A stretch of 64,000 nucleotides of DNA from Candidatus Thorarchaeota archaeon (GTDB lineage Archaea > Asgardarchaeota > Thorarchaeia > Thorarchaeales > Thorarchaeaceae): the NCBI GenBank assembly GCA_048882325.1, contig JBHLRS010000014.1:1-64000 (forward strand), read 5' to 3'. Made by a program: the position numbers and the translations under genes. The notes under the pieces are model-generated. The model worked only from the letters and a program-made list of their open reading frames with translations. It ran no database searches and was not told where the DNA came from. Below, piece by piece: positions 1 to 64,000 of the stretch (within the stretch, counting starts at the first letter, position 1; each line of letters begins with the position of its first letter).

Positions 1-2
1 GA

Positions 3-170
3 GATGGAAAGATGTTCGTGACTAAATTCAATCACAAAAGTGTACTTGAAAAATTGAAACAACTTGACCAGGCTTGGTATGAAGGGAGAAGACCTCGACC
101 ATCTCAGGACATTCGGAGCTGTAGAGTGTGTCCATATAGTAATGGCAGGTGCAATTACGCTCTGACATAA
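3..170 (+). CDS. 3' end of a Cas4-like / PD-(D/E)XK nuclease family protein (partial)
   Basis: Frame 3 reads ...WYEGRRPRPSQDIRSCRVCPYSNGRCNYALT*. The C-terminal P..CxxCPY..C resembles the three C-terminal Fe-S ligands of Cas4/AddB-type nucleases. The 5' part lies outside the window. Confidence 0.5.
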   Translation, partial: DGKMFVTKFNHKSVLEKLKQLDQAWYEGRRPRPSQDIRSCRVCPYSNGRCNYALT

Positions 171-224
171 AGTGAATACAGCAACACAGACCTTTTTACG
201 TCATAGGCGCAACACTTAGACATC

Positions 225-641
225 ATGCCTCATGAATTGACAAGACTCCTAACGCACGTTATGACAGCTAAAAGAGACCTCAAGCGAGTCTATTATACAA
301 CGCGTAATGTAGATACGAAGTTTGATGTGAAGGAGCTTGTGGCTGCAACGATAACTCTCCAGAGACTGCTTGATGATCTCCGTACAAAACGTCGAACTAT
401 TCGAGCAGCAAAGAGCACACTTGAAGATCGAAAAGCTGGGCTCACGCTTCGACGATGGTCAACAGGATTTCCAAGACGAACAAAGGACTTCGTTACTAAA
501 TCGAAAAAGATGGATCAACAACATCTACGAAAATACCAGCAGGTTCTACTGGAATATATCAATAGTATAAGTAACGAGTTAGTTAAGTGGATTGAAGATA
601 TTGAATCACTGAGGGGCTTGCCTCGTCCTCCAAAAGGATAG
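225..641 (+). CDS. hypothetical basic, helical protein
   Basis: 138-aa ORF filling the gap between genes, R/K-rich, no recognised motif. Confidence 0.6.
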   Translation: MPHELTRLLTHVMTAKRDLKRVYYTTRNVDTKFDVKELVAATITLQRLLDDLRTKRRTIRAAKSTLEDRKAGLTLRRWSTGFPRRTKDFVTKSKKMDQQHLRKYQQVLLEYINSISNELVKWIEDIESLRGLPRPPKG

Positions 642-652
642 TAGATCTAGTT

Positions 653-1732
653 TTACCATCGTAATCTAGCAGCCAATCCACCGAATGATTTCAGTTGTGC
701 ACCTGATTCAGTCTGATTAGAGAAGACGAGTAACTTACTGCCATACGCTCCAACCTCATCATAGAGCTCATCCATCTGGTCTGCAATGTCCTCAATCACC
801 ATGACAGTATCCACTCTACCCTGACGAAGTGCATCCATGACCTCTTTCTTCCCATAGGTTACTGTGTTCAGACCCTTCATCAAGTCTTCCATGAACTGGT
901 CCCATTCCTGTCTCTCGGCATAGATCTCAGTTTCACGAAGAATCCTAGATGCTTCCTTCATCGCTTGGTAGAGACCTGTTTCATCAATGATACTTACTGG
1001 TATGATGGTTTCAGCCACCTTTTCTCTCAGGCGATAGTCAAGGTCACCCTTCTCTAGGAATTCTTGGCAACGGATTGTGTTACCACCTAAGACAATAGCA
1101 TCGACATTATCTATGTTTTCTAGAAGTAATTCTCCCAGTATTCGACCAACATACTTGAAGAACTCCATCATCTTCTCTTCACGAATGCGAAGGTATCGTT
1201 TCGCACTCTGTCCGCCTGCTCTTGTTTTCCCAATTATGTAAAAATCCTCATCTCGAACAAGTTCCATGTGCTTCCCACGAAGATAACCAATAGTGACCTT
1301 TCCACCTTCGATCAGGACTATGACAACGAGACTCTTGGGTTTCGTCATGTTTTCTAGTTCTTCAGTCACAAATTCTCTGCCGCAGAGATAGATGAACTGG
1401 GAGATAGGTGTCGGTGGGACAACTAACTCACGTATTTCATTCCCCGTGCCCCCTTCTTCCTCGACGCCAAAGAAGAATGCCAAACCATTCTCAGGGATGT
1501 CTCCAATCTTCGTCAGTTCACTGAGTATAGCTGTCAGATTGTCAGAAACATTTTTTCGATTGGCTTTACTCTTAATGTTCTCTGCACCTGCAAGTTCAGT
1601 TCTCACAAAACTGATGACATCAGTGAGGTTTTTTGTCGGAGGAACGTAAAGTGTAGTAAACGAACTATGGCGTCCTTGGTAAGCCTTGAGTTGCTCGACT
1701 TTTCGTCTAAGCCTGTGTCTTGCTGCAGACAT
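653..1732 (-). CDS. prf1: peptide chain release factor aRF1
   Basis: NIKS motif (AENIKSK), YxCG motif, GGQ motif (AGGQSAKR), C-terminal FGGLAARLRW. Start placed at ATG 1732 behind GGTGAAGGA. Confidence 0.95.
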   Translation of the reverse strand: MSAARHRLRRKVEQLKAYQGRHSSFTTLYVPPTKNLTDVISFVRTELAGAENIKSKANRKNVSDNLTAILSELTKIGDIPENGLAFFFGVEEEGGTGNEIRELVVPPTPISQFIYLCGREFVTEELENMTKPKSLVVIVLIEGGKVTIGYLRGKHMELVRDEDFYIIGKTRAGGQSAKRYLRIREEKMMEFFKYVGRILGELLLENIDNVDAIVLGGNTIRCQEFLEKGDLDYRLREKVAETIIPVSIIDETGLYQAMKEASRILRETEIYAERQEWDQFMEDLMKGLNTVTYGKKEVMDALRQGRVDTVMVIEDIADQMDELYDEVGAYGSKLLVFSNQTESGAQLKSFGGLAARLRW

Positions 1733-2047
1733 ATCCTTCACCATAGCTGTTTTGTAAATCACTGATTTCTCAAAAAAATCAGAGGCAGTGTCTTTCTGCC
1801 AGGTTCGTTTCCAGTTTGAGCATATTTTAACATTACGTAGCGGCTGTTAGTTCCTTCAGCAGATTATGGTTTTTGGCGACAGATTAAAAAGGTGAGTACT
1901 TAGTTTCAAATTCAAACAGGTGAAGGACGGATGGATAACCGCCAATTTACATACACCCCATAAGGGGGCATTCATTTTATCAAATCAGAGAGTGTGCGGT
2001 GTGTCTATCCAGATTGAATTCAACAGGCTTAGGAGTTTTGGCTACAA

Positions 2048-3559
2048 ATGAGTGAACAGTTGACTGAAGGAGAAAGGACTGTACTTGGAGAACTTGCAAA
2101 CCTAGGCCAGCGTGTCCCAACATCGCAGCTTGCGGATAATCTCAGTCAGAGGGAGGAGAGAGTCAACTCAATTCTCAACTCTCTCGCAAGTAGAAATCTA
2201 GTGAAGATCTACACAAGGGAGATTGTCACCTATTTAGTAACCAAGGAAGGCAGGGTATACGCTGAAGCTGGGCTGCCAGAGGTCAGGCTTTTTGATGGAG
2301 TGAGGGCCCTCGGTGGCAAGGCATCCTTTGATGATGCTGTAGCACACTCTGGACTAGACAATAAGACCAAAGGGATTGCCATGAACTGGGCAAGGAAAAA
2401 TGGATGGCTACAGATATCCAAAGAAGAAGGAGCCACAGTTTTGCAGACTGTAGCCAGTGCTCCAGAGTCAGAGTTGGCTGATGTACTAGCTCAGCTTGCC
2501 TCAGGAAAAGAATCCGTATCTAAAACGCAAGCTGAGGCTCTACAGCAAGCCCTTGAGAGAAAGCTAGCTTCTGAGAGAGTCACCAAGAAGTTCGAAACCG
2601 AGATTGTTGAATCGAGGACCGCAGATATAGACAAGTTACTCTCTGTCGGAGTAAAGGGAATAGGAGATGTTACCCCGGAGATTCTTTCCAGTGGTGCTTG
2701 GAGAAAGGAATCATTCAGACCTTATAATGTCGACATCACACCAGCGTATGCTAACTATGGTAAGAAGCATCCCTACGCAGAGTTCAATGATTGGCTACGA
2801 GAGATAATGATTGGATTAGGATTCACAGAATGGTTTGGTCCATATGTTGAAACAGAGTTTTGGGGACATGATTCATTGTTCGTGCCTCAGGACCATGTAT
2901 CTAGAGAAGTACAGGATCAATTCAGAGTAGCTGCGCCATACGATCACGGAGATATTCTGGATAAGAAGTACTACAAAGCAGTAAAAGCAGTTCATGAGAA
3001 CGGTGGCGACACAGGATCCAAGGGATGGGACTGGCCATATAGTGAAGAGGTGGCAACTCGACTCTGCCTACGTCCACACACAACTCCAGTATCAATGAGA
3101 TATCTATACGAACACCGTGAAGGTCCTCAGAAGATGTTTATCATTGACCGCAACTTCAGGTCCGAAACTCTTAGTGCGACCCACGCTCAGGAGTTCAATC
3201 AATGTGAAGGCATAATCAAAGACGAAGGACTGACACTACGGGATTTGCTCGGGTATCTTACTTCGATATGCAAAGCTGTTGGCATAGAGAAGCTCAAGTT
3301 CAAGCCGGGACAATTCCCATTCACAGAACCTAGTGTTGAAACTTTCGGGAAACATGAGAAATTAGGTTGGATTGAACTAGGAGGTTCAGGCATTTTCAGA
3401 CCAGAGGTGACTCGACCTCTAGGAATCACAGATACGGTGCTTGCATGGGGCATCGGTTCCGGAAGGTTATACATGGCTGCAATGGGAATCAATGACATCA
3501 GAGATCTTTACTCGAGAGATCTTACCTGGCTTAGGAGGAGCCACTTCGTGATTAGGTGA
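2048..3559 (+). CDS. pheS: phenylalanyl-tRNA synthetase alpha subunit (archaeal/eukaryal long form)
   Basis: DSLFVPQDH, LRPHTT, FRSE...HAQEFNQCEG, FPFTEPS, WIELGGSGIFRPE. Confidence 0.97.
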   Translation: MSEQLTEGERTVLGELANLGQRVPTSQLADNLSQREERVNSILNSLASRNLVKIYTREIVTYLVTKEGRVYAEAGLPEVRLFDGVRALGGKASFDDAVAHSGLDNKTKGIAMNWARKNGWLQISKEEGATVLQTVASAPESELADVLAQLASGKESVSKTQAEALQQALERKLASERVTKKFETEIVESRTADIDKLLSVGVKGIGDVTPEILSSGAWRKESFRPYNVDITPAYANYGKKHPYAEFNDWLREIMIGLGFTEWFGPYVETEFWGHDSLFVPQDHVSREVQDQFRVAAPYDHGDILDKKYYKAVKAVHENGGDTGSKGWDWPYSEEVATRLCLRPHTTPVSMRYLYEHREGPQKMFIIDRNFRSETLSATHAQEFNQCEGIIKDEGLTLRDLLGYLTSICKAVGIEKLKFKPGQFPFTEPSVETFGKHEKLGWIELGGSGIFRPEVTRPLGITDTVLAWGIGSGRLYMAAMGINDIRDLYSRDLTWLRRSHFVIR

Positions 3560-5226
3560 TGACTATGATTGTAGAATGTAGAATCGAAGATCTTCTTTCA
3601 CTAATAGGAAAGAAACTCACTCTTGAGCAGCTAGAGGACACTCTTTTTCTCATCAAGGCAGAGATCGAGAAAATTGAGGGAACCATCATTGAGATTGAGG
3701 TCAATCCAGACAGGCAAGATATGCTCTCTACTGAGGGAATTGCAAGAGCAGTCAGGTCTTTCCTTGGTATTGACACAGGTTTGTGGGATTATCCTGTGAA
3801 GAAGTCTGGAAAGCAGATTATTGTAAAATCAGGACTGAGTAAGATAAGACCGTTTATCTGCTGCTCAATAATCAGAGGAATTCCAGCAGATGACGAGTTG
3901 ATCAAGGAGTATATGCATCTTCAGGATGCACTGACCTCGACACATGGCAGGAACAGAAAGAAGGCAAGTATAGGTCTCTATGTCTACGATGACATAGAGT
4001 TCCCTGTGATCTACCAACCTCAAATACCCGAGAAAATAAAGTTCGTACCTCTAGGATATGAGATCGAGATGGATGGTCCAACAATTCTCTCTGAACATGA
4101 AAAGGGAGTTGAGTTTGGGCCAATTATTCAAGGTCACAAGAAATGGCCCATGCTCTATGACTCGAAGAACCAAGTACTGAGTCTCCCGCCAATAATTAAC
4201 AGCAACACCTTGGGTAGGATGACTACAGAAACCAGAAATCTTTTCGTGGAGGTGACAGGGACACACCTATTGACTGTTCATCAAGCACTAAACATCATCA
4301 CAGCTTCATTGGCAGAGAGAGGAGGAAAGATTGAGTCCGTGACAGTGGTTTATCCTGATGGTACAACTGAAGAAACTCCTGATTTCAGACCAGAAAAGAT
4401 GAATCTCAAAATCGATGACATCGTGTCAATGATTGGTTTAGATTTGACGGGGGACCAGATAATCCAAGCCTTAGAGAGAATGGGATATGGGGCGAAGTTA
4501 TCGAAGTCAAATCGTATTCAAGTTTCGATTCCAAAGGTTCGGATGGACATTCTTCATGCTGTCGACATTATAGAGGACATTGCCATTGGTTATGGATTCG
4601 ATAACCTGGACCCGGCGATGCCTCAGACAATGACAACTGGCAAACTCAATCCCATCACACGAATCAAGAACAAGCTAAGGGATCTAATGGTAGGCATCGG
4701 ATACAATGAGGTGATGAACTACATCATGACATCTCCAGAGCTGCTCAATGACAAGATGCTTCGGAACCGTCCGATGGTCGAAACAGGCAATCCGAAAAGT
4801 CGTAACTACTCAGTGCTCCGGAATTCACTCCTACCAGTTCTTCTAGATTTCACCTCACAGAACCAACATGCGGACTATCCGCAGAAGATCTTCGAGGTGG
4901 GAGATGTAGCCATTCCTGATGAAACAATGGAAACGCGGATGGATCAAGTACCATCAGTTTGCGGCTTAGAAACTGACGTAAAAGTGAACATCACTAGACT
5001 AATGGCAGAGATTGGATTTCTACTACGCAATCTTGGACTGGATGGTCGTTTCGAATTCAAATCAGTGAAAAACTCAGATTTCATAGAGGGTCGTTCAGCC
5101 AGCATCAAAGTCGATGGTGAAATATGGGGTCACTTTGGAGAGGTTTCTCCGAAAATACTCACAAACTTTGGTATTGGATATCCAGTAGTTGCATTTGAGG
5201 TGTTCATTCCTCTTGAAATTGGATAG
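3556..5226 (+). CDS. pheT: phenylalanyl-tRNA synthetase beta subunit
   Basis: NPDRQDMLSTEGIAR, LSLPPIINS, RMDILHAVDIIEDIAIGYG. Overlaps the pheS stop codon. Confidence 0.97.
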   Translation: MMTMIVECRIEDLLSLIGKKLTLEQLEDTLFLIKAEIEKIEGTIIEIEVNPDRQDMLSTEGIARAVRSFLGIDTGLWDYPVKKSGKQIIVKSGLSKIRPFICCSIIRGIPADDELIKEYMHLQDALTSTHGRNRKKASIGLYVYDDIEFPVIYQPQIPEKIKFVPLGYEIEMDGPTILSEHEKGVEFGPIIQGHKKWPMLYDSKNQVLSLPPIINSNTLGRMTTETRNLFVEVTGTHLLTVHQALNIITASLAERGGKIESVTVVYPDGTTEETPDFRPEKMNLKIDDIVSMIGLDLTGDQIIQALERMGYGAKLSKSNRIQVSIPKVRMDILHAVDIIEDIAIGYGFDNLDPAMPQTMTTGKLNPITRIKNKLRDLMVGIGYNEVMNYIMTSPELLNDKMLRNRPMVETGNPKSRNYSVLRNSLLPVLLDFTSQNQHADYPQKIFEVGDVAIPDETMETRMDQVPSVCGLETDVKVNITRLMAEIGFLLRNLGLDGRFEFKSVKNSDFIEGRSASIKVDGEIWGHFGEVSPKILTNFGIGYPVVAFEVFIPLEIG

Positions 5227-5264
5227 CTCAAATAAGACCGCAGAAAAGATATAAGAAAAGACCT

Positions 5265-5909
5265 GTGAAAAGTCAAAGTACATCCGGAAAGCGACAACTT
5301 GGGGTGCCCGTACTGACTCAGAGTAACACTTCTACAGAGGCTCTATCCGACGATGGATTTGAAGGTTACAAGTTTCGAGTAGTCTTACTCGGTGAGGCAG
5401 CTGTAGGCAAAACATCGCTTGTGAGGAGATATACTGAGAACACCTTTGATGAAGAGTATAAACAGACCATTGGAACGACCTTTGCTACGAAGGACATTGA
5501 TGTGACCGACAGCAGTGGGAATGTTCGGAAGGTTCGTCTTAATGTCTGGGACATGGGAGGTCAATCGACCTACCGAGAGCTTCGCAGACAGTTCATGAAA
5601 GGAGCCTCAGGCGCCATCATAGTCTTTGATGTCACGCGACCTGAAACATTCATGGCGATGAACAATTGGTTTGAGTCATTCAAAGAGGTCTGTCCAGAAT
5701 CACCTGTCATTATCAGCGCAAATAAGGTGGATCTGGTAGACGAAAGGATGGTCCCTCATGAACCCGGAATGATGCTTCGCGACTGGTTCCAAGCGGAGTA
5801 TTTTGAGACTTCGGCGAAGACTGGCGATGAAGTAACCAATGTGTTTACTCGCATTGCAGAGGTTGTTCTGGAAAAGGCATTATCGGAAAGTAAAGGTCCG
5901 TTGATGTGA
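5265..5909 (+). CDS. Rab-like small GTPase (start uncertain)
   Basis: G1 GEAAVGKT, G2 TIG, G3 WDMGGQ, G4 NKVD, G5 ETSAK. Confidence 0.93.
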   Translation: MKSQSTSGKRQLGVPVLTQSNTSTEALSDDGFEGYKFRVVLLGEAAVGKTSLVRRYTENTFDEEYKQTIGTTFATKDIDVTDSSGNVRKVRLNVWDMGGQSTYRELRRQFMKGASGAIIVFDVTRPETFMAMNNWFESFKEVCPESPVIISANKVDLVDERMVPHEPGMMLRDWFQAEYFETSAKTGDEVTNVFTRIAEVVLEKALSESKGPLM

Positions 5910-5924
5910 GCTCTTCCAGATGAG

Positions 5925-6347
5925 GTGAACGGGAACGTGAAAGTAAGGGACTTCATGACATCATTGATTATCACAGCTGACGCAGAAACCCTTGTTGTGG
6001 ATGCAGCCAGGTTGATGGCAGCTGAGGATGTTGGCAGTCTTTTAATCACGAAATCGGAAGTCCTCGCAGGAATGATCACTCGTCGTGAAGTCATCGGAGC
6101 ACAACTCCTCTCTGATGAATCGTATCATTCACTCTGTGTTGCGGATATCATGACAACACCAGTTGTGACGATCGGCCCAGAAGCGGACATTGGACAAGCA
6201 ATCACTTTAATGAATCAGACTGGGAAGAGACATATCCCAGTTATTGAGGGAAACGACATCATCGGACTTGTCGCAGCTACGGATATAATTAGAGTCTTAG
6301 CGACGATGAAGCTTATTGCCGATGGAGCCCCGATAGTCGAAGATTAA
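5925..6347 (+). CDS. CBS domain pair protein
   Basis: VRDFMT...VGSLLI...GMITRRE and VADIMTTPVVTI...HIPVI...IGLV. Confidence 0.9.
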   Translation: MNGNVKVRDFMTSLIITADAETLVVDAARLMAAEDVGSLLITKSEVLAGMITRREVIGAQLLSDESYHSLCVADIMTTPVVTIGPEADIGQAITLMNQTGKRHIPVIEGNDIIGLVAATDIIRVLATMKLIADGAPIVED

Positions 6348-7057
6348 GCAGGTCTGTATTTCGGTATCTCAGCTTTTATCTCTTTTTTGAGCTTCAGGAT
6401 ATCTCGGGCCTGAAGTTCCTTACGCTTCTGATATCCACCCACAATCCCTGCCCATTGATCTATGTAGACCATGATAGGATCACTTGGCACGATTTTTGTT
6501 ATTGCAGCCTTGGCTTCAGCCATCGCATCCAAGACATCTCCAGCCTTGCAACCCATTTTGAGAGACTTGACTATTGAGTCCAATTGGTCAGCAATCTGCA
6601 TAGCTCGATCAGCTGGTACAGATAACGGAGCTGCGGCTGGAGCAGGTGTTGGTTCAGGGGTGGGAGCTGGAGCAGGTGTTGGTTCAGGGATGGGAGCTGG
6701 AGCAGGCGCAGGTGCTGCAGGAGCAGGTGTTGGTTCAGGGGTAGGAGCTGGCGTAGGCATATTCTCAATGATTTGAATCATTTCATTCCGCAGATTCTCC
6801 ATTGATTGCTGCACAAAAACTCGGATAGCACCAACTTCTTGAACTACCATATTGGCCAACTCTTCCTGATTATCAGGTGCAGAAGTTGGTTGCGGTAAAT
6901 TACCTAATACAGCTAAAATCTCATCCTTAGCGACTCGTACTTCTGACTTTATCTCTGTGACTGTTCCCAGAATAGTGATCATACGTTTTAGAGTCTCACC
7001 AAGTTGGTTGATGCTTTCTTCTATCTTTGTTAACTTGCTAAGGAATTGTTCAGCCAT
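6344..7057 (-). CDS. hypothetical protein: coiled-coil N-terminus, Pro/Ala-rich linker, helical C-terminal domain
   Basis: Long ORF with PTPAPAPTPEP repeats. Likely start is MAEQF at 7057. Confidence 0.8.
   Translation of the reverse strand: MAEQFLSKLTKIEESINQLGETLKRMITILGTVTEIKSEVRVAKDEILAVLGNLPQPTSAPDNQEELANMVVQEVGAIRVFVQQSMENLRNEMIQIIENMPTPAPTPEPTPAPAAPAPAPAPIPEPTPAPAPTPEPTPAPAAAPLSVPADRAMQIADQLDSIVKSLKMGCKAGDVLDAMAEAKAAITKIVPSDPIMVYIDQWAGIVGGYQKRKELQARDILKLKKEIKAEIPKYRPA
6636..6750. repeat. imperfect coding tandem repeat (about 30 bp unit; core GGAGCAGGTGTTGGTTCAGGG present 3 times)
   Basis: Directly visible; encodes the PEPTPAPAP units. Confidence 0.85.
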
Positions 7058-7245
7058 GGGACTCACCATCAGTCGAAGTTTAGCCCGAATATGGAAAATG
7101 TCCAGTATAATCCTTACTATGATGAACCCTCTTCATCTCCAAACCGCTTTGATGAAATCAACGATATTACGAGGATATACTCAGAACTATTATTAATCAA
7201 AATCATTCCAGATGTAACTGGTAGTGCAAATTAGGATGTAGAAAC

Positions 7246-7839
7246 ATGTCTATAGAGGACGCTAGTCACATGTTTAAATTGGTTGCCCTAGGAAATGGGG
7301 CAGTAGGCAAGACTAGCTGTATTAAGAGATACACCGAAGACAGTTTCAACGAGCGTTACATAGCAACGATTGGCACTACATTTGCCTTGAAGACAGTTAA
7401 TACTGTTCTACCTACGGGTAGTACAGTGACTGCACGAGTTGTTCTTTGGGATCTTGCAGGTCAACCCACATACAATGAACTCAGACGCAGGTATATGGCA
7501 GGCGCTTCAATGGCCATAATCGTTTATGATGTGACCCGACCTCAAACATTTTTGGACATTGGTGAGTGGTTCACCAAGTTTATCACTGTGTGTCCCAACG
7601 CGGTGGTTGCGGTCGTCGCAAACAAGATAGACCGCGAGGACAGACTGGTTCCACCGGAAGCCGGTAAAATGGTCACACAGTGGTTGGATGTCATGCACTA
7701 CGAAACCTCTGCCAAGACAGGTGAGAACGTGAGTACACTCTTCACCGATTTGGTTCAAAAGGCGATCGCAAGACAAGCAGAAACGGGTCCACTCGACCCT
7801 ACATCGCAACCGCCAAAACCATTCAAGCTAGGTGTCTAG
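7246..7839 (+). CDS. Rab-like small GTPase
   Basis: GNGAVGKT, TIGTTF, WDLAGQ, NKID, ETSAK. Confidence 0.93.
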   Translation: MSIEDASHMFKLVALGNGAVGKTSCIKRYTEDSFNERYIATIGTTFALKTVNTVLPTGSTVTARVVLWDLAGQPTYNELRRRYMAGASMAIIVYDVTRPQTFLDIGEWFTKFITVCPNAVVAVVANKIDREDRLVPPEAGKMVTQWLDVMHYETSAKTGENVSTLFTDLVQKAIARQAETGPLDPTSQPPKPFKLGV

Positions 7840-7862
7840 GTGGACCACCAGGAAGGATTTGG

Positions 7863-8399
7863 ATGGTCACTAAACTTCAGTACCTGAAAGGCATAATTGG
7901 ACATCTATTCCTATTACTTGTTAATTTCTCAGTTCTAGTTGGAATCATAGAAAGTCTTCAACTATTTACACCAGATCTGCCGTTTCTGAATTTCCTAGTC
8001 CTTGGATACATGCTGGTGCACACGTTCATTCTCCTCACTGTGCAGCAAGGTGTTCAGATACTTGAACTCATCAAGATGCGACTGCCCACGGTCTTAATTA
8101 TGTATTATTTTGAGATAAGTGACCAAGAAACAATCAAGATTCCACTTTTCGATCCCACGAAAAATCGTTTAGCGGTGCTTATACTTCTCCTGGTGATCAC
8201 TGGAGGTCCAATCCTCTATCCAATCTTCGCGATCTATGGTTTTCTACTTGTCTGGGGACATCTTACTATAATTGCGTTGGATCCTGCAAGGATTGTTCAG
8301 TACTTTGGCTTCTTCCTAAACTATGCCCCACCTTTGTTACTAGTCATAGCCGCAGTAATAGTCCTCTCAATTGTTATGATCGAGATGCGCCACGTCTAA
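7863..8399 (+). CDS. hypothetical multi-pass membrane protein
   Basis: 4-5 hydrophobic segments; directly follows the GTPase gene. Confidence 0.75.
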   Translation: MVTKLQYLKGIIGHLFLLLVNFSVLVGIIESLQLFTPDLPFLNFLVLGYMLVHTFILLTVQQGVQILELIKMRLPTVLIMYYFEISDQETIKIPLFDPTKNRLAVLILLLVITGGPILYPIFAIYGFLLVWGHLTIIALDPARIVQYFGFFLNYAPPLLLVIAAVIVLSIVMIEMRHV

Positions 8400-8407
8400 A
8401 ACCCGAG

Positions 8408-9691
8408 TTACTTGAAAACAATAGTGTCAGCCCGGTCAGGACCGATGGATAATAGACTGACAACTGAACTGGTTGTGTGTTCAATAAAACCAAGATACTT
8501 CCGAAGTTGATCTGGGAGGGAATCAACACCGTCTATATTCTGGGAAACCTTAAGTTCTTCAGTCCAACCTTCAAGTTCTTCATATACTGGAGTCACATCT
8601 GAGAGGACCTGAGCACTAGCTGGAAAGCTCTTCGTCTCCTCACCATCGATATCATAGGCGATACAGACTTTCAATGGATCGATTCCAGTCAAGACATCAG
8701 CTTTTGTAATAGCCAGATTATTGGACCCATTCAAGCGAATAGCATAATTCAGGGCAACAAGATCCAACCATCCACACCTTCTCGGTCGTCCAGTGACAGT
8801 ACCATACTCTTTTCCCTGATCTCGAATCCTTTGTCCAATTTCATCATTAAGTTCAGTTGGAAATGGTCCGGTGCCAACTCGTGTCTGATATGCTTTACAG
8901 ATTCCCAGAACTGAATCAAGCTTTAAGAACGACAAGCCTGTTCCTGTTGCTGCTGTCGCAGACACGCAGTTCGAGCTAGTAACAAAGGGATAAGTTCCAT
9001 GATCGATGTCAAGTAATGTTCCCTGAGCACCTTCGAAGAGAATTCGTTTGCCAGATCTGACCGCACTCTCAAGATACTCACCAGAGTCACCAACGTAGCG
9101 GAGCAATTGGTCAACAGATAATGCATATGAATCAAGAGAAGCTACATCGGAGTTTTCAATTGCTGTTTCATGAACCTTCTCGATTAGTGCCTTCGAGGTT
9201 AATTCAAGCTGAGTCCAAGGTTCACTGGGATTATTGACAAAGTCACAAAATCTCAATCCAATTCGTGAAACCTTGTCAGAGTATGTTGGGCCTATACCTC
9301 GCTTAGTAGTACCTAACTTCATACTATGCTTTGATGATTCCCTTAGACTGTCAATCTGAATCTGATACGGTGTGATTAAATGTGCCCTGTCTGAAATCAG
9401 AAGGTCGACTTTTACTCCAGCCAATTTCAATGTTTCAATCTCTTCCAACAGAACTATTGGATCAACTACTACTCCATTCCCAATCACGACCGTTCTCCCT
9501 CTAACTGCTCCAGTGGGAATGATGCGGAATTTGTGGGTCTGATCATCAACGATTACAGTATGACCTGCGTTGCTACCTCCCTGGAAACGAACCACAATGT
9601 CAAAACTCTCAGAAAGAACATCAACAATCTTTCCTTTTCCTTCATCGCCCCATTGCAGTCCCACGACGACTAGGTTTTGTGAAGAGTTCAT
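8408..9691 (-). CDS. purA: adenylosuccinate synthetase
   Basis: GLQWGDEGKGK, GGSNAGHT, EGAQG, GTVTGRPRRCGWLD. Confidence 0.98.
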   Translation of the reverse strand: MNSSQNLVVVGLQWGDEGKGKIVDVLSESFDIVVRFQGGSNAGHTVIVDDQTHKFRIIPTGAVRGRTVVIGNGVVVDPIVLLEEIETLKLAGVKVDLLISDRAHLITPYQIQIDSLRESSKHSMKLGTTKRGIGPTYSDKVSRIGLRFCDFVNNPSEPWTQLELTSKALIEKVHETAIENSDVASLDSYALSVDQLLRYVGDSGEYLESAVRSGKRILFEGAQGTLLDIDHGTYPFVTSSNCVSATAATGTGLSFLKLDSVLGICKAYQTRVGTGPFPTELNDEIGQRIRDQGKEYGTVTGRPRRCGWLDLVALNYAIRLNGSNNLAITKADVLTGIDPLKVCIAYDIDGEETKSFPASAQVLSDVTPVYEELEGWTEELKVSQNIDGVDSLPDQLRKYLGFIEHTTSSVVSLLSIGPDRADTIVFK

Positions 9692-9796
9692 AATCCGGTC
9701 CGGTCGTTAGTTGCTGATAACCATTATGCCTCCAATCGCACTTGGCAATCATGCAGGCATTTAAATTGCGGAGCCACTCTAGGATGTCGATAGACA

Positions 9797-11149
9797 TTGA
9801 AGAGACCAGATGTTGTAGTTGTTGGTGCAGGTTCAGCCGGCTGTGTTACTGCGAGAAGATGTGCAGAACTTGGTCTAATGACTCTTCTTTTGGATAGAAA
9901 ACCCAAGCAAGAAGTTGGAAACAAAGTATGTGGAGATGAAGTAAGCAGAGCTCACTTCGAGGCAACTGGAATTGATTATCCAGAGGGTGATGAAATATCC
10001 TCCGCAATAGCTGGAGCTGATGTCTATCCCCCAAGTAGAAAGAACGAACTGAAAGTGAGAGGATGGGCTGAGTTTGATGGTTGGACTGTGAACAGACTCA
10101 AATGGGGACAACGACTTCTCAATGATGCAATCACTGCTGGCGCGAAGTTCATGCCAAACATACATGTCGGAAGTCCAATTATACTTGGAGACCAAGTCAC
10201 AGGAGTTGAGTATAAAGACCTCAAATCAGGGGAAGAGGTCATTGTCAAGAGTAAGATTGTCGTAGACGCCAGTGGATTTGCTGCTGTCATTAGAAACAAG
10301 CTCGATAGCCCCTTAATTGAGAATGATATTGACAAGGGAGATATAGCGCTCTGCTACAGAGAGATTCTAACTCTCAAGATGCCGATGGCTGAACCAGAAG
10401 TTGCACGTGTCTTTCTTGGTGGAGAGATTGCACCTCAAGGGTATGCGTGGATATTTCCAAAGGGAGTCCAAGAGGTCAATGCAGGCGTTGGAATCACTGG
10501 AGGTGGAGGGAGAGGGTCTCCAAAATCGTACTTCATGGGGTTCAAGAAAAAGTATCCCTTATTCTATGGTAGTGAACTGATAGACGGGAAAGGTGGAGCT
10601 GTACCCGTACGGAGACCGCTGAAAAGTCTGGTTGGATCTGGTGTCGCCTTTGTTGGAGATTCCGCTCTTCAGGTCAATCCTATACATGGAGGTGGGATTG
10701 GTGCAGGTATGAGAGCAGGGATTATTCTTGGAGAGGTTGTGAGAGAAGCAATAGCAAGAAGAGACCTATCAGCAACGGGTCTTTGGTCTTATAACACTCG
10801 GTATCTTCCAAATTTCGGAAAGAGATTAGCGTCCCTTGAAATCTTTCGAAGACTCCTTCAAGCTGTTTCTGATGAGGACATGAACTTTGGATTTGAAAAG
10901 AGACTTCTCGAAGCAAATGATCTTATGGCTGCAAATCGAGGTGACGGAATCTCACTCAGTATATCTGATAAGCTGAAGAGAGCAAAAAGAGGTGCTGGTC
11001 GGATTTCCCTTCTCAGGAAGCTTCAGAAGGCTGCAGGCTTGATGAAAAAGATGAACAAGACGTATAGTGCCTATCCAAACAATCCAGATAGACTTGACAA
11101 CTGGGAAAAGATAGTTGTAGGAATTATGGAATCAGCCAAGTTCGAATAA
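9797..11149 (+). CDS. geranylgeranyl reductase family protein (DGGGPL reductase-like)
   Basis: GAGSAG FAD motif, KVCGD, GYAWIFPKG, GDSA..VNPIHGGGI. Confidence 0.9.
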   Translation: MKRPDVVVVGAGSAGCVTARRCAELGLMTLLLDRKPKQEVGNKVCGDEVSRAHFEATGIDYPEGDEISSAIAGADVYPPSRKNELKVRGWAEFDGWTVNRLKWGQRLLNDAITAGAKFMPNIHVGSPIILGDQVTGVEYKDLKSGEEVIVKSKIVVDASGFAAVIRNKLDSPLIENDIDKGDIALCYREILTLKMPMAEPEVARVFLGGEIAPQGYAWIFPKGVQEVNAGVGITGGGGRGSPKSYFMGFKKKYPLFYGSELIDGKGGAVPVRRPLKSLVGSGVAFVGDSALQVNPIHGGGIGAGMRAGIILGEVVREAIARRDLSATGLWSYNTRYLPNFGKRLASLEIFRRLLQAVSDEDMNFGFEKRLLEANDLMAANRGDGISLSISDKLKRAKRGAGRISLLRKLQKAAGLMKKMNKTYSAYPNNPDRLDNWEKIVVGIMESAKFE

Positions 11150-11156
11150 AGAATGA

Positions 11157-11179
11157 TGATGGTCTTTTTCAGACCATCA
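11157..11179. terminator. hairpin between convergent GGR and radA genes
   Basis: TGATGGTCT-TTTTC-AGACCATCA, 9-bp perfect stem. Confidence 0.55.
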
Positions 11180-11198
11180 ACATCTCGGGTTTCAATAA

Positions 11199-12257
11199 TT
11201 ACACGTCACGGATGCCTTCTTTCACAACTGTGAAGACGGCTTCTCCTTCTGGTAGATTTGGTGAGTCAACAAGACGACAAATCCTCCGCTCACCCTTAGA
11301 TTTCCTGAGATAACACCGAGTCTGTGGAACGTGTGCAAGTACGTGTCCGCCCACAGGGGCTGTTGGATCCCCAAAGAATGCATCGGGACGTGACATCACT
11401 TGGTTTGTTATGTACACAGCCATATTGTTAATCTCTGCACCTCTTTGCAAATGATGCAGGTGCTTGTTCAACTTCTGTTGTCGAGCTGCAAGTGTTCCTC
11501 TTCCTGTATACTCAGCTCGAAAATGACTTGTGACTGAGTCAACTATCAACAACTTAGCATTGTGCTCAGTTGCCATCTCCATTGCTTGGTCGCACAGGAG
11601 TATCTGATGGTCCGAGTTATATGCTCGCGCCCATACAACATTCTTCAAAACTTTAGCTGTGTCCATTCCAAAGGCTTCAGCCATATCAACCAGGCGTTCT
11701 GGTCTGAACGTACCCTCTGTATCAACATAGATTGCTTTAGCATCCAACCCACCTTCTTCTGCAGATCGCTGAACCATCACAGCTAGTTGGTGAGCAATCT
11801 GTGTCTTTCCGGACCTAAACGAACCGTACATCTCAGTGATTGCCTGAGTTTCAATCCCTCCACCAAATAGCTCATCTAGTGCCTTCGACCCTGTTGAGAT
11901 GCGACCTGCTGTCCTCCTTCGTTCTAAAAGAAGATCAGCGGTTTCAAAACCAATCTCCAGCATCTCGCGGGCCGCTTTGATAATCTTGGTAGCTGTGGTT
12001 TCGCCTATTGAACCAGCCGCAGCAAGTTCACCAGGAGATGCAACAGCAATTGCTTCAACATTCTTGTAGCCCGATTCGGCTAGTCGCTTTCCAATTGCTG
12101 GACCTACGCCAGGAAGATCAGTGACTTCAATTCCTGAAACACTGCTATCGTCGCCTCCGACTTCTACAGGTTCAGTATCAGCATCTTGACCTTCAAACTC
12201 TTCATAGTCCATTTCCTCGTCGTCTGTATTCTCATCTGCTGCCTTCTTTGGTGACAA
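11199..12257 (-). CDS. radA: DNA repair and recombination protein RadA
   Basis: HhH N-domain, Walker [37 protein letters not shown] start behind GGAGG; acidic N-terminal tail. Confidence 0.97.
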
Positions 12258-12472
12258 GTAGAAGACCTCCCTATATCACCCAACTTCTAGCTTTGAACTT
12301 TGTTAGGTATGTAGACATGATAGTGTCAATTCACTCAGTATAAAAATAGCACTAGTGGACAAACCGAGTGAGGGGGCTTTAACGTTTCTAGAATGGAAAG
12401 CTCTCCGAATTGCTACTAAACTATGAAAAGGTGGCAAAGCAGATGTATCTGAAGCAGACAAAAAATTTTGGT

Positions 12473-12799
12473 CTATCCTCGAGTCAAGGTGACGAGAATG
12501 AATTCCTCTTGCGGTGCGATTCGAATACCACCCATGTTTGTCTGGATTTGGATGAACGCCAATTCGCCACCTTCCTTCACACCCTTGACAATCTCCCAGG
12601 TCTTACCAATCAATGCGCTAAGAAGAGCTGAGATCTCTTCAGCCCTCTCAAGTGTCACACCCCATGTATTGATGGGGAACCCCTCAGGACTGATGAAAAG
12701 TGCGGCATAGACATCTGGAAACTTACTTGTAATATTCTGAATAATCCTCTCGAAAATCTCACGCTTTGGCATCGCTGGCATGTTTTTGTACACATCCAT
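12473..12799 (-). CDS. roadblock/LC7 (LAMTOR/MglB-like) domain protein
   Basis: Pattern alpha-VYAALFISPEGFPI-alpha(EEISALLSAL)-beta-beta-beta. Start may be a few codons later. Confidence 0.8.
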   Translation of the reverse strand: MDVYKNMPAMPKREIFERIIQNITSKFPDVYAALFISPEGFPINTWGVTLERAEEISALLSALIGKTWEIVKGVKEGGELAFIQIQTNMGGIRIAPQEEFILVTLTRG

Positions 12800-12907
12800 A
12801 GCAGGTTCTGGGTGTTCTGGTATCTCAAAGGTGTTAAATGGACAAAGAAAAAGCTTGTTGTCATTAACCAGTTGCTCCGAGGCGAGATTGTAGTGGAAGA
12901 AGAACTC

Positions 12908-13492
12908 ATGTTTCGTATCCTATTCATTGCGATGTACTCGATTTTCGGGATTGTTCGTATTTATTATAGAAGTCAAAATTTAGGAAGAGAGAGTGAAAAA
13001 GAAGAGTCTTTAATGGATGCCCCAACGATCCTCCTTTCATTTGCAATTCTTGGTTTCTTCACCCTGATTTTCTTATACATCTTGCTCCCCACTTGGATTC
13101 TCTGGGCTCATTATGAATTGCATATTCTCGTCCGTTGGTCAGGAATTGCACTGAGCTTGACATCCATTGGGCTCATCATTTGGATTCATCATACACTCGG
13201 AAAGCAATACTCAGCCAAGTTGGAGATTCAGAAGGAGCATGAGTTGATAGACGCTGGACCATACAGAAGAGTAAGGCACCCAATGTATACCGTATTCATT
13301 CTTTTCTCATTAGCAGTTGCAGTGATTTCATCTAACTTACTCATGCTCGGATTTGCAATTTTAATTGCTATTCCCTTTCATTGGATCTCACGAAACGAAG
13401 AACGGATGTTGACTGAAGAGTTTGGTGACAAGTACAGGAACTACATGAAACGCACAGGGAGATTTTTACCTTCGTTGAGAAGAAAAGATTGA
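12908..13492 (+). CDS. isoprenylcysteine carboxyl methyltransferase (ICMT/PEMT) family membrane protein
   Basis: HELIDAGPYRRVRHPMY and EERMLTEEFGDKYRNYMKRTGRFLP. Confidence 0.9.
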   Translation: MFRILFIAMYSIFGIVRIYYRSQNLGRESEKEESLMDAPTILLSFAILGFFTLIFLYILLPTWILWAHYELHILVRWSGIALSLTSIGLIIWIHHTLGKQYSAKLEIQKEHELIDAGPYRRVRHPMYTVFILFSLAVAVISSNLLMLGFAILIAIPFHWISRNEERMLTEEFGDKYRNYMKRTGRFLPSLRRKD

Positions 13493-13523
13493 AGAACGGA
13501 TATAGATGCCCTGAAGTGACCCG

Positions 13524-14156
13524 GTGAACCCTGTGAAATACCATGATGAGCTACTAGAATTGGAAGGCACTGGAGTCACTGCATCAAGAGTGATTTCGAG
13601 AATGACTCCAGCACCGCTCATCAATCTCTATGTTGGAGTCATCTTCTCGATAGCTTCACCAATTGGTCTTGGTCCCTACCTTAATGCCATCACCTCGATT
13701 CTGTTGTGTCTTGCTATAATGGTCATTCTTCCAATCGCGCCAATTGTATTGGAGGCATGGCGCGGAAATGTGGACCTAGATGTTTCAGATAGAGAGAGCA
13801 GAACTAAGTTCTTCATCTTCTCCATGATGTGTGATGTCCTAGCATATGTTGTTTATAGCTACTTTGCGTGTCATATTATGAGCACTCTTGCGGCTACATA
13901 TTTTGCAGTGACTTTAGGAGTTCTGTTGGTAAGTCTGAGATGGAAAATTTCAGTCCACGGAGCTGGGGTAGGGGGACCTGGTGCTGCACTAATCTATGTC
14001 TACGGCCCTATTGCATTGATTGTTGTCGTTGTTTGGGCACTTGTTGTATACTCTAGGATAACATTGAAGCAGCATTCCCTATCCCAATCAATTGGTGGTG
14101 TGTCTATTGCGGCAATCATCTCGTGGGTGACTTATATTGTAATATATATGTCATAA
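13524..14156 (+). CDS. membrane protein, PAP2/phosphoesterase-like
   Basis: Multiple TM helices; WKISVH and SRITLKQH motifs. Confidence 0.6.
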   Translation: MNPVKYHDELLELEGTGVTASRVISRMTPAPLINLYVGVIFSIASPIGLGPYLNAITSILLCLAIMVILPIAPIVLEAWRGNVDLDVSDRESRTKFFIFSMMCDVLAYVVYSYFACHIMSTLAATYFAVTLGVLLVSLRWKISVHGAGVGGPGAALIYVYGPIALIVVVVWALVVYSRITLKQHSLSQSIGGVSIAAIISWVTYIVIYMS

Positions 14157-14252
14157 TGAGTGGAGTGTGCATTCTGTTGTTTTGTACGAAATCAGTTCAT
14201 ATGTGAACTCTGAAATTTCTTACATGTAGCTATAAAACAATCAACTATAGGA

Positions 14253-15527
14253 ATGCCGTTCGAAATGCAGGATCAAGTAATTTGTCCAATTTGCGAGAAA
14301 CGCATTAGAAAAGGATCAACATTCTGCATAGGTTGTGGAAACAAAATGCCTGAGGATTTGCCAATTGCACCACCTGAACCAACACTTGAAGAATCTGAGC
14401 TTTTGGATGAAATTGATAAAATAGATCGTTTGGATGACTCCCTACTAGATGAGTTGCCTACTGAAACACCACCGGTTGTGACAGAAACGGAGGTCTTGCC
14501 TCCAATGGCCGATGATTTACGTTGGGATGAGGAGGATATGCCTGTTCCAACGCCGGAATCAACCATAGAAGAGCCTTCCCTAGCAGAGGATTCAGCGGCT
14601 ACTGCTGCGGCTGCGACTTCCGATGGACCACCTCTATTGCCTATCGGAGACCCAGAACCGCCAGAGAAAACCCCTGAAGGTAGAAGCACCGATATGTCCT
14701 GGGAAGAGGGTGTAGAGGAGATCAAAGTAGGAATGCCCTTCACTGAGATTGAACCTCCTCGGGTCTATGAAGAAGAGATTCCAATTACAACTGAGGAAGC
14801 GCTAGATCACCTATTCCCTGAAGGAGCTCCAAAGGAGATTCGAGAGGAAACAAGAGAGGCTGTCCAGCACCTGTTCCCAGAAGGAAGAGGCACCACAACA
14901 GCTACATTCATCGATGTTGTTGTAGGAAAACCAGATAAGATCGGACTAAAAGGGCCAATTCAAGAATTAGAAACTCCAGCATGCCCGAATTGTGGAATTG
15001 ACCTCTCATCGGATGATTTTCAATACCCACCATATGTCTTTGAAGCAATGGGTAAAGCCAGACTTGATCATGGTGAAGACCTCTTAAAAGAGAATGAACA
15101 CGAAAAGGCGATTGAGTCATTTGAAGTTGCCAAGATGCTCTTTGAAAAAGCTGGAAATGAGAAGGGCGTTGCGGAAAGTACGAAGAGAGTTGATATCGGA
15201 TACGATGCCATGGCGAGATATCACTTCGATCAAGGAGAGAATCATATGAAAGCCAATGAATTCGAATGGGCTGTGGTTCAGTTCAGAAAAGCTAGAGAAC
15301 TCTACATGTTCAGTACTGATGCCAAAAAGAGAGCCCAATGCTCGGAGAGAGTCCGTGAAGCATACGCAGAATGGGGAAAGGACCTTGAGTCACAAGGAGA
15401 CCAACTTGCGAAACAAGGAGACACTCGTGATGCTTTAGCTAAGTATCAAGAAGCGGCTGCAAAGTATCGAGAGGGCGATATGAGCAAGAAACTCAAGGGC
15501 CTAGAGAAGAAGATTAGGAAGGCGTAG
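14253..15527 (+). CDS. zinc-ribbon, acidic Pro-rich linker and TPR-like repeat protein
   Basis: CPIC..CIGC, CPNC, C-terminal TPR-like helices (HEKAIESFEVAK, FEWAVVQFRKAR, TRDALAKYQEAA). Confidence 0.8.
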   Translation: MPFEMQDQVICPICEKRIRKGSTFCIGCGNKMPEDLPIAPPEPTLEESELLDEIDKIDRLDDSLLDELPTETPPVVTETEVLPPMADDLRWDEEDMPVPTPESTIEEPSLAEDSAATAAAATSDGPPLLPIGDPEPPEKTPEGRSTDMSWEEGVEEIKVGMPFTEIEPPRVYEEEIPITTEEALDHLFPEGAPKEIREETREAVQHLFPEGRGTTTATFIDVVVGKPDKIGLKGPIQELETPACPNCGIDLSSDDFQYPPYVFEAMGKARLDHGEDLLKENEHEKAIESFEVAKMLFEKAGNEKGVAESTKRVDIGYDAMARYHFDQGENHMKANEFEWAVVQFRKARELYMFSTDAKKRAQCSERVREAYAEWGKDLESQGDQLAKQGDTRDALAKYQEAAAKYREGDMSKKLKGLEKKIRKA

Positions 15528-15530
15528 AAA

Positions 15531-16448
15531 TTACACCGTTCGCGGCTTGAATCCTGTGAGCCTCAAGATATTATCTCTAAAGATTAAGTCAACATCCTCT
15601 TGCGTGTAGTTGAACTTGGGTAGAAGTGATTTCACTGCATTGTATTGTTCTTCAAGGATATTGTACCTGAAACCTCGGGGAAAGAATGAGGAATCGGTTC
15701 CGAAGACGACCCTGCATGAAGCTCCAGCAGTGAGTGCTCTATCAAAGATTCTAGTGATGTTGAGATCAACAGCCTGATAGTTCATCCACATGTTACTTCC
15801 ACTTGTGTCCATGACCACATTATGTGTCTGATACATTAGCATCAGAACCTCACGGAAAAAGCCAGCTCCAAAATGAGCAATCATGAAATTCAAGTCAGGA
15901 AAGTCTCTCGCTGGTTTCTGTATGTCCAATGGGTTACCATGGCTGAGGTTTGCTTGATCACCTATGGTGATTCCAAAGTGGAGAATTACCAGCAGATTCT
16001 GATTCTTGGCTTCTTGAAAGACCGGGTAGACACGTTCATCATAGACGTGGAAATCCCATGAACTGGGATAAAGTTTGATTCCTTGAAATCCGTCCCTTCC
16101 CGCTCTCTTCACCATATCTACAGCTTTGTCTTCAGCTGGATTGATATTCGCGTAACCTAGGAAACGACCAGGAAATCTTTTCCTAGTTTCATTGAATTCA
16201 TCCCAGACCTCATCGCCAATCATCATCCCAATTGCTGTTATTCCATATCTATCAAGTTCATCAGCCCACATCTGACCTGCATCCCAGGACTCGTCTGGAA
16301 TTGTGAGCTGACTCATGTCAGTTTGAAAGTTCACTCGATTCTGCATCCTTTCTAACGATACACCACTATCAAGCCATCGCTTGATTGTGTCATACGTGAA
16401 GAAATGTGCATGACTGTCTATCACTTCAGTTCCGACTTTAGAAATCAA
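15531..16448 (-). CDS. amidohydrolase family protein (amidohydro_2)
   Basis: IDSHAH, GIKLYP, VILHFG, IAHFG, VFGTDS. Confidence 0.9.
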   Translation of the reverse strand: MISKVGTEVIDSHAHFFTYDTIKRWLDSGVSLERMQNRVNFQTDMSQLTIPDESWDAGQMWADELDRYGITAIGMMIGDEVWDEFNETRKRFPGRFLGYANINPAEDKAVDMVKRAGRDGFQGIKLYPSSWDFHVYDERVYPVFQEAKNQNLLVILHFGITIGDQANLSHGNPLDIQKPARDFPDLNFMIAHFGAGFFREVLMLMYQTHNVVMDTSGSNMWMNYQAVDLNITRIFDRALTAGASCRVVFGTDSSFFPRGFRYNILEEQYNAVKSLLPKFNYTQEDVDLIFRDNILRLTGFKPRTV

Positions 16449-16537
16449 TTAGCTCTTCCCCTGAAATTCTCAATAGCCATTTTAAGACCCATTCAAACAG
16501 TAATAAGAACTCACTTGTGGTATAGATTCTTACTGAG

Positions 16538-18694
16538 TTAGATCCAATCACCAGTTTCGAGTTTTCTCGGAAGATAATCATCTGTTAGGTACTCGAAGCT
16601 GTGGCTAGCAAATGCTTGAATCTCCGCTTTCTCTTTTAGTTTGAGCATCAGTTCTAGATCTTTTACCCATGGTTCGTTGCGCTTAACGAATGGCTCCTTC
16701 AGCATGTCCTTGACACGCTTGATGTCAGTTGGTTGCATTGGAATCCTAACAGATTTTGGAATCTTATATTCATCCAAATCTCGACTCAACACACCCAAAA
16801 GCTTCAGCTCAGGGGTGGCAATGAAAGGTGATTCGTAGCTCAGCCTCTTACTGCCTCGGAGGAACACAGAGTAAATGTAGTGTCCGTATGGATCAGAGTC
16901 AACAAGTGCAAAAGCAGGAATCTCCAGCTCCTTAACAAGCATTTTGAGGAAAGCTCGTGTGGCAATGTCTCCAGACCCCTTTCCAGTTAATACAATGCAT
17001 GGTTGTCGATTCCAGTACTTAGCTTCTGCAAGTCGCATAACAGCAGCATCCTTCTCAGAAAGAATAATGAACTCTGCATCACTCTCAACAATCTCCAGTT
17101 GGTCAAGGAAAGGAGTAACAGCCCATCCACCAGTTCCCATCTTCGTGAGGTCTATCAAATCGCCACCATCACGGATTGTCACTCTGCCCATAGCTGACCC
17201 ACGTGCTGATGCTACAACATGAATGCTGTCACGTGTAGTCTGAATCATTGAAGCAACATCTTCTATGATCTTGTCACTATACTTCTGTTCCCTGAATAGA
17301 TTCACGTCGCTATAGAAAACCTCTCGTTTCGTGGCATGAAGATTGGACTTAAGAAGATTGAAAACAATCTCCATGACCCGTGCAGTTCTGGTAGCGTCAA
17401 CAACTGAAGCAAGAGAATGATAAGGACGAGAGATAGTTCGCATCCCTAGAAGCAGAAGGTCTCGTATTTCATCCCAGACAATGTTGTCACTAGATCTACT
17501 AGGAATTTCGAAAGCCGGCCTACCACTCATCATTGTTTCATTTAGAATATCTAATGCAGTGTCTACGATGCGTTCAGTCGTGTCATCAGCTGTTAGACTC
17601 ACGACTTCAACAGTTTCAACCAAAGACTCAGGCAATTCACTTGGAACCTTGGGCTCTTCAGCCTCCTTCTCAGCTGTAGCCCAGTTCTCTTTCAATTCGA
17701 CTGCTAGTTCTTCAACAGCCTTAGGCACAGGCAATCCCGATTCCTTCTTGATAGCCTTTGGCTTCTTTTTCCTCGCTGGTGCCATCTTTTTCTTCGCAGG
17801 CTTTTTCTTCTTAGACGGTTTTTCCTTTGGAACAGCTTTCTTTCGAGTCGTCTTTTTGGTTGGCGTCTTTGGAGTTTCTTTCACAGCTTCATCCTTCTTC
17901 GGAGGTGTCTTTGTTTCTTTCATTGGCTTTGCAGCTACTACTACATCTGGTTCTACAGTTAACCTTGCCATTTCCTCTTTGTGAACCAGCTCCTTGGCGG
18001 CGCTGATGATCTTAGCTGCTTTTGCAGAACTTAGTCCATCTACTTTCTTAGCAACATTATTGGGTGATGCTCTCGCTATTCTAGCTACAGAGTCATATCC
18101 AGCCCGTTCCATTGATAAAGCGAGTTTGGATCCCAAACCGGGAACATCGGTAAGGGATAATTTTGGTGGAGTAACTTCATCAACTGATGCTTCAGCTTCT
18201 TCATCGGGTTTTTCAGGTGTCGAGTCTTTCTTCACTAAGTCTTTAGCTGCATCAACAAGCTTCTGAGCACCGGAGTTACTCAAACCCTCGACCTTCTTGG
18301 CGATAGATGCAGATCGCGCACGAGCTATCTTCTCAACTGTTTCATACTTTGCGTTCTTGAGTTTTTCTTCTAACTTTGATCCCACACCAGGTAAATCCTT
18401 CAAGCTGAAAGCACTCACTGGCTCGACAGGAATCTCTTTCTTCTTGGGTGATGTCTTCTTCTTGGACGGGGTCTTCTTCTTGGGGGGTGTCTTCTTTGTG
18501 GTAGTCTTCTTCGTAGTAGACTTCTTCTTTGAAGGAGTCTTTTTCTTTGAGGTAGATGTCTTAGGTTTTGAATCCGTTTTCTTTGTGGACTTCTCTGTGG
18601 ACTTCTTTGACTCTTGATCATCTATTACTTCGCCTAGAGTGGCCTGAACGGTTTCGGTTTTCTTCGCTGACTTCTTTGTCTTTTTCTTGCTCAT
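16538..18694 (-). CDS. top6A: DNA topoisomerase VI subunit A with long Lys-rich, tandem-HhH N-terminal extension
   Basis: TKREVFY (catalytic Tyr), TOPRIM SEKDA...TGKG...DSDPYG, KAEIQA. Overlaps the top6B stop codon. Confidence 0.93.
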   Translation of the reverse strand: MSKKKTKKSAKKTETVQATLGEVIDDQESKKSTEKSTKKTDSKPKTSTSKKKTPSKKKSTTKKTTTKKTPPKKKTPSKKKTSPKKKEIPVEPVSAFSLKDLPGVGSKLEEKLKNAKYETVEKIARARSASIAKKVEGLSNSGAQKLVDAAKDLVKKDSTPEKPDEEAEASVDEVTPPKLSLTDVPGLGSKLALSMERAGYDSVARIARASPNNVAKKVDGLSSAKAAKIISAAKELVHKEEMARLTVEPDVVVAAKPMKETKTPPKKDEAVKETPKTPTKKTTRKKAVPKEKPSKKKKPAKKKMAPARKKKPKAIKKESGLPVPKAVEELAVELKENWATAEKEAEEPKVPSELPESLVETVEVVSLTADDTTERIVDTALDILNETMMSGRPAFEIPSRSSDNIVWDEIRDLLLLGMRTISRPYHSLASVVDATRTARVMEIVFNLLKSNLHATKREVFYSDVNLFREQKYSDKIIEDVASMIQTTRDSIHVVASARGSAMGRVTIRDGGDLIDLTKMGTGGWAVTPFLDQLEIVESDAEFIILSEKDAAVMRLAEAKYWNRQPCIVLTGKGSGDIATRAFLKMLVKELEIPAFALVDSDPYGHYIYSVFLRGSKRLSYESPFIATPELKLLGVLSRDLDEYKIPKSVRIPMQPTDIKRVKDMLKEPFVKRNEPWVKDLELMLKLKEKAEIQAFASHSFEYLTDDYLPRKLETGDWI

Positions 18695-20727
18695 TCAAGC
18701 TCACTCCCTGGAGTTACACCTTCATCGTCTAGAGGCATGTCACCCACAAGATCAGTTCCGATTGTGTCAGTCTCGGTTTCTTCTTGATCTTCCACCGTTT
18801 CAAATCCGGTTATTGAATCTCTCAACTTGCTTGCTATTGTTTCTGCATCAAAGAGTGGTTTTCTATGACCATCATTGACAATAGTCACAAGACTCTGTGC
18901 AAATTGATCAGCATACATTGCTAGAATTCCTGCACGCTTGGCCTTCCTTCGAGCAGTTTCGCGTCTTGTGATGAATCGTCTAAAACGTCGACCTGCATCT
19001 TCAAGGGCAAGCTTGATCTCTCTAAGAAGAACTTCATCCTCTGCTAGAGCCTGTTTACTTTGTCCTTTGAACATCACATGGACATAGGCACCTGCAACAT
19101 GGATGAACACCATAAGTGGACCTCGAGGGATCCCATTGTCAAAAGTAGTGACCTTGTAGTTTTTCCAGTTGACTGATGCGGTTGCTTTCCATGTCGCGCA
19201 ATCGCTATTATCACGAAGTTTCGGTACACGATTAACAAACCGCCATAGGACCATGGGTGCTGATGTTGCAGGCTTAATCTCTCCACCATAAGCAATACAA
19301 ACTTCTACTGCGAATGAGAGCCCTTTGCCTGAAGTAGGTTTTCTGGTAACTGCAGTAACAAAGTCTGGTTTATACGCCATCTGTATCGTTTGCTCAAAAA
19401 TCTCTTCTCCAACAGGAACAACCGTGTCAGTGGGTGGAGCGATGTAGTCTTCACTTGAGAATGCTCTATAGAGGAGTTCTACTTCAGTCTTAGATAGAGA
19501 ATCTGTTGGAGTGGTCATTTTGAGGTCGTCAAGATGTCTCCGTCGTAGGTCCTTACTTGCATTTGATACTATGGTCTTGGCCTTGTTGCTACTAAGTCTA
19601 CAGAAGGCTTTTGTCAAAAACCCACGGAGTTCAGATTCCCGAGTTTCACGGAGTAGATCTTGAAACTCACCAATTCTGATACTGGCTGGATGAGGTTGAG
19701 CATACTTTGGCTCTTCAGGAAATGCATTAACTCTTCGAGGATATATGTTAACTTGACCATAGGGGTCGATAAAAATGATGGTCACATGAGAGTTGAGAAG
19801 TGATGCCATCTCACAGTAGATATCTGCGTAACCTCGTCGATACTGGATATTGAGGTAATGTAGTTGAATATAGGTTCCATGGTGGAAGGGCAAATCCATA
19901 TCAATTGGACCACCAACATGGTCCTTTGTGTTGGCAGTAGTAGTATAGAAGTTTGTGACTGTCGCTGCATTTGCCGCGAATCTCTTTGATACCGTGAAGA
20001 TTGGTTTGCCAGTAGTGTTCTGTGCGTCGCTGAAGGCAGATGGTGCACCAAATCCTTGACTACCACGAGTCTGTCTCAGCTTCTCTGATTTACTAGATGC
20101 AAGATAGATACCATATTTCTCAAGGTCATCAGGAACCATACCAACCCCAGTATCGAAACAAGTGAATTCGTATACTTTGAAACCTTCCTCGTCATCGATA
20201 GGCACCAAATCAGGCATCTGAACTTCTTTCAATTCAATGACAACAAGTGGTTCCCTCTTAGTCAACAGAGATCGGAGTGGCATTAGGAACTTTCTGAATT
20301 CAGTTATTCGTTCATCAATTGATTCTTTTCGCCTCTGTGGTATCTCTACTTCCTTACCAGCTTTCACGTCCCGTTCAAGCTGTTTGCTAAGAGCGATGGT
20401 GTCAATTTGGCCTTCTTCGAGCTTTGCACGTACCTCTTCCACAACCTTCGGATCTACATGCTCCTGAAGTCTCGGTCGGCGTTTGGCTTTCCACCACCAA
20501 CTCTCTAGTGCGTCAATAGCATTGTCTAAAAACTCAATAGCGTACTGAGTGTGTTTATTGAGTCCAGTTTCAAATCCTACTAGCTGTGTCCTCTTTCTCA
20601 TAAACTTTGCAATAGTGCCTTGTTTGATGTCCCCTGCATCAGCTATCGGTGCGACTGGAGCACTCGGAGCTTTTGCCTTCTTTTTTGACTTGGGATTTTT
20701 TGATGGACTCAATGTAATACTCTCCAT
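18691..20727 (-). CDS. top6B: DNA topoisomerase VI subunit B
   Basis: GHKL motifs EFLDNAIDA, DTGVGM, QTRGSQGFG, GT; transducer RFVNRVP and SKQAL. Confidence 0.93.
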   Translation of the reverse strand: MESITLSPSKNPKSKKKAKAPSAPVAPIADAGDIKQGTIAKFMRKRTQLVGFETGLNKHTQYAIEFLDNAIDALESWWWKAKRRPRLQEHVDPKVVEEVRAKLEEGQIDTIALSKQLERDVKAGKEVEIPQRRKESIDERITEFRKFLMPLRSLLTKREPLVVIELKEVQMPDLVPIDDEEGFKVYEFTCFDTGVGMVPDDLEKYGIYLASSKSEKLRQTRGSQGFGAPSAFSDAQNTTGKPIFTVSKRFAANAATVTNFYTTTANTKDHVGGPIDMDLPFHHGTYIQLHYLNIQYRRGYADIYCEMASLLNSHVTIIFIDPYGQVNIYPRRVNAFPEEPKYAQPHPASIRIGEFQDLLRETRESELRGFLTKAFCRLSSNKAKTIVSNASKDLRRRHLDDLKMTTPTDSLSKTEVELLYRAFSSEDYIAPPTDTVVPVGEEIFEQTIQMAYKPDFVTAVTRKPTSGKGLSFAVEVCIAYGGEIKPATSAPMVLWRFVNRVPKLRDNSDCATWKATASVNWKNYKVTTFDNGIPRGPLMVFIHVAGAYVHVMFKGQSKQALAEDEVLLREIKLALEDAGRRFRRFITRRETARRKAKRAGILAMYADQFAQSLVTIVNDGHRKPLFDAETIASKLRDSITGFETVEDQEETETDTIGTDLVGDMPLDDEGVTPGSELE

Positions 20728-20969
20728 TGCATAGAAATTACTTGCATCCTGCTCGTTAGGACTAGTTTCCCTACGATATGGTATTCTGCGCTGAATAGAT
20801 GGATTTCTCTAATGGTATATTAATGATTTCTGTCACTAATCCCTTCAAAACGCCTCTTTCACTGGTTTTGTCTGTTTAGACCACTTTTGAACTCATATGC
20901 ATACTACTATTTCGTGACAAACAACCTTTTCCGTCAGAGAAACATCACAATAATGAGTAGATACTTCAT

Positions 20970-21725
20970 ATGAAACCGAAACCAATTATCGCTTTTGCAG
21001 TGCAAACAATTCCAATCGTCAAGTCTGGTGACAATCTAGCGGAAATGATAATTCAATCTTTCAATTCAGTAGGACAAGAGTTGTTAGATAAAGATGTCAT
21101 TGTAATAGCTTCAAAGATCGTATCAAAGGCTGAAAATAGAGTAGTTTTGGCGACTCAGGTAGAGGTTTCATCAGAAGCAAAGGGTATTGCAGAGATGAAC
21201 GGATTCGACCCAGTTCATGTTGAACTCGCACTTCGTGAATCTTCTGAGGTCATTAAAAATGACGGTGTGTTGATTACAGAAACACATTCTGGACTAGTCT
21301 GCAATTTCAGCGGAGTAGATAGATCAAATGCACCCGACGGAGAATATGTTCTACTTCCAGAAGACCCTGATAGATCAGCTAAGCTCATTCATGAATATCT
21401 TGTAAAGAAAACTGGTCGCAAGGTGGGTGTGATAGTTTCTGATACACAAGGGAGACCATGGAGAAAAGGTTCAATCAATATCGCAATTGGGTGTGCAGGT
21501 ATTGGTGCATTTAAGCATAACAAGGGGAAGAGAGACCTCTATGGAAGAATCCTACAACGGTCAACTGTGTGTCAGATTGATGAACTGGCATCCCTAGCGG
21601 AACCCCTGATGGGACAAGCTGGTCAAAGAATTCCAGTCGTGGTTGTAAGGGGCTATGAATACTCTGAAGGTTCGGAAAGAGCCAGTGACATTATTCGACC
21701 TAAGGAAGACGACATGTTCAGATGA
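20970..21725 (+). CDS. cofE: coenzyme F420-0:L-glutamate ligase
   Basis: ASKIVSKAE, SGVDRSN, LLPEDPDRSA, SDTQGRPWR, DELAS. Confidence 0.92.
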   Translation: MKPKPIIAFAVQTIPIVKSGDNLAEMIIQSFNSVGQELLDKDVIVIASKIVSKAENRVVLATQVEVSSEAKGIAEMNGFDPVHVELALRESSEVIKNDGVLITETHSGLVCNFSGVDRSNAPDGEYVLLPEDPDRSAKLIHEYLVKKTGRKVGVIVSDTQGRPWRKGSINIAIGCAGIGAFKHNKGKRDLYGRILQRSTVCQIDELASLAEPLMGQAGQRIPVVVVRGYEYSEGSERASDIIRPKEDDMFR

Positions 21726-21767
21726 ACAAGAAGAAAGAGAAGTTGAAGGGCTTGACACACCCTTCAA
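21726..21767 (-). terminator. hairpin followed by pyrimidine tract (minus strand) between convergent genes
   Basis: TTGAAGGG-N9-CCCTTCAA, then CTTCTCTTTCTTCTT on the minus strand. Confidence 0.55.
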
Positions 21768-21776
21768 TTCAATAGA

Positions 21777-22538
21777 CTATCCAACTTGATGTCCACAGTT
21801 ATTGCAGAATCTAGACCCTTGAGGATAAGGAGTTCCACAATTCCGACAGAATCCACCTTGTGTCCCACTTGGACCTCCAGCACCAGTAACTGTGACTGAA
21901 TCAGGTTGACCATCACCGTCTATGTCTTGGTATTGGATGGTCATGGAACCACGTCCTCCAGCAGGTGCCCCAGCACCGCCACCACTTCCGCCTTCAATGA
22001 CGCCACCACAGTTAGGGCAAGTGGGAACATTACCTGCATTGGTTCCACAGTAGGGACACTTGCCTTGCTGTTGTGCCGATGAAACGTTCGCAATAATGGA
22101 TGGAATCACCCTCTTCTGCTTGAACTTGAATTCCATTGCTCCACCAGATTTCAATTCGACTATTAGTTTGTCTCCACTCTGAGTTGCTTGACTGATAGCA
22201 AGTAGTGGTAGTGCTAGACTCTCTGTGTTTCCATTCTGGTCTCTGTTATAATATGAGTCAGCACCCCAGGATGAAATCGCAGTTCCGACAGCGGCGTAGG
22301 TTATACCTCTAGCAAGAGATCGTGTCACATGACGACCTATACCACCCATTTTCCGGCCAGCACCCTCGAGAAGTGCCGCACCAGCAACTGCTCCAGCAAT
22401 AGCGCCCCATTTCTTTAGTCCACCACTTCTTGATGGCTTCTTATACCAGACAAGACGGATATCGGTGAGCTCTAGGGATCCATCCTCTCCATCGAATTTC
22501 ACATCTTTCTCACGGACCATCTTTCGTTCATGGCTCAT
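21777..22538 (-). CDS. PH/GRAM-like domain protein with glycine-zipper insert and two zinc ribbons
   Basis: VKFDGEDGSLELTDIRLVW...LALPL; GAIAGAVAGAA; CPYC..CPNC; CRNC..CNNC. Start placed at MSHERK. Confidence 0.75.
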   Translation of the reverse strand: MSHERKMVREKDVKFDGEDGSLELTDIRLVWYKKPSRSGGLKKWGAIAGAVAGAALLEGAGRKMGGIGRHVTRSLARGITYAAVGTAISSWGADSYYNRDQNGNTESLALPLLAISQATQSGDKLIVELKSGGAMEFKFKQKRVIPSIIANVSSAQQQGKCPYCGTNAGNVPTCPNCGGVIEGGSGGGAGAPAGGRGSMTIQYQDIDGDGQPDSVTVTGAGGPSGTQGGFCRNCGTPYPQGSRFCNNCGHQVG

Positions 22539-22661
22539 AGTGTCCAGACCAGAGCCTGAATATGAAACGGTCAAAAACTGAGGTCTCTCTGACAATTGTA
22601 AGCACCGAGGTTCATTCAACAAGAGCTAGTATTAACTTTGTGCTGGCAGATAAATTGATGT

Positions 22662-22687
22662 GGAGGCTGTCATTCTAGACAGCCTCC
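22662..22687 (-). terminator. 10-bp hairpin directly after the MFS stop codon
   Basis: GGAGGCTGTC-ATTCTA-GACAGCCTCC. Confidence 0.6.
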
Positions 22688-22694
22688 TGAAAAT

Positions 22695-24257
22695 CTAGTC
22701 GTCTAATGCGATACCTTCCGCGATGCCTTCCATTCCTCCTGCTTCAGACTCCGGGAGGACATCATCACCTGGAATTTCAGAAGCAGCCTCTTCTGACTCA
22801 GGTTCTTTGGGAGGAAGCATAGCATCACCATTCAACCAAGCATCACTTTCAATCTCTGGAGCGGGATGTCTAAACCCGTGAATAATTAGCATGACGCCTA
22901 CGAAAGATATGACACCGCATGAGGCGAGGGTAAGTGGAAATCCAATGATGGTTATTAGCCAACCAAACAGAGCAATCTGGGGGATTGCGAACAATGTAGC
23001 AAGTGTTGGGAACAGTGAATACATAGAGTTTCTGATTCTGTTTGGGATGACATCGATCAAGACCCGCTGAGTCAGTATCTCAGCAAACCCGCCAAAGAAG
23101 CTCGTCGACACGAAAGTCGTGAATATCAGAACTATTGGCACAATGTTCTCAACAGGTAGAGTCAATAGCTGAATCGTTGTGAAGGGCCAGTAAAGCGTCA
23201 GGATGTTAGTGCTATCAGCAGCAGGAGGGAAGAAAGTCATTATAGCTGCGAACACCCAGAAGAAGATGAAACCACAAGTCTGCATAAGACGGAACCGTGG
23301 AATCCACTTCTTTGGCTCGAATCTACGGGACCAAACTCCGGATCGTTCCTGCGAGAAGATACCTGGAATGAAGAGTAGTGTTCTGAAGCTAGCAACCCCA
23401 ACATCAGTAATGAGATAGAGATAGTACATTGGGAACAGAATGAGGTTACCCCACACCATGATACTACTCACAGCCAACATTGTACCTATCGCGATATAAC
23501 GAACGAATGCATGTCTGAACAGATAAGACACTCCTCCCCTTAAGATAGAGAAGTACTCACCCATATCAGGACGTCCACCATTTTGTGCTCTTTGCTCTTC
23601 AACCTCTGGGAAATCGCGGACAAGTCTGAAGACCGCCATAGCAAATACAAAGGCTAGAATCCCCTGAACTTGAAATACCCAAGCTCTCGAGAATACTACT
23701 GCCAAGATTCCCCCAGGAATCAACGAGGCAGTCGAAACAATCTGCATGACCATACCCATTCTACCCCAAAAGACACCATACTGCTTCCTGTCATGGTCAC
23801 CTGGCATAGCTACTCTGTAGTTGTTATCAAACCAGGCGCCCCAAGCTCCGCTAGACTGTGACTGAGCAAAGCCCATCAGTGCGTAAACACCTATGAGATA
23901 GGGGAATGGCGTATCGACAGTAACAAATGAGATTAGTATGAAGACAATGCCAAAACAGATTTGAGCACCTGAGATGATATATCGCTGACCTATCCAGTCA
24001 CCAACTGCTCCGGTTGGGTAATCAAGCAGAATCTGTACAACCATCTGTACAACCACTAGAGTCCCAACAAGGCCCATACCCTGGAGATACATTCCTGGAC
24101 CCCCACCAAGTGCTTCAGCTACAAAGATCACGAAGAAAGTGGTTGATAGAGTAAATATGACATTGGCTAGTGGTCCCAAGATTCCCATTATTTTTGCCAG
24201 TCTGATGACCTTATCAGTGGCATCTGGCAAGCCGAGAAAGGATTTCATCCTACTCAT
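22695..24257 (-). CDS. MFS transporter
   Basis: About 12 TM helices; DYPTGAVGDWIGQR (motif A-like), SGAWGAWFD, IPNRIR; acidic tail. Confidence 0.9.
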   Translation of the reverse strand: MSRMKSFLGLPDATDKVIRLAKIMGILGPLANVIFTLSTTFFVIFVAEALGGGPGMYLQGMGLVGTLVVVQMVVQILLDYPTGAVGDWIGQRYIISGAQICFGIVFILISFVTVDTPFPYLIGVYALMGFAQSQSSGAWGAWFDNNYRVAMPGDHDRKQYGVFWGRMGMVMQIVSTASLIPGGILAVVFSRAWVFQVQGILAFVFAMAVFRLVRDFPEVEEQRAQNGGRPDMGEYFSILRGGVSYLFRHAFVRYIAIGTMLAVSSIMVWGNLILFPMYYLYLITDVGVASFRTLLFIPGIFSQERSGVWSRRFEPKKWIPRFRLMQTCGFIFFWVFAAIMTFFPPAADSTNILTLYWPFTTIQLLTLPVENIVPIVLIFTTFVSTSFFGGFAEILTQRVLIDVIPNRIRNSMYSLFPTLATLFAIPQIALFGWLITIIGFPLTLASCGVISFVGVMLIIHGFRHPAPEIESDAWLNGDAMLPPKEPESEEAASEIPGDDVLPESEAGGMEGIAEGIALDD

Positions 24258-24263
24258 GTTTTT

Positions 24264-24371
24264 TCAACACTCAGTTTTTAGATTGTGATCTCTGTAAGTT
24301 GCTGAAGTTGAAGCCCTCTGTAAGCGTGCATGTTTTGCAGCCTTGTTTGTGATTTCTGTTTCACGTTTCAT
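24264..24371 (-). CDS. putative 35-aa upstream peptide P4 (MKRETEITNKAAKHARLQRASTSATYRDHNLKTEC)
   Basis: ATG preceded by AGGAAG; stops 6 nt before the MFS ATG; weak similarity to P2. Confidence 0.4.
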   Translation of the reverse strand: MKRETEITNKAAKHARLQRASTSATYRDHNLKTEC

Positions 24372-24392
24372 GTCTATCAACTTCCTACGGAT

Positions 24393-24452
24393 TGCAACGG
24401 CCCTCGGATCACACGACGAGGGCCGCTGCAGAATCTCCAACTTAGGAGATTC
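24393..24452 (-). other. two abutting stem-loops in the leader of the P4/MFS unit
   Basis: Minus strand: GAATCTCC-N6-GGAGATTC, then TGCAGCGGCCCTCG-N10-CGAGGGCCGTTGCA (14 bp, fully paired with one G-U only on the minus strand). Confidence 0.7.
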
Positions 24453-24693
24453 GGAGATAGGAGATTTGTCTAGTGTAACTCTAATGTGAAATTGCATTGC
24501 TCTATTTGGACACGCCAAGACCGGCGTTACACAATGCTCCAAATGACTGGACACAAATCGTCTTGTCCCCACTGGCCAGGCAAGGCTGCTCCGTTGCGAG
24601 GTCTCCAGATAGTGTCATAGTCATCATCACGCTGTTTCTACCCCCAAACACAATATAGTTTGTGGGCCACACCATTTTCTATGAATGGTTTGG

Positions 24694-24710
24694 ATATAAA
24701 CATTTTTCTC
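24694..24710 (-). promoter_or_regulatory. putative BRE and TATA box
   Basis: Minus strand GAGAAAAA-TG-TTTATAT in an AT-rich stretch. Confidence 0.5.
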
Positions 24711-24802
24711 AACGCATTATTTTGTATCCCGCACTTAAAATCATAATTTTGTTTATATTTCAAACCAAAATTATACGGATTCGATGGGATACTCATTGAG
24801 AT

Positions 24803-24871
24803 CTACCTCCGAAAGTAGACAGCAGCTATTGCGTGGGTTGAGATCTTCTTTGCGTTGTTCTTCTTGACCAT
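24803..24871 (-). CDS. small cationic peptide P3 (MVKKNNAKKISTHAIAAVYFRR)
   Basis: Strong SD (AGGAGGT) inside the end of P2; shares THAI..Y.RR with P2. Confidence 0.65.
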   Translation of the reverse strand: MVKKNNAKKISTHAIAAVYFRR

Positions 24872-24876
24872 GCACC

Positions 24877-24972
24877 TTACCTCCTGTAGGTGTATGCATG
24901 TGTGATGGCATGTGTTTGAAGCACTCGTCTGTGCTTCAGCACAGTTCGGTTATCGTTCTTCGTTAGAGCCAT
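24877..24972 (-). CDS. small cationic peptide P2 (MALTKNDNRTVLKHRRVLQTHAITHAYTYRR)
   Basis: Paralogue of P1 with a near-identical start context, TTGTGAAAyATC-ATGGCTCTA. Confidence 0.7.
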   Translation of the reverse strand: MALTKNDNRTVLKHRRVLQTHAITHAYTYRR

Positions 24973-25016
24973 GATGTTTCACAACCTACTATAGGTTGGT
25001 CACATGATATGCTGTT

Positions 25017-25057
25017 TCTGAGACTATCTGACCAGTTCTGTGACCACTCTGTGACCA
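25017..25057. repeat. direct repeats with 10-11 bp period, TCTGTGACCA (2 perfect, 2 degenerate)
   Basis: Copies at 25017, 25027, 25037 and 25048; inverted copies at 24997 and 25288/25301. Confidence 0.6.
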
Positions 25058-25122
25058 GACCTTAGTCGTGTCGGGATCGGCAGAAATCAAACAGATTGTC
25101 AGATCAGCGCACATCACATCAA

Positions 25123-25230
25123 TCACCTAACGACGGTCATATACGCGTAAGTCAAGGCCTTGGTTGATAGTCCGCGACCTCTCTTGTCCTTCAGCACAGA
25201 TGTACCTCGTGAGTTAGTTGCTAGAGCCAT
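25123..25230 (-). CDS. small cationic peptide P1 (MALATNSRGTSVLKDKRGRGLSTKALTYAYMTVVR)
   Basis: TATA-like TATATATA at 25263-25270 upstream; paralogous to P2. Confidence 0.7.
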   Translation of the reverse strand: MALATNSRGTSVLKDKRGRGLSTKALTYAYMTVVR

Positions 25231-25395
25231 GATATTTCACAAGAAATACCACTCAGATTTAGTATATATAGCGGAGCCACTTCTTAGGGTCACAGAAGGG
25301 AGTCACATATTGTTACTACCATGTACCGCATAGACAAGCATATCAAGGTCAATCTTGGGCAAAAACACAACAAGTCGTGGAAATGTGATTCCAAA

Positions 25396-26022
25396 ATGGC
25401 TCCTGACGAACAAACCCGGCAACTAATTGATCATTTCTCTGAGGCCACTCTTCAAGAACTGAAAAGACAGTTTGGTGACAAAGGCGCATCGATGCACAAG
25501 CTCTTCACACGCCAATTCAAAATCCATTACAACAACTATGAAGCAATGCTGCCAAATCCCCTCGCAAAAAGACACGGCGTGAACTCTCTCTTTGTTATGG
25601 CAGTTGACGACGTGATGTGCGAGGTTAGAGCATCATTCTCTGAACTCAAACAAACCGTTCTTTCGATTTACAAAGCCATGCTCTCAGATTACTTCAAAGA
25701 AGAAGTTGCGAAGCTTGAGAAGCAAGATGACCCTTGGAGTGCTTTTGTCGGATGGGCGAGAAAAGGGAATGAGGTCAACTACAACAATGAGTACTTCCAG
25801 ATTGTCGAGGTTGATCAGGAACCTGGATGTTATGGGTTTGATATTCAGAAATGTCTCTACTTCCATATCCTAAGGGAGGCTGGCAAACCTGAGCTTGGAC
25901 CTATCATCTGCGAATACGATAGCTTGCTAGCTGCTGCAATTGAATCTTGGATAAGTTTCACCCTTCATGAAACTATAGCGACAGGAGATGAGAGGTGCAC
26001 ATTCCGGTATTGCAAGCAATAA
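25396..26022 (+). CDS. L-2-amino-thiazoline-4-carboxylic acid hydrolase-like (ATC hydrolase / V4R-like) family protein
   Basis: FDIQKCLY...GKPELGPIICEYD...TIATGDERCTFRY pattern. Start placed at MAPDEQ. Confidence 0.75.
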   Translation: MAPDEQTRQLIDHFSEATLQELKRQFGDKGASMHKLFTRQFKIHYNNYEAMLPNPLAKRHGVNSLFVMAVDDVMCEVRASFSELKQTVLSIYKAMLSDYFKEEVAKLEKQDDPWSAFVGWARKGNEVNYNNEYFQIVEVDQEPGCYGFDIQKCLYFHILREAGKPELGPIICEYDSLLAAAIESWISFTLHETIATGDERCTFRYCKQ

Positions 26023-26115
26023 TTCTACACGTCTATAAACCAGCCTGACAGTCAGACATATTTAGAGGCAGTAACGAGCCAAGAGTATACTCTAGAGATA
26101 CACTAGAGGTGGATT

Positions 26116-27000
26116 ATGATGGAGATCAAGAAAATTGCAGTCCTGGGTGCAGGTCTTATGGGTAATGGCATCGCTCATGTCTGTGCTCAGGCGGGTTATA
26201 AGGTAAAGATGCGGGACATTGAACAGAAGTTTGTTGATCATGGTCTTGCTACTATAAAGAAGAATCTAGAGAGAGGAATAAAGAAAGGAAAAATCACACA
26301 GGAAGAGGTCGATGAGGTCCTTGGCAGAATAGAAGGAGTTTTAGATCTGAAGGAAGCTGTCAAGGATGCAGACCTTGTTATAGAGGCGATTCCAGAGATT
26401 GTCAAACTAAAGCTTGACAATTGGAAGGAAGTTGAGGAAGCAGCACCGGAACATGCGGTTTTTGCATCTAATACTTCAAGTATTAGCATAACACAGATGG
26501 CTGCAGTGACGAAGAGACCCCAGAAATTTATCGGGATGCATTTCTTCAATCCTGTCCCGATCATGGGATTAGTGGAGATCATAAAGGGACAAGCCACCGA
26601 TGATGAAACTGTGCAAGTAATAGAGGATGTTTCCAAGAAGGTAGGCAAGGAAACTGTCCTTGTCAACGAGGCTCCGGGTTTCGCAGTCAATCGCATTCTG
26701 GTTCCAGCCTTGCTTGAGGCAGTGTTTGCAATTCAGGAAGGAGTCGCCACTGTTGAAGATATGGACACATCAATCCGACTTGGACTAAATTGGCCAATGG
26801 GTCCATTGACTCTACTAGACTTTGTGGGTCTTGATACTACGCTCCACATTTCAGATTACTTTGTTGAAGAGTTCAAAGACAGCAAGTATAGAGCACCTAC
26901 ACTGCTTCGAAAGATGGTTCGTGCTGGGTGGTTGGGAAGGAAATCGGGGATGGGTTTCTACGATTACTCAGGAGATAAACCAAAACCAAATAGATTCTGA
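26116..27000 (+). CDS. hbd: 3-hydroxybutyryl-CoA / 3-hydroxyacyl-CoA dehydrogenase
   Basis: GAGLMGNGIA, ASNTSS, GMHFFNP, PMGPL, GRKSGMGFY. Confidence 0.93.
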   Translation: MMEIKKIAVLGAGLMGNGIAHVCAQAGYKVKMRDIEQKFVDHGLATIKKNLERGIKKGKITQEEVDEVLGRIEGVLDLKEAVKDADLVIEAIPEIVKLKLDNWKEVEEAAPEHAVFASNTSSISITQMAAVTKRPQKFIGMHFFNPVPIMGLVEIIKGQATDDETVQVIEDVSKKVGKETVLVNEAPGFAVNRILVPALLEAVFAIQEGVATVEDMDTSIRLGLNWPMGPLTLLDFVGLDTTLHISDYFVEEFKDSKYRAPTLLRKMVRAGWLGRKSGMGFYDYSGDKPKPNRF

Positions 27001-27011
27001 TCATTCTTTGA

Positions 27012-27047
27012 GACTGGTCCATACAGGATCAGTCGTTTTTCTCTTTT
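27012..27047 (+). terminator. hairpin plus T-tract terminator
   Basis: GACTGGTCC-ATACA-GGATCAGTC-GTTTTTCTCTTTT. Confidence 0.65.
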
Positions 27048-27077
27048 GTATGGACAAGATAAATAGCCAATGTTATC

Positions 27078-27944
27078 ATGGACCAATCAGTGGTGTCCCG
27101 CGTGATCTACAAGGAAACCAAGTATATCGGATTTGATGGAACTAGGATGTTCATGGCGCTATGGCGTCCAGATGATGACAAACCAAAGGCACTGGTAATA
27201 GCACTTCATGGTCTTGGTGGTCATGCAGGAGATATGAAAAGCATAGGTGAGTATCTCGCTGACAAGGGCATCGCAGTTTTTGCGCCAGACCAACGAGGTT
27301 TCGGTCATTTTTCAGGAACTAAGGGACATGTAATGAGTTTCGAGGAGTATGTAGAGGATATTCAAAATCTTGTGATGCAAGTGAAGGACATATATCTCAA
27401 CAGTATCATGTATCTCTTAGGATCTTCAATGGGGGCAATCAATGCGATCCACTACGTACTTAGATATCCTAGAACAGTTGACGGTCTACTTCTTCAATCG
27501 CCTGGTGTTAGCACAAGGGTGGAGATTGGAGCAGGGATGATGACAGGAGCAAAACTCCTGTCAGCATTAAATGTCAAGCGATATTTTGCTATGAACCCTG
27601 ACTACACAGAATTGTCACGGAGTCCTGAGAATGTGAACCGCCTTGAATCAGATCCTTTACGATTTGATCGCGTCACCGCTCGATTTGCAATGGAGATGCT
27701 GAAGGCTTCAAAAGACGCTTTTGCCTCAGCCTCTCGAATCGTGCTTCCTGTTCTTTTACAGCAGGCAGGTGATGACAAAGCAGTGATTCCTGAGAAGAAC
27801 AGAGAGTTCTTTGACAATTTGAGTTCAAAGGACAAGACATGGTATCTTTATGAAGGTCTATATCACCGAATCCACGAGGAACCTGAAAAGGATCGTGTAC
27901 TTGGAGACCTCGATGGGTGGCTTGACAAACGTCTTCCCGGCTAG
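27078..27944 (+). CDS. alpha/beta hydrolase (lysophospholipase/monoglyceride lipase family)
   Basis: HGLGGH, DQRGFGH, GSSMG nucleophile, GDDKAV, YHRIHEE. Confidence 0.9.
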   Translation: MDQSVVSRVIYKETKYIGFDGTRMFMALWRPDDDKPKALVIALHGLGGHAGDMKSIGEYLADKGIAVFAPDQRGFGHFSGTKGHVMSFEEYVEDIQNLVMQVKDIYLNSIMYLLGSSMGAINAIHYVLRYPRTVDGLLLQSPGVSTRVEIGAGMMTGAKLLSALNVKRYFAMNPDYTELSRSPENVNRLESDPLRFDRVTARFAMEMLKASKDAFASASRIVLPVLLQQAGDDKAVIPEKNREFFDNLSSKDKTWYLYEGLYHRIHEEPEKDRVLGDLDGWLDKRLPG

Positions 27945-27946
27945 GT

Positions 27947-30757
27947 CTACTCATTTATGTCTCTCTTGCGAGAATGTCCAAAGATTATGTGGGGAGGAAT
28001 CAATAACGCAGGTATGCATGTCAATAGAATAATCACCCAATCAAGTGGATTTAGTGGAACGGTCTGGAATATAACAGCCATTGGTGGGAAATAGATTGTA
28101 AGCAGTGTGAGGAGTAGAGACAATATTACAGCACCCATAAGGACTTTCGAGCCACGAATCTCAGTCCTCCAGATGGGATGGTACTCATCCCGGCAGTTCC
28201 AGACGAACAAGAGTTCAAAACACACAACACTGGCAAACACAGCAGTTCTTCCGTGAGTAAGAACATAATCCCAAGGAGCACTCTGCCAATCTACAGGAGC
28301 GAGCTGGGGACCAGTAAGTCCAGGAATCCATCCACCATATGCCCAAAGAGACCACATGAAGACTGTAACCGATGCAACGAATGCGACAAATCCTGCAGTG
28401 ATTATGAATCCAATCATTCCCCGATCCATCATCTTTGCGCCTGGTTTTCGAGGGGGCCGATCCATTACTCCGCTTTCTGGAGGGTCTACTCCCAAAGCTA
28501 AAGCAGGGAATCCATCTGTCGCTAAATTAAGCCATAGTATCTGTATCGCAGTAATTGGTAATGGAAGTCCAAGCATGATTATTGTGAAAATGAGAAAGAC
28601 TTCATCGAAGTTTGCTGCAAGTAAGAATCGGACAAACTTTCTGATGTTCGAATAGATCTCTCGCCCTTTTTCAACTGCTGAAACGATCGTGGCAAAGTTG
28701 TCGTCGGTGAGAATGACATCTGATGCTTCCTTTGTGACATCAGCGCCTCTAATGCCCATTGCGATTCCTACATCAGCTTTCTTTATAGCTGGAGCATCGT
28801 TAACACCATCCCCAGTCATAGCTACGACCTGAGAGTTGTGTTTCAGTGCCCTCACTATCTCCAATTTATGCTCTGGAGCGACTCGTGCGAACACATTACA
28901 TCGCTGAACAGCTTGTTTGTATTCAGCAGGAGACATGTCGTCCAGATCAGCTCCAGTGAGAACCTCACCATCAGCCTCGATCAATCCTACATCACGTGCA
29001 ATGGCACGGGCTGTGAGTTGGTGGTCACCAGTAATCATGATGGGACGAATTCCAGCGACCGTGCAAATCCGCATTGCTTCGCGAACCTCATCACGTGGAG
29101 GGTCAATCATTCCAATCAGACCAACAAAGATGAGGTTGCGCTCGACCTTTTCAGGCTCCCAGCCAGGAATCTCATGGTCGAGTGGACGATATGCAAAAGC
29201 TAGTACTCTCAAAGCACCTTCGGCGAATCCAGCATTAATCTCGATGATGTTCTCACGTTCGTCCTGGGTTAACTCTCTGATGTCATCATTCTCATAGATA
29301 TGTGTACAGAGGGGTAGCAGGACTTCAGGGGCGCCTTTCGCGTTGGCGACAAGATTTCCGTCCTCATCCCGTACAATTGAGGTCATTCGTTTTCTTGCTG
29401 AGTCAAAAGATATCTCTGTGATCTCGGTGTTTCTGTCTAGTGTTTCTTGATGTGGAAATCCAGCTTTCTCAGCGAGAACAAGTAATGCACCTTCAGTGGG
29501 ATCACCCACTACACTCCAGTCAGATTTTCCTGAAGGATCATCTTGTAGGATTGAGTTTGTGCATAACTGTCCAACCTCTAGAAGTTTGACAACATGAGGG
29601 TCTCCAATGACATCATAGTCTTCACTAGCTCGGGTGAACTTTCCGGATTTGCAATACCCCACACCTGTCACTGAAATTGTCATTCCATTGACAAACATCG
29701 TAGTTGCAGTCATCTCGTTCTTTGTGATTGTGCCTGTCTTGTCAGAACAAATGATAGTTGTAGAGCCAAGTGTTTCCACAGAAGGTAATCTACGTACAAT
29801 CGCGTTACGTGCTACCATTCGTTGCACACCAATAGCCAGTGTGATTGTCACAACCGCAGGCAATCCCTCAGGAATTGCTGAAACAGCAAGCGCAATTGCA
29901 GCGAGAAGGGCTTCCATGATTGTTTCAGCAGCATGTTCCCAAACCTCAGCTCCGAACACAATGATACAGAGAACTATGATTAACACACCTAGTTTTTTCC
30001 CGAGATCCTCAAGGTCTAGTTGCAGAGGAGTCATTGCTTTCTCACTGCTTTGGACAAGCTCTGCAATCTTTCCGAATTGGGTTTTCATACCCGTCGCAGT
30101 GACAAGTGCTTGACCTTTACCTGAGGTAATTGAAGTCCCTTGAAAGACCATGTTCTTCATGTCACCGACAACAGGGGTCCGAAGATGAATGGGATCAACA
30201 AGTTTTCTTACAGAGATAGATTCGCCAGTAAGTGGAGCTTCATCAGCAGATAGTCCTACGGCATAGGAAACTCTGCTATCGGCGGGAATTCGATCACCAG
30301 CTTCAAATCCAATCAAGTCACCTGGGACTATTTCGCGAGAGTCAATTACTGTCCAGAGACCGTCTCGTTTAACTCGTGCCTTGGGTGCAGCCATCTCCTT
30401 CAACGCTTCAAGGGCTTTCTCAGACCTATACTCCTGAACAAAGCCAAAGATGGCATTGAAGATTACAATAGCGGATATGACAACAGCATCAATCAGACCC
30501 GCTTCATGATCACCATTACCTGATGACAGAACAGTTGTGAGAAGAGAAATCATGATAGCTATGAGTAGTATGATCACCATAGGGTCCATGAACTGTTGAA
30601 GGAACATTCGTAAAGGATTAATACCTCCAGTCGCAACCAGTTCATTTGCTCCGTATTTGTCCAAGCGCGTTTCTGCTTCAGCACTTGTGAGACCCTCGGG
30701 CGTTGATTCAAGACGTCGAATAACGTGTTCGATGTCGTTACTATACCACTCCGTCAT
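27947..30757 (-). CDS. cation-transporting P-type ATPase (P2A, Ca2+-type)
   Basis: [38 protein letters not shown]. Confidence 0.95.
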
Positions 30758-30898
30758 TTTGAATACTCCGAGTTAAAAGACACTCGACTCTGAGATAATT
30801 AGAGAGCCGATTTTGATTGAACAAAAACCTATCGAAGACGGAAAAAGCTGTTTCGAAAATGTTAAAGAGATGAAGAAAAGAAGCGGCTTACTGCACCA

Positions 30899-31546
30899 AT
30901 GGTGAAGAGCATGTCTGAGAAATCAAAGTATAATTTCAAATGTCTAGAGGCGAAGTGTGAAACAAAAGCTTGTCATATTCGACCCAAGGTCATTGTCACA
31001 ATCAGCGATCTTGGAAGATGGATGTCACAAGGATACATAATGAACATTCTCCCGGGCATCACTATTCATATGCCAGAATCAGAAACTGATTCCTTCTACT
31101 TTGAAACAGCTCGAAAACCCTTGGAGAGTGATTCCGAAATAACTGCTTGTATCTTTTACAATGAACAAGCAAACGCATGTGAAATCAGATACAGCAGGCC
31201 AATCTCCTGTCAGACATTTCCACTTGAATACAATGGTGAGAAGTATTTCTTGAGCAGTAAAGACTGCCCTGGTGTTGGTCAAGGTGAAGTTAGCAAAGAG
31301 GCACTTCAAGAGGCAAGAAAACTAGCTGAGCAGGAGTTCAATGAACGTATAGAATCCACTGCAGCGTTACCAGCCATCTATTCAGTCATGATGAATCAGA
31401 TACTACGTCAGTCAGCTGAGGCCATGCAGAATCTCTCTGAAGAAGATCGTAAAAAGATGGATGAGATTTTAGCAAAGTCAAGGACTGAAGTTCCAGGTGA
31501 GGACACTCCACCTACTGATCAATCTGAAGAAGATCACGAGCCATGA
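30899..31546 (+). CDS. YkgJ-like cysteine-cluster (Fe-S/Zn) protein
   Basis: C..C...C, CIFY...C.I...RP.SC.TFP, CPGVG. Confidence 0.75.
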   Translation: MVKSMSEKSKYNFKCLEAKCETKACHIRPKVIVTISDLGRWMSQGYIMNILPGITIHMPESETDSFYFETARKPLESDSEITACIFYNEQANACEIRYSRPISCQTFPLEYNGEKYFLSSKDCPGVGQGEVSKEALQEARKLAEQEFNERIESTAALPAIYSVMMNQILRQSAEAMQNLSEEDRKKMDEILAKSRTEVPGEDTPPTDQSEEDHEP

Positions 31547-32621
31547 AAGTGAGTAGTTCAGGCCCATCATCACGGATACATACCAGGTCTTCAATTCGAA
31601 TTCCTAACTTGCCTTCTAAATAGATACCCGGTTCAATACTGTGACACATCCCGGATTTTAATTCCTCAGTGTTTCCTCTGACTACATAAGGAGGTTCATG
31701 AACCTCGAGTCCAATCCCATGACCTAAGCGATGCGTGAAGTAATCCCCAAAACCAGCCTCATCTATCACTCGACGAGCAAGTCCATCCGCTGTTCCACAT
31801 GCCATACCGGGAACAATGTTTTCCTCAGCAGTTTCAACCGCGTGAAGAACTGTGGAGTAAACACGTTCAAGCTCTTCAGTAGGAGAGCCTACCACACCTA
31901 CACGAGTCATATCAGTATTATAACCATCTATAGTGCAACCGCAATCCATGAGAACTATGTCTCCTCTCTTCAACACTCTATTTCCAGGAGCAGCATGAGG
32001 TAATGCGCTGTTCTCACCGAACTGGATTGCTGCAAATGTTGGTTTAGCACCTTGAAGTCGAATCTCTTTGTGAACTAGGTCCTGAACATCAAGCTCAGTC
32101 ATCCCAACTTGTGCATTCTGGAACGCCTTAAGTACAGCATCATTGATGATATGGCCTGCTTTTTTCATCAATTCTATTTCTTTGTCAGACTTGGTGATTC
32201 GCATAGAATCAATCATTGGTGTCAACGATGAAGATTTCGTGAAACCTCCAACAGCCCGTTTCAGCTTCCAATATACACCCAAGGGAGTGCTTGCATCAAA
32301 CAAAACCGAATAGCCCTCACTCTTCTCACCCAAGCGACTAGCAACAACTGCGAATGGGTCTTCATCCTCCGCCCAAGGGACAATATCCTCGATCCATGTA
32401 TGAGCTCTGTGATCAGACACCTCAAAGGCTGGGGCAATGATTTGCGGGGTCGAGTCCTTTACAATTAATAGTGCAATCAATCGTTCATGCATTTCATAAG
32501 CCAATCCAGCTAGATATTGAAAACTAGCAGAGGGCGTTAGAAAAGCGAAGTCAGCATCGACTGAGTTCAATAGGTGCTGTACTTGTGCAATCCGATCTTT
32601 GTAAATGGATTCATCGAGCAT
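31512..32621 (-). CDS. Xaa-Pro aminopeptidase/dipeptidase (M24B)
   Basis: SALPH, DCG..GYNTDMTR, HRLGHGIGLEVHE, SIEPGIY, RIED. Confidence 0.95.
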   Translation of the reverse strand: MLDESIYKDRIAQVQHLLNSVDADFAFLTPSASFQYLAGLAYEMHERLIALLIVKDSTPQIIAPAFEVSDHRAHTWIEDIVPWAEDEDPFAVVASRLGEKSEGYSVLFDASTPLGVYWKLKRAVGGFTKSSSLTPMIDSMRITKSDKEIELMKKAGHIINDAVLKAFQNAQVGMTELDVQDLVHKEIRLQGAKPTFAAIQFGENSALPHAAPGNRVLKRGDIVLMDCGCTIDGYNTDMTRVGVVGSPTEELERVYSTVLHAVETAEENIVPGMACGTADGLARRVIDEAGFGDYFTHRLGHGIGLEVHEPPYVVRGNTEELKSGMCHSIEPGIYLEGKLGIRIEDLVCIRDDGPELLTFMARDLLQIDQ

Positions 32622-32742
32622 AGACTAGCTCTCACAACCTGATGGATAATACAAATCCCTGTACATAATACTGACGGTTAAGACAAGACTGGATGAAGGA
32701 ACTACAGTTAATAGGAGGTCGAAGCGCCTCCGAACTACAACA

Positions 32743-34125
32743 ATGACTGAGTCAGAATCAAAGACTGAGAGTCCTACAATAAGGAGGCTCCCGGCACGAG
32801 CTTATCTAGTTGGGGCACTGACTCAGTTTGGAGTAGGTCTTCATGCACCATTTCTTGTTGCTTACTTGATTGACATGCAAGGGGCTCTTAATTACACCAA
32901 TTATGCGGAAATTGGAGCTTTCAGAAGTGTCGGAAATGTGGGAAACACCGTTCTTCAGCCTATTTGGGGTGCAACATCTGATAGGGTGAGAACAGCAAAA
33001 TCATTCGTTGCATTTGGACTGATGTCTGGGCTTTTGGTAGTCTACATGTTTCTTTGGGCTGCAACACCAATTGAGATGATTATCCTCTATGCAATTCAAT
33101 CAATTCTTTTCAGTATTCAAATACCAACCTGGCTATCCCTCATTGGAGGTCTAATGGATGAGAGTAATAGAGGGGATGAACTTGGAAAGCTGGGACTTGT
33201 GACAAACATCGCTTCCTTGATAGCAACAATGATTTCAGGATTTATCGCAGTATTACCAACGTTAGTGCCTTTTCTCAGACACCTGTTTGGCAATCTAGGA
33301 CCAGTTTTGTTTCCATTCCAATTAGATGAACAGGCTTTCAGAGAGATGTATTATGGTCCATTCTTTTTTACTGCCATCATAGGCATAATCTCTTCTCTTC
33401 TATCAATGACGATAAAGGAGAATCCGAGGTCTCATGATGGGCCAAGGAAATTTCCACCTATCCATAGATTGTTGTCACAACCAGGGGACTTTCGGAGATT
33501 CTGTTTCATCGCTGTTTTCTTCTCTTTCTCAATGTCAATGGCTTGGCCCTATTTCATTGTGGTTCAAAAGGACTGGTTCTATAGTACCAATCTTGAGATA
33601 GCTATAGCGTCTGCATTAATGACATTTTCAACGATTGTATTCACAATCCCATTCGGTAGGTTGAGTGATAAGGTGGGACGAAAACCATTAATTCTACTGG
33701 GAAGGGGCCTACTGTTTCTAGTTCCAGTCATGTATGCATTCGCTCAGAACCTGTACCATGTCTATGCTGCGAACATACTCGCTGGTATTTGCATCGCATC
33801 AGGAATGAATGCGATAACTGCGTATATCTACGACATCTCACCGGAGGAGGAGAGAGGGTCTCATCTTGCTGTGTATAATACATTCACAGGTATTGTTTAT
33901 CTCTTTGGATCATTTCTCGCAGGAATCTTGGGACAGGCAATCCTCATTGTTTTTGGAAGTGAGCATTTCTCCGTCTTCTTCATGCTTCTACTTAGCGGGG
34001 TCCTTAGATTCTTTGCATCATTCTTTTACCTATTAATACGTGAGCCAAGAAACTATTCGTCTACATTGTGGCTTGAGCTAAGGTCTCTCATTCCCTATCG
34101 AAGACATGACGCAGATACTGTCTAA
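32743..34125 (+). CDS. MFS transporter
   Basis: WGATSDR, FGRLSDKVGRK, about 12 TM helices. Confidence 0.9.
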   Translation: MTESESKTESPTIRRLPARAYLVGALTQFGVGLHAPFLVAYLIDMQGALNYTNYAEIGAFRSVGNVGNTVLQPIWGATSDRVRTAKSFVAFGLMSGLLVVYMFLWAATPIEMIILYAIQSILFSIQIPTWLSLIGGLMDESNRGDELGKLGLVTNIASLIATMISGFIAVLPTLVPFLRHLFGNLGPVLFPFQLDEQAFREMYYGPFFFTAIIGIISSLLSMTIKENPRSHDGPRKFPPIHRLLSQPGDFRRFCFIAVFFSFSMSMAWPYFIVVQKDWFYSTNLEIAIASALMTFSTIVFTIPFGRLSDKVGRKPLILLGRGLLFLVPVMYAFAQNLYHVYAANILAGICIASGMNAITAYIYDISPEEERGSHLAVYNTFTGIVYLFGSFLAGILGQAILIVFGSEHFSVFFMLLLSGVLRFFASFFYLLIREPRNYSSTLWLELRSLIPYRRHDADTV

Positions 34126-34164
34126 AACAGACATACTTAAGGAGATGTATTAGAATTCACTTGG

Positions 34165-34545
34165 TTGAACAAAAGAGAGGATTGTATAAGGTTGGAGAAA
34201 GCGCCCAGCTTTGAAGATAGTTGGAAGATAGAAATCAGGAGAGGTATTCTTCAATATGCAGTCCTTGCAATTGTTAATCGCCATGAGAAAGGAATTCACG
34301 GCTATGGCATCGCGCGTGAACTTGAGGAGCGAACAGATGGTTTGCTCCAAGTGAAAGAGGGAACACTGTATCCTATTCTGCATCGTCTTAAGAAAGAACG
34401 ATTATTGAATGTTCATACAGAAAAATCAGAATCAGGACCAAGGCGGAAAGTATACGTCCTAACAGGGGAAGGAGACCGCGTGTTTCGACAACTGACGTTA
34501 CTAGTTGGAGATATCTTTGAAAAACTGGAGGCTCTAAAGGAGTGA
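34165..34545 (+). CDS. PadR family transcriptional regulator
   Basis: RRGILQYAVL, HGYGI, EGTLYPILHRL, PRRKVYVLT. Confidence 0.92.
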   Translation: MNKREDCIRLEKAPSFEDSWKIEIRRGILQYAVLAIVNRHEKGIHGYGIARELEERTDGLLQVKEGTLYPILHRLKKERLLNVHTEKSESGPRRKVYVLTGEGDRVFRQLTLLVGDIFEKLEALKE

Positions 34546-34988
34546 GTAATGAAGAGATCGACATTGTAGTTGAGAACTACATGAAAAGGATAGCAAAACT
34601 GCTGCCAGACAGCTTTGAAACTGAAGATCTGTTGGAAGACCTGAAATCTCATATATATGAGTCATACAACGAGAAGGTTCTCAAAAGCCCTGATGTGAGC
34701 AAACAGGAAATTATCACCGAAGTGTTGGATGAACTTGGAACACCTCAAGAGATAGCAGAAGAATATGGGAAGGATCTGACTGAAGTAGAAAAAGGCAAGA
34801 GTTCAGCTGATAGGTGGATCTACTACACTATGCGCTTGATGCTCGCTATCCTAGTTGTAGTCTTGGCTTCGTGGATAGTTTCAATGGTCACAGAAGGTGC
34901 TGTTGACTTCATGTTAGCGGTTGTTGTCTTGCTGGCTTTTGCCGTCCTTGAGTGGTTGGTAAGAACTCAACAGACAAAGGATGCATGA
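34542..34988 (+). CDS. HAAS/DUF1700-type membrane protein paired with PadR
   Basis: YM..I...L...EDLKSHI...LGTPQEIAEEY plus two TM helices. Confidence 0.75.
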   Translation: MSNEEIDIVVENYMKRIAKLLPDSFETEDLLEDLKSHIYESYNEKVLKSPDVSKQEIITEVLDELGTPQEIAEEYGKDLTEVEKGKSSADRWIYYTMRLMLAILVVVLASWIVSMVTEGAVDFMLAVVVLLAFAVLEWLVRTQQTKDA

Positions 34989-34991
34989 ACG

Positions 34992-35561
34992 ATGCAGGTT
35001 GATACACACTATTTCGATATAGCATCTCCAGAACATACAGAAAAAGTCCTCTCACTCGTGAAGCAGTTTCTCAATGATAACCCTGACATTGAACACATCG
35101 TTGTGGCAACAACTGAAGGTGCAACTGGAATTGCCGCAGCTAAGGAATTCCCTGACAAAAAAGTTGTAGTTGTGACTCATCAGACTGGTTTTGCAAAAGA
35201 GAACGAGAATGAACTCAGTGAGGAGAAGAGGGAGTATATAGAGTCACTCGGTGCCCATGTTCATACAGCCACACATGCATTTGCTGGTGTTGCGAGGAGT
35301 TTCAGAAAAGTGCTAAACACTTGGATGCCAACTGAGATAGTTGCAGTGGGCCTCAAGACATTCGGACAAGGAACGAAGGTCTGTGCAGAGATTGCGATGA
35401 TGGCGGCTGACGCTGGTCTTGCACCAGTTGACAGAGATGTAGTCTGCATAGGAGGAACCGGTAGAGGTGCTGATACAGCATGGGTCGTCAGACCAGCTAA
35501 TTCGCATGCTTTTCCAAGATTGAGAATGAAGGCATGCATATGCAAGCCTTTGGGGTTCTAG
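34992..35561 (+). CDS. stand-alone pyruvate kinase C-terminal-like (alpha/beta) domain protein
   Basis: [48 protein letters not shown]. Confidence 0.85.
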
Positions 35562-36598
35562 TGGAAGACATCATCAAACTCAGATAGGTAGTCCTTCTGC
35601 TTTTTGCTGAGCTTTTGAGGTATGTGAATGTTCACCCGGACCAGTTGGTCCCCATTTCGCCCATCCTCAGTGTGAACGCCTTTACCCTTCATTCTGAAGA
35701 GTGTGCCGCCATCAGTTCCCTTGTTGATCCTGATCTTACTGTTCCCCCACATAGTTGGCACTTCAACCTCTCCTCCTAAGACTGCTATGGAGAAGGGTAT
35801 GTCAGTTTCCAAGTAGACATGAAGACCTCTCCTTACGAAAGACTGATGAGGTTCTACAGAGAACATCAGAATAAGATCACCAGGAGGTCCTCCTCGTCCT
35901 CCAAAGTTCCCACCACCCTGAATTCTTAATCCCTGACCGTCTTCTATGCCTGGAGGGATGGGTACGGTTGTTTCTTTGCGTTCATCTTGGAGACCTTGAC
36001 CTCTACATTTAGGACATGGTGAGTCAATTGATTCCCCTAATCCACGACACGTAGGACATGTCTGGGCTACACTCATGAAACCGCCCATTGATCGGACCAC
36101 TTGTCCTCGCCCTCCGCAAGTACGACATTGCGTAGGTGAGGACCCAGGCTTTGCTCCACTTCCACTACATGTTTCGCATTTGACCTTCCGCCTAAAAGCG
36201 ATCTCCCTTTCCGTTCCAAAGAACGCCTCTTCGAAACTAAGTGGTATTGTCATTCGTAGTGTTTGACCAGGAGGAGGTCCAGCTCTACCTCTACGACCAA
36301 ACCCCATGTCTCCAAAACCACCAAATCCTCGGAATATAGAACTGAAAATATCCCCAAAACTATCCATATTGATACCCTGGAAATCCGCAGTACCATACCG
36401 GTCATAGTTTGCACGTTTCTCAGAGTCACTCAAGACATCATATGCTTCGTTTATTCTCTTGAGTTTCTCTTCGGCACTTTTTTCAGGGTTGCGATCTGGA
36501 TGATACTCTTTGGCTAGACGGCGATATGCTTTCTTAATTTCATCCTGGGTTGCGCTACGGCTAACCCCTAGAATGTCATAGTAATCATCTTCAGCCAA
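35558..36598 (-). CDS. dnaJ: chaperone DnaJ
   Basis: J-domain HPD, G/F region, four CxxCxGxG repeats. Confidence 0.97.
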
Positions 36599-36621
36599 AG
36601 AGTATCACCTAACGTTTTGCC

Positions 36622-38511
36622 TTAATCGAGATCTTCGAAGTCTACATCCACAACTTCTTCCTCATCTTCTTGGGAATTCTGTTCTGGTGTCGAACCGGGT
36701 GCGCCAGCTCCTGCAAATTGACTTGGATCAAAGCCTGCGGCTCCAGGTCCTGTAGCTCCGGGCCCAGCACCACCATATACCTTCTCAGAAATCTTGTAGA
36801 TTATCTGTTGGAGTTCCTCAGTGCCAGTTTTCATCTTCTCCAAGTCATCTGTTTCTATGGCTCGTTGCAACTCTGCTGCTTTGGTCTCAAATTCCTTTTT
36901 CAAGTCTGCAGGGACTTTGTCTCCCAGGTCTTTGAGCATCTTCTCTCCTTGATAGATCATCTGATCAGCCATGTTACGTGTTTCAACTGCGTCTTGACGC
37001 TTGGCATCTTCCTCTGCATATTTTTCTGCATCTTTGATCATTCTGTTAATGTCTTCATCTGATATGTTTGTGCTAGCAGTTATAGTAATAGACTGTTCAT
37101 TACCAGTTGCAGTATCCTTTGCGGTCACATTGACTATACCATTTGCATCAATATCAAATGTCACCTCTATCTGTGGAGTTCCACGAGGTGCAGGAGGAAT
37201 ACCGACAAGTTGGAACCTTCCAAGAGTCATATTGTCTGCAGCCATTTTTCTCTCACCTTGCACAACGTGAATGTCAACAGCTGTTTGACCTGTAGCAGCA
37301 GTTGTGAATATCTTGCTTTTCCTTGTTGGAACAGTGGTGTTACGGTCTATGAGAGGGGTTGCTATGCCACCTAAGGTTTCGATACTGAGTGTAAGTGGAG
37401 TCACATCAAGCAGAAGAATATCCTTTACATCTCCTGAAAGAACTCCGGCCTGCGCAGCAGCACCCAGAGCTACGCATTCATCTGGATTGATACTCTTGTC
37501 GCCTTCCTTACCAAACAGGTCGCGGATGACCTTCTGAATCATTGGCATTCTGGTCGCACCACCAACAAGCAGAATCTTGTTAATTTGCTCCGGCTCAAGT
37601 TTGGCATCGCTAAGTGCTTGGCGGATTGGACCAACAGTGTCATCAACAAGATCATCTGTCATCTTCTCGAATTGAGAACGTGAAAGATCCAAATTGAGAT
37701 GTTTGGGTCCACTCTCATCAGCAGTGATGTATGGAAGATTGATGTTTGTCTGCATCACAGTTGAGAGTTCAATCTTGGCTTGTTCTGCAGCATCACGTAC
37801 ACGTTGCATCGCGGAGAGATCCTTAGACAAGTCAACACCGGTCTGATTCTTGAACTCGTCTACCATCCAGTCGATGACTCGCTTATCCCAATCATCACCT
37901 CCAAGTTGTGTATTACCACTTGTAGATAGTACCTCGTAAACAACTTCTCCATCTACCTCACCGATGTCCAGAATTGAAACGTCAAATGTTCCACCACCTA
38001 GGTCGTACACTAGAGTCTTGACTTCCTTGCTCTTGTCAAGTCCATATGCCAAAGCGGAAGCAGTTGGTTCATTTACGATTCTGTCAACTTCAAAACCAGC
38101 AATTCTTCCCGCATCTCTAGTAGCCTGCCTTTGACTGTCATTGAAATACGCAGGTACTGTTATGACTGCTTTTTCAATGGACTCACCAAGAAACGCCTCA
38201 GCATCTTTCTTCATCTTGGTCAATATCATTGCGGAAATCTCTTGGGGAGTGTATTCCTTGTCACCAATCTTGACTGTGTAATCCTGTCCCATCCTTCGTT
38301 TAATTGAGCGCACAGTTCGCTCAGGCATTGAAACAGCTTGTCGCTTAGCAAGCTCTCCCACTATAATTTCGCCTTTGGGCGTGATACCAACAACAGAGGG
38401 AGTTAGCCGCTTTCCTTCAGCATTTGGTATAATGGTTGGTTTTCCACCCTCCATATACGCAATGCCAGAGTTGGTAGTCCCTAGATCAATTCCTACAATC
38501 TTACCTGCCAT
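36622..38511 (-). CDS. dnaK: chaperone DnaK (Hsp70)
   Basis: [32 protein letters not shown]. Confidence 0.98.
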
Positions 38512-39131
38512 TATTTTTCACCATCTTTATCTGAATCGTCTTTTTTGTCTTCTTCATTATTTGATTCGACAGTAGTGTCCTCGTGCCGATTCACACAGAC
38601 TACCGCAGGACGTAAAACCTTCTCTTTGAGCATATAACCTCGTTGAAACTCCTCAAGTATCACACCATCAGGTTTCTCTGGATCATACATTCTCTGCACT
38701 GCATGTTGATAGTATGGATCGAACTCCAGTCCGACTGACTCAATTGGACGGACTCCTTCCGAAGACAGCATCTTTTCAAATTGCTGCTGAATTGCACTAA
38801 TACCATCCTTAGCTGCCTTTGGATCCTTCACAAAGTCCATCTCAATTGCTCGTAGGAGATTATCATAGACGTCAATGACTTTCAGAAGAATGTCTTCACT
38901 TGCGAATTTGGCTACATCGGAAAACCTGGCATCCATGCGTTTTCGATAATTATCAAACTCAGCTTGTAATCTCTGGAGTCTATCTAAGAGGTCTTTTGAC
39001 TTTTTACACTCCTCATCAATTTGAGAATACAGTGGATCTTCGGGAGAGATCTCAAAGATATCCTCATCCTCGACATCATCATCCGAGAGGTCTATCTCAA
39101 TGTCCGGATCCATCTTCTCATCTTTGTGCAT
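38511..39131 (-). CDS. grpE: nucleotide exchange factor GrpE
   Basis: [33 protein letters not shown]. Start is 39131 or 39113. Confidence 0.95.
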
Positions 39132-39331
39132 TACGGGGTCACACTGCCTATTCGTAGTAATCACTGACCAACAAACCATTTAGAAAGGGATCGTAAGTAG
39201 GGCACTGATTTGAACATTCAGCTCCCCTTGGTGACTCGGGCGAAACCTCTGTTAAACATAGAAAAACTTTTCGACGAGGCAAATTTGAGACCGAAAACAA
39301 CATCTAGGGGATTCTATCAAGTTCAGATGAC

Positions 39332-40078
39332 ATGTCAGACATAGATGCCATGAAACGGGCAAGAAAGCTGGTTGCCAAGAGTCAGAAGATAACTGCACTA
39401 ACTGGAGCAGGTATTAGTGTTGACTCAGGAATTCCGGATTTCCGCTCAGAAGGGGGGCTTTGGGAAAGATATGACCCCCATGAGTATGCCACCATAGAGA
39501 GTTTCATGGCCAATCCTACCAAGTTCTGGACAATGGGTAGGGAGCTTGCTGAAACAATTCTCAGAGCAGAACCAAATGCAGCTCACAAAGGTCTCGCAAA
39601 ACTGGAAAGCATAGGGAAGCTAATTGGAGTCATTACTCAAAATATCGATAATCTACACCAATCTGCTGGGAGCAAGAATGTCATAGAACTCCATGGAAAT
39701 TACCTTCGTGCGTTCTGCATAGATTGTAATGCTGAGTATGTTGGAGAAGCTGTTCATCAGAGTGTTGTAAATGGAGAGATTCCACCTAGGTGTGAGAAAT
39801 GCAACGGTGTTCTGAAATCAGAAGCAGTTTTGTTTGGGGAACCATTGCCAGAAAATGCAATGTCAGAAGCTATGAAACTTTGTCGTAATACAGATCTCAT
39901 GCTTGTAATCGGTTCGAGCCTCACAATCTATCCCGCAGCATATCTTCCTCAGCTTGCTAAGAATGCAGGTGCAAAGATTATCTTGGTGAATCTTGAAGGG
40001 ATAAACCGCGACGGAGTTGCGGACATTGTGTTGAAGGGGAGAGCTACTGAGGTCATTTCTAGCCTCATCGATTACTAG
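39332..40078 (+). CDS. cobB: Sir2-family NAD-dependent protein deacylase
   Basis: GAGISVDSGIPDFR, TQNIDNLH, ELHGN, two CxxC, GSSL. Confidence 0.93.
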   Translation: MSDIDAMKRARKLVAKSQKITALTGAGISVDSGIPDFRSEGGLWERYDPHEYATIESFMANPTKFWTMGRELAETILRAEPNAAHKGLAKLESIGKLIGVITQNIDNLHQSAGSKNVIELHGNYLRAFCIDCNAEYVGEAVHQSVVNGEIPPRCEKCNGVLKSEAVLFGEPLPENAMSEAMKLCRNTDLMLVIGSSLTIYPAAYLPQLAKNAGAKIILVNLEGINRDGVADIVLKGRATEVISSLIDY

Positions 40079-40419
40079 GTAGATATCGTGAACCCAAACC
40101 AGGAGTATACACCAAGTCCGATTGGGACAACGATTACAGAAAGAAAGATGGTGATTCCGCCAAGAATGTACAGATTATTGTCCATCATCCACAAGCCAAG
40201 ATACGAGAACGCGTATGATATCACACAAGCTGCAAATCCTAGTACAATTACAGGAGCAAGCGGTAGTGCAATAGCAAGATATCCTCCTGCCTGACTCCAA
40301 AGAACACCTCCAATTCTCAATACAACATATAACCCACGAGTCATTAGATAGAATATGATTGATAGGAAGATTCCAATCTGTGAGAATGTTAAGCGTGCAG
40401 GAACAAATACCTTCGACAT
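40075..40419 (-). CDS. hypothetical membrane protein
   Basis: Three hydrophobic segments. Confidence 0.65.
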   Translation of the reverse strand: MSKVFVPARLTFSQIGIFLSIIFYLMTRGLYVVLRIGGVLWSQAGGYLAIALPLAPVIVLGFAACVISYAFSYLGLWMMDNNLYILGGITIFLSVIVVPIGLGVYSWFGFTIST

Positions 40420-40466
40420 AGGAACCTATCATGTCGTGTCCCTTTTTACGCTTTCGCGATTGAACA

Positions 40467-41474
40467 ATGCGAATGTCTAAATCGGACGATGATTCCCGTG
40501 GAATCCTAATGACAAGCACATCTTGGAAACTTTCCAGCATAGGACAGCTGTCTATTTTACTTGAGGCTAGCTCTCCAAAGCCGGGGAATGTTAACAGACA
40601 GTTTGGATTCTCAGATACTGACTATCGACATTTCTTAGCTAGTGCATCATTGATTGCTAGAGGACTCCATCTGAGCGCTAGTCGTGGAGAAGCATTATCT
40701 AATGGCACAATTGATTCCTCAGCCATTAAAATTGGAAACTTAATTCATGAGTGCACCTATGACACTTTTACTGGAATCAACACACGAAACACAATTTTGG
40801 GAACAGTACTCCTTTATGTACCACTTGTTGTCGCTACTAGTGCAGCGTTGAGTCAGGAGGGAAGATTCTCGATTAAGAATCTTCAAAGATGGTTGAAGAT
40901 CATTACAGAAAACACAACAGTCGACGATACATTGAATCTCTACAGGGCATTTCATCTTGTAAGAAAAACTAACCCAAAGGTAGAGGAGTCAGCTAGCTGG
41001 ACAGACAAACACAGTAGATATGATATAGATAATCCGGATGTTATGTTTAACATCAGTGAGGATGAACTTACATTATACGACCTCTTCAAAATGTCAGCAG
41101 ATGTTGATGAGATTAGTGGTGAGTGGGCAGATAACTTCAAACTGACGCTTTCTCAGGTCTTTCCATATCTTGACAGGATAGTGGACAATCTTGAAAACCT
41201 TGAGGAGGGTATTGTGCAGACTTTCGTCTGGTTGTTATCCTTACGACCGGATGGTCTTATTGCCAAGAAAGCTGGGGAAAAACGAGCTGAGGAAATCCGT
41301 ACCCTTGCTGAGAAGACCATGAATGCTTGGAACCATGACACGGGATCACTGGAACTCATGAGGAGTCTGGATGAAGAGCTTCGGAGAGAGGGAAATATAT
41401 TGAACCCTGGAACAACTGCAGATTTGGTATCAGCAGGAATATTCTGCAAGCTTGTAGCACTCGATTTTCAATGA
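40467..41474 (+). CDS. citG: triphosphoribosyl-dephospho-CoA synthase (CitG) family protein
   Basis: LLEASSPKPGNV, NTILG, DGLIAKK, NPGTTADL. Start may be a few codons later. Confidence 0.85.
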   Translation: MRMSKSDDDSRGILMTSTSWKLSSIGQLSILLEASSPKPGNVNRQFGFSDTDYRHFLASASLIARGLHLSASRGEALSNGTIDSSAIKIGNLIHECTYDTFTGINTRNTILGTVLLYVPLVVATSAALSQEGRFSIKNLQRWLKIITENTTVDDTLNLYRAFHLVRKTNPKVEESASWTDKHSRYDIDNPDVMFNISEDELTLYDLFKMSADVDEISGEWADNFKLTLSQVFPYLDRIVDNLENLEEGIVQTFVWLLSLRPDGLIAKKAGEKRAEEIRTLAEKTMNAWNHDTGSLELMRSLDEELRREGNILNPGTTADLVSAGIFCKLVALDFQ

Positions 41475-41476
41475 GC

Positions 41477-41662
41477 TTAACCTATTACTCCACTGTATAC
41501 GATTGCTGCAAGAATGAAGAGCAATATTGCAGACGGTATCAGCATCATCTGACCCTCTTTTCTCTTCCTCAACCTCGCTTCATTGTTTGGACCCAGAAAA
41601 TATGCTAGGATTAGTATGATTCCAAGAATAACGAAAAATGCAGCCAGTCCTTCATGAGCCAT
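41477..41662 (-). CDS. small two-TM membrane protein
   Basis: 61 aa; two hydrophobic helices joined by a basic loop. Confidence 0.7.
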   Translation of the reverse strand: MAHEGLAAFFVILGIILILAYFLGPNNEARLRKRKEGQMMLIPSAILLFILAAIVYSGVIG

Positions 41663-41792
41663 TAATACAACCTAAACGTTGGACCTAATGCAGGGTTATT
41701 AACATAATCCTCGCATATCTATGAATTATAAAAGAGCGGGGTGCTCAACACTACATCTGTAGCGTGGAGCAGGTGAGGTTTATGAAGGGGAC

Positions 41793-42059
41793 TCACACTA
41801 GAACCTGTCTGAAGACATGTTCGAACTTCATTCTTAGTTCTCTTGCTCGTTCCATGTCAGCAGCATACAAGGGTTGACGCATATCAGTTAGGTTTGGTAT
41901 CTTCTTGCACAACTTTTGCCCCATGAGTTTCCTCAAGGCAAAGCTAACGGTTCGTGGTGCAAGATCAACCCGACTGCTGATGTCCTTCGGTGTCATGGGA
42001 CCTTCGGTAGTTAACCGATCCAAGACAATTATCGCGCTGCGTGGTAGTTCGATGGACAT
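41793..42059 (-). CDS. small winged-helix (MarR/ArsR-like) protein
   Basis: LPRSA..VL..L..EGPMTPK.I.....LAPRT..FALR.L...PNL.DMRQP.Y. Confidence 0.85.
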   Translation of the reverse strand: MSIELPRSAIIVLDRLTTEGPMTPKDISSRVDLAPRTVSFALRKLMGQKLCKKIPNLTDMRQPLYAADMERARELRMKFEHVFRQVLV

Positions 42060-42209
42060 CTGGTATATACCATCCCCTAAGTGGCGGGTCTTTCTGTTCC
42101 CATCTACTAATTACACGATGCAATTAATAAACAAACGGTTTGCAGCAGTCTTCTACAAATAAGCGTATCTACTCACAGGTGAGAAGTATATTTTTCGCAT
42201 TATCAATAG

Positions 42210-42512
42210 TTAACGGTTGAAAGAATGGCCCGATGGTCTGAAAGACTGTGGCATTTGGGAGATCTGGCCTGAATCAAATCGAAGCTTAAGTTCCTTGACC
42301 TTCTCCATATCAATGTGGTAGATTGGTTGACGCATGTCAGCCAAATTGGGAGTCTTTCGAATTACCTGTTCACGGACTAGTGTTCTAAGTGCAAAGGAAA
42401 TTGTGCGTGGAGCAAGCCCAACCTTCTCGATAATAGTCTTTGGAGTCATTGGACCCTCAGCTACAAGACTTCCGAGAACCAAAATTGCACTATTTGGAAG
42501 TTCGACAGCCAT
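42210..42512 (-). CDS. small winged-helix protein, paralogue of the adjacent gene
   Basis: Same motifs: LPNSA, EGPMTPK, LAPRTISFALR, PNLADMRQPIY. Confidence 0.85.
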   Translation of the reverse strand: MAVELPNSAILVLGSLVAEGPMTPKTIIEKVGLAPRTISFALRTLVREQVIRKTPNLADMRQPIYHIDMEKVKELKLRFDSGQISQMPQSFRPSGHSFNR

Positions 42513-42643
42513 TCAGACTCACAATCCTACAACATTTCTTCATTGCTTCATCGAATATAAGCGGTCTGTTCTCAGCATGATGAATCATATGCACCTCTAT
42601 GGGAGGATTCAAGAGCTTCTTACTTTCATCAACCTCGATCAAA

Positions 42644-43627
42644 ATGACCCAGAAAGTGTTTGTCACAAGGAGAATTCCTAAAGAAGGTCTAGACTTGATA
42701 ACTGGAAGATTCGAGGTCGAAGTTTGGCCTTCTGAAATCCCTCCTAGTAGGGAGGAGATCATAGAAAAAGCGGCTGCCTGTCAAGGTCTGGTCACTCTCC
42801 TCTCTGACACGATTGATGCTGAGTTGATTGAGGAGTTGCCTAACCTTTTGGTGATTGCTCAGTATGCTGTAGGATATGATAACATAGATGTGAAAAAAGC
42901 CACGCGTAGAGGAATAATCGTGACAAACACTCCAGACGTGTTAACAGAAACGACTGCAGATCTTACATGGGCTTTGGTCATGTCTACTGCCAGGCGAGTA
43001 GTCGAAGCGGATAAGTATGTTCGAAATGGTCAATGGGAGGTTGCATGGGGGCCGCAGCTTCTTCTTGGTATTGATATTCATGGGGCAACACTAGGTATTA
43101 TCGGGATGGGACGAATCGGACAAGCAGTTGCGCGACGAGCGCAGGGATTCAATATGAAAGTGCTCTATCACTCTAGAAGTCACAATGAAGAAATAGAAGT
43201 CATTTCGGATTTGGTCGGAGCGGAGTCTACAGATCTTGAAACATTACTGTCGGAGTCAGACATTGTGACTATACACGTTCCATTGACAGCAGACACACAT
43301 CTTCTGATAGGCGAGAAGGAGCTTGATATGATGAAGACAGGAGCTATTCTCGTGAACACGAGTAGAGGACAAGTAGTAGATCAAGATGCGCTATACGATT
43401 CATTATCTTCTGGCCATCTAGGTGGTGCTGGACTAGATGTTTTTCGAGTTGAGCCAATCCCAAAGGATAGTCCACTTTTGGGTCTCTCAAACGTTGTGCT
43501 TGTACCTCACATTGGGAGTGCGAGCAAGGATACAAGAACAACCATGGCTGTCATGTGCGCTGAGAACATCATCGCGGCTCTTAATAACAAGAGACCACCA
43601 AACATTGTCAATCCGGAGGTACTATGA
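42644..43627 (+). CDS. gyaR: glyoxylate reductase / D-2-hydroxyacid dehydrogenase
   Basis: AVGYDNID, TNTPDVLTETTAD, GMGRIG, NTSRG, LDVF..EP, PHIGSA. Confidence 0.9.
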   Translation: MTQKVFVTRRIPKEGLDLITGRFEVEVWPSEIPPSREEIIEKAAACQGLVTLLSDTIDAELIEELPNLLVIAQYAVGYDNIDVKKATRRGIIVTNTPDVLTETTADLTWALVMSTARRVVEADKYVRNGQWEVAWGPQLLLGIDIHGATLGIIGMGRIGQAVARRAQGFNMKVLYHSRSHNEEIEVISDLVGAESTDLETLLSESDIVTIHVPLTADTHLLIGEKELDMMKTGAILVNTSRGQVVDQDALYDSLSSGHLGGAGLDVFRVEPIPKDSPLLGLSNVVLVPHIGSASKDTRTTMAVMCAENIIAALNNKRPPNIVNPEVL

Positions 43628-44161
43628 ATGAGCAATGAGTTATTCGAGAAACTCAAGTCCAGACAATCAATAAGGAAATTCTCTACAGAATCAATCCCTG
43701 ATTCAGATATCGAAGATATCGTGAATCTAGCTAGAACAGCTCCAAGTGGTGGAAATCGCCAACCTTGGAGGATTATTATTGTAACAAGGGATGAACTGAG
43801 GAACAAGCTTGTTACTGCAGCCTACAATCAGACGTTTCTTGGAGTGGCTCCTGTTGTCTATGTCATATGTGCAGTACCAGAAGAATCTGCTGAGAGATAC
43901 AAAGAGCGGGGTAGGAGTCTGTACACTCTTCAAGACACTGCAGCCTTGACATTGAATATATTGTACGGTGCTCATCTTCATGGATACGGAGCATGTTGGG
44001 TAGGAGCTTTCAATGAGGGTGAGGTGTCGAAAGTACTCAATATCCCGTCACATATGAGACCTGTAGCCATGGTTCCAGTTGGGAGAACTGATGGCAATCT
44101 TCCCCCTCTTCGAGGCCGCAAGAGTCTGTCAGAAATTGTTGTGAGAGAGAAGTTCGATTAA
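43628..44161 (+). CDS. nitroreductase family protein
   Basis: RQSIRKF, APSGGNRQPW, GYGACWVGAF. Confidence 0.92.
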   Translation: MSNELFEKLKSRQSIRKFSTESIPDSDIEDIVNLARTAPSGGNRQPWRIIIVTRDELRNKLVTAAYNQTFLGVAPVVYVICAVPEESAERYKERGRSLYTLQDTAALTLNILYGAHLHGYGACWVGAFNEGEVSKVLNIPSHMRPVAMVPVGRTDGNLPPLRGRKSLSEIVVREKFD

Positions 44162-44262
44162 CCATAGTCTTCTCTCTGGATTCACCTGATACTATTCTCA
44201 GTGGAAATCTCATTGAGGTCCAGAACAGCAACTCTGGTTTTGTCTACACTTCAAGGTAATGG

Positions 44263-44298
44263 AAAAAAAAGAAGGGGGGTTGGGGGCAAAGCCCCCAA
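44263..44298 (-). terminator. GC hairpin plus U-tract terminator of the large S8 gene
   Basis: Minus strand TTGGGGGC-TTT-GCCCCCAA-CCCCCCTTCTTTTTTTT. Confidence 0.75.
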
Positions 44299-44330
44299 AT
44301 CCGTTAAACTATACCTGTGACAGTCACCAA

Positions 44331-47300
44331 CTACTTCTTCCTGATTAGGAAGAGTATGAGCAACACAACGACACCGACACCAATACCACCAATAAGGCCG
44401 ATGAGTAGTGGATCAATTCCTTCAGTCGGTGTTGGGGTAGTGGGTACTGTTGTCGAAGATGTTGTCGAAGATGTTGTTGACGAAGATGTCATAGGTTCCA
44501 CATCACCTGCAGTGAACGGTCCTGAAACTCCGTCGCCGAAATCACCGGGCCAGTAGTTGGCCTCGTCGTCTACAGCGGCTAGACCTGGTGGATCAGAGAA
44601 GTCAAGACTGAATGCTCTGATTCTGTACAGGTAGTCGGTCTTCAGGAGGAATCCAGATGAATCCCAGACATAGAAGGTTTCAGTCAAGTTCCTAGCAAGT
44701 ACTTGGAACGAGATACCATTATCGGCGCTCAGCCAGACTGAGTAGTAGTGGACATCGTCAGCGTTCAGGTCAGTGACATTCCATGTGAAGTTGTATCTGT
44801 TGCCCGATAGAGCAACAGGAGCTTCCACAATCACCTTAGGTGCGAAGAAGTTACCAATGAAGATGTTTGATATTTCGACACTGTACCTAAGGTTGGTTCC
44901 TGTATCGCTGTCGACTAGCACAGAGTAAGTCTGGTTAGCTAGTAAGAAATAGGTATCCATCTCGAACTCATTGGTATCGTAGGCTCGAGCTGGTTCTAGA
45001 CCAAGTCGAGTGTCAACAGTCAGGTAGTAGTAACCACCGTCCTGTGCGTAGTTCAGGATACCGATGTCGAGATCTCCATCACGGTCAGAGGTGAATGAGT
45101 CTGTTTCAGGATGGTCACTTGAGGCCATGTCAACCAAGTTGTTGGCATAGGTCCTCTGGTCCATCGGAGTGTCAGACCACCAAGCCATGAAGTCGTTATC
45201 TCCGCCGTCAAAGTCACCGATTAGGCGAACGTTGTCACCCTGAGTGATGCCTGTAGCAGTTTCCCAAGCGAACTGTGCTGGATCAATAGTACCTGAGAAT
45301 TGACCACCCGGATCGCTTGGTATGACGTTGAGGCCTTCAGCGTAGAAGAGTGTTCCATAAAGGATCTTCATCTCAACTGAAGTGATTCCGAACTCAGGCA
45401 TACCTGGGTTCACACCGTCAGTCCATGTTGCCTTCATCATGACGTGGTCTCCAGCTGCGCTACCACCAGTGGTGATAGGCTGTGGTACGAGCTGGTCTCT
45501 GGATGTCCAGCTCAAAGCTAGAGTTGGCTCATCGAGAGCTGCCAAACCGACAACAGTCAGCGTGAAGTCCTCGGGTATGTCCATGCCGTCGAGTGCGTTC
45601 AGACTGGTGTAAATGATGTACATTCCAGTCGTTCCTTCAACGTCAGCAATGGCAAGTGATGAGGTTGTAGTAGACTTGACCGAATCGCCTGAATGAGCCA
45701 TTTCGGAACCAGTCATGTCAACGATTGCGACATCCATGTCAGTGTCGGCGTTGGTCCAGTTAATCCTAGCAGCGAGGAAGTTCACTGTAGCATTAGTCAG
45801 GTCAACGACGAATGTCATGTGGTCAGCAGAGCGAGCAGTATAGTATGAGTCCCAACCAGCAGTGACTGCGCCATGCTCGTATGGTGTCTGGACCGCTCCA
45901 ACGCCGTTAGCGATTTGCATCACTGAGCCAGCTGTGTCGTATGTAGCATAGACCAGATAGCTGTAGGGCAGCTTGAAGAGGTGAGTACCATTGTTAGCAA
46001 CAACGAAGCCCTGATGGACACCGTACTCTGGAGTTCCAGGGAACGACAGTGTGACATCAGTGTTACCTGCATTGTCTGCGAATGCAATGTTCGTATCAGC
46101 AGCTAATGTCCAGGTCTGGACAGTTACTGTCAGGGTATTACCAGCTGTGTATGGCCAGCTCCAGATGTTGTCATCGTGGACCGATATGATTGGTGTGTTC
46201 GGGAAGAGGTTACCGAGACCGCCTGGATGAGCCAGGTCAATCTTGAGAACGTTTCCAGTTCCACCAGCATATTGCCATCGTGTCAGCTCGTCACCTTGTC
46301 CTGTAGTTGCATTGTAGTAGTCAGGGATACCGTTTGCTGGATCGTTATCAATCCAGTCGAACACGAATGCCCACATGCTGTCATCCTCAAATGTGGCTTG
46401 ATCGCCAGTGATTGAGATTGTAGCATAGTTGGAGCCAACAAAGTTGGAATAAGATCCAGTTGAAGCTGCCTCCATTAATGTGTTCAGTTCCATGTATCCA
46501 GCCAAGGTCCTGTCATGACCATAGGATGTTGTTTCATTGTAGATGTAGGTTTCAAAGGTGAATGATGTAGTTTGGTCAGCAACGTATTGCTGTGCACTCC
46601 ATGTCATATCGCCATAGACCCAGTTGTCACCTTGAACGGTTAGTGTCACCGTATCAAAGGCATCTACAAGACCGAAGAAGAGGTTTCCATCAGCAAAGTT
46701 GCCAGGTGGCGTTGTTGTGTTGATGAAAGTCTCCAGCATGTATGGGTTCATGTCGTAAGCCCAGGCCTCAGCAATAGAGGTGCCCCAGGTTCCGATTGAA
46801 TCCTCGGTGTAGAATGTGTATCCACGGTTGTTGACAATGAAGTCAATAGCTGCCCATGCGTTAATGACACCATGACCCTGTGCTAGACCATCCATACCAA
46901 TGTCATCAGCAGTGCTCTGCATGATGTACTTGACCTCATCAGGGGCCAATGCTGGATTAGCATCGAACATCAGTGCCGCTAGACCAGCTGCCAATGGACA
47001 AGCCATTGAGGTACCAGCGTACACTGCGTATTGATCCCAGCCGCCATAAACGAGGCTCAGGATAGCAGATCCATAGTATGGTACGAATCCATAGTTGTTC
47101 CTTCCAGGAGCAAGGACGTCTGGCTTCGGATATCCAAGGGTCAGAGGACCTCTGGATGAGAAGTCAGCAATCTGGTCAAAGCCCTGGCCTGGACCATATG
47201 CGTCATTGAACGTGTGGTAGCTTGTTGATGCACCCACGTTGATTATCTGTGGTGCTCTTGGCGGAGTAGTTGTACCGTAGCCTGGGCCAGAGTTACCCGC

Positions 47301-49148
47301 TGAGAAACACTGAACCATACCTGGATACGTTGCATTGAAGAATCCAGGAGTTGCCATTGCGGCATAAATCAGTGAATACTGACCCCACAGCTCATAGTAC
47401 TGTGCTGCTACCCAACCCCAAGAGTTGCTTGTTATTTGTGCTTGGTGTGCGCTGTTCCAATTCCACTCCCAATAACCGGAAGTGTCGTTAATATCGAAAC
47501 CCGCAGCGTAAAGCATTGAGTTAAACTCTGCAGCGATTCCTACTGTCATGATACCCATGATTTTTGCACCAGGTGCAATACCTTGTAGGACCTCGCTGGT
47601 GCCGTTTGTACCGACCGGATATGTTGTTGGCTGACCTGCAATCTCACCTGATACAAAAGTACCGTGTGAGTTGCCATCGTACATGATACCAATAGCACGA
47701 CCACTAAGACCAATACCATCGATCATTCCAAGACCGAAGATGTTGCCTTCGTAACAGTGTGCCAAGGTTCCAAGTCCAAAGCGTTCTCCATCAGCGTAAT
47801 CGAAGTACATGTTCAGGTGGTTTTCATTACCATCAGCCATGTACATGTAACCAGCGTTGTAGTCGTCGACGAAGCTCCAGTCACCTAAAGCATTGAAGTA
47901 GTCCCAAGAAGCAGTTTCATTGAAGTCGAATACACCCCAGTTGATGTTAAGATTCCAGAACTCAGTGTGTGCACGGGTTGTGTTCCAGTCCACGAGGATC
48001 GTGTCACCATTTAGTACGAGTACTGGTGCAAAGACCTTCATGTATGGATCCCCACGCTGCTGGAATGCATAACCAGCTGTGTAGTATGGAACTGTCTGAT
48101 TTGTGCCAGCAGTTGTGTTCACATCAATTGTGAGTGCGGGACCAGCTTGACTCAGTGATGGATCAGGAATCTCAAAGTCCTGCCTCATTACGTTGTTGTA
48201 GAAATCAGTCAGGTTAGCTTGGTTTGGATATGCGTCACCCCACCAAGCGGCGAGGTATGCATCAATGAACCAATCCAAGTGTGAGAGGCCACCCTGATTG
48301 TTTACATAGGGGCTTCCATGCTGATTTGAACTCCAGTCGATGTACCACTTGCCTGTTGCACTGTCTTGATAGCTGAGCATGTTCCAGCTTGAGTAATCAA
48401 GAAACGCTGTAACATTTTCAACAACAGTTGCGTTAACTCGGTAGAGTGATACAACAAAGCCGTAACCTGTTGGGTCATAGCTTGTAGGCAGACCATCTGA
48501 ACCAATGTCCATTGTACCGACTAAGCCTGCATGGCTAAAGTCGACACCTGTGTCAACTACACCTACTGTTACGCCAGTACCATCATATCCTGCAGCCCAA
48601 ACTTGATCTGCGCCGATATGAGGATTAATTGCATAAGCCTCTGGCTCAGATACGGTGGGTGGGGATAGATCAGGCCTGGGTTCTACGCCGGTCGTTGTCT
48701 CCTTAAAGAGACCGTCGGCAAATGCGGTTACTATACCCTCGTAATTTTCGAGTGCGGTCACAGCCTCGGGGCTAGTAATGAAACCATTAGCAACAGTCAT
48801 GGCGCCGATTTCAACTTTCCAGTTGACATCAACAATCTCTTCAAGAGATGCCATATCTGAGCCGGTTTCTACGGTTACAAGGATACCCATGTGACCAGCA
48901 TCATTACGGGTCACTGTATTTGGTATATATCCTGTATCCCTATAACTAGCGAGAACTGAACCGATCGGTCCTGACTCCTTCTGTGTTTCGACATATCTTT
49001 GAATGTCCAACATCAATTCTTCAGGAGTAGGAACATTGGGATTAGCAACCGGTTGAACGTGACGTCTTGGTGTGAAAGGTACAAAGACCATGCTGACAAA
49101 AAAGACAGCAATCAGCGCCATGACGCCAGCCTTCTTCAGGTTGTTCAT
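44331..49148 (-). CDS. large secreted, membrane-anchored S8 (subtilisin-like) peptidase
   Basis: Signal peptide MNNLKK...; triad VDTG / SHGT / GTSMA; AGNSG; Ser/Thr linker, TM helix and RKK tail. True start 49148 behind GAGGAG. Confidence 0.92.
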   Translation of the reverse strand: MNNLKKAGVMALIAVFFVSMVFVPFTPRRHVQPVANPNVPTPEELMLDIQRYVETQKESGPIGSVLASYRDTGYIPNTVTRNDAGHMGILVTVETGSDMASLEEIVDVNWKVEIGAMTVANGFITSPEAVTALENYEGIVTAFADGLFKETTTGVEPRPDLSPPTVSEPEAYAINPHIGADQVWAAGYDGTGVTVGVVDTGVDFSHAGLVGTMDIGSDGLPTSYDPTGYGFVVSLYRVNATVVENVTAFLDYSSWNMLSYQDSATGKWYIDWSSNQHGSPYVNNQGGLSHLDWFIDAYLAAWWGDAYPNQANLTDFYNNVMRQDFEIPDPSLSQAGPALTIDVNTTAGTNQTVPYYTAGYAFQQRGDPYMKVFAPVLVLNGDTILVDWNTTRAHTEFWNLNINWGVFDFNETASWDYFNALGDWSFVDDYNAGYMYMADGNENHLNMYFDYADGERFGLGTLAHCYEGNIFGLGMIDGIGLSGRAIGIMYDGNSHGTFVSGEIAGQPTTYPVGTNGTSEVLQGIAPGAKIMGIMTVGIAAEFNSMLYAAGFDINDTSGYWEWNWNSAHQAQITSNSWGWVAAQYYELWGQYSLIYAAMATPGFFNATYPGMVQCFSAGNSGPGYGTTTPPRAPQIINVGASTSYHTFNDAYGPGQGFDQIADFSSRGPLTLGYPKPDVLAPGRNNYGFVPYYGSAILSLVYGGWDQYAVYAGTSMACPLAAGLAALMFDANPALAPDEVKYIMQSTADDIGMDGLAQGHGVINAWAAIDFIVNNRGYTFYTEDSIGTWGTSIAEAWAYDMNPYMLETFINTTTPPGNFADGNLFFGLVDAFDTVTLTVQGDNWVYGDMTWSAQQYVADQTTSFTFETYIYNETTSYGHDRTLAGYMELNTLMEAASTGSYSNFVGSNYATISITGDQATFEDDSMWAFVFDWIDNDPANGIPDYYNATTGQGDELTRWQYAGGTGNVLKIDLAHPGGLGNLFPNTPIISVHDDNIWSWPYTAGNTLTVTVQTWTLAADTNIAFADNAGNTDVTLSFPGTPEYGVHQGFVVANNGTHLFKLPYSYLVYATYDTAGSVMQIANGVGAVQTPYEHGAVTAGWDSYYTARSADHMTFVVDLTNATVNFLAARINWTNADTDMDVAIVDMTGSEMAHSGDSVKSTTTSSLAIADVEGTTGMYIIYTSLNALDGMDIPEDFTLTVVGLAALDEPTLALSWTSRDQLVPQPITTGGSAAGDHVMMKATWTDGVNPGMPEFGITSVEMKILYGTLFYAEGLNVIPSDPGGQFSGTIDPAQFAWETATGITQGDNVRLIGDFDGGDNDFMAWWSDTPMDQRTYANNLVDMASSDHPETDSFTSDRDGDLDIGILNYAQDGGYYYLTVDTRLGLEPARAYDTNEFEMDTYFLLANQTYSVLVDSDTGTNLRYSVEISNIFIGNFFAPKVIVEAPVALSGNRYNFTWNVTDLNADDVHYYSVWLSADNGISFQVLARNLTETFYVWDSSGFLLKTDYLYRIRAFSLDFSDPPGLAAVDDEANYWPGDFGDGVSGPFTAGDVEPMTSSSTTSSTTSSTTVPTTPTPTEGIDPLLIGLIGGIGVGVVVLLILFLIRKK

Positions 49149-49541
49149 GTTTATTTTTCTCCTCACGTGTCTGTAGAGAACAACCATGTCCAGAAAAGCA
49201 CCATCTCCGCTTAGATGATGTCCACTGGACGCAATAAAACCTCCAACGTTCATCCAGTGGGATGAACGTGTCTCCTCTTTCAGCGTTCTCCACGGGTATG
49301 TGATTAGACTTCGCAGCCAATTTGTCTCTATTAAGGATTGTGCAATAAATGTACTAAAATCTACTATCCATTTATCCCTATCATCCCATGAACAAGTCAA
49401 GAAACTTCAGAAGAACGAAATAAGGGTGGATATCGCTTCATATAGAACAAAGACGAATATGAGGCTCAGAATGGGTCAATGTGTACGCAAATACACCTCA
49501 TTCTCAATTCATCTGATGATCTCTTGAATAAAGTTTGGTAT

Positions 49542-50633
49542 TTATCCCCGAACCATTTTTTTAATTGTGTCAACAACTTCGTTGACCATGATGATTGCAC
49601 CAATCATCTCAATCTTTGGTTCTTCACCATGAGTGTCCCCGACCTCTCGAGCGACTCGAGTCATAGAACGACCAAGGCTTTCAATCAATGCAACCAGTGC
49701 TTGCTTTCCACCATCACTCTGATTACTTGATTCTACCTGGGAGATCAGTTCAACAAGATCAGATATGACACTTTCAGAAACCTCAGAGGCGGTTTCCGCT
49801 CTCCGACTAAGATCCTCCCACTTTGTTTGTGCTTCCTTCAGCTTACTTGAAAGCTCTGTTACAATGTTTTCATCAACTGGAGCCGTAGAGGGTCGTGATG
49901 CGCCTTCAGCGGCGATTCGTAGGTCAGCAATCTCAGTCTCAAGTGATTCAATCAGCGCATCTTTCATCTTGAGCTGCTCTACGATCCCTTCATCAGAAAC
50001 TGATGCAGCTACAGGGCCAGCCTTGAGTTGCTTTTCCATCAGTGCGATTGATGTTTCACGCTCACCAACTTCAGCCTTGATTGCCTCAAGCTCACCTTGA
50101 AGTGTAGTGAGGGAGTCCTCTTTCTCAGAAACGAACTCATTGAGTCGTTTGCTCTCAGCTTCAAGCTTCTGAAGCTCATCCTTTGAGCTCTTAGCTTCAT
50201 CTTTTAGACTCTTGAGTTCGTCGTTTAGCGAAACGAAATCAGGGTCAGGAGGAGAGATAACATAGTAGCCAATGATTGACAGACCCACTATGAATCCCAA
50301 GATGTAGAGAAGAGAACTTAGAATAGAACCAAAGAAGAGGTCTGACAGAAGTTGTAGAAAGTTTCCGAACAAGCTTGCTGATCCAAAACCATATAGTAGT
50401 CCGAATGTGGAATATAGAACAGCAATCAAAGCAACACCAAAACTTAGGATTCCAATGAATATCAGACCATTTCGCTTTGTAGCATTTTGAGGTAAATGTC
50501 GTTGGTAGAGAAATAGCAGAATTGCTAGTGTTAATAGTGGAACAACATAAGGCAACGATGCAACAATATCATCCATCGGAGCCTCAAATACAGCAAGTAA
50601 TTCGTATCCGACAGATGTCGAGTAGGTAACCAT
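49542..50633 (-). CDS. membrane protein with three TM helices and a long coiled coil
   Basis: Hydrophobic N-terminal third followed by a heptad-rich E/K region. Confidence 0.8.
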   Translation of the reverse strand: MVTYSTSVGYELLAVFEAPMDDIVASLPYVVPLLTLAILLFLYQRHLPQNATKRNGLIFIGILSFGVALIAVLYSTFGLLYGFGSASLFGNFLQLLSDLFFGSILSSLLYILGFIVGLSIIGYYVISPPDPDFVSLNDELKSLKDEAKSSKDELQKLEAESKRLNEFVSEKEDSLTTLQGELEAIKAEVGERETSIALMEKQLKAGPVAASVSDEGIVEQLKMKDALIESLETEIADLRIAAEGASRPSTAPVDENIVTELSSKLKEAQTKWEDLSRRAETASEVSESVISDLVELISQVESSNQSDGGKQALVALIESLGRSMTRVAREVGDTHGEEPKIEMIGAIIMVNEVVDTIKKMVRG

Positions 50634-50762
50634 TTGGAATCCTCCTTATTGACGCAAGAACCTGAGTCGTCTTGGAGGATAAAACTATTCTTTGTATTGC
50701 TTTGTAATATAGAGAGGCATGTCCGGTTCTAGAAATTTCCGGACGCAGCCCTGATACTTAGG

Positions 50763-51053
50763 TTATTTTCTCCAGAGCGCAGCTTTCTCAGCCTCATGAT
50801 CAGTCACTGCAATCTCCAGAGCCTTGAGGAGTCGAGTTGCTTCTTCGATTGAAAGGAGAAATGAACCCTTTATGTTTCTGTCCTCGCCAATCGAAACTCG
50901 AATCTTACCATCGTTGACCCATCCTTCATCGGTCTGTTCTGGCATAGAAACTTGAATTTCCAACCAGGTCCTTCGGGTTTCTTTGGTTTCACGGTCCTCA
51001 AAGAAGTGCTTTAGCTGAAGGCGTCGCTCATATGCGTGTTGTTTTGCACCCAT
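50763..51053 (-). CDS. small hypothetical protein, possible PC4/PUR-like single-stranded nucleic acid-binding fold
   Basis: Beta-strand pattern ending GSFLLSIEEATRLLKAL. Start placed at MGAKQH. Confidence 0.6.
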   Translation of the reverse strand: MGAKQHAYERRLQLKHFFEDRETKETRRTWLEIQVSMPEQTDEGWVNDGKIRVSIGEDRNIKGSFLLSIEEATRLLKALEIAVTDHEAEKAALWRK

Positions 51054-51240
51054 CTTGTTGATACACTCCGTTCTTGGGCGGACTAGTTGTCTGCCCTCAC
51101 TATATCTTAAGTGTGAAACCATTTACCCACGTCTCTCGGAGTTTCCGAGCTACCGCAGTTCGTGCGACTGCAGCAGTTAAGCACTCAAGAAAACCCTTAT
51201 CTTATGTCCAGAGTTGGTGCGATTGGAAGGACATTCTAAA

Positions 51241-54165
51241 ATGCCAGCTATCCACAAACCACATACTCGATATCTTACTGCAATTGCGATTCTAATCCTA
51301 ATGTTCACGCCGATTGCTATTTACTCAATAGGAATAGAAGTTGATAACAACCAAAGAATTGCAAAGATTGGTATGGATTTGATTGATGCACTCTCTACAA
51401 TGAATTCAGATAGTCGTGTTTCAGTAATCATCGAGTTTCCGGATGAAGTATCAGCTGATAAGAAGGTTGAGATCATCCAAGCTGCTGGACTCGATAGTGT
51501 CAAAATTCGATATTCCTACCAACTCATTCCTATGATCTCACTCACTGTCAAGGTTAGTGAGTTTCAACAGCTATCTGAGATAGAAGGAATCAAGAGAATC
51601 ACGCTCAATCATGAATGGCAGGTTCTAGATGAATCTGCTCCAGTTGAGAACTATGTCCTCGCTGATAATGGTAATGGGTACGTTCATTTTGATACTATAC
51701 TTAGTGCGGACCAGATGTGGGCGGAGGGCTTTAATGGCACAGGTATTACTATTGCGGTCTTGGACAGTGGAGTTTGGGGGGGTCATCCCGATCTTCAAGA
51801 CAGGCTAATTGGATTCAAGGATCTGATTAATGGCCAAGATGATATGAATCCAGCAGACGGGATAACAGCATACGACGACAATGGTCATGGAACTGCTTGC
51901 GCATGGAATGCAGTTGGTGATGGAACTGCAAGTAGCGGTGAACTCATGGGGATTGCGCCGGGAGCGAACCTCTTGGCCATTAAGGTGCTTGATTCAGCAG
52001 GAACTGGTGAGGATGATGTCATAGCTGATGGAGTCGAGTTTGCCATACAACAGAATGTCGATGTCATAAGCATAAGCCTTGGAGGAGAATGGGCAGACAA
52101 CATGTTCACAGTTGAGCCAACGGTCAGACAGATAGAAAACGCAATTGCTGCAGGTATCTCAGTGGTGGTAGCGGCCGGTAACTCTGGACCCGCAGCTTAC
52201 ACAATCAATTCTCCTGGAGTGGCTGAGGAAGCGGTAACAGTCGGTTCGTCTTACGGTGATTCGGGAGTAGTTGCATTCAGTAGCGTTGGACCAATATTGA
52301 GAACAAATTCGGATCCTATAGGGTATACTGCAAAACCAGATGTGGTTGCGCCTGGAAATCTAGTAGTTTCTGGGAGAGGTAACAATGCTGATGAACTTGA
52401 GTATCCAGTGTATAATAGCAGTCAGTATGGTTCTAGTTATACTAGATGGTCTGGGACTTCTGCCTCAACTCCTCTTGTGGCAGGATTGATTGCTCTGCTA
52501 ATGCAGAAGCATCTGGCACTCACACCAGTCGAAGCAAAGGTGGCTTTGATGAGTACAGCCACTAATCTTGATGCAGATCCGATGAGTCAAGGATGGGGAC
52601 TACCTAATGTTACTATGGCATCCCAATTACTGACTGATTCTTCTAGAGATATTACACTCATGACCCCTCGAAGTCTTCCGACACTTCCATGGAGCTCACA
52701 AGTTCTAATTGTTGGAGATGATCGACCACCTCAAAATGTCACGGTGATTTCAACACATTCAGTAGGCATGGTCGACATCACTATATCTGGTAATGCAAGT
52801 GCGTTCCTAGAAACCAATGTTGACCAGATATCTGTACCAACAGGTTACTCTTACTTCGGTGTTGCCCTCTCAGTACCAGAGGATGTTCCACTCTCTGCTG
52901 TTGGTGTATACACTGGTCACCTCAACCTTACACAAAACAGTGATGTGATCGCATCCATTGAGTTATACTACTCAATTACCTTGTTTGGTGGTAGAATGAT
53001 GGTGGATATGGAACATCACTCAAGCGGCCCGAACGGAGATGTCGATGACCCATCATATTATGGATACTTCACCGAGTATCTACGAGAGAGCGGAATGATC
53101 GTTTCCGAGTTTGGAGATGCAGAAGATTTCAGCAGGAGCTACATAGACCTTGATACAATATCGAGTGCAGACGTGTTCACGATCATGGACACTGAAACCT
53201 CATACACAGAGGGCGAGGTATCAGCAATCCATAGTTTTGTTGATAATGGTGGAACTCTACTTGTCTTCTCAGAATCATTTGACCAGACAACAGGAGAAGC
53301 ATCATTCGCGTTCGATGATTATAATGAGATCCTCGAACCATTTGGTATTCAGTGTGAGGAGCGTCAGATAGGTTTCGGACCAGGCGGATATGGTCTTGTA
53401 TATGGAGCGAATTATAGTGGTTTTGTTGAGAATGATCCACTGATGGATGGTGTGAGTGATCTCTATGTCATTCAAGGGAGCACCCTCAGTGTTGACCCTC
53501 TAGTATCAAATGCTAAAGGGCTCTTTTGGGAAGATGCGGCCAAGACTCATGCTATTGTTGCCACAGCTGAGTATGGGCGAGGTCAAGTATATGTCATCTC
53601 GGACGGTTCAACACTGTACGATGACATCCTCTACGATGCTATCAATGCGGGTGCTGACAATCTAAGACTTCTCAGAAATTTGGCTTCAGCAATCATTCCA
53701 GACGCTCCACGGATATATGACATTGAGCTCAATGTTGCAGGATTAGGAGAAGAGGGAAACGTAACAGCCTACATATTCGATGATAATCTGGAAAGTGTTT
53801 CGATGACTGTAATTGGACCTTCAGGATCAGACCTGTCTGGGACCATTGAAGAAGAGTTTGGCTACAAGTTCTCATCCACCTTCATCTTCAACAGTGGAGG
53901 ATTTTTCTCAATCCAAGTTGAAGCTATTGATTCAGACGGAAATGTAAGAGTGTTTCAAAAGACAATCCTCGTTCCTGTGGATGCAGCGGATGACGCCCTA
54001 ATCCTAACAGTCATCTATTCTCTTTTAGGTGTGGTTGGAGTTGGTCTTGTGTACGTTCTTTTCCTCAGACGGCAAGGTAGAACTAAGCAGCCTAGGAGAT
54101 ACGAAACGCCGCCAACAAGGCCCTCAGAGGATGAATGGGAATTGCCACCACCATCTATCGAATAG
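51241..54165 (+). CDS. membrane-anchored S8 peptidase with C-terminal accessory domains
   Basis: LDSG / NGHGT / SGTSAS; AAGNSG; KPDVVAPG; N-terminal signal; C-terminal TM helix. Confidence 0.92.
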   Translation: MPAIHKPHTRYLTAIAILILMFTPIAIYSIGIEVDNNQRIAKIGMDLIDALSTMNSDSRVSVIIEFPDEVSADKKVEIIQAAGLDSVKIRYSYQLIPMISLTVKVSEFQQLSEIEGIKRITLNHEWQVLDESAPVENYVLADNGNGYVHFDTILSADQMWAEGFNGTGITIAVLDSGVWGGHPDLQDRLIGFKDLINGQDDMNPADGITAYDDNGHGTACAWNAVGDGTASSGELMGIAPGANLLAIKVLDSAGTGEDDVIADGVEFAIQQNVDVISISLGGEWADNMFTVEPTVRQIENAIAAGISVVVAAGNSGPAAYTINSPGVAEEAVTVGSSYGDSGVVAFSSVGPILRTNSDPIGYTAKPDVVAPGNLVVSGRGNNADELEYPVYNSSQYGSSYTRWSGTSASTPLVAGLIALLMQKHLALTPVEAKVALMSTATNLDADPMSQGWGLPNVTMASQLLTDSSRDITLMTPRSLPTLPWSSQVLIVGDDRPPQNVTVISTHSVGMVDITISGNASAFLETNVDQISVPTGYSYFGVALSVPEDVPLSAVGVYTGHLNLTQNSDVIASIELYYSITLFGGRMMVDMEHHSSGPNGDVDDPSYYGYFTEYLRESGMIVSEFGDAEDFSRSYIDLDTISSADVFTIMDTETSYTEGEVSAIHSFVDNGGTLLVFSESFDQTTGEASFAFDDYNEILEPFGIQCEERQIGFGPGGYGLVYGANYSGFVENDPLMDGVSDLYVIQGSTLSVDPLVSNAKGLFWEDAAKTHAIVATAEYGRGQVYVISDGSTLYDDILYDAINAGADNLRLLRNLASAIIPDAPRIYDIELNVAGLGEEGNVTAYIFDDNLESVSMTVIGPSGSDLSGTIEEEFGYKFSSTFIFNSGGFFSIQVEAIDSDGNVRVFQKTILVPVDAADDALILTVIYSLLGVVGVGLVYVLFLRRQGRTKQPRRYETPPTRPSEDEWELPPPSIE

Positions 54166-55435
54166 GCCCGAAAGTTGTTTCAAGATACTCTCTTAGACGT
54201 TCATGTTGAGGTTTTAGTAGAGCCCTGTCCTTGAGAATAGCACCAGATTCTACTCGCTCAAGTATCTGGTATCCTAAGCGAGCTCCCATGCGTGATGATA
54301 TCACCTGACCACCAATAAGTTGGCCATCATTGGAAGTGACTAAAGCAATTTTCGCAAATTCTGCTGGATAGTCGATGTATTGAATATCTGTCTTGATTCC
54401 CATTGCTTTTGCAGTAGTTGTTGAGTGTCCAACAACAACGATATCGGTGTTGAATATCCTGTCATACTGTAACCGACGAAGGGTGTCATCGTAAATCTTA
54501 CTTCCACCTGCTGCGATGACTCCAGCCTGTCGCCCTGCCCGTGCAGCAACACTACCAATAGGCAGAAGCAACGGTTTTCCAGTCAGTGAGTCTTTCATCT
54601 CGACGCAATCACCCACGGCATAGATGTCATCAACTGAGGTCTTCATTCTTTCATCAACGATAATACCACCAAGGCGTCCAATCTTCACGCCTAGCTCCTG
54701 GGCCAGGGTTGTATTAGGTCTGACTCCAGTCATGAATAATATAGCATCTGCAGGAACGGTCTCACCATCTAGCATAATCCCTTCCACTCTCTTTTCACCG
54801 ACGACAGCTGATGGAGACTTTCCAAAATGCAACTTTAGCTTCTCTGGTAGTCGCGACCGAAGTTCTGAACTCATTTCTTCTTCTAACTGTGTTCTCATAA
54901 GTCGTGACCGAATGACCATATGAACCTCTTTGCCCAATGATAGAAGTCTCTCAACTGTTTCGAGACCGCTAAAACCAGCACCAACGACGACAATTTTGCT
55001 CATTCCGGAAAGCTGCTTACCAATCTCACTAGTGTCAGCCATACCCTGGATGGTGTATACTCCTGACAAATCTACACCGGGCAGTTTCGGAACTGCTGGT
55101 ACACCTCCTGTAGCAAGAATGAGAGAGTCATATTCCAAGGTCTTTTTGCCACCGAGGCCTTCGATCTTGAGTTCCTTGTTCTTTGAATCCCCTCCAGTCA
55201 CTTTTGTATCAATTGTTGTGCTGATTCGTCTTTTTGAGAGTGCTTCAAAAGACCAGTCTTTAATCTGTAGTTCAGGAGTGTCAGGAAACTCAAGAGCCAT
55301 AGATGCACCTGGTTTCTTATGAGACTCTATGGTTTCCTCTGTGATTATTTCGATTTCAGAGTCTGAGTTGAAGAGTCTAGCTGCTACTGCAGCCGCAGCT
55401 CCGCCAGGACCATAACCAATGATAACTATCTTCAA
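54155..55435 (-). CDS. FAD/NAD(P)-dependent oxidoreductase (NADH oxidase/CoADR-like scaffold)
   Basis: GYGPGG, LATGG, GAGFSGLE, TSVDDIYAVGDC. Confidence 0.88.
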   Translation of the reverse strand: MKIVIIGYGPGGAAAAVAARLFNSDSEIEIITEETIESHKKPGASMALEFPDTPELQIKDWSFEALSKRRISTTIDTKVTGGDSKNKELKIEGLGGKKTLEYDSLILATGGVPAVPKLPGVDLSGVYTIQGMADTSEIGKQLSGMSKIVVVGAGFSGLETVERLLSLGKEVHMVIRSRLMRTQLEEEMSSELRSRLPEKLKLHFGKSPSAVVGEKRVEGIMLDGETVPADAILFMTGVRPNTTLAQELGVKIGRLGGIIVDERMKTSVDDIYAVGDCVEMKDSLTGKPLLLPIGSVAARAGRQAGVIAAGGSKIYDDTLRRLQYDRIFNTDIVVVGHSTTTAKAMGIKTDIQYIDYPAEFAKIALVTSNDGQLIGGQVISSRMGARLGYQILERVESGAILKDRALLKPQHERLREYLETTFGPIR

Positions 55436-58400
55436 ACCATGTCACCTCTACGTCGTTTCAGTCCGAACATTATAACACAACCCACAATAAGAGCTGCGAT
55501 TCCAATGATGAGTATTGAATTGTCCTGTACCACCCGTAGTGTGGCGAAATTCACTTCTGTACCAGGAACAGCCTGCCCTATAGCGATTGCGTATACATCG
55601 TGAGTGCCTAACTGGAAGTAGGTGGGTGTTATTTCATACTCGTAAACCCCATCATTGCTCGTGAGTGAGAAGTTCAACCATGACCCCGTTTCTGAATGAA
55701 AGGCAATGAAAACCGCTGCAGCAAGAGAAAAGCCCTCAAGGACTAGCTCACCAGATATCCGATCATTGAATAGGAAACCAACTCTCACAACCTCCCTATC
55801 GAGAGTAGTAATGCTGAAAGACATCTGGGGCCCGATTTGTGTCGAGAGAAGAACGAGTGGGAGTATAATAGAGGAACCTTCGGAAGTGATATTGACTAAT
55901 AGACTATTGAGGTGTGGAGAAGTGATTAGATCCTCAGGAACAATGAATTCAAACTCACCATCCACAACGCGCGATGTCGAGTTTAGTATCTGCAAAGGTC
56001 CGTTAACCAGACTCCAACTTACTGTTTGAAAAGCTGAATCTCGATCATTGGGAGTCACGTGTATAATCATTGAGCCATCATTGAACTCTAGCCAGAGGTC
56101 CTCCATAACAGGAAGCAACATATCAGTGATCATTCCAGGACCAGCTTGGTCTATGTTCGTCATTGATGAGTTATGTGTGCTCAGGGAAATATCGCCACGC
56201 GATCCCTGCTGCAAACCTTCCAAGCGTAGAATCACACTTGTTGCATCTACCAACCAACTTGATCCAAGAGATGATGTGTCATATGAACTACCATTCCATT
56301 CGTACACATTGGATGAGCCTTCTGTGATGTTAACAACGAGGTCTGCTCCGTTTTGCCCAGTTCCAACATTAGAGTCGGTATCCCACTCAATCATGAGAAC
56401 ATCAGTACCTGAAAAATCTGGAACATCTCTCATTCTAATCGCGAAGCTGACAGAGTTGTTGTCGACAAATGACTTTGCTGAAAGCAGGTCGTGACCACCC
56501 ATTATTGCGGGGTCCACTGCATCAGCAATCAACTCATTCACACCAACCCAATCTGATTCAACCTTATTGTCAAGACCTGGTGATTCCAGTACTTGAACAA
56601 CAGACCAGAGTGCATCAGCAAGACCATGCCCCCATGCTGTTGAAGCGGTTTCATAATGAGAAGTCTGACCGCCAGCACCGTTGACGAGAGCAGAATAGTC
56701 TAGCCATGCAGAGTCGAGATCAGACGCTTGATGTATTAGAGCCATCACCCCAGCTATGTGAGGCGATGCCATGCTTGTTCCATCTTTTGTAGTCCAAAGA
56801 AGAGACACACTATTTCTAGCGGCTCTAATATTGTCTCCCGGAGCTGCTACAGTTGGTTTGGGAGCACCATCAATCCTGGGTCCTTTACTTGAAGAAGCCA
56901 TAATTCCTGTACTTGCTTCGCTATAGGCAGCAACAGTTATTGCGAAATCAGCTGTTCCTGGAGAGCTAATTGTTCGACCAGGATCTAATGACGTCTGGAA
57001 GTACATATTCGATGTTTCCCATTGACCGTCCCAAGCAAACGCATCAACCCAAACAGGGTCGCCAACCTCATTGGTCACATTGACATACCAAACACCGTTC
57101 TCCCAGTGATGCAGAGGTTCAGATATTTGAATTATCAAACTGTTCAATCCTCGGATACTAACATCCGCAAAGACATAGGCGGAGAGATTTTCATTTTCAA
57201 GAGCCCAGGACTGCTCTGCTATATCTGAAAATGCACCCAAATCGATTGGATCTGCATTAGGTGGTGTCAAGAGGATATGCTCATCATCATCAGAAGAATG
57301 CCACAACAAACTCAGGAATGAATAGGTTGGTGGATTTGTGACAACTAACCTTGTTGAACCTTGACCACCTGAATCTGCAGAGAAATGAGCATGTTTGTTC
57401 TTATCGCCAAGATTTCCAGCAGCGGCTACTGTAATTAATCCGTGTCTGAGGAATGCTTCTGAAATAGCCAGATCTTCTAAGTCGGTGCCATCCAAAAAGC
57501 CAAGATAGGAAGAGAATGACATATTGATGATGTCAGCTTCGTTCTCAATGGCAAAGGAAATACCATCGAGGATATCAGCTGACTGAAGCTCACTCTTTAT
57601 GATCAGCAAGTCAGCACCAGGAGCAACACCAACGTAGGAGGTCATACCATATTGACCACCTGCTATTGTTGAGGCTACATGGGTCCCATGGCCATGATTG
57701 TCGCTAACAGAAACAGCTAGAGTGAGATTTACATCCCGGATGTACACGTTCGAATTCTCTTGATCGTAAAGAATAGCCACTTTTGGTACATCAAGGAGCA
57801 TGACCTTCTCAGTGGCAAAGGTGATGACATTATCATCATTTGCATCAATTCCACCAATCCATCGGTCTCCAGAAGCATAACTGAATCCCGAAACACCGTC
57901 AGCATTGATATACAAGTAATCGGAAGAATAGTCGAATTCAAATCCCAGAGGGAACTGAGTCACAGCCCTGACTGGTCCTTCTCCTGGATCTTCTGTCACA
58001 TCCCCATCTAAGTCTACATAATAATATGACCCTGCATCAATGACTGAATACTCGCCAGGGGATGCCCTCCAGAAACTTGGATGCGTCCAATGAGCTCCGG
58101 TATCAAGAACAGCCACCAAAACTCCAGATCCATTGACGTCACCTCCATCTTTGTTGAGATTGGTCCAGACATCATCAGCATTGATTGCTGGAACTGAAGA
58201 TGTGATCGATGGCACATATTGCTTCGTTCCCGATGTGGCTCTGACCAAACCGATTTTGGCCAAAGATTTCAAGGAATCTACGTTCCTGACGTTTACAGAA
58301 TATATCCTACCAACATTGACGATGCTCTCCCTTCTTCTCACAAAGTGCACACCTAAACTCTCAGCTTGTAGAATCTCAGCTTCGGTAAGTGGAGTGTTAA

Positions 58401-58575
58401 ACTCAAGTAGGGCACTGGCCCCGTTATTGGATGAGAGGATTTCTAATTTCAATCGTGATTCGATCAAAGGTTCTCCAACGTTGATTGGAGAACTCAATTC
58501 TAGTCGCGCGACTACTGATGGTATGAAAAACATTGGCATGAGTAGGATTGCAAGAATGAAATATCTTCGGTACAT
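55432..58575 (-). CDS. membrane-anchored S8 peptidase
   Basis: LDTG / HGHGTHVA / GTSMASP; AAGN; signal peptide MYRRYF; C-terminal TM helix and KRRR. Confidence 0.92.
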   Translation of the reverse strand: MYRRYFILAILLMPMFFIPSVVARLELSSPINVGEPLIESRLKLEILSSNNGASALLEFNTPLTEAEILQAESLGVHFVRRRESIVNVGRIYSVNVRNVDSLKSLAKIGLVRATSGTKQYVPSITSSVPAINADDVWTNLNKDGGDVNGSGVLVAVLDTGAHWTHPSFWRASPGEYSVIDAGSYYYVDLDGDVTEDPGEGPVRAVTQFPLGFEFDYSSDYLYINADGVSGFSYASGDRWIGGIDANDDNVITFATEKVMLLDVPKVAILYDQENSNVYIRDVNLTLAVSVSDNHGHGTHVASTIAGGQYGMTSYVGVAPGADLLIIKSELQSADILDGISFAIENEADIINMSFSSYLGFLDGTDLEDLAISEAFLRHGLITVAAAGNLGDKNKHAHFSADSGGQGSTRLVVTNPPTYSFLSLLWHSSDDDEHILLTPPNADPIDLGAFSDIAEQSWALENENLSAYVFADVSIRGLNSLIIQISEPLHHWENGVWYVNVTNEVGDPVWVDAFAWDGQWETSNMYFQTSLDPGRTISSPGTADFAITVAAYSEASTGIMASSSKGPRIDGAPKPTVAAPGDNIRAARNSVSLLWTTKDGTSMASPHIAGVMALIHQASDLDSAWLDYSALVNGAGGQTSHYETASTAWGHGLADALWSVVQVLESPGLDNKVESDWVGVNELIADAVDPAIMGGHDLLSAKSFVDNNSVSFAIRMRDVPDFSGTDVLMIEWDTDSNVGTGQNGADLVVNITEGSSNVYEWNGSSYDTSSLGSSWLVDATSVILRLEGLQQGSRGDISLSTHNSSMTNIDQAGPGMITDMLLPVMEDLWLEFNDGSMIIHVTPNDRDSAFQTVSWSLVNGPLQILNSTSRVVDGEFEFIVPEDLITSPHLNSLLVNITSEGSSIILPLVLLSTQIGPQMSFSITTLDREVVRVGFLFNDRISGELVLEGFSLAAAVFIAFHSETGSWLNFSLTSNDGVYEYEITPTYFQLGTHDVYAIAIGQAVPGTEVNFATLRVVQDNSILIIGIAALIVGCVIMFGLKRRRGDMV

Positions 58576-58658
58576 TGGAGTCCCTCTGTGGTGGTGTGAT
58601 GTCGTTCTCATTGTTTGCCTGATATGCTTTTGTGTTGTTTCTCTGGTGCTTTACGTGG

Positions 58659-60017
58659 TTATTCCTTGGCAATGATGTCAATACTGTTACAGATGATTTC
58701 AGGTCCAATCCAGCTTTCCAGTCGATGTGGTGTCTTCGCAACCTCTACAACATTCTCTAGCACGCTGAAAGCGTTCCCAGAAACCATTAGACCATTGATT
58801 GCACCAACCATCTTTCCATCTTCAATTAAGAAAGCAGGATTACCAACAACACTGAAGTCGCCGGATTCTGGGTTAGCACTGTGGGCTCCTTGTACGCTCT
58901 GAATATAGTAACCATGATCGATTTCAGAGATGATTTCATCAATCTCTCGTTTGCCAGATTCTACAACAAGATTCGTGTGTGCAATCTCAACAAGTCCTTG
59001 ACGCAAATCCCTTTTTGCATTGCCTGTACTCTTCACACTCATTTTGTTTGCCCAATATGTATCCCATAGGAATGAACGGAGAACACCATTTTCAATGATC
59101 GAAGTCTTACGTCTTGGTACTCCCTCATCGTCCGATATGGAAGTATTTGTGCCGCCTGGATAAAGTCCATCATCACTGAGTGAGAATAGCTTGGAAGCGA
59201 TTTGGTCTCCAAGTTTGTCTGCAATCATGGATTTTCCTCGTGCAACATTGTCACCTCTGACGCTGCGAATCAATGTGTAATTGAGAAATGCAGCGTACGC
59301 TTGGGGATGGAAGACCACTGTTTGCTTCCCAGTCTTTCCCTTCACCAATGTTTTGCAAAGTCGAATTCGTTTAGCCAGCTCTGATACAGTCTTATCAAGG
59401 TCTAAGTCAAGATTCCTGTTGATGTCGTATGATATCGTCATTGGCGTCATTCCTGATTCAATCTGAGCTGCAGCAACACCAGCAATGAATGCAACAGTAC
59501 CCTTCTCAGCATGGGAAACTCCTTTACTATTGGCATATGCTTCATACGCATAGGCAACAGCTGTGGCTCCACCCACTAGTATAAGACCTTCCTCAGCAGC
59601 TGAAGCTTTCTCAATTAGCTCTCCTGTGGTTTCAACAATCGCGTCAGGTTTTGTTTGGACAACCTCATTATGCCAAAGATTACCTAGAGAAGCATAGGAT
59701 TCTGGAGTCGAAAATGATATCCAGTCAGGATCTTCTGATGTTGCTTTTGCGGCATTGATTGCAAACTGGACCGTTTCCCTAGCAGCCTCTTCTGTCGCAA
59801 TATTCGTGAAGGCGCCGCCCATTTTCTTGTCAATAACCACGCGAATCGCAATTTCTACTCCACTATATTGGTTCACGCTACTTATCTGGGCAAGTTCGAT
59901 TTCAGATTCTAGTTCTGAAACAATTTTAGCTTGAACTTCAGCTTCATCAGCTCCAGACTCTTTTGCGTAGGATATGATATATTCGGCTAATTCTAGTAAT
60001 TCTTGCTCATTGTTCAT
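58659..60017 (-). CDS. pmbA: PmbA/TldE family protein
   Basis: DDEGVP, ENGVL, STGNAKR, NPESGDFS; lacks the HExxxH motif. Confidence 0.9.
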   Translation of the reverse strand: MNNEQELLELAEYIISYAKESGADEAEVQAKIVSELESEIELAQISSVNQYSGVEIAIRVVIDKKMGGAFTNIATEEAARETVQFAINAAKATSEDPDWISFSTPESYASLGNLWHNEVVQTKPDAIVETTGELIEKASAAEEGLILVGGATAVAYAYEAYANSKGVSHAEKGTVAFIAGVAAAQIESGMTPMTISYDINRNLDLDLDKTVSELAKRIRLCKTLVKGKTGKQTVVFHPQAYAAFLNYTLIRSVRGDNVARGKSMIADKLGDQIASKLFSLSDDGLYPGGTNTSISDDEGVPRRKTSIIENGVLRSFLWDTYWANKMSVKSTGNAKRDLRQGLVEIAHTNLVVESGKREIDEIISEIDHGYYIQSVQGAHSANPESGDFSVVGNPAFLIEDGKMVGAINGLMVSGNAFSVLENVVEVAKTPHRLESWIGPEIICNSIDIIAKE

Positions 60018-60028
60018 TTTATCACCAC

Positions 60029-61420
60029 CTAGGACTTTCCTCCAAAAGTGATTCCTCCTTTTATGAATCGAACATCTGTACCTCCATCAGATACGAAGGC
60101 CCATTGTCCGAATTTTCCGCACCTTCCTGCGCCATAATGAAGCTCTTTCTTTGAGATTGCATCTATTTTGAAGAGTGCATCAGTTCCAATACCTGAGATT
60201 GATAGATCTGCAACAGGTCGTCCAATCTCTCCATTTACTATTTCAAATGCTTCTTGAATGCCAACCTGAAAACTTGCATTCATTTGAGCTGAACCACCTC
60301 TGAAATCAAGACAATAGTATCCGAAATCAATGCCTTCAAACATCTCATCTTCTTGATAATCCCCAGAATCAATGTATGTGCTTCTCATTCGAATTGCTGG
60401 TGGATGCAGGTAGCTCTCTGCACGAGCGTTACCAGTAGTCCGCCGTCCTATCTTAGCAGCATATTCACGGTTTGTAAGGAGTTCAGTTAGAACAGAATCC
60501 TTGATTATATTAACACGACTTGTGGGAACTCCTTCATCATCATACTTGGCAGATCCCACCTGACCTATGTTAGTTCCATCGTCAACCATGTTTACTCCTT
60601 CGGTGGCTACCACCGACCCTATCTTGCCATTGAAAGGAGTGTTCACATTTAGATCTGCTTCTGCTAGGTGTCCAAGAACCTCGTGGGCGAATGTCCCAAC
60701 TACCTTGGATCCTAATATGCATGGAAATGAACCAACCTTGGGAGCTACACCCTCAAGCTGTAACTTGACTCGATTTGCCACAGATTCCGCCATAAACCTA
60801 GGAGTAGCAGTGGTTTCCATGAACTCCCAACCTTGTTGAGTGGATGCTTCTTGGTGTCTTGCCCCACTAAGGCGAGTACCCTCTTTTCCGGAAGCAAAAG
60901 TCATATTCCATACTAACATAATAGGAGTTTGGATTCGTGTCCCTTCAGATGTTGTTAGATACTTCTCTCCGGACGCCGTTTGTATCTTTATCGTGGATGT
61001 TGAGATCCTATCATCAAAGGCTAGTGTTTCTTTTGTCATGTCAGACATGTAGTGGAGTTTTTCCTCAATGGGTACGTGTTTTGGATCTCTTTTCACGCTT
61101 AACTTCACAGTATCTTCAATAGCCTTGACATTAGCAATCTCTATAGCTTCGCGCCTTGTCTTTGCTGCTGCTTTAGCCAAAGCTGTAGCATCACGCACAG
61201 CATCATTCAATTGGTCCACATTCCCAGTCGACACAAATCCCCATGCACCATCAGCAAGTACCCTGATTGCAGCTCCTTGTTCAATCCTCTGGGTCAGAGC
61301 AGTCACCTTATAATCATCCATTTGGATGAACTCAATGAAACTTTTCTCACCTCGAGCTTCAATGTATGTTGCACCAATCTTGCGACCAGTCTCGATGGCT
61401 TTTTCTAGAAGTTCAAACAT
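60029..61420 (-). CDS. tldD: TldD family metalloprotease
   Basis: HEVLGHLAEAD, YDDEG, TGNAR, RMRSTY, CGK. Confidence 0.92.
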   Translation of the reverse strand: MFELLEKAIETGRKIGATYIEARGEKSFIEFIQMDDYKVTALTQRIEQGAAIRVLADGAWGFVSTGNVDQLNDAVRDATALAKAAAKTRREAIEIANVKAIEDTVKLSVKRDPKHVPIEEKLHYMSDMTKETLAFDDRISTSTIKIQTASGEKYLTTSEGTRIQTPIMLVWNMTFASGKEGTRLSGARHQEASTQQGWEFMETTATPRFMAESVANRVKLQLEGVAPKVGSFPCILGSKVVGTFAHEVLGHLAEADLNVNTPFNGKIGSVVATEGVNMVDDGTNIGQVGSAKYDDEGVPTSRVNIIKDSVLTELLTNREYAAKIGRRTTGNARAESYLHPPAIRMRSTYIDSGDYQEDEMFEGIDFGYYCLDFRGGSAQMNASFQVGIQEAFEIVNGEIGRPVADLSISGIGTDALFKIDAISKKELHYGAGRCGKFGQWAFVSDGGTDVRFIKGGITFGGKS

Positions 61421-61549
61421 CTTGGTTGCTCCTTGTCGGTTGGCAGATGAACTTGAGTTGCTGACTTTATGTAATAAAGTTCCGATGCACGCTTTTTTTT
61501 GTTGAGTACCACAACATCCAATACTAGAATCGAATAATGTTCGATTAGC

Positions 61550-63589
61550 GTGGGTAAATTGAGTAAGAAGATTGTACCCTCAGAATTCATCAGTCTGCTT
61601 GATGATAACCAGATACCATGGGATGAAATCGTTGAGAGTGTCAAGAATAGAAGAAAAAAGGGAACCAAGTCTTTCGAAGTCTTCACAGATGTAGCGGTTG
61701 ATCTTGCAACGAAAGAGAGCATGAAGGAAAACCCCAATCCAAGTATCTTAGCTCTTGGTCTTCACGCGTGTCTTGTGAGGGGAAGACTTGCTGAAGCTCT
61801 CTTCCTGTCTACAGACTCGGATGTCCCTCAGATTCTAAGCCTTCGAGCTGTGGTACTCTTTGTTCTGTCAGACATTGATGAACTCAGGAATGTTGTAAGC
61901 GTTCTTCAATCAAAAATCTCAGACGCTTCAGCTGCTGTTGAACAGGTTCGATTAAGTACATCACGAGTGCTGTTAGCTGCTGCTGAAAGAGATACTAGTG
62001 TAATAGTTAGTATTATGGAGTTCGACAATCTCCTTGAGGAAAATCCTGAGCAGATTGAAGAACCAATAATTGAAACAATGTTCACGCTTTACGTTGTGGG
62101 TACATTACTACGGGAGGTTGGTGAAGCAGCTCGAGCTGCTCGAATCGCAGATACTCTCGAAGGAATGGCAAAGTCACAGAAACACAGAATGTTCGCAGCT
62201 TTGGTAGAGAATCTAAGGGGCCATATCAGCAACTATCAGGGCGATTTGAGAAAGGCTGAGAAACACTATCTCAAACTTCAGAAGCTAAGTGAAGATCTAT
62301 CTTTTGATCTAGGAATTGCAATGGCTCTAAACAACCTAGGAACTCTGATGATAAACTCACTGCGATTTGAGGAGGCGCTGGAACTTTTTCAGAAGTCGTA
62401 TGAAATGATGAAGGTTGAATCGTCTAAAACTGTAAGCCTTGCAAATCTTGGAGAGATTTGTTCGGTTTTGGGAAAGTATAGAGAGGCGGAGGAGTATCTC
62501 AAGGAAGGAATAAGACTCGAGAAAAAGACTCAACATGGCACAATAGAGGTCTATACATGGTATGTTGTAGTGCTATCAAAGACGCAGAGATTGAAAGAAG
62601 CAGCCAAGTACCTCAAAATAGCAGAGGATGTAGCAAGCACGAGTGAGAAGCCTCTAAAGAGAGGAGCATATCTCTACTCGAAGGGAATCTATTTCTCTGC
62701 ATCGAACAAACTTGAGGACGCAATTCAGACTTTCGAGGAATTGCTTACGATAGCAAAGGAGAATGAGGTATTCGAATTCCTGATTCGGGCAGAACTAGAA
62801 CTTGCCTCAACCTATGTTCGAGCATATATGCAATCTGAGTCTGCAGAGCATATCTCAAAAGCAGCCTATCATTTGAATGACTTGATCACACTTGCACATG
62901 AACAGGGTCTACAAGCACTTTATGGAGAAGCGCTACTGATTAGAGCAGATATGTATGCCTTGGCTAATCAGCGGTTCGAGGCAAAGAGCGACTTGGAGCG
63001 AGTAATTAGTGTATCATCATTTATAGAGGACTCTCGCTTGGCAACTCGTGCAAAGTCTAAGCTTAAAGTTGTAACATCAGAAGACGCGGCGGTACTGAAA
63101 CTTGAACGAGCAGATTTAACGAAATCACTGGACCGTCTAACAGGTTTCAAACCACCAGCAACTAAGCCAAAGGATGTGCCTACGCCTAATCTCCATTCAT
63201 TAGTGGTCTTGGACAGGGGATCAGGGCTTCCAGTCTTCGTTTATCATTTTGATGCAACCCTTGAGATGGACAGCTCAATTCTTGGAGGATTTATCTCAGC
63301 AATCACAGCGTTCTCTGATGAACTACTTGGTGGCAAAGCACTCCTTAGGTCGATTAATCATGAGGGTTTCACAGTTATGATGGAATACACCACTGAGAGA
63401 ATCATCACATTGATTGCAGATCAGGAAACATTTGATGTCAGGTATACACTTCGTGTCTTTGGTGACAGATTTAATCAAGAGTACCCTTTGGGGGTTGATA
63501 ATCGTGGTATTGATCCAAAGGAGTTCCAGGGGGCAGACTTGTTGGTGAAGAAAGTGTTTTCTAGCAAAGGGCTATCCCAAGCTGAATAG
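61550..63589 (+). CDS. TPR repeat protein with C-terminal longin-like domain
   Basis: TPR repeats (ALNNLGTL..., SLANLGEI...); C-terminal LVVLD..GLPVF...ILGGFISAITAFS.E...LRSI..EGF...F...FN pattern. Confidence 0.8.
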   Translation: MGKLSKKIVPSEFISLLDDNQIPWDEIVESVKNRRKKGTKSFEVFTDVAVDLATKESMKENPNPSILALGLHACLVRGRLAEALFLSTDSDVPQILSLRAVVLFVLSDIDELRNVVSVLQSKISDASAAVEQVRLSTSRVLLAAAERDTSVIVSIMEFDNLLEENPEQIEEPIIETMFTLYVVGTLLREVGEAARAARIADTLEGMAKSQKHRMFAALVENLRGHISNYQGDLRKAEKHYLKLQKLSEDLSFDLGIAMALNNLGTLMINSLRFEEALELFQKSYEMMKVESSKTVSLANLGEICSVLGKYREAEEYLKEGIRLEKKTQHGTIEVYTWYVVVLSKTQRLKEAAKYLKIAEDVASTSEKPLKRGAYLYSKGIYFSASNKLEDAIQTFEELLTIAKENEVFEFLIRAELELASTYVRAYMQSESAEHISKAAYHLNDLITLAHEQGLQALYGEALLIRADMYALANQRFEAKSDLERVISVSSFIEDSRLATRAKSKLKVVTSEDAAVLKLERADLTKSLDRLTGFKPPATKPKDVPTPNLHSLVVLDRGSGLPVFVYHFDATLEMDSSILGGFISAITAFSDELLGGKALLRSINHEGFTVMMEYTTERIITLIADQETFDVRYTLRVFGDRFNQEYPLGVDNRGIDPKEFQGADLLVKKVFSSKGLSQAE

Positions 63590-63637
63590 CTTATAACGAG
63601 TAATGAGGAAAGTGACTGGACAAACGGAGCACAATCA

Positions 63638-64000
63638 ATGACGACCCCAGATGAGATTCTCAAGATTCTCATGAAAGGAGAGAATCGAAGTACCGAGTTT
63701 AAAAGAAAACTCACCCGAGCAGATCTCAAAACAGATAGACGTCAAAAACTAGTGACGCGAATTCGATATATGACATGCGAGAAACCATTCGAGGGTTTAT
63801 TTCTTATTGGTATAGAAGACATTAGCGGAAAGGAATGGAAAATTCACGGGATTTCAGAAAATGCGCTTAAAACATCTGGACGAATTCTTACCGAGCTATG
63901 TGAAGAGGCTCAAGTTGAGATTGTTGAAGAGGAACAGATTGAAACACCTCATGGCATGGTGGGGTCGTTTCTGTTGAAAAGACTGGCCATCCCTGAGATT
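63638..64000 (+). CDS. 5' part of an AlbA_2/Schlafen-domain protein, probably an archaeal GTPBP1/2-type translational GTPase (partial)
   Basis: MTTPDEILKILMKGENRSTEFKRKL...LVTRIRYM...FLIGIED...HGIS; runs off the window end. Confidence 0.65.
   Translation, partial: MTTPDEILKILMKGENRSTEFKRKLTRADLKTDRRQKLVTRIRYMTCEKPFEGLFLIGIEDISGKEWKIHGISENALKTSGRILTELCEEAQVEIVEEEQIETPHGMVGSFLLKRLAIPEI

Follow-up and report, generated by a model that had tools for sequence, protein, structure and literature searches.

Three short open reading frames on the minus strand of a Thorarchaeota genome, P1, P2 and P3, are coding genes under purifying selection, acting at the protein level on their C-terminal core only. 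They belong to a peptide family that is real, conserved and undescribed, whose function we infer. The three genes lie in a 64,000-nt stretch of DNA, referred to here as the window, and were re-found with the coordinates and sequences given in a first-pass annotation (Table 1); their shared start context and core are also as earlier described. The accompanying argument that their length differences are multiples of three is trivial, being true of any ORFs. Family peptides, mostly three at a time, are found upstream at 21 loci orthologous to that of the MFS gene in the window. These loci preserve start, stop and frame, so that the pattern expected of a noncoding element, with nucleotides kept while frame or start and stop codons are lost, is not seen. 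Across the 17 orthologous three-peptide loci, dN/dS over the last 13 codons of P1, P2 and P3 is 0.20, 0.17 and 0.13, against 0.73, 0.61 and 0.35 over their N-halves, whereas the core in shifted frames gives 0.85-2.5 among the 12 closer loci, all values being pairwise Nei-Gojobori counts in which shared history is over-counted. Because core values are low and shifted-frame values high, selection acts on the core amino acids, and the coding signal that the first-pass annotation proposed to look for is present.

An HMM of P1-P3, iterated once against the 57,455 small ATG ORFs of the genome, retrieves six further copies with E ≤ 7e-9, and the next, unrelated match stands at E 0.42. These six copies are spread over three more loci, which makes nine copies at four loci with P1-P3 included. 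A regular expression of the core motif matches the genome eight times but never matches any of five shuffles. With a 51-sequence profile, the family is present in 81 of 86 genomes of the same Thorarchaeota family, with 1-14 matches each, including 23/23 high-quality genomes and 16/16 genera; some genera have a single detected copy. Among other Asgard genomes, 1 of 191 matched, at E 0.003, which is the chance expectation. The relatives and MFS synteny that the first-pass annotation suggested checking are both found, the former in Thorarchaeota and the latter at the 21 peptide-bearing orthologous loci. Divergent peptides also occupy cassette positions (L119, L126, L127, L108, L163, L082, L088), with endings such as YYEYYRRLN, LYAYTYFRR or EVYRTSF.R, and the family is larger than counted because the profile mostly misses them.

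A search of 1.84 billion representatives returned mostly short family members, the other matches being translated CRISPR arrays and one 2,655-aa match without a significant stretch. Four multi-repeat proteins matched by the profile, P0017, P0018, P0027 and P0039, looked like multi-core precursors but were rejected as such. P0017 and P0018 (L094-L097), annotated as proteins in public assemblies, are translated CRISPR arrays beside cas3/5d/csd1/7/4/1/2 genes, as judged from their contigs, and P0027 and P0039 contain the repeat of these two. The peptides have no match in Pfam, NCBIfam or, at E ≤ 5, PDB, and this, with their presence in 81 of 86 genomes, bears out the earlier suspicion of an undescribed conserved family. 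Their best Atlas score, 0.87, corresponds to low recognition, and the cluster members checked are unnamed or called "hypothetical protein". No published description was found in the literature searched, the coverage of which is incomplete.

The 168 distinct peptides consist of a basic, Asn/Lys-rich N-half usually starting with MAL, a core of consensus [IQVL]-S-T-x-A-[ILV]-[TA]-[YH]-A-Y...R, and a C-terminal R or RR. Within the core, the Ala is invariant and always stands 9-11 residues before the stop, the Thr is conserved at 93% and the Tyr at 87%. An aromatic-x-aromatic motif occurs in most A-type copies, and the first aromatic of [YH]-A-Y is missing in P3-type copies. Mean net charge is +4.9, no hydrophobic stretch or signal region was found in the peptides (mean best 11-residue hydropathy 0.63), and the mean hydrophobic moment of 0.20 indicates weak amphipathicity. 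AlphaFold predicts one helix, with the highest pLDDT (84) over the core. Two known kinds of motif were rejected, namely a Class III signal peptide, for which both a hydrophobic helix and a conserved G/A at position -1 are lacking, and a proteasome HbYX tail, matched by one subtype only. A resemblance to a regulator helix, of the kind that mimicry would produce, can be noticed by eye.

In 147 of 170 distinct peptides, the last codons form an SD motif and an ORF starts 3-8 nt past the stop, whereas an SD lies over the stop in 2.4% of ordinary long ORFs of the genome. Such an SD inside the upstream gene is a described feature of archaeal translational coupling (PMC6728339). In the window, P1 ends with SD-like AGGTGA, and P3 starts 5 nt after the P2 stop with the last codons of P2 as its SD. 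Uncoupled copies have an SD-type AGG/AGA last codon in 12/23 cases versus 145/147 in coupled ones, and their last residue is R or K in 23/23, a figure inflated by peptide selection with an HMM favouring a C-terminal Arg. Because R/K persists while the AGG/AGA codons drop, the basic C-terminus appears to be selected as protein too, and the idea of RR as a mere by-product of the SD is partly rejected.

Table 1. Features of the P1-P3 locus in the window, and related features located elsewhere.
Feature	Position	Strand	Description	Remarks
Operator 1	25301..25317	-	palindrome AGT[AC]ACA-N3-TGTGAC[CT]; extra half-site 25287-25294	kept at orthologous loci, C8 and C18; putative binding site
TATA box, promoter 1	25262..25271	-	30-32 nt after operator 1, spacing fixed across genomes	putative activity
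P1	25123..25230	-	35-aa family peptide, TVVR-ending subtype	core dN/dS 0.20, 17 loci
X1	24989..25114	-	41-aa bridging ORF	operator-1 half-site array at 25029-25057 and 24994-25004
P2	24877..24972	-	31-aa family peptide, Y-x-YRR-ending subtype	core dN/dS 0.17
P3	24803..24871	-	22-aa family peptide, YFRR-ending subtype	core dN/dS 0.13
X2	24638..24796	-	52-aa ORF 3' of P3	pN/pS 0.82, variable ends
Degenerate operator 2 and adjacent TATA-like box	24651..24673	-	consensus GGTTTG-N5-CAAACC	putative second promoter
X3	24502..24627	-	41-aa Cys-containing ORF behind operator 2, unrelated to P1-P3	pN/pS 0.34, 8 loci
Structured RNA, MFS leader	24393..24463	-	pyrimidine tract CTCCTATCTCC, variable hairpin, GC-rich hairpin (13-14 bp)	
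P4	24264..24371	-	35-aa ORF, stop 6 nt before MFS start	unrelated to P1-P3; closer relatives only
MFS_1 transporter	22695..24257	-	520 aa, Pfam PF07690	operator-1 set member, co-oriented with P1-P3
Tandem pair	C8 65463-65258		family peptides	found by HMM
Tandem pair	C18 39003-38809		family peptides	found by HMM
Tandem pair	C31 20142-19948		family peptides	found by HMM
Acidic companion peptide	L032:7698-7805			example
Acidic companion peptide	L033:7826-7942			example

P1-P3 had been placed upstream of the MFS gene. They are indeed co-oriented with it but not adjacent: between P3 and the MFS gene lie 545 bp in which other small ORFs, another operator with its TATA and an RNA structure under conservation are found. 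The locus is an elaborate form of cassette with P1, X1, P2, P3, X2, a second promoter-like element, X3, the RNA structure and the MFS gene. The X1 frame is retained in 12/12 close loci, yet its pN/pS is 0.67; since the operator-1 half-site array also precedes other regulon genes without peptides, constraint on X1 bears mainly on DNA. X2 is probably a by-product of conserved promoter DNA, and operator 2 of the window, at 24657-24673, is found within two mismatches in 22/22 orthologous regions. X1, X2 and X4 were set aside as functional peptides, their pN/pS of 0.67-0.89 being weak or neutral. X3, deleted in several relatives (L004-L007, L020), is a candidate for a separate small protein.

The RNA structure in the MFS leader (z = -7.1 versus shuffles) is unique in the genome, and its main hairpin is kept in 20 loci. 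The tract CTCCTATCTCC is invariant and anti-SD-like, the hairpin loop GTGTGATC is SD-like, and a translational switch is possible. Rfam holds no family for it, the only hit being sub-threshold sR39 (20.8 bits, where the gathering score is 50). Among named sequences, the MFS protein has its nearest relatives in Ca. Thorarchaeota (84-90% identity), and a paralogue at C5 has operator 1 without peptides. The ATC-hydrolase-like gene noted earlier on the divergent side is only a neighbour, found at 17 of 24 MFS-orthologous loci, and was rejected as a part of the system, being absent from every other cassette locus (0 cases). Its longer ORF (25321-26022, plus strand) starts 4 nt from operator 1, and the true start is probably 25396, a later ATG conserved in relatives. 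Elsewhere in the window, visual inspection pointed to a topoisomerase VI A-like gene (16538-18694, minus strand), whose catalytic part is preceded by a fused extension made of a long Lys-rich N-terminus and repeated helix-hairpin-helix-like segments.

Cassettes from other loci and genomes, 61 in number with the window type left out, typically comprise an operator, a TATA box, one to three helix-tailed basic peptides, then an acidic peptide or another gene, often MFS. An acidic companion peptide with a 3' hairpin terminates 35/61 of them. This peptide of 34-39 aa, unrelated to the basic ones and without any Pfam match, has an acidic end and the consensus L-[TS]-x-x-E-V-L-x-L-E-A-T. Its last eight codons double as the hairpin, which includes the stop and is followed by a U-rich tract; 83% of cells are paired, with 20 compensatory cells, versus at most 47% in slid controls. 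The next gene is convergent in 35/61 cassettes and co-oriented in 24/61, and neighbours are mostly housekeeping genes varying by locus. Nine of the 61 cassettes lead into an MFS gene, six of them at a 6-nt gap; two different MFS families are co-oriented with cassettes, and one of these is coupled at 6 nt. As the first-pass annotation had remarked for P1-P3, no modifying enzyme is adjacent: none, whether radical-SAM or P450, is conserved within ~5 kb of the 61 cassettes, one unrelated CxxxCxxC gene and no P450 motif being found, and there is no conserved immunity gene near them. No conserved protease stands beside the cassettes either, an S41 gene occurring at one locus.

An 87-nt promoter block holding operator 1 is nearly identical ahead of the P1, C8 and C18 cassettes. 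The exact operator-1 pattern occurs in 39/41 family genomes, with 0-1 matches per strand for the reversed control. Cassettes apart, operator 1 stands ahead of a bactofilin-like gene (~420 aa) in most of the sampled genera, ahead of MFS genes, whether peptides are present or not, and, in this genome, ahead of the gene of a large GNAT protein. In several genomes, operator 1 is found as well ahead of a 369-aa multi-pass membrane repeat protein without Pfam match (L100:5079-6188, G000 C5). At nearly all examined loci that combine operator 1 with the bactofilin-like gene, the two are immediately preceded by a single-copy HTH_45 winged-helix gene (about 37184-37500 of C28), and from this adjacency its product is the best candidate for the operator-1 binder. 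This regulator, seen with the bactofilin-like gene at L101:5747-7600 (G000 C28), is present in 36/36 family genomes, is 67-95% identical across the family and has an invariant C-terminal tail. Because operator 1 is common to the cassettes and the bactofilin-like gene, the gene set suggests, by analogy, a programme of cell shape, envelope or dormancy. In haloarchaea, relatives of bactofilin have a role in shape transitions (PMC11459167).

The cassette that is most widespread and most conserved has operator 2 (GGTTTG-N5-CAAACC) immediately beside its TATA box and is divergent from a family-specific ArsR/PH1932-like regulator (C31 20462-21229). The range of this regulator equals that of the peptides (35/36 family genomes); the orthologue has operator 2 and a cassette, whereas its paralogues are without operator-plus-TATA and cassette. 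Its model matches 1ULY/2CWE (PH1932, ArsR-like) at E 2e-7, and also PadR, with no TPR. At the same locus, in many genera, tandem profilin-like genes adjoin the regulator (L033:9245-10089). A complex prediction combining a family peptide, the ArsR-like dimer and HTH_45 scored 0.00, which speaks neither for nor against binding. Assignments of regulators to operators rest on gene adjacency, and operator binding and the sign of regulation are inferred.

Cassettes occupy the same syntenic loci in many species. In a comparison based on similarity rather than trees, with kin genomes that are not independent, promoter plus first peptide are 0.84 alike within a genome versus 0.77 at the same locus of different genomes, and the nearest copy is in the same genome in 22/32 cases and at the same locus in 3/32. 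One genome holds five almost identical cassettes. Dispersed copies of one genome are thus closer to each other than orthologous copies are, a pattern of concerted evolution that argues for gene conversion or for their repeated replacement. The first-pass annotation does not mention the operators, the other loci, the acidic companion with its hairpin or this concerted evolution.

The reading that we favour, at a little under an even chance, is that P1-P3 are intracellular microproteins made in bulk and acting in trans, the C-terminal helix docking on a conserved partner. A transcription factor, with HTH_45 as the best candidate, would bind operator 1 just upstream of the TATA box and activate as one set the peptide cassettes and the genes of the bactofilin-like protein, the multi-pass membrane protein and MFS transporters, a programme of cell envelope, shape or stress, whereas the most conserved cassette would be tied instead to operator 2 and the divergent ArsR/PH1932-like regulator. 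Ribosomes would then move from peptide to peptide via the SD motifs in the last codons, allowing co-production in fixed ratios, with the multiple homogenised copies providing dose. The basic N-half would be loosely constrained, and the C-terminal helix of ~12 residues would dock in a groove of a conserved protein and modulate it, the leading guesses for this partner being the MFS transporters transcribed with the peptides or, in a feedback, either of the two regulators. Many cassettes, among them the most conserved one, are followed by no gene that they could regulate, and 35/61 end in the acidic peptide with its hairpin and U-tract; the peptides themselves are therefore probably the product. 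An intracellular modulator is favoured because the peptides would have the form usual for binding motifs, a short helix whose small and aromatic residues are fixed, attached to a disordered basic tail. RiPP synthesis and ordinary secretion are disfavoured, as neither a signal sequence nor a conserved enzyme or protease is present. The link to MFS may amount to no more than co-regulation, since 9/61 cassettes lead to MFS and operator 1 precedes peptide-free MFS genes.

Other explanations account for part of these features. An exported quorum-sensing-like signal would leave through the co-regulated MFS, lose its N-half by cleavage and re-enter as the C-terminal 11-14 residues that bind the ArsR-like regulator; the conserved divergent regulator-peptide pair of matching range, the MFS linkage of cassettes and the conserved C-terminal core behind a basic, variable N-half all agree with such a cycle. 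It is nonetheless unlikely, as the peptides have no hydrophobic signal region (hydropathy 0.63), the regulator fold is PH1932/ArsR plus PadR rather than a TPR peptide receptor, the core diverges little between kin groups and is similar over the 16 genera, and proteases beside cassettes amount to the S41 gene at one locus. The prospects are poorer for cis-acting leader or arrest peptides, in which a ligand-dependent stall of the terminating ribosome would decide whether translation re-initiates on the following ORF or how the 3' hairpin folds. With the Ala 9-11 residues from the stop, the motif would be inside the exit tunnel at termination, the SD over the stop with an ORF 3-8 nt on (147/170, against 2.4% of long ORFs) suits re-initiation, the stop of the acidic peptide lies within a hairpin, and one locus type chains directly into MFS. 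A co-oriented gene after each copy, as expected of leaders, is found at MFS-linked loci including the window, but not overall: 35/61 cassettes face a convergent gene, which varies by locus, the most widespread cassette is among those without a co-oriented gene, and multi-copy homogenisation suits dosage rather than local control. The simple leader-peptide proposal of the first-pass annotation is weakened accordingly.

There is a small chance that the family consists of structural or protective bulk peptides (SASP-, chaplin- or PSM-like) coating nucleic acid, membrane or the bactofilin-like polymer in a dormant or shape-shifted state. Up to 14 copies under concerted evolution, the net charge of +4.9 and an operator common with the bactofilin-like gene, whose relatives scaffold haloarchaeal shape transitions (PMC11459167), would fit, whereas the weak amphipathicity (moment 0.20) and the single detected copy in some genera would not, and the strict small-residue positions suit a specific groove better than a general coat. 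RiPP precursors, also proposed earlier, or unmodified multi-peptide antimicrobials are very improbable, even though tandem paralogous precursors lie beside a transporter and most A-type copies carry an aromatic-x-aromatic motif, so that a stand-alone enzyme could introduce a biarylitide-like cross-link at [YH]-A-Y. Indeed, no conserved modifying or immunity gene is found near the 61 cassettes, the first aromatic is missing in P3-type copies, the near-universal vertical presence differs from that of a biosynthetic cluster, and conservation runs opposite to the leader/core pattern (core 0.13-0.20, N-half 0.35-0.73).

A broader reading, which we regard as rather speculative, is a multi-component Asgard system in which basic helix-tailed peptides and an acidic partner, produced in fixed ratio by dispersed, gene-converted operons, form the effector or signal layer of a regulon that would also build a bactofilin-like cytoskeleton, and thereby a peptide-controlled switch of cell shape or dormancy. 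If true, this switch would be clade-defining and without described counterpart in archaea. To our knowledge, gene regulation is almost wholly uncharted in Thorarchaeota, uncultured relatives of the eukaryotic ancestor. The present analysis adds a near-universal unannotated gene family with up to 14 copies per genome, along with two candidate pairs of operator and regulator and a small candidate regulon in which microproteins are joined to transporters and a bactofilin-like polymer. It is unusual for dispersed genes of 100 bp to evolve in concert, and this implies that recombination within the genome is frequent and that dose is needed. The parts of the system are small enough for culture-free study with synthetic peptides and purified regulators.

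Several known systems share features with the family. In shp/rgg and phr/rap, a peptide gene is paired with a transcription regulator, as in the most conserved locus here, where the peptide gene is divergent from and co-distributed with a regulator; however, TPRs are absent from this ArsR/PH1932-like regulator, the peptides carry no signal sequence, and several of them are encoded per operon. TnaC is a termination-site arrest peptide. Such peptides can be compared in PMC11890864, and SD-assisted termination-reinitiation in PMC6728339. The family resembles the TnaC type by a motif at near-fixed distance from the stop and by an SD in the 3' end of the upstream gene, whereas most cassettes here are without a regulated downstream gene. 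Biarylitide-type RiPP precursors are 5 aa long, with a [YH]-x-Y motif and a P450. Many copies here have [YH]-x-Y, but the motif is not universal, no P450 or other enzyme is nearby, and the peptides are 22-38 aa instead of 5 aa.

The PSM operons of staphylococci encode tandem cationic helical peptides of 20-45 aa at several loci, under one regulator and without signal peptide; PSMs are strongly amphipathic and exported by an ABC exporter. The P1-P3 family has the same tandem multi-locus organisation, but its moment is 0.20, it is MFS-linked, and its copies are homogenised across loci. SgrT and MgtS are small-protein modulators. Others are AcrZ, acting on AcrB (PMC7267776), and AzuC (PMC8915982). 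The family is like these four by a size under 50 aa, one short helix, a putative co-regulation with a transporter and a proposed action in trans; no sequence match was found. AcrZ-type modulators are single-copy and often transmembrane, whereas P1-P3 and their relatives are basic, look soluble, occur in tandem at several loci and have an acidic companion. In organisation the family is close to PSM operons, and in action possibly to AcrZ/SgrT-type modulators, but it is a member of neither group.
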